32,000 bases of DNA from Wallemia ichthyophaga EXF-994 (Eukaryota > Fungi > Basidiomycota). The notes below the pieces were generated by a model. The model ran no database searches. It saw nothing but the letters and a program-made list of their open reading frames with translations, and was not told the DNA's origin. Location: positions 5,938-37,937 of the forward strand of contig NW_008806304.1 of NCBI RefSeq assembly GCF_000400465.1, written 5' to 3'. Below are positions 1-32,000 of this stretch, in pieces. Position numbers and translations under genes: made by a program. How positions within the stretch are numbered: position 1 is the stretch's first letter; the number at the start of each line of letters is the position of its first letter.

Positions 1-484
1 AAGCCCTCACTTCTGGATAAGGACTGTCTTCTTCGTACTCCAATTCGAGCTTATCAAGAGACTGAGTTGGCGGGAACTGATGTGTGGATGTCGAAGCCTG
101 ATAAAGATCATCACTGTCAATATTCGACCATCTCTTCACTCTTTGAGCTGGAAAGACGGGATCTGCAGAAGGCGGACGCAATATGTCGTCGTGTGGATTC
201 AAATACTTCTCATCAAAGTTACTCAGCGGAGGCTGGTTGATTGAACTAGATTCCGAGGGCGGGAGCTCTCCTCTGTTTCCATCCGCTGTCGACGGTGGAC
301 CGAAAGCGAAGACATCGGCGTCTGAAGACTCGTCGTCGTCGTCATCATCCATATAGCTATCATTCTCGTAGACATCCTCGGGTAAATCCCCGCCGTCATG
401 ACTCGAAGATCTTATCGATCGCGGTATATTACTGTTCAGGCTGCTAGAAGATCGCGCTGTGAAGGGACGTCGCCTCGTGGACAT
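1..484 (-). CDS. Oligopeptide transporter (OPT/ISP4 family), N-terminal part; gene runs off the left edge of the window
   Basis: Manual translation from ATG at 484 is open to base 1: MSTRRRPF...acidic tail...LELEYEEDSPYPEVRA. EEDSPYPEVRA is the hallmark motif preceding TM1 in fungal OPT transporters. Missed by the ORF track because there is no stop in the window. Confidence 0.85.
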   Translation of the reverse strand, partial: MSTRRRPFTARSSSSLNSNIPRSIRSSSHDGGDLPEDVYENDSYMDDDDDDESSDADVFAFGPPSTADGNRGELPPSESSSINQPPLSNFDEKYLNPHDDILRPPSADPVFPAQRVKRWSNIDSDDLYQASTSTHQFPPTQSLDKLELEYEEDSPYPEVRA

Positions 485-558
485 ATCTCGACGTTGCGGT
501 TTGAGGAACCACTGGAATTTGACGGCAGATGTTGTAAAATAATATAAAATTGCAACAT

Positions 559-960
559 CTATAACAAATTATTACATATGTGAAGCATTGCGACAACTTT
601 CGCCCTGCTTATCTCGTCCTTGTTGCTCAAACCAAGTCCAACGACGCAAGTTGAGAATGGCAGCGGGGAACTTGATTTACTTCCTTTAAGAAGTAGCGTG
701 GCGATGGCGTTGGAAAGCAGCTGCTCCTGGTTCGTGAATTGTCCAAGTAGATTGAGTAGGTTGCTGTGCACTGACGGTTCGTAGTAGATCCCATCTATCA
801 GATCCGTAACATCTTCCTTGTCTTGTATATCAACCTGCACGAGCGAGCTTATTCTGCCAATCTCCGTCAATATCACCATCACTCGATCTTGGTAGATCTC
901 CAAACTGGCTTCGAATGGCCCCTGTTGAATGGTCTTGGTTGATGGAAATGCATTAGACAT
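559..960 (-). CDS. Proteasome assembly chaperone 3 (PAC3/PSMG3-like)
   Basis: 133-aa ORF. YQDRVMVILTEIGRISSLVQV, LNLLGQ and VVGLGL match the PAC3 pattern (F.x.ILVVVTQ.GK.G.LV ... LLG ... LLAVA), by recall of family motifs. Confidence 0.65.
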   Translation of the reverse strand: MSNAFPSTKTIQQGPFEASLEIYQDRVMVILTEIGRISSLVQVDIQDKEDVTDLIDGIYYEPSVHSNLLNLLGQFTNQEQLLSNAIATLLLKGSKSSSPLPFSTCVVGLGLSNKDEISRAKVVAMLHICNNLL

Positions 961-1286
961 GTTTTGTAGCCTGTTATAGCCTTCTGTTGACTGATACTTG
1001 CGAACCCAAGATTGAGCTCATCACGAGACGTGTTATCATCATTATCACTCGAATTTACTTTCCTATTATTTCCGCAGATTATTTAATATAACCACTTTAG
1101 TAAGACCACCGCATGCGCGTATGAGTAATTTGAGTCAAATTTTCACACCACCTTCTAAATACGGAAACAGATTAAAATTCACTTTAATTTCAAGATGCTT
1201 CTTCAACTTAGTCTTTTAGTTAATCTCTAAATCTACTCCCTTATTTTGCTTTGAAAGTAAATTGAGCAGGTCTCAAACAACATAAT

Positions 1287-3347
1287 ATGCTTTTTCGTTC
1301 ATTTATTATTGCAACTTTAGCTAGTCTTTCAATAGCGGTTCCAACACCACGCCAACAAGATCTTGTTGATCAACACTTCAAGAACAAAGTACAAGAGCAA
1401 AATCACTTGGAAAGTCGAGACGACTGTACTATTTACGAACCTTACTGGACAGGCGTTGAATGGACACAGTTCGACGAATTTGATCCAGCCTTGGCTGAAA
1501 TTTTCAGATACCGTCAGCAACAATCAGTCAATTTAGGTTCATGGTAAGTGTCTTGCATTGCATTCGGCAAATCACCTAACCAATCTATCAGGTTTCTCGC
1601 TGAAAAGTGGATGGTACCCTCCTTATTCAGATGTGCAGCTGGTCTGCAAGCATCTGAATTAGACATTGCTAGAGGTTGGAATGGAATGCAAAATGCTCGC
1701 CAGATACTCGAAAGACATTGGGATACGTTTATTACCGAAGATGACTTTAGATGGTTGTCTGAAATTGGTATTAATACCGTTAGAATTCCCATCGGTGGGT
1801 CTTTTTTTTCATTCAGGCGATCCTTCCACTCACATACATCAGGATACTGGGGTGTCAGCAATCAATTCCTTTGGGGTACAGACTTTGACGGACTCGGAGA
1901 AGTTTATGGTGGACAATGGGCAAGAATCAGAAGAGCTGTTCATTGGGCTTCTATCTATAACATTGGTGTACTCATCGATCTTCACGGTGCACCAGGATCC
2001 GCAAACGGTCAACACATTTCCGGTACCTCAAGTGACAGAGTCGGTTTATTCGTAGATGAATTCAATCTGCAAAAAACTCAAGATGTTTTGGTATATTTAA
2101 CAGAGCAATTCACCTGGGTTAATAACATTGTCGGTATTCAGATTCTCAACGAACCTGAATACGGCACAGACTGGCTTGAAGCATATTATGATAGATGGTT
2201 GGGTGCGATGAGAGCAGTGCCGGGTGCTGAAGACCTGCCTCTCTACATTCACGATGCATTCGATCTCGGCAGATACGCTGGCTACATCGCAGGAAGAAGT
2301 GACTTCGTAGTAGAGGACCACCACTCTTACTTTGTTTACACGGACGAAGACGCCAACACTCCTGCATGGTTACACGCACAGCACGTCTTAGGACCTGTTC
2401 GATTGGGCTTGGAAAAGGAATCTACTGTCGCCAGACGCAACTTGATTATTGGTGAATGGTCTTGTGCGCTTACTGCTGCTTCGCTGGCCAATGCAGAGGA
2501 TCCTGCCAACTCTCGCTGGTGGTTCTGTTCAAACGAAGAATCAGTCTATAGAAATGTCAGCGCTGGTTGGCACTTCTGGTCTTACAGGACTGAGGACTGT
2601 GACGTGAATCCTAACTGGTGTTTCCTCAGATCAGTTGGTAACGCCTTACCTGCAACTTTCTCTGCATTCGGGCCTGACAGACCACCACACATCAATCAAC
2701 AAGAAACAGAATCCATCGAATCATTGCAACTGCCTTACATCGACTCTATTCTCGGAGACTTGTCAGGAGCATTTACCTCTTGGTTCGGTTTAGGTGCAGC
2801 TCCACCTGGTGTTTACCGTCGTGACAGACCCGAGAATCACGGAAATGGATACGGTCACGATGATGGCGACCACTTCGATGCATGGTACAAACACAACGGA
2901 GGTGTATGGCAGACTGAAGAGACTCAATTTGAAGACTACAATGCGACAAAGTCATCTGATGAAGTTGATAGTGAAAATGCACGCCAAGCAATCAATAACG
3001 GTGCCTCACAAGTAAAGCCAATGTTGAACAACTTGCTCGATCCAAGTTCATTTATCGCATCGCTTCAGTCAGCAACGGCAAATCCATATTCCGCAACAAG
3101 CTACGATCCAGCTACCATGTCCGAAGCCGCTGCTAGAGTTAGAGGATACAGTGACGGATTCGGCTTAGCGAGGAAGTTTGCAGCATTCAACTTGTCGAAG
3201 GTTGGATTTACTGGGCAATGGATCAATACAAACGTCGGTCGTTTACTTGAGAATGACGATTTGATGCAAGAGAACATTCAAACATACGCTGATCACTTTG
3301 GACGTGGTCTGCAGGACGCTGAGTCGAGAGTACTTGAAATGTTTTAA
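1287..3347 (+). CDS. Secreted glycoside hydrolase family 5 (exo-beta-1,3-glucanase-like) with C-terminal extension
   Basis: Signal peptide MLFRSFIIATLASLSIA. Introns 1544-1591 and 1795-1842 (48 nt each) give VNLGSWFLAEKWM and RIPIGYW. Other motifs: IDLHGAPGSAN, acid/base NEP, HHSY, nucleophile IGEWS. Confidence 0.9.
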
Positions 3348-3438
3348 CTTAATTGGATTAGATTTTTGCTTTTAACTGAAAAATGCTTTTATTTATTTTT
3401 GTAACCACATTCATACACAAGACATTCTTTTGAACGTA

Positions 3439-4858
3439 ATGTCATCATCGTTTGATAAGATTTCTAAGTTATTTTCAGATATTCTGTTCACGAAGAAGGG
3501 GTTGCTGCTGGCCAGTGTTGGAGTTATCGCGCTCGAGGTACTCCTCACGCATTTCATCATTCAATTTGTGCCGTATACTGAGATTGATTGGAAGGCGTAC
3601 ATGCAACAGGCGAAAATGTTCAAAGAGGGCAAAATCACTCAATACGACCAAATTGAAGGCGATACTGGTCCACTAGTATATCCAGCACTACATCTCTACG
3701 CCTACACGGCACTGTCTCATGTCACGAATGCTGGTACTAATATCAAGTATGCGCAGGCAATATTCCAAGGTATCTATATCTTCACAATGACGATAGTAAT
3801 AGCCATCTACAACAAGACTGAAGCAGTGAGACTATCATCATTTGATTGATCCTAGGCTAATCAGCTGCTTCCAAATAGGTACCCCCTTACATTCTACCAC
3901 TGCTAGCCTTGTCGAAACGCTTACACAGCATATACGTTCTCAGGCTGTTCAACGATTGCGTAGGGATAGGCATATTCTACGTCTCTCTGTTGGATTTGAT
4001 GAAGAGGCGGCATTTCCGATCAGCCGTGCTCTTCTCCTTGGCAGTCGGTGTGAAGATGAATGTTCTGCTCTTCTTACCTGCGTATGCTGTCGTATACGTT
4101 CTACAAGGGGGATTATACGAAAGCGTAAAGCTTGGTGTGAGTATGATTTCAATACAAATCCTAATAGCACGGCCGTTCCTGCGAACCGATGGCATAGCTT
4201 ACTTGAGTCGGGCATTTAATCTCTCGCGACAATTCTTGTTCAAGTGGACAGTCAATTGGAGGTTTATTGGTGAAGATGTATTCCTCAGTAGGGAGTTCTC
4301 AAATGCTTTGCTAGCCATACACATCACACTCCTAGCTTTGTTTGCTTGGTTCAAGTGGCTGCCGAGGGATGATGCCGGCTCGTTTGACATCGTTCGACAC
4401 ACATTCAAGCACCCCTCGAGACGACCACTATCAAGTCCCTTGTCAGCGAAAGGTAGCTTCCAACGATAATCAATTTACAGCTAACACAAGATGACAGAGA
4501 TAGCGCGGATTGTCTTTACGTGCAATTTGATTGGTGTTGTTTGTGCGAGGTCATTGCACTACCAATTCTATTCGTGGGTGTTTTCTTGTCTTACTTCCCA
4601 ACAAGTGCCCAAGCTCACTCAAATTTCATCACAGATGGTACGCACACCAGATACCTTTCTTATCATACACGACACGCTACCCATTGATAATCAAGTGAGT
4701 ACTGCTCTGCGTAGATGAGGTTTTCCAACAAACACCAAAGGATCGCACTGTGCGTTGCAATTGAGTATGCGTGGAATGTGTTTCCGTCTACCGACCTCAG
4801 CAGCGGAGTTCTGCTAGCTGCTAACTCTCTATTACTGCTCGGACAAGCATATGCATGA
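3439..4858 (+). CDS. ALG3: Dol-P-Man:Man5GlcNAc2-PP-Dol alpha-1,3-mannosyltransferase
   Basis: Motifs [75 protein letters not shown]. Introns 3826-3878, 4453-4497, 4574-4634 and 4695-4740 join the ORF pieces in frame. Confidence 0.95.
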
Positions 4859-5070
4859 AATTGTAGAAAACGGGAAATGTAAAAACAATGTATAGATGTG
4901 TGTATAATTTCCAAATCTGGCCGGATGGGGATACGGGGGATGAACGGGTGAAAGAGATACAGCAACTTCATCAGCGCTAGAAGACGCTGCATTATCTATT
5001 AAAAGATATGAAGAATGACAAGTCGAAATTCTCAGCTTACGCGTCATCATCAGCTTGATAGCAAACCATC

Positions 5071-6324
5071 ATGACGGCGGAAATAAAGCCAGCAGGTGGC
5101 GTACAGAGCTACTATACGTCGAAAATAGAGGAATCTGAGTTAGCTATTCACGAACGCACGCAAAATCTGAGAAGATTGGAAGCCCAGCGAAATGCATTAA
5201 ATACAAAAGGTGGGATTGGAGAAAGTTGACTGCGATGAGGCCATGCTAACAACGACACACCAAAAGTACGGCTGCTTAGAGAAGAATTGCAATTGCTTCA
5301 AGAACCAGGCAGTTACGTTGGAGAAGTGGTAAAAGTAATGGACAAGACTAAAATATTGGTTAAGGTGCAGCCAGAAGGTAAATTCATCGTCGATTTCTCT
5401 CAAGATATTAAGCTTGAAGATCTCAAACCCTCATTGAGAGTTGCGTTGAGATCGGATAGCTATACGCTTCACAAGATACTTCCTAACAAGGTTGATCCAT
5501 TAGTCTCACTTATGATGGTCGAGAAGGTGCCTGATTCAACTTATGAGAACGTTGGTGGATTAGACAAGCAGATCAAGGAAATCAAAGAGGTTATTGAATT
5601 GCCAGTCAAGCATCCAGAGCTATTCGAATCTTTGGGTATTGCTCAGCCAAAGGGTGTTTTGCTCTATGGTCCTCCAGGTACTGGTAAAACATTGCTTGCA
5701 AGAGCCGTTGCACACCACACAGACTGTGCGTTCATTAGGGTGTCTGGCTCTGAATTGGTTCAAAAGTACATTGGTGAGGGATCTAGAATGGTGAGAGAAT
5801 TATTCGTTATGGCTAGAGATCACGCTCCATCCATCATATTCATGGATGAGATTGATTCCATCGGTTCATCAAGAGGTGAATCAGGCACTGGTGGTGGTGA
5901 TTCTGAAGTACAGAGAACTATGTTAGAATTGCTTAATCAGTTGGATGGATTTGAGTCTTCTAAGAACATCAAGGTCGTTATGGCTACCAACCGTATTGAC
6001 ATATTGGATTCCGCTCTATTGAGACCAGGCAGAATCGACAGAAAGATTGAATTTCCACCTCCAGGCCCTGAAGCTAGAATATCAATTTTGAAGATTCACT
6101 CAAGGAAAATGTCGTTGCAGCGTGGGATCGATTTCAAGTCATTGGCGGAGAAGATGGGTAACTGCTCAGGTGCAGAGGTGAAGGGAATATGTACAGAGGC
6201 TGGTATGTATGCGCTAAGAGAACGTCGTCAACACGTCAGCAACGAAGACTTTGAATTGGCAGTTTCCAAGGTATTGAAGAGAGCTGCGGAGACTAACACA
6301 TCGTCAAACAAGCTGTTTACTTAG
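5071..6324 (+). CDS. RPT6: 26S proteasome regulatory AAA-ATPase subunit Rpt6 (PSMC5)
   Basis: ATG 5071, intron 5210-5266, gives [35 protein letters not shown]. Walker A GPPGTGKT, Walker [21 protein letters not shown]. Confidence 0.97.
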
Positions 6325-6408
6325 AGTATGAAAGAGAGAAAGATAAAAGATTTGATTTGATTTGATAACAATGAATTGATTTAACTGTTCACTTTGCTTT
6401 ATTCGCTG

Positions 6409-6857
6409 ATGTCATTGAGCAGCAATAATAATAATAATCCAGGTATGTTGGGTTGATTTGCCAGGTATACGTCAACTCAATCCAAGCAGAAGATCTAATA
6501 ACATTGGTAAAGTCACCTAGTGTTCAACGTCCTCGCATACCAAAGCTACCAACAGAGCTTCATCCACTGCCACCAGACATATCGGCGTACTTTGTCTACC
6601 CATTGAGCTTAGAGCCATATACATTGGATCTCCTGCCAAAACTACGCCATAATGCCAACATGGAGCATGACAAGCACGTCAACTACCTCAATGAACGCAA
6701 TGCATTGATTGAGAGCAAGAAGCGGGAGGAGATGAAGAGGGTGGCACCAGGCTGGAATGGTGCATGGGATACGCTAGAGCCATCAACGCTGAGCAAGAGC
6801 AAGGGTAAGAGTGTGGATGATGAATTGGTGGAGGGTTTGGAGAGGCTGGCCAAATGA
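6409..6857 (+). CDS. Small hypothetical protein (LHPLPPDISAYFVYP motif), function unknown
   Basis: ATG 6409, 47-nt intron 6443-6489 joins MSLSSNNNNNP to EDLITLVKSP... The ORF fills the gap between RPT6 and TRM4. Confidence 0.65.
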
Positions 6858-6911
6858 GTTTATGTATAAATGTGTAATTCTAGATAACAATGAAATTCTA
6901 ATGAGATTGCT

Positions 6912-9259
6912 CTATTCTGTGGCTGGGAGTGGTGCTGGAGTTTCCAGCGGTTGATCGGATAGATCGGTTGGTTGTGATTTTGACTCGATTGTCTCAGCGT
7001 TGTCCTGTTCTTTTTTCTCCTCATTCTCCCCTTCCTTCTCCAAAGCATTCTCCGCAGCACTCTTCATTCTCTCCTCCCTCTGTTTCTGCACTTCAGCCTG
7101 CTTCCTGCCGGCTTCAGAGAGGTCTTCGCCAAACAACCTCAAGCTCAAAGCACTCCTTTCCTTCTTATCAACCATCATACTAACGCTTGTCTTAGATTTC
7201 CACAGCGGGACATAGACAGGCTGACTAAGGCCATTTTCGCCATTATCGAGGCTGAACTCGACAATATGACTACCAGAGTGGGTGTTTTGGAGAACATCCC
7301 TCAGCTCGCCATTCGCACCACCAATGGAGCTAATGACAGGATGGTAGTGCTCGACGAATGACTTCAAGTCATCAGGTGTACCTCTGAAAATGGCCTGTGG
7401 AGGGAGGTACTTTTTTACGAAGCTTACACTCTCATTAGTCACTCTCCATTTGCATCTGTTCACTATATCCTTCTCCTCGTCCGAGAATGCCCTCTGATTA
7501 TCTTGCTTGACAAAGAGCTTTACACCGCTGCTAATCAGTCGCAGTCTCGTGTAATCGTTGCTGTGGAGTATGTTCCTTACTAGATCGGATGTCAGATATA
7601 TCGTTCTACCTGCTTCGCGGTTGGGGTTTCGGACGAGTAGGTTGCGTCTAGGGAACGTGTCGTCGAATTTGTAGTACGCGGTGAACGATTTCACATCCTC
7701 GTCATGCTCGTCGAGGTAGCTGAATGGATCTTCTTTGAACGTCGTGTCTGGTTGGACCTTGCCTTTTTCTGCACTAGGTTCATCTTTCTTGGATTTCTTC
7801 TGTGGACGTTGATTGTTTGTAGTGAGCGATTGTGGGCTTAGGGGACGTTTGGTGGAGTCTGCTGGGGGTTGTTGGGGGGTTTCATCTATCTTTTCGAGCG
7901 ACTTTTCCTCCTTCTTTTCATCTGTTTTATCTTGTGTTTTCTCCTCCTTCTTCTCAAGCACGGCGATAAAGAAAGAGCCAGTGTCCTGTTGGTGAGAGTA
8001 GACACGGAGGCATCTCTCCAAAAGCATGTTATCAGCGTCTTGTTGAGAAGGTGGCCACATAGTTCTAGGCAGTTTATCATTCAGTCTGTCACGCTCTCTC
8101 TCATCTCTAGCATTTTCAATAAGGAGATCTCTATCACCAAAGTCGATTCCATCTCTAGCCGTATTGACGTGCCAATGTTTGAGACCTTCTTTCCGCTTAA
8201 GTTGTGGGAGTTCCTCAGCGGCGTCTACGAGAGACATTTGAGGGTTATCTCTCAAAGCAGCAGCTATAACAGCCTCATTCTCAACCGGATTAATTGAGCA
8301 CGTCGAGTAAACCAACCTGCCACCCGGTTTAAGGAGTTGTATACCGCGATTGAGGATGCGTAGTTGGAGGGTGTGTAGGCCATTTCCATTGTTGGGAGTC
8401 CAGTGAGACCAAATTTCAAGGTTTTTGCGCACAGTTCCATCACCAGTGCATGGGACATCGCAGAGAACTCTATCGAAGAGGAATTTAGATCTGGCTTGGG
8501 TGGTGGGGTTGGTGGTGTAGATGTTAGGGAAGCTGGTAGCGTCATGATTAGTGACCATGATGTTCGGTGAAGGAAGGCGTGAGGTTTGATGTACGAGCAA
8601 GTAAGCGCGTTTGTTATCGCTGTCGTTGGCAACTACTAGGCCGGTGGGGTCGGTGTGTGGATCGGAGTGGAGGGCTTCTAAGAGCTGAGCAGTTTTAGAG
8701 CCAGGAGCAGCACACATGTCAATTGCAGAGTGGTGTGGATCCATTTTAAGGAGGAGTGGAGGAATCATAGAAACAGCCTCTTGACGGCTAATGTTTCCCG
8801 CTTCATTCTCGTAAACAAGGAAGTTTTGGAATTTCTTGAACTCGGGGGATTTTCTAATTTGCTGCTTAGTGAGGTTTAGTTGCCAAGCTAGACCGTCGGG
8901 GTACCTGAGGGAGGCATTAGAAGGTAGATAATAAATCAACATCTAACCCACCAATCAAGCTGCTTTGGAGGTGGTAGCTGTACACCATCGAGCTTAGCCT
9001 GTGATAGGAAAGGAATATAAGTCTTCTTGATGTGTTGATTGAGATCGTTGGCCGTGGATTTATTGCCAGTGATTCTGAAGGAAGTTGGGAGGAGTTGTTT
9101 GGCAGTATGGATAAAGCTGTTCCACTCTCCATCATCCAATAGATTCTGTGACTTGTAGTATTTGTCGAATAGAGGATTCTGATTGGTGAGTCCTTTTTGT
9201 TCTGTGGGCTGCCTAGTGTTTTTTATAGGCTGCTTCTTATTTCCCCATTTCTTTGGCAT
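6912..9259 (-). CDS. NCL1: Multisite tRNA (cytosine-C5)-methyltransferase (NSUN2/Trm4)
   Basis: Motifs GNISRQEAVSMIPPL, DMCAAPGSKTAQ, FDRVLCDVPCTGDG, LVYSTCSINPVENEAV (both catalytic Cys). Intron 8905-8951 joins QLDW-YPDGLAW. Confidence 0.95.
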
Positions 9260-9290
9260 TTTTGAAGGATCAACGTTGGAAACAACAGCG

Positions 9291-11328
9291 ATGGCATCTA
9301 ATCAATCAATTGCAGGTGGTTGGAATAATTTGAATCCAAATCTAAATAAATGGATTGAGGATTATCTTATAGAAATCGGTTACACCCAAATGACTCCTGT
9401 TCAAGCCTCTACAATTCCTCTATTCAGGGCTAATAAGGATGTTGTAGTCGAGGCTGTCACTGGCAGTGGCAAGACGCTGTCATTCTTAATTCCCATCCTA
9501 GAGAAATACACTCAGCTACACTCCCAACTCCAGCCATCCGATGTCTTCTCCCTGATCATCACCCCCACACGCGAATTAGCCATTCAAACGTACAATCAAC
9601 TCCAACTAATCCTCTCTGCTGCCCCTTTCAACCCTCCTCCTCCCCTTCTACTCGTCTCTGACCCTGATTCCTCCGTTCACGACGACCGCAAGCGCTTCTC
9701 CACACTCAACTCACACATCCTCATTGGTACTCCTGGTAGAGTTGAGGAATTCATCGGCGGCAATAAAGGTACAAAAGGCCGCGGTAAAGGTACTGGCAGG
9801 TATTCCAATTTCGAAGTCTTAGTCCTCGATGAGGCTGATAGACTCCTTGATTTGGGTTTCATGGGTGTGCTCAAGTCCATTGTCTCACACCTACCCAAGC
9901 AAAGACGCACAGGTCTCTTCTCTGCCACCATGACCGACCAGTTAGGCAACTTGATAGCCGTAGGACTGCGCAATCCGAGCAAAATTGTCGTCAAGGTGAC
10001 TAGCAAATCACGCAAACAAGAAATATCGGAGAGGCGCACACCAGCAGAGCTACACAATACCTATATTATCATTCAACAGCGCGATAAATTGGCTTATCTG
10101 CTAAAATTCCTCAAGGACCAACTATTAGACGGTAATAACAAGATGATAGTTTACTTCCCCACATGTGCCACTGTAGACTATATTTACACCATCCTCAAGC
10201 AATTACCGGGGAGTTATGCGCCGTCGTCATCTTCCACCACCTTGCACAGCCTCCACGGCCACATCCCCCCACCCAAGCGCACAGCCGCACTCACCGCCTT
10301 CACTAATGCACCCTCAGCCATCCTTCTCTGTACAGATGTAGCAGCGCGTGGAATAGACTTGCCAGATGTAGACATAGTAGTGCAATGGGAAGCACCTGCG
10401 GATACGCGCTCCTTCTCGCACCGGGTGGGCCGGACCGCTCGAGCGGGAGCGCGAGGCAAGGCCTTGCTGATGTTATCTGCGGGTAGCGAAGAGGGATATG
10501 TGGAGTTTGTACGTGGGCGGCAGATCCCCCTAACGCCACACGCGCCCATCACACTCACGGATGCACCCGACGCAGATGAGTTGTGTGGGCGTGTGCGCAG
10601 TGTGCTTCTACGCGATAGGAAACTGCACGATATGGCCGTCAGGGCACTCACGTCTACTGTGCGCGCCTATTCGAAACATGAACAGGTGTTTCTGTTCCGC
10701 GTTCAACAACTAGATATTGCGGGGCTGGCTACCGCTCTTGGCCTTCTACGTCTGCCTAAAATGCCCGAATTGAGGGGGCGTGATGACCTCGCCGCGTGGC
10801 GCGATGAGCCTGTAGATGTGAGTTGCCTTTGAGCATTGAGCATTGCGGTCGTGCTCCTCTCCTATCTCCCATCCCGCACACCCCCACTCACACACCTCGC
10901 AGTGGGATACTTACGCTTACGCTGACTCCGCACAGGAAGCTAAGCGTCTCAAGAAGCGGGATGAGAGTAAGAACGAGAATGAGCTCAAACATCCCTCCAA
11001 ACCACTCAAAGCTGAGGCTTGGTCCGTCAAGAAAGGCAACCGCGATAAACGCTCCTCTCAGAAAGAGAAGCGCGAGGCTAAACGGAGGCATGATAAGGCT
11101 GAGAGGATGAAGCAGCGTGAGGTTGGCAGCGCTGACAGCGCTGATAGCGCCGAAGAAAAAGAAGAAGAACAGGACTGGAAAGCTCACATCCTCGAGACAC
11201 GTGAGGCCAAGAAACTGAAACGACGCAAGTTGGACAAGCAGCAGGATAAAGACGAGGATGCAATGGAAATGGATGACGATGAGGATGTAAATGGAAACGG
11301 CAATGGTTTCACATTCGACGATCTCTAA
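9291..11328 (+). CDS. SPB4: DEAD-box RNA helicase Spb4 (DDX55), 60S biogenesis
   Basis: Motifs MTPVQASTIPLF, AVTGSGKT, LDEADRLLDLGF, LFSAT, HRVGRTARAG, GLLRLPKMPEL. Intron 10818-10902 joins EPVD-WDTYAYAD and the Lys/Glu-rich tail. Confidence 0.93.
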
Positions 11329-11400
11329 CGTATATATGGATATTTTAGATAGATATACTTATAATATATTACACTCTTCCTTTTCTACTTGTCCAACATT

Positions 11401-13933
11401 CTAAGACGACAAGGTTGACACGAGATTCTGCCAAAAATGCATCTCCCTATCGTCGCTTTGTGTGTTGTCGTGTTGTGTGTGTCCGGGGGGAGTAGAAGAC
11501 GTGAGTGAGTTAACATCCAGCCACTGGTTGAGGAGTGCTTGAGCATGTTCACCGAGCAGATCCATCTCAATATCGCTTTGCGCTGTTTGTGGGGTGTGTG
11601 AGGTGTGTGAGTTGTTTGTACCACTCGAACCCGCGCCGTTAACCACCCCAACATCCCCAACACCCCCGCTATACTCCAGCAGCGCAGCGTCCGACGAGCT
11701 CGTCGTGCATATTTCCGGGAAATTCTGCGCACCCAATGGGAAGGATGGGTTGAGCGAAGCGGCTGGATCTGGTTCGATCGGTAGCTCCGACTTGATTGTG
11801 AGTGGGTGAGAGTGAATATCCAATCCGCCTAAGTTGAAGTTGGTGTGCTGGGTGTGATCGGGGTGATGGGGGTGCTCGGTTTGAGTATGCACAGTGTGCT
11901 CACCATGCTCACCATAATCACCCAACTCATCCCGTCTAACGTACCCACTCGTTCTTCTCCGCTTAGGCCTATCTTTGCCAGCCGCTTCACCCGTTTCGTC
12001 TAATTCTAATCGGCTCCTGCCCGCCGCAGACTTCGCACCTCTACCTCTCACACCACCGCTTTTGCTTCCTCTGCGACCTCGACTCCCGTCGGCGTCTCTA
12101 CTAACCTCACTCGCGCCTCTTTTGAACAGCTCGAGCACAGCGAGTTCGCGCACGGTCGCCTCGTCAACGCCGGTAGTGTGATGATCGAGGAACGCGCGCA
12201 GCTCATCAGCCTCTGCGCCAGTAGGGGTGAGTACGAGAGCGATACCGAGGATCATGAGACTAGTCATAATGCGATAAGAGCCCGCCGAAAGTTTCGCAGG
12301 ACGCGTCACCGCCCTATCCTGATACTGTTTACGTGCGACGAGGTCAGCCTTGGCGCTCTCAATAGCTGCTACCCGCGACGGAGAGTACTTGGTCGAGTGC
12401 GATTTGCCCAGGATTAGATAAGGCCGGTGTAGCGTTATCCGCACGAAATAAAACTCCGTGCTGAGAAAATAGCGGTGGGTGGACAAATACTTTAACGCAC
12501 TGTCGTGCGTTAGGTCTGGCTCGTCTAATTGGAAATAGGGAGGGAGAGCCTGCTTGAACTTTTGTAGCTCCCCGTCTAGCTCTAATATCACACTGTAGGG
12601 CGGCGGGCGCATTCCGAAGGCTGCTGTTTGAATTCGCCCCATTAGCTGCGCGAGTACGTGGCGGAGGATCGTGTAGGACATTATCGTTGGCGTGTGCAGC
12701 GAATGTGTTGATGTCATTTCCACTCCTCCCACTTCGCCAACTTCACCCGCTTCTTCGGCACGTGATTCGAGATCTTCGTCGGACATGTTGGTCGGCGGAC
12801 GCGTGTCGCAGTCGGCGTCGCTGATGGCGAGTGGCCGGCCGAGGAGGAGAGAGGACATGCGGTCTTGGTGGTATATGTATGACCAGACTTTCCGCCGCAA
12901 CTCTTGATCGAGTGTGCGTGAGATGTTAAGAGCACTGGGGTCACGGTGCAGACCGAGAGCCTGGGCGGTGTGGATGGCAGCACCGAGACTGGGAGTATGT
13001 TAGAGTGTCTACCTTCCTAACAATCAAAACCCACGGTACAAAACCCTCGCTCGCCCTCCTCACCAAGATCAAGTAGCGGGCAGTGAGCAAGCCACACAAA
13101 ACACTATCCAAATCGTCATCCTGCATCGCGGCGGCTAGATTTGCGGATCTGCGTGAAGCTCCGTAAAGGGATTGGTGGAGGTGGGTGCGTGTGGGAGTGT
13201 CACCCACTAGATTGTCGGGTGCAGTGAGAGTTGCGATTGCGAGAGTGATGAAAAGTAGTGGAATAAAGCGGATGGAGTGGGGAGTGAGTGAGCGAGTACC
13301 AGATTGCAGACAATGGTGTAAGGAGTGGTAGGAGGAGTAGAAGGTAGGTGAGAAAAGAGGATAGCGCCAGTCGATCTCATTGAAATAGAGACCGAGAAGA
13401 CCATCTTGGAGGTGTTTTCTGGGGAGACAAGCAATAGCGTGGTCTAGATGATTTATAGGAATACCAGAGGAGGATAACAACCTGGAAAGTTTATCAACGT
13501 TTGATTCTTGTTGGTGGAGGTTGAGGAGGGAGTTATCGCTGACGCTGGTCATAGCGCTGCTTCCAAAGAACCTGCCCTTATCTAGTCTGCCTTGGTTGCT
13601 TTTTTGGGTGTTATCGTGGGTATTCTGGGGGTAATCGTGGGTGTTATCGTTAGTGTTATCGTGATGGCTATTACATTTGTCTGAAAAATGATTGGTCAAG
13701 AGATTAGTGAGGTTATTGACGGTATTAGTTAGAGCATCTAATCTGCCATGTATGTCTAAATCAGATTGATATGGATCGTGTACACCGTCGATGAATTGTC
13801 TACAGAGATGTGGAATACGCCTGGCAATACACTGATCACAGGGCTGTTGACGATTACATTTCTGTTTTCTTCGGTGGCATTCGTAGCACGAGTAGTGAAC
13901 GCGCTTCCTTTGAGATTTTGAAGATGAGCTCAT
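11401..13933 (-). CDS. Zn(II)2Cys6 fungal transcription factor with fungal-specific TF middle-homology domain
   Basis: CYECHRRKQKCNRQQPCDQCIARRIPHLC binuclear cluster. Intron 12989-13034 gives LGAAIHTAQALGLHRD...RRKVWSYIYHQDR..SLLLGRP. ATG 13933 is preferred because the track's 13984 start lies inside the SDH7 coding sequence. Confidence 0.9.
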
Positions 13934-13964
13934 AGATGATGGTGGTAAGGGGTTAAGGAGGGAA

Positions 13965-14329
13965 TTACAACTTTTTAATTTCATTTAATAATTCAAATAA
14001 TTGGCTGGTCTGTTCATTGGATAGCTTGGCCAGGAGATGGTCGGTGTTGAGGGTGGAAGAGCCAGTAGACAGCTGATCCAAGTAAACCTTCCAAGAAGAC
14101 AAGAATCCTATTATTTGTAGTGGGTTGTCTATGTTTCTAAATAGTGGCTGTTACTATGGTTGTCATCTCTAACTAGAGAATGTACCCACCGATGCCTTCT
14201 AAACTCATCTCTCAAGTAATTATCACCGATTAATCTAAATTCCTTTGGTAGCTGTCGATGTAAGCGGTGTAGCTGTCTATATAACTTTATTGGTGGGAGT
14301 ATCTCTTTTGTAAAGTTCAAATTAGCCAT
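13965..14329 (-). CDS. SDH7: Succinate dehydrogenase assembly factor 3 (SDHAF3/Acn9, LYR family)
   Basis: LPPIKLYRQLHRLHRQLPKEFRLIGDNYLRDEFRRHR. Intron 14137-14189 continues NIDNPLQIIGFLSSWKVYLDQL...LSNEQTSQLFELLNEIKKL*. Confidence 0.88.
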
Positions 14330-14445
14330 GACTATTAGATGTCAAGTAGGGCTATTAATGTCCAAGTGCTTGATTATATTTCAAGCTGGACTATTGAATT
14401 CCAAATTGGACTATTAATGTTCAAGTAATTGTTTATAATTCAAGT
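14330..14445. repeat. Degenerate tandem repeat, about 6 copies of a 18-20 nt unit (consensus GGACTATTAATGTYCAAGT)
   Basis: Copies: gactattagatgtcaagt, gggctattaatgtccaagt, gcttgattatatttcaagct, ggactattgaattccaaatt, ggactattaatgttcaagt, aattgtttataattcaagt. Confidence 0.55.
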
Positions 14446-14467
14446 GTATCACTAGTAAATGTTTTAA

Positions 14468-14815
14468 CTATGGTTGTATATTTGAAGGGAAGTTTCCTTC
14501 TAAAAAGGTAGTCTTAATAAGTAATTCTAAGAAAATATACTCAACTCACCCTCAATCTGCTCAGTCCACTTATCCGTCCAACCATTTGGACAAATTGATT
14601 TATACGTTCTATGGAATTGCTTGCATGGTTGAAAATCTTCTCCTTTAGCATTTATACACTTGTGGTAATCAACGAATGCCTGCCAACAGTGTTTGGTTTG
14701 ATTGGTGTTGGGGAATCTAACATCGAATCCAGCTGTTTGGAGTACGTATTTGCTGATATTCGTTAAAATATCTCATTAAAATATCAATTCAAACCCACGA
14801 ATCACTTTCACTCAT
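14468..14815 (-). CDS. COX12: Cytochrome c oxidase subunit VIb (83 aa), not in the ORF track
   Basis: Exons 14815-14799, 14752-14550 and 14499-14468 (introns 46 and 50 nt). Protein: MSESDSKYVLQTAGFDVRFPNTNQTKHCWQAFVDYHKCINAKGEDFQPCKQFHRTYKSICPNGWTDKWTEQIEEGNFPSNIQP, with twin CX9C/CX10C motifs. Confidence 0.97.
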
Positions 14816-14847
14816 CTCTCCTCGTTGTTCTGGTACAACGATGCAAA

Positions 14848-15852
14848 ATGGATAAACTTCGATCTCATTTGGAAAATAAGCGTAAATTGGATCATAACGG
14901 TGACTATGGTGTGCACAAGTATTTAAAGAAGTCGGAATTTGATCAATTGGAGCAGCCACAGCAGCAACAGCAGCAGCAGCAGAAACAGCAACCCCACCAG
15001 CCACAGACGCCGCTGCGACAATCCCCGCAACCACAACACCCACCAGACACCCTCCCAAAGGACCCCCTTACCTCCAACGAGGACTGCATCAAGCGTCTTC
15101 GCCTCAAATCCCAACCAATCCGCCTATTCGCTGAATCTGATAAAGAAAGGCGGCTTCGTCTACGCGCTATTGAGCTGCTCTCTACTGAGTCTTCCAGCAA
15201 AGGTCAGCAGAACGACCTTCACAAGGCTCTTGAAGGTGTAGGTCAGGCCGAGTTAGGCCAGCTCGACACTGGGCAGAGTGTGCTTAGTGGTGAAAGTGCA
15301 CACCCCACACATACTTACAAACCCTACACTGACGATGAACTGCGTATCACCTGGCAGATGGTCAAGGTACACCACGACAAGCTCTACGCCACTATCTACA
15401 AATGGCTCAAGAATATGCTGCGTTTGTGGGACGCTGAGCTGCAACAGCGTCCAGACGAAATTAGACGCTCGAAGCAAGGTCAACTGACCACCGCGAACCA
15501 AGTCCAAACAGCTGGATATCTCAAACCTCTTTTCAAACTGCTCAAAACCAAAACCATTCAGTTGGATGTACTCTGTCTTCTAGGCGAAATACTCCTCTAT
15601 GCTCAGGAACGTAAATACCAGAATGCTAACGACGCTTACCTCCGCCTCTCGATCGGTAATGCCCCTTGGCCTATCGGGGTGACTATGGTAGGTATACACG
15701 ATCGATCTGCGCGCGAGAAAATATCTAGCGGCTCTGTGGCTCATGTCCTCAACGATGAGGTTTCGAGAAAGTACATTCAGTCTGTCAAACGCGTTCTCAC
15801 TTTCGCTCAGTCGAGGTATCCACCCGAAGACCTCTCGCAGATGGTGGGATAG
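14848..15852 (+). CDS. PRP18: Pre-mRNA splicing factor Prp18
   Basis: PRP4-like motif (IKRLRLKSQPIRLFAESDKERRLRLR) and Prp18 domain (YQNANDAYLRLSIGNAPWPIGVTMVGIHDRSAREKI, DEVSRKYIQSVKR). Contains a poly-Q tract. Confidence 0.95.
   Translation: MDKLRSHLENKRKLDHNGDYGVHKYLKKSEFDQLEQPQQQQQQQQKQQPHQPQTPLRQSPQPQHPPDTLPKDPLTSNEDCIKRLRLKSQPIRLFAESDKERRLRLRAIELLSTESSSKGQQNDLHKALEGVGQAELGQLDTGQSVLSGESAHPTHTYKPYTDDELRITWQMVKVHHDKLYATIYKWLKNMLRLWDAELQQRPDEIRRSKQGQLTTANQVQTAGYLKPLFKLLKTKTIQLDVLCLLGEILLYAQERKYQNANDAYLRLSIGNAPWPIGVTMVGIHDRSAREKISSGSVAHVLNDEVSRKYIQSVKRVLTFAQSRYPPEDLSQMVG
14956..14991 (+). repeat. CAG/CAA trinucleotide tract encoding poly-Gln in Prp18
   Basis: cagcagcaacagcagcagcagcagaaacagcaa run translating as QQQQQQQQQKQQ. 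Confidence 0.8.
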
Positions 15853-15941
15853 AGATGAAATGTCTTGTAATTGTATAAGCAAAATTATTTGTATATTTTA
15901 AATACACCTTTGTGTAAAAACTCCACTGCACATTGCACGCT

Positions 15942-17134
15942 CTACTCCTCCTCACCATCCTGTACATCCAGTCCAGCCTTAGCGAAGCTGAAATTGCTAT
16001 CGTGTTTCCTCGCTGTTTTTCTTTCTGGCTGCGCAACGGCGGCTGGTTTACCAGTAGGTGCGGCAGGAGCGCCCTTGCGCTCAAGGAGACTCTGCTCTCT
16101 CGTTGCGGTATCTACCGGCTTAGCGCCACCAAAGATTGAAGAGGGGTTTGAGCCGGTATGAGCCGTCTGGGTGGTACCTCTCGGAGCGAGCTGCAGTTTC
16201 CTGCGCTGGCCAGGAGCTTGAGACTGTGAGGAAGCCGAAGCGGGAGCCTTGGCAGATCTCCAAACTTCAGGTTCTTCGCTTTGCTGTGGAGGGGCGGCAC
16301 CCGCTCTAAAGTTAGCGCCACGCGACCACTCCTTCTCCTCTGCGCCAGCTCCACCAGCACTACCACCGAAACCGAAGCCGCGCTCCGAACGAGGCGGCGC
16401 GACTGGCTTAGCGGTGCCTCTCCAGTTGACGTTGTCGTCCGGCTGGGTGTTGGTAGGTTCAGCGGCAGTCATGGGGCGAGCGGATCTCCAGGCATCCTTG
16501 TCATCAGCGAAGGACCCACCGAAACCACCCTTCTTAGGTGGCTCAGCGACGGTCACGCGCACAGGCCTCGCTGCCAGACTCTGCCCGGTTTTTGCAAGTG
16601 CACCTTTGAGGTCGTCGAGGGTGGCGAACTCAGCATAGCCAAAGCCTTTCGGACGGTCGGAGATATCCCTCACTACCCGCACACTAGTCAGGGCGAGCTC
16701 GGCGAAGAAGGCGGCGATTTCCTCGTCGACGATGCTGTGGTTGAGGTTGCCGAGGAAGGCGGTGTATGGAGGGGCAGAAGGGAGGGGAACGGGTGGACGG
16801 GAAGCGTCGTTGCCGAAAGCACCCTCACTGGCGCCGTCTAGCCTGCCACCGAACTCGTCGCGTGCTGCTGCTGCGTGTGGGTGAGAAGAGGCGGGAGTGG
16901 ATACGGTGCTGGCTCACGGGCGGTTGGTAGCTCATCAGCTACGTCGTCATCGGCCCAGGAACCACCTGGTGGTGCTGTATTGGGTGTTACTGGCCTTGTT
17001 CTCTACTCAAACGTCAAATACCCACCCGGAGGCGCAATAAAGTCGTTCAAGGACATTTTAACCTTTTGGTTCTTCTTTGGAGCTGTGGGGGAGGCGTTGG
17101 CGTGGCCATTAACACGCACAATCCACTCACCCAT
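15942..17134 (-). CDS. TIF3: Translation initiation factor eIF4B
   Basis: First coding exon is 4 nt (ATGG, 17134-17131). Introns 17083-17130, 16975-17025 and 16871-16917 give MAPKKNQKVKMSLNDFI...GGSWADDD...APPYTAFLGNL...RPKGFGYAEF (RRM), then DDxWR-type repeats and RRKLQLAPR...SSIFGGAKPVDTA. Confidence 0.92.
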
Positions 17135-17468
17135 TTTGTATAATCACTACGCTGTTTCTGTTCTCGGTTCAGTTGAGAATCTTAATTGGTGGTGGGCTAT
17201 AAAAAATTATTTATTTTCTTTGGGAATAGAGTACTGCTGGTGCGTGTTCATGAGTGTATTCCCACACCCACTCCAACCACCCCAGCCACACAGATCCAAC
17301 TCCTAGTTGCAACCAACCAACTCACCGAGTTTTGAGCGCACATGTATAATATTCAGATATTCGCACTCCCTACCCTCAATTTACTCTACTGTCTTTTCAA
17401 ATAAAATTTTGTGGTCGTGAATATTGCAAATTTCTGACTTTGGTGGGTTCCAGCGTAACAACTTCAAC

Positions 17469-17873
17469 AGTAAGTAGAATTCAAAGAGGGAGGCGTGTGC
17501 GCGCGTGTGTGTGTGTGGCTATAGCTACATGAATACGCAGCCACTCTACGCTCTCGCTCTCCCTTGCAACACCCACTCACTCCTCGCAGTGGGTAAGGTC
17601 CACGGTTCATTGGCTCGTGCTGGTAAGGTCAGATCTCAAGCACCAAAGTGAGTTATAGTGCGCACATACACACCCAGTCTAACGCATCCCCAGAGTTGAA
17701 CCACAAGAGAAGAAGAAGGTGTGATTAGTGGATATCCCCACAGACCCCTCTGACTTCCCCTTCAGACCCCTAAGGGCCGCGCTCACAAGCGTATGCTCTA
17801 CAACCGTCGCTTCGTCAACGTTACTCTCATGCCAAACGGAAAGCGCAAAATGAATGCCAACCCAGAGAAGTAA
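17469..17873 (+). CDS. RPS30: 40S ribosomal protein eS30, not in the ORF track
   Basis: Start codon split A|TG by intron 17470-17589; further introns 17648-17693 and 17719-17765. Protein: [63 protein letters not shown]. Confidence 0.97.
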
Positions 17874-17952
17874 ATTGGTGTGTATCGTGTTCTTGTACGC
17901 ACGCCAATATCGATCCATCGAGTTACATTTGTTTTGATCCGCTCCGGCTAGT

Positions 17953-18799
17953 TCACTGTGCCATGGCAAAATTTGCATCCTCCACTGAGGCTATAACGTC
18001 AGTGCCCTCGACCAACTTGCTTCTTGCATAGCGGCCATTGTCAAGGTCGTTCTTCTCGGCCCTCTCCTCCGCCTCGAGGATGTCCTTGCAGATACCCGAC
18101 TCGATATGGCGCTTTACCAGTCTCTGCTTGGTCATGGCTTGGTCAATATCGATCCATATCTTCCTGTCTAGCGTGTGGGCTGCACTGGCCCACCGCTCCT
18201 CATCTAGCAGGACATAGTTGCCCTCTACGATGACGACAGCGACGTGCTCATCGATCTGCACACCCCCCGGCGTCGGATCTTTGAGCGAATGTGAGAATGT
18301 CGGTGCTTGCAGTGCTACCCTGGGTTCATCCTTGAGTGCGTGGATGAAGCGCGTGTACTCTTGCGCATCGAAAGTGTGAGGTGCGCCCTGCGACCGATTT
18401 CAGCGGGATTTCGCGCAAAACAAGACATACGCACACGTCTAGCAAATGCAGCAGCTGGGTCCTGCAGAGCGGCTTCAGCTATCTCAACAACCTTATTACA
18501 CTCCCCCACGCACTGGAAATTGAGACAGCTGCTCACGCGTATAATGCCAGCCATCCATACTCACGCACACAGCGCTGATGGCGTGGCTGGTGAGTTTATC
18601 TGTGAGATGCTTCGTGAAGGCTGCGTGGGCGTGAGTGGGTGTGTGCCTTGCAGCGTCACCACCCACAGCTCTTCCCGGAGCCGGGGAATCCTCCGACGCC
18701 GACCAGATATCTCTGTGTGCCAAATAACACGCTGTTTCGATTATCTCCCTTCAAATCGCAGAGAATATCATTCAATACACGGTTGGTGATGTGATCCAT
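17953..18799 (-). CDS. P-loop kinase of the PRK/uridine kinase/PanK-like family (Yfh7-like)
   Basis: Spliced product has Walker A RYLVGVGGFPGSGKS (intron 18621-18666), MDGWHYTR, ARRGAPHTFD, FSHSLKDP and VIVEGNYVLL. Exact first exon is uncertain. Confidence 0.85.
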
Positions 18800-18894
18800 T
18801 GGTGGTGGTGGTTGTAAGGGAATCAAACTACATTTATTTTATTTGGTTTATTTGCTGAAATATTTCATCTCCCGCTCCTTAGCAGATTACGCTG

Positions 18895-21548
18895 ATGAAC
18901 CAGCTCGCAGTGCCATACAAGCAAGCCAGCGATATTGACATACCCAGCGCTGTAAATGACTTTCTAACGCGTAAGAATATTCCTCCACAGTCGCTCGAAA
19001 GCGATGTATCCCGCTGGAGTGATTTGCGACGTCGCTGCATGCTACAACACGCCCAAAACAGCTTCCCTGAATATCTCCACCAGCTCACGTACATATCCAC
19101 AAGACTCCCGCGCGACATAATCTCTTTCGACTTTGCCACCCCTTTCCCCCACACCGCCGCCTTCTCTACCGAGGAAAGCTACGCGCTCGCCGATATCCAC
19201 TACGAGAAGGCCGCGCTGCTGTTCAACATAGCCGCCGCCTTCTCCCAATCCGCCGCCCAGCGCAGTCGCGCTTCCACTGACGGTATCAAAGCTGCTATCC
19301 AGGATCTGCAGGTGAGACCACTGATTTGTCTTTCTTTTTCCCTTTTCATTCCCATCGCAGCTGTCTGCCGGTGCGTTCGACTTGCTCAGCGACTCCCTCA
19401 GCGCCCTCAAGACCCACACTGCCACCACCCCCGACCTCGCACCAGACTACATCCGCACGCTCTCCACCCTCATGCTCGCCCAGGCGCAGGAATGCTACTG
19501 GCAGAAAGCCGTGCTGGATAACCTCAAGAACGGCTCTATAGCCAAGGTATCGATGGGTGTGAGTGGGTGTGCTATGCTACACGCGGTTACTACCCGACTC
19601 ACACGCTCACACTCACGCAGGTATCCAATCTCTACGAAGAGGCCTGCCAATTCGCCCTCAACTCTACTCCTCCTCCCGCTGATGCCCTTCCTCCGATATG
19701 GATCGCGCATATGCAGGTAAAGGCACACCACTTCGCCGCTGCCGCGCAGTATAGGCGCAGTCTCGATGATCTCAGTGCGAGCAGGTAAGTTTGTGTGAGT
19801 GAGGGTTTACACCAGCTCATACAGCTCAGATACGGACACGAGCTTTCTCGTCTCAATCTCGCCTCGGAGTTAGTAAAGAAAGCGATAGACTTCACCCATC
19901 GCAATCGAGTCCTGGAAGCAGTGAGACACGATCTCAAAGTAGGTTATTGATTGACTGCACAGCAACACAGCGCACACCCGCTCACACACGCACAACGCAG
20001 GGTCTGCACGAGACGGTGCTAGAGAGTCTAGCGCGGGGGACGAAAGACAACGATTTGATCTACCTGCACGATGTGCCAACGCCGCACCATCTGCCAGCGA
20101 TAGCGCCAGCGCGTATGGTTAGAGGTGTAGTGGGGGTGTCACTGACGAGTCAACACCCTACCATCCCTCCAGACGCCCTCCTCTTTGCACGCCTTACGCC
20201 CCTTGCTGTCGACGCGGCGTGCGAGCTGTGGGGCAATCGCAAACGCAGCCGTGTGCGCGAACTTGAACAACATACAGCCCACCTCGACAAGATGCAAGCA
20301 GAGGCACTACACGCTCTTAATCTCCCAGGGTCGCTGCAAGCGGGTGATCGCCGCGCTGATATTCCCCCAGGTCTACTCAGGAAAACGGAGGAGGTGGGAT
20401 CTGATGGTGGCTTAAACCTGCTCGACCGCCTCGTTGATGATGTTCAACTCCTCGCTCTTGGCTGCGAAGGCGTGCTCGACGAGGCTGTCGACTTGCTCGC
20501 GTTGGAGGAGGACGAAGATGGCCGTGTGCGTGCACAGCAATCTCAGTCGCAGCATGAAAACGATGCACACACAAACACAGCCGGTGTCGCCGATGTGCAA
20601 GTCTCGTCTATCGCTCACGCGCCCCTCGCGCAAGAGATACAGTCGCTGCAGCACACCCTAGAGGCTGCGTCGCGGTCAGATGGGATAGTTCAGCAGAAAA
20701 TGGCGGCAGCACGAGCGGATTTGGAGCTTATATCGTCGGATGTGGAGTGCATCAGACGGTCGTTGCCTAGTCATAGCCATACAGCACACGTACATACTCA
20801 TGCGCACTCCCTCCCCGTCGACGAGAACACTCGCAGCCTGCGCAGTGCACTCGAGAAACTCGACGATCTCGCGGATGATCGCAGAGTGCTTGTGCAGGAC
20901 GTGAAGAGTATTGTCAAACGCGACGATATCCGCACCAAAATAATCAGAGTGTTTGAGGAGAGCAAGCGGAGTGAGAGTGGAGTGAGCGAGGAGCACAACC
21001 AAAACAATCAGCACACAGACACTGACACTGACACTGACACACTCAGCCAATCAAATATGGCTATATTCGACGCCCTCTTTGAAGATGAGATGCGCAAATA
21101 CGACGAGATTTTCACAGAACTCGAGACTAATAGTAGCAGCCAAGATGCGCTGCTTAGCACCACGCGACAGCTATACAGCTTATTCGAGAAGCGCAAGCAG
21201 ACAGACGCGGGTTACGTCGCGCGCCAAGACAAGCTGCAAGCGCTCGACCTGGCCTACTACACGTATATAGAGATAAAGAATAATCTCAACGAGGGACTGC
21301 AGTTCTACAACAATTTCAGTCAGCTAGCTCATGGACTGAAAGGCGGGGTGGACAAGTTTATTCATCACCGCAGACTTGAGAGACAAGTGGCGATTGAGAA
21401 GTTGTCTAAGCACATAGAGAGCCTCACGCTGCACGAGAGCAGAGAGAGCATCACTAATTCCCCTCTTAAATCCTTTGCGAGGATACCTGATTCTCCTTCT
21501 CATCAGTTCGGAGAGTGGGATGAGAGTAAGCCGATACGGTTTGGATGA
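18895..21548 (+). CDS. RIM20: BRO1/ALIX-V domain pH-response protein PalA/Rim20
   Basis: Motifs YEKAALLFNIAAAFSQ, MLAQAQECYWQKA, RYGHELSRL, KDNDLIYL, ALNLPGSLQ, NLNEGLQFYN. Introns at 19312-19360, 19559-19620, 19785-19829 and about 19939-20000. Rim20 is preferred over Bro1 because there is no long Pro-rich tail. Confidence 0.8.
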
Positions 21549-21590
21549 GATGACGTATGCCAATTACATTCATTTTCTATATGCATTACA

Positions 21591-22511
21591 TTATTCTGCC
21601 TTGCTCTTATTGCTGCCATTGCTACCATCCCTCCTGTTGCTGGTCCCGCTCCTGCCCCTGTTATCACCCCGCGCATGCACGACGACAGCTTTGAAGAAAT
21701 ACGCACAAGTCAGCACGAGCATGACGACCGAGCGAGCGCCGAGGTGAGTGTGAGAGGGAGAATCAGAGATGGCTGTGTAGTCAGGATGCGAGTGAGTCAA
21801 CACGCCGTACAACACGGTGCACAAAAGCGCGATCCACAACTCGAGTGTGTCTATCCAGCCGACGCCATCGCGCAGGGGATGAGGAGTAGAGAGAGACCAG
21901 CCGAGGGGACGCGTAACGCCTAGCACGCCCCCAATGAGCGAGCCCGCAGAAGGTGCCAGAGTACCCAGCACCAATTGGGGAAAGAGGGAGTGGGCGTAGT
22001 TTGGGTGGCGCGCGCTGCCTAGCACTGCCCCTGTCAGTGCCCCACTCCGTAGCAGTCCGTCTACCAGCGGACATGCAAAATCTACAACTTGAGCCGGGGG
22101 CGTAGGGAGATAGCGCAGAAACATGTGCACCGTAACGTAGTTGATGAGCGGGTATGGCGAAAGCAGCTGCGTGTACGGCTGCTGCAGTATACTCGCTATC
22201 AATATCGATCCCGACCACGCTAGGACGAGGTAGTTGCCGATGTATGCGGCGATATGGGACCGCTTTGGCGGGCGGAGCGATTCGCTCACGGTTTCAGATT
22301 CACGTTCGGTTTCATATTCTGCTTGGCTTTTTGCTGTGTATGCTAGCGATATGCGCGCGGCATCTGTACAGTGTGAGCGAGTGCTGCGCATCAGAAGCAT
22401 GAGCCACCCACGAAGCGTCGTGATCCACGGGAAGGGATAGAGTACACGGTGCACGTCCACGCTGCTCCCTTCGATCAGCACCGATAGAGCCCTTAACAAT
22501 GCTGGCCACAT
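21591..22511 (-). CDS. Multi-pass membrane protein, possibly TRIC/TMEM38-like channel
   Basis: Single long ORF with about 6-7 hydrophobic segments. First in-frame ATG is 22511 (MWPALL...). The TRIC resemblance is by eye only. Confidence 0.6.
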   Translation of the reverse strand: MWPALLRALSVLIEGSSVDVHRVLYPFPWITTLRGWLMLLMRSTRSHCTDAARISLAYTAKSQAEYETERESETVSESLRPPKRSHIAAYIGNYLVLAWSGSILIASILQQPYTQLLSPYPLINYVTVHMFLRYLPTPPAQVVDFACPLVDGLLRSGALTGAVLGSARHPNYAHSLFPQLVLGTLAPSAGSLIGGVLGVTRPLGWSLSTPHPLRDGVGWIDTLELWIALLCTVLYGVLTHSHPDYTAISDSPSHTHLGARSVVMLVLTCAYFFKAVVVHARGDNRGRSGTSNRRDGSNGSNKSKAE

Positions 22512-22707
22512 GAACCTGTCAATTTGGAAGAAACACACAAATTACTTTCAGAAAGCATAAAGATGCTGACATCTACTAGCTACCAGTGCGCTTCTAGCCT
22601 ACTCCCATCCTCATATTGCTCAAACCTCGACTCGCACTTCAAGACATGAACGTGAAAATCAATTTGCAATTCAGATACACAAATCCAGACAGCGCGCGCT
22701 GAATATA

Positions 22708-24260
22708 TCAGTTAAACAGTATCTCATTTGATTTCTCTACTGTGCGCTCAGCACCGGGGGAAGCCCCCTGTGGACGAGGAAATGGCTCCAAGCCGAGCAA
22801 CTGGCGTGAAGGACCAGCCTCGACGTTTTCTGGGAGCATTCGACCAAAGAAGTGACTCTCGCCCTCGCCGCCCGGGAAGTCAGATGGCGGCAGACCCTTG
22901 ATGAATCTGCTCCTCTGATCGACGAGATAATGCGCGTTGTTGATGGTGAGTGGTATGGCTGGTATGTAGAGAACACTGGAGTCGCTCTGTCCGTGATGCT
23001 CCGGCTCCACGGCGTGCACTACGTCGCTGTGCCAGTACACCTGGTCGCCAGGTGAGAGACTTGGCGCAGACACCATCGTCTTATCGAGCTGCAAGTGCGG
23101 GTGCGTGTGACTGCTCAGCTCCTGCGTCCTACCCTGTGAGCCGCCTGGGAAGTGCGTGCTCTCCAGATCCAGCTTCCAATCGCTGAAGTCCAGATGCTGC
23201 GGGGTCCTGACAGGCGCAAAGAATGGCCGAAGAATGATATACGCTGTTGCTAGCTTGAGATCGACTGGCAGAACTTTGAGTGTACCCTCGCGTGGCCCGA
23301 CCTTGCTCAAACTCGTCCAGCCTTTGTTTTTGGCGCAAGGTTAGAGAATTACGGTCGAAAAGTTTACATCCCTCACTCACCCTGGAACGGTCTGTAGACT
23401 GAACAGCCTCCTGCTGCACCATACAAGTCAAATTGCGCATTCAAGCGAGGCGACACGTCGAATGGGTCATGCTCCTCCCAGTTGCCTTGGAGGATGTGCT
23501 TCCAGCATGCCCTGTATCCTGGATCCTCCCAGCGCTCCAGAGAACCACCATCGATATGAGGCCCCAGTGCAAATTGGGAATCGCCCGGCTTGCGAATTCT
23601 CAATCTGTCCAAGTAAGACATGACAGAACCAAGACTGATCTCAGATTGCGGATCGCTGGCATGGAGAAGGTTAAGGAGGAACTCCTGCGTCTGTCTCAAA
23701 GCAGGATGACATCTGGCCTCAGTCTGAGCCACAGAGTGGTACAACTCGAACACCTGGACATCATCTGCAGGGAACCCCCTCACTCTGTCCTTATTCGCAC
23801 GCGCATAGTCGCGGATAGACTGCTTCCAGCGGAGCGCCTCACCCTCAGGCACACCCCCATCGACTACCACCGAGCCGACTTTCTTGATGCGTTCTAGTAT
23901 ATCTACATCCATACCACTCTTTATCTGATGGAAAGGTAGGCGCGGGATAGCGTCTGAGCCGAGAGCTTCGACGTGCTCGACCTCCATCTTCAGTCTACTG
24001 AGAACGTCTCTCCATGATTCAATCAGACTGTCCTTCCACATATTCTTCTTGAGATGAGAAAATCGCTGTGGAAGCTCCACCGGCTTGTCACCCGAGAGCG
24101 ATGCAAAGACACTGGCGATAGAGCCCTCCTCTTTCTCTTTAGGCGGCGCTTTAGGAGGTGCTTTTGTGGCGAGGAGTCGCGAATATGACCCGACAGCCTT
24201 TTTTGTAGTTGTCTTTGTTGCCATGGCACTTGTGCGTTTTGTAATACTCAGATAAACCAT
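22708..24260 (-). CDS. DUF1479 (YbiU/Gig2-like) non-heme Fe oxygenase, probable mitochondrial presequence
   Basis: Motifs YLDRLRIRKPGD, LGPHIDGGSLERWED, FQG-WTSLS (intron 23322-23380), GDQVYWHSDVVHAVE, SVLYIPAIPLT..NA.YL..QR..F..G.PP.DF. TATA-like TATACATAAAAG lies about 55-65 bp upstream of ATG 24260. Confidence 0.9.
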
Positions 24261-24582
24261 CTTGCCTTTGACACCTGGACTGATGATAATCAACCCGATT
24301 AGCGAGCAAGACCTTTTATGTATATCCAGCGCGGCTTTCGTGCAATTTGAGGTTACTTTCCAGGGCGCAGCATGGGGCTCCGATGGAGGCGTGGCGTGGT
24401 GAGGTGTGGGGTTGGTTGAGAGTGGGGCAGGCGTGTCTTTGCGCTCACAGCGCAGCTTCTCAGTTGTACTACCTCGGCTAAACCTTGATCACATGCGAGC
24501 AAGTCGGACATGCACGAGCACAGTAAAATGTAATTTCGAGAAGCTCAGTCCCCGTCTATTAAAAACACAGCGATAGATACAC

Positions 24583-26659
24583 CTAGACATTTCTACAAAC
24601 ATCCAAAACCTTATACCCGAAGTCAAACACAACATCTTGATAACTTACGTATATCTGCGCGGAGATCCTAGCCCATAAGGAGAATGCGTGATGATATACA
24701 GATACAGAGTACTTCTTACTCGACCAAGACGGATGCATAAGTTGGTGTTGGATCGACTTGGCCAAATCAGCCATATTAGTATGAGGATCCAGCTGTGAGA
24801 GATCTACCGGCAACTGTACGTTGACCATGTTCGAAGTGAGTTCGTAAGCGTCATTATCAAGTAGACAAGTGCCCCACAACTCAGCGAGTGCTTTACCAGA
24901 CTGGATAGCCAGACTGCTGCAATACTGATTGATGCGCGCCTCGCCTCCGATTTGCTCCCGATAATCTAATGCACAGTTTACACTGAGATAAGCGGTGAGA
25001 TCCATCGTACCGCTCCAAGAATGAATTGTTGCAAATGTGAATCCTCTGCCACTACCCGTCACATCTGGGGCGTTGTAAAATGGTCCTGTCGGCATACTCG
25101 ACTTGAACAGCTTCTGGTTTTCTTTGGAGACGTACATCACCCCACAACCACGCTGCGTGTATAGCCATTTGTGGCAGTTTGACACCCAGAAATCTGGCTG
25201 TGCTTCTTTGAGATCTACATCCTGATGGCCGATCTCCTGTGCTGCATCCACCAAACTGAGTACTTGGTTTTTTCTACACACATCCACTAGTCGCTGCCAA
25301 GGCAGCCTGCAGCCGGGTTTGGAGCTTATCGCATCTATCAGCGCCAGTTTGGGACTGGCTGAGCCCATCAGGGTTGTCTCAAAGCTTGCGATAATGTCGT
25401 CGTGTGTAGTTGGGAACGATAGAGGTATAATTGTCATTCGCAGGCCGGGGTTGTTGTCGAGAACAGATCGGCAGGCATTTACGCAGCTGTTCGGACGTTA
25501 GCGGTGTTTAAGGTACGTGAAGCATCTCACACCTTGGATAAGACGTACTAAACACAAAGATTTCATCTTCCGGGTTGAATTTTACGTTTGCCAGTACTTC
25601 ACTGACACCATGTGTGGCATTCTAGGTGTGTCAGAAGTCATCAAAGCGTGTCATTAAACCCACCGGTACAAACACCAGATCCTCATCGTCGCAATTCACC
25701 AGCTTAGACAATCTTCGCCGTGCTTGGTTGAGGGGTGCCTCGTACTCCGCCTCAACATACCACAAGTCCGGGTTAGCCTCCACTTTATCTTGTATCTTCC
25801 TGTAGGCTTGCATTACGGGTTTGGGGACAGCGCCAAAAGAACCTGTGGGTTGTGAGGGAGGTTGTACGCAAGACATCATAACAACAAACCGTGATTCAGA
25901 TTTACTGCGATCGGTCGTAAGCGAGTTCCATCCATGCTCATGAGACCCACCATAGTCATCGCTAAAGAAGAAGTCTTGCCTTCTGTCTCTCCCAAACTCT
26001 GACGCTCTGGGTTTTGGTGTCTGTGCACGCGAGCCTGATTCGCTGCTATCCAGCCTTTTATCATCTCGGAGGAAGGCAAAGTTCGTTGAATTGTTATCGG
26101 GGGTATTATCAGGGTTGTTATCGGGATTGTACGTAATATAGTCCAGCTTAACCCATTTGTGCAGTTTCTCTTTCACAAAAGCGTCAAAAGTCCACAGCGT
26201 TTTTTCCAGTCGCTCGCTCCCGTCTCTCCAGACGTAAACCTCGCAATCGACTTGATCGATGACATCTCCAGCCACCTTGGCGGTCGAAGGCTTCCAATCT
26301 TCTGAGCAAATCTCTTTTGGCGTTATCCTGTAGGCTTTCGTGGCCACTCTATCATACTCGTACCCTTCAAAGCGGTCAAATAGACTGATATGCTCATCTG
26401 TAAGCCCTTCGATAAGAGCTCCGCGTACTGTGGATTCTTCTTCCGTGAGACTTCTCTCGAGTATTGCTTCACTGTCTGTGGTGATTGCGGGATAGTCTTC
26501 TCCGATTACGTGGTGTCGCGTGTAGCCAAACAGCAGTGCATTCGATATCCTCAGCTGGGAGAGATTATCCTGATTGAGGACACTCTTGACTATCTGGGGC
26601 ACCATCAGTGTACCATAACACAATATCGTGCGATTCCCGCTTTTCGTATGCACGGCCAT
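24583..26659 (-). CDS. Fusion: N-terminal gamma-glutamylcyclotransferase (AIG2-like) domain plus class-V PLP C-S lyase (Egt2/cysteine desulfhydrase-like)
   Basis: GGCT motifs LCYGTLM, GYTRHHV..EDYPAI, VRGALI, LFDRFEGYEY. The linker has no stop and no Met. Lyase motifs FGRD...DDYVNLNHGSFGAVP (introns 25905-25950 and 25843-25889 flank a 15-nt exon), DLVFVPNATHGV (two more short introns at about 25622-25663 and 25487-25532), VDAAQEIGH, PLP lysine WVSNCHKW, WARISAQIY. Confidence 0.85.
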
Positions 26660-26766
26660 GATGACTTTATTAATCAACGGAAGTTGGCAAGACAAGCGCA
26701 TTGCACAGAAATATACAAAAAACAATGTGAATCACCTATAGATACATTTCCCAAGTTCATCGTGCA

Positions 26767-28749
<1,983 letters not shown>

Positions 28750-28961
28750 GATGATCGCCGTTTAGGTATAAGAGTAATTAACTCGACAATCGCCCCTATC
28801 TCCGGAATAAAATTAAAAATGGGAACATATGATGTAGCTTTGTGAATTAAATGTGAAATATAATTATTCTAAAATACTAGGAATTTGAACACCAATTCTA
28901 AATAATATTACATCTGTAATCTTACTAAACTCCTCTGTCTCCTTTATCTCCTCCATCTAAT

Positions 28962-30686
28962 ATGTCAGATGCCTTCAGTTTGCTGACCAAATCCGGTACT
29001 TTCTTTAATAAAAACAAGTTTAATAATGATATAAAGCTGTTCAATGTTAGTTCTACCTTTTTCTCCGCTTTTCCCGGCTTTTCTTACAAAGCGTAGAAAT
29101 CTCAGCGACAAGACGCTCAGCAGGTCAATCAGCATGACACACAGCAGCTCCCAAAAGATTTAGATTTCTTTGGAGACTTAAAGCATTCCGACAAACCCGT
29201 TAAACCCGCTAAGCAGCAATCAGAAACTCAGTACACACAGTACACTCCACCTACGATCGATGAATCCAACAAGCTTAGGAAGCAAATGCATGTTAATGTA
29301 TCGGATAATGCTCAGCCTCCACTAAGATCTGTACAAGAACTCAAAACAGCTCTCAACTTTGAAAATTACTTGATGCGCAATATCAGCTTCTTAAATGAGC
29401 TCACTCCTGTTCAATCTCAAGCTATTCCACTCGCTTGCTCTGATAGAGATGTTCTCGCCGTTGCTCCAACTGGCTCTGGTAAAACTCTCGCTTACTTACT
29501 CCCTCTTCTCCACACGCTCGCACAACCAAAGAAAGAAGGTTTCAGAGCTGTAATCATCTCTCCAACCCGTGAACTCGCTCAACAAATACGCAACGAGCTC
29601 GCAAGAGTTGGTATTGGCAGGAGATGGCGTGTTTCCATTCTCAGCAAAGCAAACCAAGCTACTATCAAGTCTGATCCTTCAACACGCTCCAAGCATGACA
29701 TCCTCATTTCCACCCCTCTCCGCCTTAAACACGCGATCGAGTCTGAGGAAGTAGATTTGTCAAACGTGCGCAACCTCATCCTCGACGAAGCTGATAGATT
29801 ACTCGAAATGGGTTTCGTAGATCAGGTAGATACTATCGTTGGCGCCTGCTCTCACCCTTCACTGCGCAAATCTCTCTTCACAGCCACGCTGCCAGCCTCA
29901 GTTGAAGAAATTGCACAAAATATTCTCCGCCTACCAGTCAGAATGCTTATTGGGCGCAAAGACGCAGCAGCTCAAGGCGTTAACCAGAAACTAACCTATG
30001 TCGGTAGAGAGGATGGCAAGCTGCTCGCTCTCAGACAGCTCGTTCAAGAAGGACAGATGAAACCGCCTGTGCTAATATTCGTGCAGAGCGTCGACAGGGC
30101 GAATGAACTCTTCAATGAGCTTGTTTATGATGGAGTCAGAGTTGATGTCATCCACGGTGAACGCACACCAGCTCAGCGAGACGACGTAGTGAGACAATTC
30201 CGCAGAGGTGATGTGTGGGTGTTGATCGCCACCGACGTTCTCGCACGCGGTATAGACGTACAGGCTATCAATCTCGTACTTAACTACGATTTTCCTCAAT
30301 CCCCCGCTTCGTATGTCCATAGAGTCGGTCGTACGGGCAGAGCTGGCAGGGTCGGTCAGGCCATCACCTTCTTCACTAATGACGACGCTCCATATCTCAA
30401 ATCTGTCGTTAATGTCATGAAAAGCAGCGGATGCGACGTGCCTGAGTGGATGCTCAAACTTAAGAAACCTTCAAGCAATCAGCGCAAGGCTTTGAAAAAG
30501 AGACCGATCGAGAGAGAGACCGTTCACGAAGCTGCTGGTACCAACGTCGGTAGAGAGGATGTAAGAAAACACAAACAAATTGTCAACGCTTCCAAGCGGA
30601 GGAAGGTGGCGAATGAGGTGAAAGAGCAGGATCAGCACCAGGAACAGGACCAGGAACACAAGCATAGTGATGATCAATCTCGATAA
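28962..30686 (+). CDS. ROK1: DEAD-box RNA helicase Rok1 (DDX52), 40S biogenesis
   Basis: MSDAFSLLTKSG..FNKNKFNNDIKLF, intron 29046-29096, then LPKDLDFF, APTGSGKTLAY, LDEADRLL, LFTAT, HRVGRTGRAG, VNVMKSSGCDVPEWML. Confidence 0.93.
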
Positions 30687-30719
30687 AGTATAATTTTATT
30701 ACTTATAGAATATAATTTA

Positions 30720-32000
30720 TTTGTTGACTTATTGCTCGTCGTGTTTAATCTGTCTAATGATATTCTTGATAACATCGACAAGGTGTCCTAAGATATATTT
30801 TCACAGTTTGATGATGATGAAAAAATTATTCTATCAAAAGCAACAAAACATTCTGGAAAAAAAGCAAAGATTAAAGAATTGAAATCTCGCAACGAGATCA
30901 CATCTTTGTGCGCACGAAGCAACTATTCGTTAGCAAACGAACCCCCACATTTTACTGCAGTGTCGCCGAATTCGTCTTAGATGCGTATGATTCTAATAAA
31001 TGCAACATTGATGTCATTAATCAAACGGCTAGGACATCACTAACGCATGAACAGAACTGTACATGATTTTACAATCGATACTATTGCTATGGAAGAGTAT
31101 GAAGATGTTCAACACACTTTATGTTATCAGGACGACGTTGAATTTATGACAAGATAGCTATTCAATATTCAGGAATGTTTTTCGAAAATTCCACACTTTT
31201 TCCCGATTTTCCAATTAAATTACCAAGAATTCTCAAAATTCGTTGTTTGAAAGTTTATGGGCGGTGTATGACTTGAAAGTTGATTTGAGCAATATCAATG
31301 ATAATTTTAAGAGATTTTGCAAATTTCTGATTTAAAAATGACGTAATATCGCAATAGACAAATTCGCGCAGTATTTGCCGCTGTCGATTATCTTTCACTT
31401 CTCGATATCGACGAAAATCTTGATGGCGCCTCATTTGAGGTAATAAACCATCCAAAAAATGAATCCCTAAAAACTACACTGTCTTTCAATAAATATTTAT
31501 TAGGTCTCAACCAGATGTGTTCGTTTCGGTACATTTAATCAGCTCAAAGATTTTCAATCGAGACCGTGTGCGTGGATTTTAACGAAGCAACTTTTGAATC
31601 TGTGGAAGAGCTTAGACTCAAAGATGCTCTAGAAAGTATCTCAAGTATTGTAAGACTTTCATGATCTTTGAGAAAGCTCACTTTAAGCTCAAATAGGATC
31701 CATCCTGAAAATTTCGATCCGCATCCTGATTGGATGGGCTTACTTTGTTCAAAGATTCAATAATTCTTGATTTAAGTTCTTTTAACTCATTCTAATTTTA
31801 ACTAAGGATTATATAACAAGGCTATGCCAATCTTAGAGGAGTTTAGAATAGAAAGTAGGAATAAAATTACAGAATCAATTTGAATTTAAGTTCAAGCATC
31901 CCTACTGGCAATAAAACGGCTTTTGGTTCCAAATCAAATCTCAAACCAATTTTCAATATACCATTGCTGTATATCTCATGAAACATTTTATAATGAGTCG
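30720..32000 (+). pseudogene. AT-rich decayed gene, possibly F-box/LRR-like
   Basis: F-box-like FNLSNDILDNI with no ATG. Two well-formed introns (30908-30960, 30985-31054) join reading frames correctly, but in-frame stops occur at 30789, 31155, 31536, 31662, 31761, 31773 and 31803. LRR-like SLRKLTLSSNRI is present. An intron-rich intact gene cannot be fully excluded. Confidence 0.45.

Follow-up and report, generated by a model that had tools for sequence, protein, structure and literature searches.

An AIG2-like GGCT-fold domain joined to an Egt2-type C–S lyase in a single gene of Wallemia ichthyophaga

We found that a single minus-strand gene in the 32,000-nucleotide stretch of Wallemia ichthyophaga DNA analysed here (the window) encodes a two-domain protein, in which a predicted AIG2-like domain of the GGCT fold is followed by a modelled flexible linker and by a lyase that, judged by sequence, is the Egt2 orthologue of its lineage. 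This pairing dates far back in Basidiomycota and is under selection, the halves being fused in early-branching groups and, in crown mushrooms, separate but frequently head to head. We hold this combined description with high confidence. The fuller explanation, in which the two domains carry out consecutive deglutamylation and C–S cleavage, we consider an evenly balanced proposition. In ergothioneine synthesis, the C–S bond of hercynylcysteine sulfoxide is cleaved by Egt2, a pyridoxal phosphate (PLP)-dependent lyase. The textbook fungal pathway has two enzymes, Egt1 and Egt2, relies on free cysteine and supposedly has no glutamyl-removing step, and an Egt2 orthologue joined to or paired with a γ-glutamyl cyclotransferase-like enzyme suggests that a step, substrate or salvage reaction has gone unrecognised.

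The coding region (24583..26659; all features below lie on the minus strand) runs from an ATG at 26659–26657 to a TAG at 24585–24583, and the limits given in the initial annotation are exactly these start and stop codons. The gene has five exons and four introns and encodes 631 residues. All four introns are of the GT–AG type and 42–47 nt long. The gene had been described as one continuous reading frame, which does not hold: the genomic frame from the ATG stops at 25631–25633, the VNLNH motif lies in a second frame and DAAQ and SNCHKW in a third, and four introns are needed to join them. With no in-frame stop in the 93 nt of introns 1 and 2 together, the frame appears to run on. The motifs that had been listed (YGTL, FEG, NPDNNPDNTPDNN, VNLNHGSFG, DAAQ and SNCHKW) are all present.

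Exon 1 ends with the first conserved lyase segment, FGRDRRQDFFFSDDY (25951..26005), which lines up with the N-terminal FG...F.F segment found in Neurospora crassa Egt2 and in all homologues. Intron 1 (25905..25950; 46 nt, GTGGGT...CAG) is followed by a 15-nt microexon (25890..25904) coding for (Y)VNLNH(G), within the NLNHGSFG motif that holds the equivalent of N. crassa Phe48, and then by intron 2 (25843..25889; 47 nt, GTTTGT...CAG). Exon 3 (25664..25842), placed by the splice model and by collinearity with W. mellicola, encodes lyase residues from about 242 to 301. Intron 3 (25622..25663; 42 nt, GTGGGT...TAG) contains the in-frame stop at 25631–25633. Exon 4 (25533..25621) encodes the NATHG segment, which contacts the PLP phosphate, and the TSY segment with Y329, the equivalent of Tyr134. 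Intron 4 (25487..25532; 46 nt, GTGTGA...CAG), like the other three introns, is supported by both the splice model and the W. mellicola DNA alignment. Exon 5 (24583..25486) encodes most of the PLP lyase, including D411, Q414, SNCHK(437)W, T491 and R604, with the Lys437 codon at 25168–25170.

The W. mellicola orthologue is syntenic, 68% identical over its full length and has identical intron positions, and the spliced protein is collinear with it at every junction. Aligned at the DNA level, the two species share conserved exons (79% over the entire aligned length), and the introns have diverged with their GT..AG positions unchanged; the same 15-nt microexon, flanked by GT..AG, is present in W. 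mellicola. The spliced protein has methionines at positions 1, 19, 252 and later only, hence no in-frame start for the lyase precedes its conserved N-terminus, in agreement with the earlier observation that the lyase lacks a separate start. A lyase-only isoform could in principle begin at ATGs in another frame inside intron 1 (MTMVGLMSMDG...VNLNH), and we rejected it as chance since W. mellicola does not share the start, the frame in question being closed there 31 nt upstream of the microexon and free of Met. At the other end, the gene may instead start at an in-frame ATG at 26701, which would add 14 residues.

The N-terminal domain (residues 1–172; 26144..26659) was assigned to the AIG2/GGACT fold by Pfam PF06094, an AF2 model and Foldseek. 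The Pfam profile matched residues 13–152 with 30.7 bits against a cutoff of 22.8. The AF2 model has a pLDDT of 90.6 and a pTM of 0.86, and Foldseek ranked the Arabidopsis AIG2-like structures 2JQV and 2G0Q first, then human GGCT, yeast ChaC and human GGACT, with a probability of 1.00 against 2JQV, 2G0Q, 3CRY, 5HWI and 3JUC. At3g28950 (2JQV) and At5g39720 (2G0Q) are also the only solved structures matched by the N-domain profile (E 5e-20 and 7e-17, respectively). Common to the N-domain and the plant AIG2-like proteins are YG(S/T)L, Y-x-R...YP, D-x-x-EG-x-x-YER and YVW...W-F-E-E. The domain had initially been taken for a γ-glutamylcyclotransferase; the GGCT fold, the YGTL loop and the catalytic-type glutamate stood up in the model and alignments, whereas the nearest clade proved to be plant AIG2-like rather than GGCT proper. 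GGACT, the characterised PF06094 enzyme, prefers γ-glutamyl-amines. In the model, YGTL (26606–26617) comes right after strand 1 and Glu98 of the FEG motif (26366–26368) occupies the C-terminal end of helix 88–98, a placement that agrees with the GGACT active site as described in the literature (bioRxiv 10.1101/2025.01.15.633182). Across 11 fused and 50 family sequences there is no variation at Y15, G16, L18, D95, F97, E98 and Y102, nor at Y56–P57. The molecular action of the AIG2-like clade is described as unclear. Plant AIG2 and AIG2-like proteins, including the immune regulators AIG2A/B, stand alone and are described as plant-specific, whereas the Wallemia domain is fungal and joined to a C–S lyase.

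The lyase (residues 219–631) is an Egt2-type class-V PLP enzyme in which the catalytic and PLP-binding residues are present. Pfam Aminotran_5 (PF00266) matched residues 247–556 (E 6.5e-30), and the best relative of solved structure is N. crassa Egt2 (5UTS; E 1.5e-69, 238 bits, query residues 211–628); cysteine desulfurases score 46 bits or less. K437 aligns to the Schiff-base Lys247 of N. crassa Egt2 (S-N-C-H-K-W) and is kept in all sequences that cover the column. Y329, D411, Q414 and R604 correspond to the catalytic and PLP-stacking Tyr134, Asp221 and Gln224 and to the carboxylate-binding Arg438. In N. crassa numbering, N244, H246, S196, T307 and F48 are also conserved and an aromatic residue occupies F304, the Phe48 and Phe304 equivalents being F244 (conserved) and W488 (conservative). 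Taking the residue roles as given in PMC10805701, the set of residues that touch the histidine-betaine part of the substrate or belong to helix α-3 (Phe48, His276, Phe304 and Arg75) is incomplete: His276 is replaced by Pro466 and Arg75 by Glu272. The Glu is restricted to both Wallemia proteins, which also share the Pro; in the alignment His276 is invariant in ascomycetes and variable in basidiomycetes. Given these two replacements, at positions with which N. crassa Egt2 binds its substrate, the substrate of the Wallemia lyases may not be hercynylcysteine sulfoxide. The mechanistic Cys156 of N. crassa Egt2 is likewise absent from the Wallemia protein. By alignment and model, both active sites of the fused protein look intact.

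The two domains are connected by a low-complexity linker (residues 173–218; 26006..26143; NPDNNPDNTPDNN) that has neither a Met nor a stop, as had been noted; the statement holds for the spliced protein. Identity to W. mellicola falls to 39% in the linker, from 61% in the N-domain and 72% in the lyase. In the full-length W. mellicola model the corresponding segment has a pLDDT below 60 and the pTM is 0.70. With the linker predicted to be disordered and the full-length pTM at only this value, nothing suggests substrate channelling.

The initial annotation had proposed a search for the same architecture in other basidiomycetes, and we found the fusion to be genuine and conserved across much of Basidiomycota. 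It is present in Wallemia, Tremellomycetes including Cryptococcus neoformans, Cantharellales, Auriculariales, Phallomycetidae and Pucciniomycotina, with Mixia, Sporobolomyces and Atractiella among the genera that carry it. Three RNA-derived, spliced Logan contigs from relatives (L007, L008 and L009) hold uninterrupted two-domain ORFs, and L008 is free of the introns seen at the related Clathrus genomic locus. A neighbour-joining tree of 120 lyase domains (no bootstrap) follows the species tree, with fused forms paraphyletic at its base. The fused gene is thus the Egt2 orthologue of the lineage rather than a side paralogue; its C-terminal 410 residues are orthologous by tree to fungal Egt2 (N. 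crassa 5UTS; Schizosaccharomyces pombe SPBC660.12c), to which the Wallemia protein adds the AIG2-like domain of about 172 residues and the linker of about 45. Among the matches listed, each Tremellomycete has one fused copy, except for Phaffia, where the gene is stand-alone, and two fragments, and no second close Egt2 copy appeared among these matches in Tremellomycetes or Wallemia. A linkage for the stand-alone Egt2 of Rhodotorula (Pucciniomycotina) was rejected, as no N-domain lies within 6 kb of it. The architecture is already in public protein databases under generic names, and the W. ichthyophaga gene is therefore one member of an existing uncharacterised family; we found no published study of an AIG2-like/Egt2 fusion in the literature on Egt2, GGCT-type partners, or ergothioneine in Wallemia, Cryptococcus and Tremellomycetes.

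Of five crown Agaricomycetes examined, three carry the halves as two genes arranged head to head. A gap of 177 bp separates the Egt2 orthologue from the AIG2-like gene in Pisolithus and one of 246 bp in Coniophora, and these pairs and that of Artomyces sit inside the same block of neighbouring genes. Divergent adjacency after the split is independent evidence for a shared pathway. Elsewhere, the AIG2-like gene lies apart from Egt2 (Sanghuangporus, Gloeophyllum, Cantharellus and Neofusicoccum) or, in Pseudozyma, is fused to an acyltransferase, and so its role may be broader. A linkage in ascomycetes was rejected, as the Neofusicoccum gene does not adjoin an Egt2. Within the window the fused gene has housekeeping genes as its neighbours (polyubiquitin, DEAD helicases, ALIX/BRO1, Prp18, NSUN2, a proteasome ATPase, ALG3 and a Gig2-like/DUF1479 gene), and we discarded the idea of a biosynthetic cluster in the window. 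Given the breadth of the fusion, the Egt2 orthology, the spanning transcripts and the head-to-head split pairs, the functional link between the two halves is strong.

We propose that the two domains act one after another on a single scaffold. The N-domain would take the γ-glutamyl group off a γ-glutamyl-S-substituted cysteine, probably a sulfoxide, as 5-oxoproline, and cleavage of the unmasked cysteine conjugate by the lyase would then yield pyruvate, ammonia and a thiol or sulfenic acid. As substrate, the favoured candidate is γ-glutamyl-hercynylcysteine sulfoxide, in which case the N-domain would be a non-homologous analogue of mycobacterial EgtC and the fusion would serve either a γ-Glu-Cys-fed ergothioneine route or the salvage of a side product. 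Other γ-glutamyl or glutathione-derived cysteine conjugates are alternative candidate substrates.

Known systems offer partial parallels for such an order of events. The mycobacterial EgtC–EgtE pair would share the logic, in that γ-glutamyl-hercynylcysteine sulfoxide is deglutamylated and then undergoes PLP-dependent C–S cleavage (PMC10805701). EgtC is, however, described as a glutamine amidotransferase that takes off the glutamyl part (PMC10805701), whereas the product released by GGCT-fold enzymes is 5-oxoproline; the two mycobacterial steps are carried by separate proteins, of which EgtE has <20% sequence similarity to Egt2. The Pfam scan of the fused protein found no amidotransferase family, its N-domain having the GGCT fold, and by analogy the domain may work like EgtC without belonging to the EgtC family. 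The C–S lyase of gliotoxin synthesis, GliI, is of the aminotransferase class I/II type rather than class V. In that pathway the γ-glutamyl cyclotransferase GliK acts upstream of the dithiol-yielding step, unmasking a cysteine conjugate derived from glutathione (PMC6923255), and GliG, GliK, GliJ and GliI are encoded by separate clustered genes with a dipeptidase step in between. Among the window neighbours of the fused gene we found no GST or dipeptidase, and an NRPS cluster setting of the GliK/GliI type is absent. The lenthionine flavour route of shiitake begins with γ-glutamyl removal from a cysteine sulfoxide precursor, a reaction attributed to GGT and not to a GGCT-fold enzyme. The proteins of this route are not fused, unlike those of Wallemia, and its key C–S lyase of sulfur flavour formation, the Egt2-like Lecsl2, also makes ergothioneine (PMC11677154). 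With such a fusion, fungi may remove a γ-glutamyl group just before C–S cleavage.

Three other explanations bear on this proposal. If the fusion were a gene-model artefact, adjacent same-strand GGACT and Egt2 genes would be transcribed separately. The stop at 25631 and the frame changes do break the genomic frame, the RNA-derived contigs come from relatives and not from W. ichthyophaga, and pipelines do make chimeras at this locus, one annotated protein (P0002) merging ubiquitin, the fused gene and the DUF1479 gene. We consider an artefact hardly credible, however, since no Met occurs between residues 19 and 252, no inter-domain stop is left once the introns are removed, W. mellicola lacks the sole alternative-frame start and shares the intron positions, both domains lie in one ORF in the intron-free contigs of relatives, and dozens of independent annotations agree on the fusion. 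A real fusion could still carry a catalytically dead GGCT-fold module that serves the structure, oligomerisation or localisation of the lyase. Published precedent exists in the Paulinella crTP, where GGCT folds without the catalytic Glu were recruited for non-enzymatic roles, and AIG2-like proteins are not known to have an activity. The invariance of the YGxL loop, the Glu, D95, F97, Y102 and Y56–P57 speaks against it and argues for a conserved active site, and we regard a dead module as improbable.

More serious, though still rather doubtful, is the possibility that the lyase is a canonical free-cysteine Egt2 and that the chemistry of the AIG2-like domain is unrelated to its substrate, such as γ-glutamyl-amine or glutathione/5-oxoproline turnover, or regulation, with fusion and adjacency reflecting co-expression. 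Egt1 and Egt2 of Grifola frondosa suffice for ergothioneine production in yeast (PMC7437059), and Lentinula edodes Egt1 and Lecsl2, supplied with free Cys, produce it in vitro (PMC11677154); crown basidiomycetes can thus do without deglutamylation. The many fungi whose AIG2-like genes have no Egt2 linkage, the acyltransferase fusion of Pseudozyma, and the flexible linker with no confidently predicted inter-domain geometry also fit such an arrangement. Against it, the fusion persists over several basidiomycete classes, the split pairs remain closely spaced and divergent within a conserved block, which is a classic one-pathway signature, and γ-glutamyl removal by a GGCT fold suits a cysteine-conjugate lyase well.

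A more specific and rather unlikely reading is that many basidiomycetes, among them Wallemia, C. neoformans, Rhizoctonia and Auricularia, make or salvage ergothioneine through a γ-glutamyl intermediate, with the AIG2-type domain replacing EgtC and 5-oxoproline being released. Because C. neoformans has the fusion, the idea is testable in an established genetic system. If true, the γ-glutamyl route would overturn the assertion that the fungal ergothioneine pathway has no deglutamylating enzyme (PMC5066259), and the findings have a practical bearing on the engineering of ergothioneine production with basidiomycete genes. The fusion also gives a "Rosetta stone" hint as to what AIG2-like proteins do, a family that matters in plant immunity. 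The γ-glutamyl route, if true, would give the AIG2-like clade its first biochemical function and would have direct implications for plant AIG2A/B, which genetic evidence ties to sulfur-containing defence metabolites.

The fusion gene occupies 24583–26659 on the minus strand, and these limits, as proposed in the initial annotation, are exactly its stop and start codons. That annotation was right that the gene exists but described it as one continuous reading frame, although it is spliced. The genomic frame opened by the ATG at 26659 is closed by a stop at 25631–25633, the VNLNH motif lies in a second frame and the part with DAAQ and SNCHKW in a third. Removal of four GT-AG introns, all on the minus strand (intron 1, 25950–25905, 46 nt; intron 2, 25889–25843, 47 nt; intron 3, 25663–25622, 42 nt; intron 4, 25532–25487, 46 nt), leaves five exons that form a coding sequence of 1,896 nt for 631 residues. 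A 15-nt microexon (25904–25890, minus strand), flanked by the 46- and 47-nt introns and also found in W. mellicola, encodes VNLNH, which lies centrally in the best-conserved N-terminal motif of Egt2. The frame seemed to run on to a reader without tools because introns 1 and 2, 93 nt combined, hold no in-frame stop. Another in-frame ATG (26701–26699, minus strand), 42 nt 5′ of the proposed start, would add 14 residues, MRLSCQLPLINKVI.

From protein collinearity, shared neighbours and the pattern of exon and intron conservation, we conclude that the splice model is right. The annotated orthologue of W. mellicola CBS 633.66 (P0001, 625 residues) is 68% identical to the spliced protein and collinear over its full length, spanning all four junctions (...YINLNHGSFG..., ...VFIQNATHG..., ...TTYPSCFNAC...). 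In the DNA alignment of the two species, 79% identical across its full length, exons are conserved, introns have diverged, and GT..AG occurs at identical positions, both sides of the microexon included. The window accordingly belongs to a Wallemia species distinct from W. mellicola. The W. mellicola locus shares the DEAD helicase, polyubiquitin, fusion, Gig2-like/DUF1479 and BRO1/ALIX genes. The polyubiquitin gene (26767–28227 and beyond, minus strand), which contains six or more ubiquitin repeats head to tail, shares the strand of the fusion gene and stops 107 nt upstream of its ATG; the arrangement recurs in W. mellicola, where the gap measures 111 nt. Directly downstream, also on the minus strand, lies the Gig2-like/DUF1479 gene (PF07350; 22708–24293, with an intron at about 23311–23372), syntenic in W. 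mellicola. A public model of 1,065 residues (P0002) erroneously merges the ubiquitin, fusion and Gig2-like/DUF1479 genes.

Pfam recovers both domains named in the initial annotation, GGACT/AIG2-like PF06094 at residues 13–152 (30.7 bits; cutoff 22.8) and Aminotran_5 PF00266 at residues 247–556 (E 6.5e-30). The linker between them (173–218) contains no Met, and after residue 19 the next Met is at 252, within the lyase, bearing out the earlier view that the lyase has no separate start. An alternative-frame lyase start through intron 1 was rejected, as that frame is not conserved in W. mellicola. Identity between the two Wallemia species is 39% in the linker, 61% in the N-terminal domain and 72% in the lyase, and the linker is predicted to be disordered in a model of full-length P0001 (pLDDT 90 overall, pTM 0.70).

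An AF2 model of residues 1–180, built from a 50-sequence alignment (pLDDT 90.6), matches the folds of the Arabidopsis AIG2-like proteins 2JQV and 2G0Q best; human GGCT, yeast ChaC and human GGACT rank next. A sequence-profile search matched no solved structures other than these two Arabidopsis proteins (E 5e-20 and 7e-17). In the model YGTL (15–18) comes after strand 1 and helix 88–98 is capped by Glu98, the same geometry as described for the GGACT active site (bioRxiv 10.1101/2025.01.15.633182). Y15, G16, L18, Y56-P57, D95, F97, E98, Y102, Y142 and W156 do not vary across the 11 fused and 50 family sequences aligned.

Egt2 acts on a cysteine sulfoxide conjugate, breaking its C–S bond. Over its C-terminal 410 residues the Wallemia protein aligns with N. 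crassa Egt2 (5UTS) at E 1.5e-69, and cysteine desulfurases reach at most 46 bits. We mapped the Egt2 functional residues listed in PMC10805701 onto the Wallemia protein. Lys247 (K437), Tyr134 (Y329), Asp221 (D411), Gln224 (Q414), Ser196 (S386), Thr307 (T491), Arg438 (R604), Asn244, His246 and Phe48 (F244) are kept, as is Phe304, with W488 counted as conserved. Two substrate-side positions differ: Arg75 is Glu272 (codon 25755–25757, exon 3), a Glu found only in the two Wallemia proteins, all other fused proteins having Arg or Lys; and His276 is Pro466 (exon 5) in both Wallemia proteins, at a position that is invariably His in ascomycetes and variable in basidiomycetes. These differences may reflect an altered substrate in Wallemia. 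Wallemia shares Gln224 and Phe48 with N. crassa; His is usual at 224 among ascomycetes, and other basidiomycetes mostly carry His at 224 and Tyr at 48.

The same architecture, sought in other basidiomycetes as the initial annotation had suggested, occurs in Wallemiomycetes, Tremellomycetes, Cantharellales (Rhizoctonia solani, Ceratobasidium, Tulasnella), Auriculariales, Phallomycetidae (Sphaerobolus, Clathrus, Ramaria) and Pucciniomycotina (Mixia osmundae, Sporobolomyces blumeae, Atractiella). About 30 Tremellomycete species among the matches listed carry one fused copy each, Phaffia (stand-alone) excepted, and among those matches no second close Egt2 copy was found; among them are about ten Kwoniella species, Cryptococcus neoformans, C. 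amylolentus, C. floricola, Tremella mesenterica, Naganishia, Cutaneotrichosporon and Vanrija. Public databases already contain the architecture under generic names, with one entry from Tremellales labelled ‘hercynylcysteine S-oxide lyase’; our literature search found no paper discussing it. A break in the transcript between the domains would have spoken against the fusion, and in relatives, to which this evidence is confined, we found spliced two-domain transcripts. Logan contig L007 (1,983 nt) carries an uninterrupted two-domain ORF of 644 residues, and L008 and L009, from two runs, one of 621. When L008 is aligned to the related Clathrus locus in genomic DNA, stretches of 50–61 nt present only in the genome fall between the matching blocks, so L008 is spliced RNA. 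An indicative neighbour-joining tree of 120 lyase domains, without bootstrap, tracks the species tree, with fused forms basal and paraphyletic and the stand-alone Egt2 proteins of crown Agaricomycetes and ascomycetes in the expected places. On the simplest reading, the fused gene is the Egt2 orthologue of its lineage, and the fusion is old and was split several times. We have very little doubt that the fused gene and its Egt2 orthology are real.

Most crown Agaricomycetes have the N-domain as a stand-alone protein of about 200 residues, as do some ascomycetes and a chytrid. Pisolithus albus (177 bp between the genes), Coniophora puteana (246 bp) and Artomyces pyxidatus have the Egt2 orthologue and an AIG2-like gene in head-to-head orientation, an arrangement also checked by tblastn, followed in all three (L004, L013 and L002) by metallophosphatase (PF00149) and metacaspase (PF00656) genes. 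Artomyces and Coniophora also have CTU2 further upstream, with a P450 in between in the latter. The two genes are not adjacent at the Sanghuangporus, Gloeophyllum, Cantharellus, Neofusicoccum and Rhodotorula loci examined. In Rhizoctonia solani (P0241/P0376/P0378) the neighbour of the fused gene is a BRCT (rad4-like) gene, with which it is merged in some models; in Cantharellus anzutake (L012) the BRCT gene has a stand-alone AIG2-like gene beside it and no lyase in the vicinity, as if the lyase half had been lost or relocated locally.

GGCT-fold enzymes release gamma-glutamyl groups as 5-oxoproline (bioRxiv 10.1101/2025.01.15.633182). In the most economical model both domains would act consecutively on one scaffold, the N-terminal domain deglutamylating a gamma-glutamyl-S-substituted cysteine (sulfoxide) and the lyase then cleaving the resulting cysteine conjugate; we give this predicted mechanism about even chances. 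Gliotoxin synthesis follows the same two-step logic, with GliK (PMC6923255). The candidate substrate with most context would be gamma-glutamyl-hercynylcysteine sulfoxide, a mycobacterial intermediate processed by EgtC before EgtE (PMC10805701). Fungi are stated to lack such a deglutamylating enzyme and hence to use cysteine (PMC5066259). Lecsl2, an Egt2-like lyase, is an ergothioneine maker and has been described as the key C–S lyase of shiitake sulfur flavour formation (PMC11677154). That the fusion makes ergothioneine through a gamma-glutamyl intermediate is unlikely. Against this reading, Grifola frondosa Egt1 and Egt2, two genes, suffice in yeast (PMC7437059), L. edodes Egt1 and Lecsl2 function with free Cys (PMC11677154), Arg75 and His276 are lost in the Wallemia lyases, no AIG2-like protein has a known substrate (bioRxiv 10.1101/2025.01.15.633182), and members of the family are also found away from Egt2 and, in Pseudozyma, fused to an acyltransferase. 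In that Ustilaginomycotina arrangement (Pseudozyma flocculosa P0336/P0379; Logan P0326) the AIG2-like domain lies C-terminal to a PF01553 phospholipid/glycerol acyltransferase, a second fusion partner in place of Egt2. The interpretation in the initial annotation is plausible and gains comparative evidence that its author lacked, with the two-step chemistry itself still a prediction. Finding the halves fused in some lineages and kept as a divergent gene pair in others argues strongly, on comparative grounds, that the AIG2-like domain and Egt2 share a pathway.
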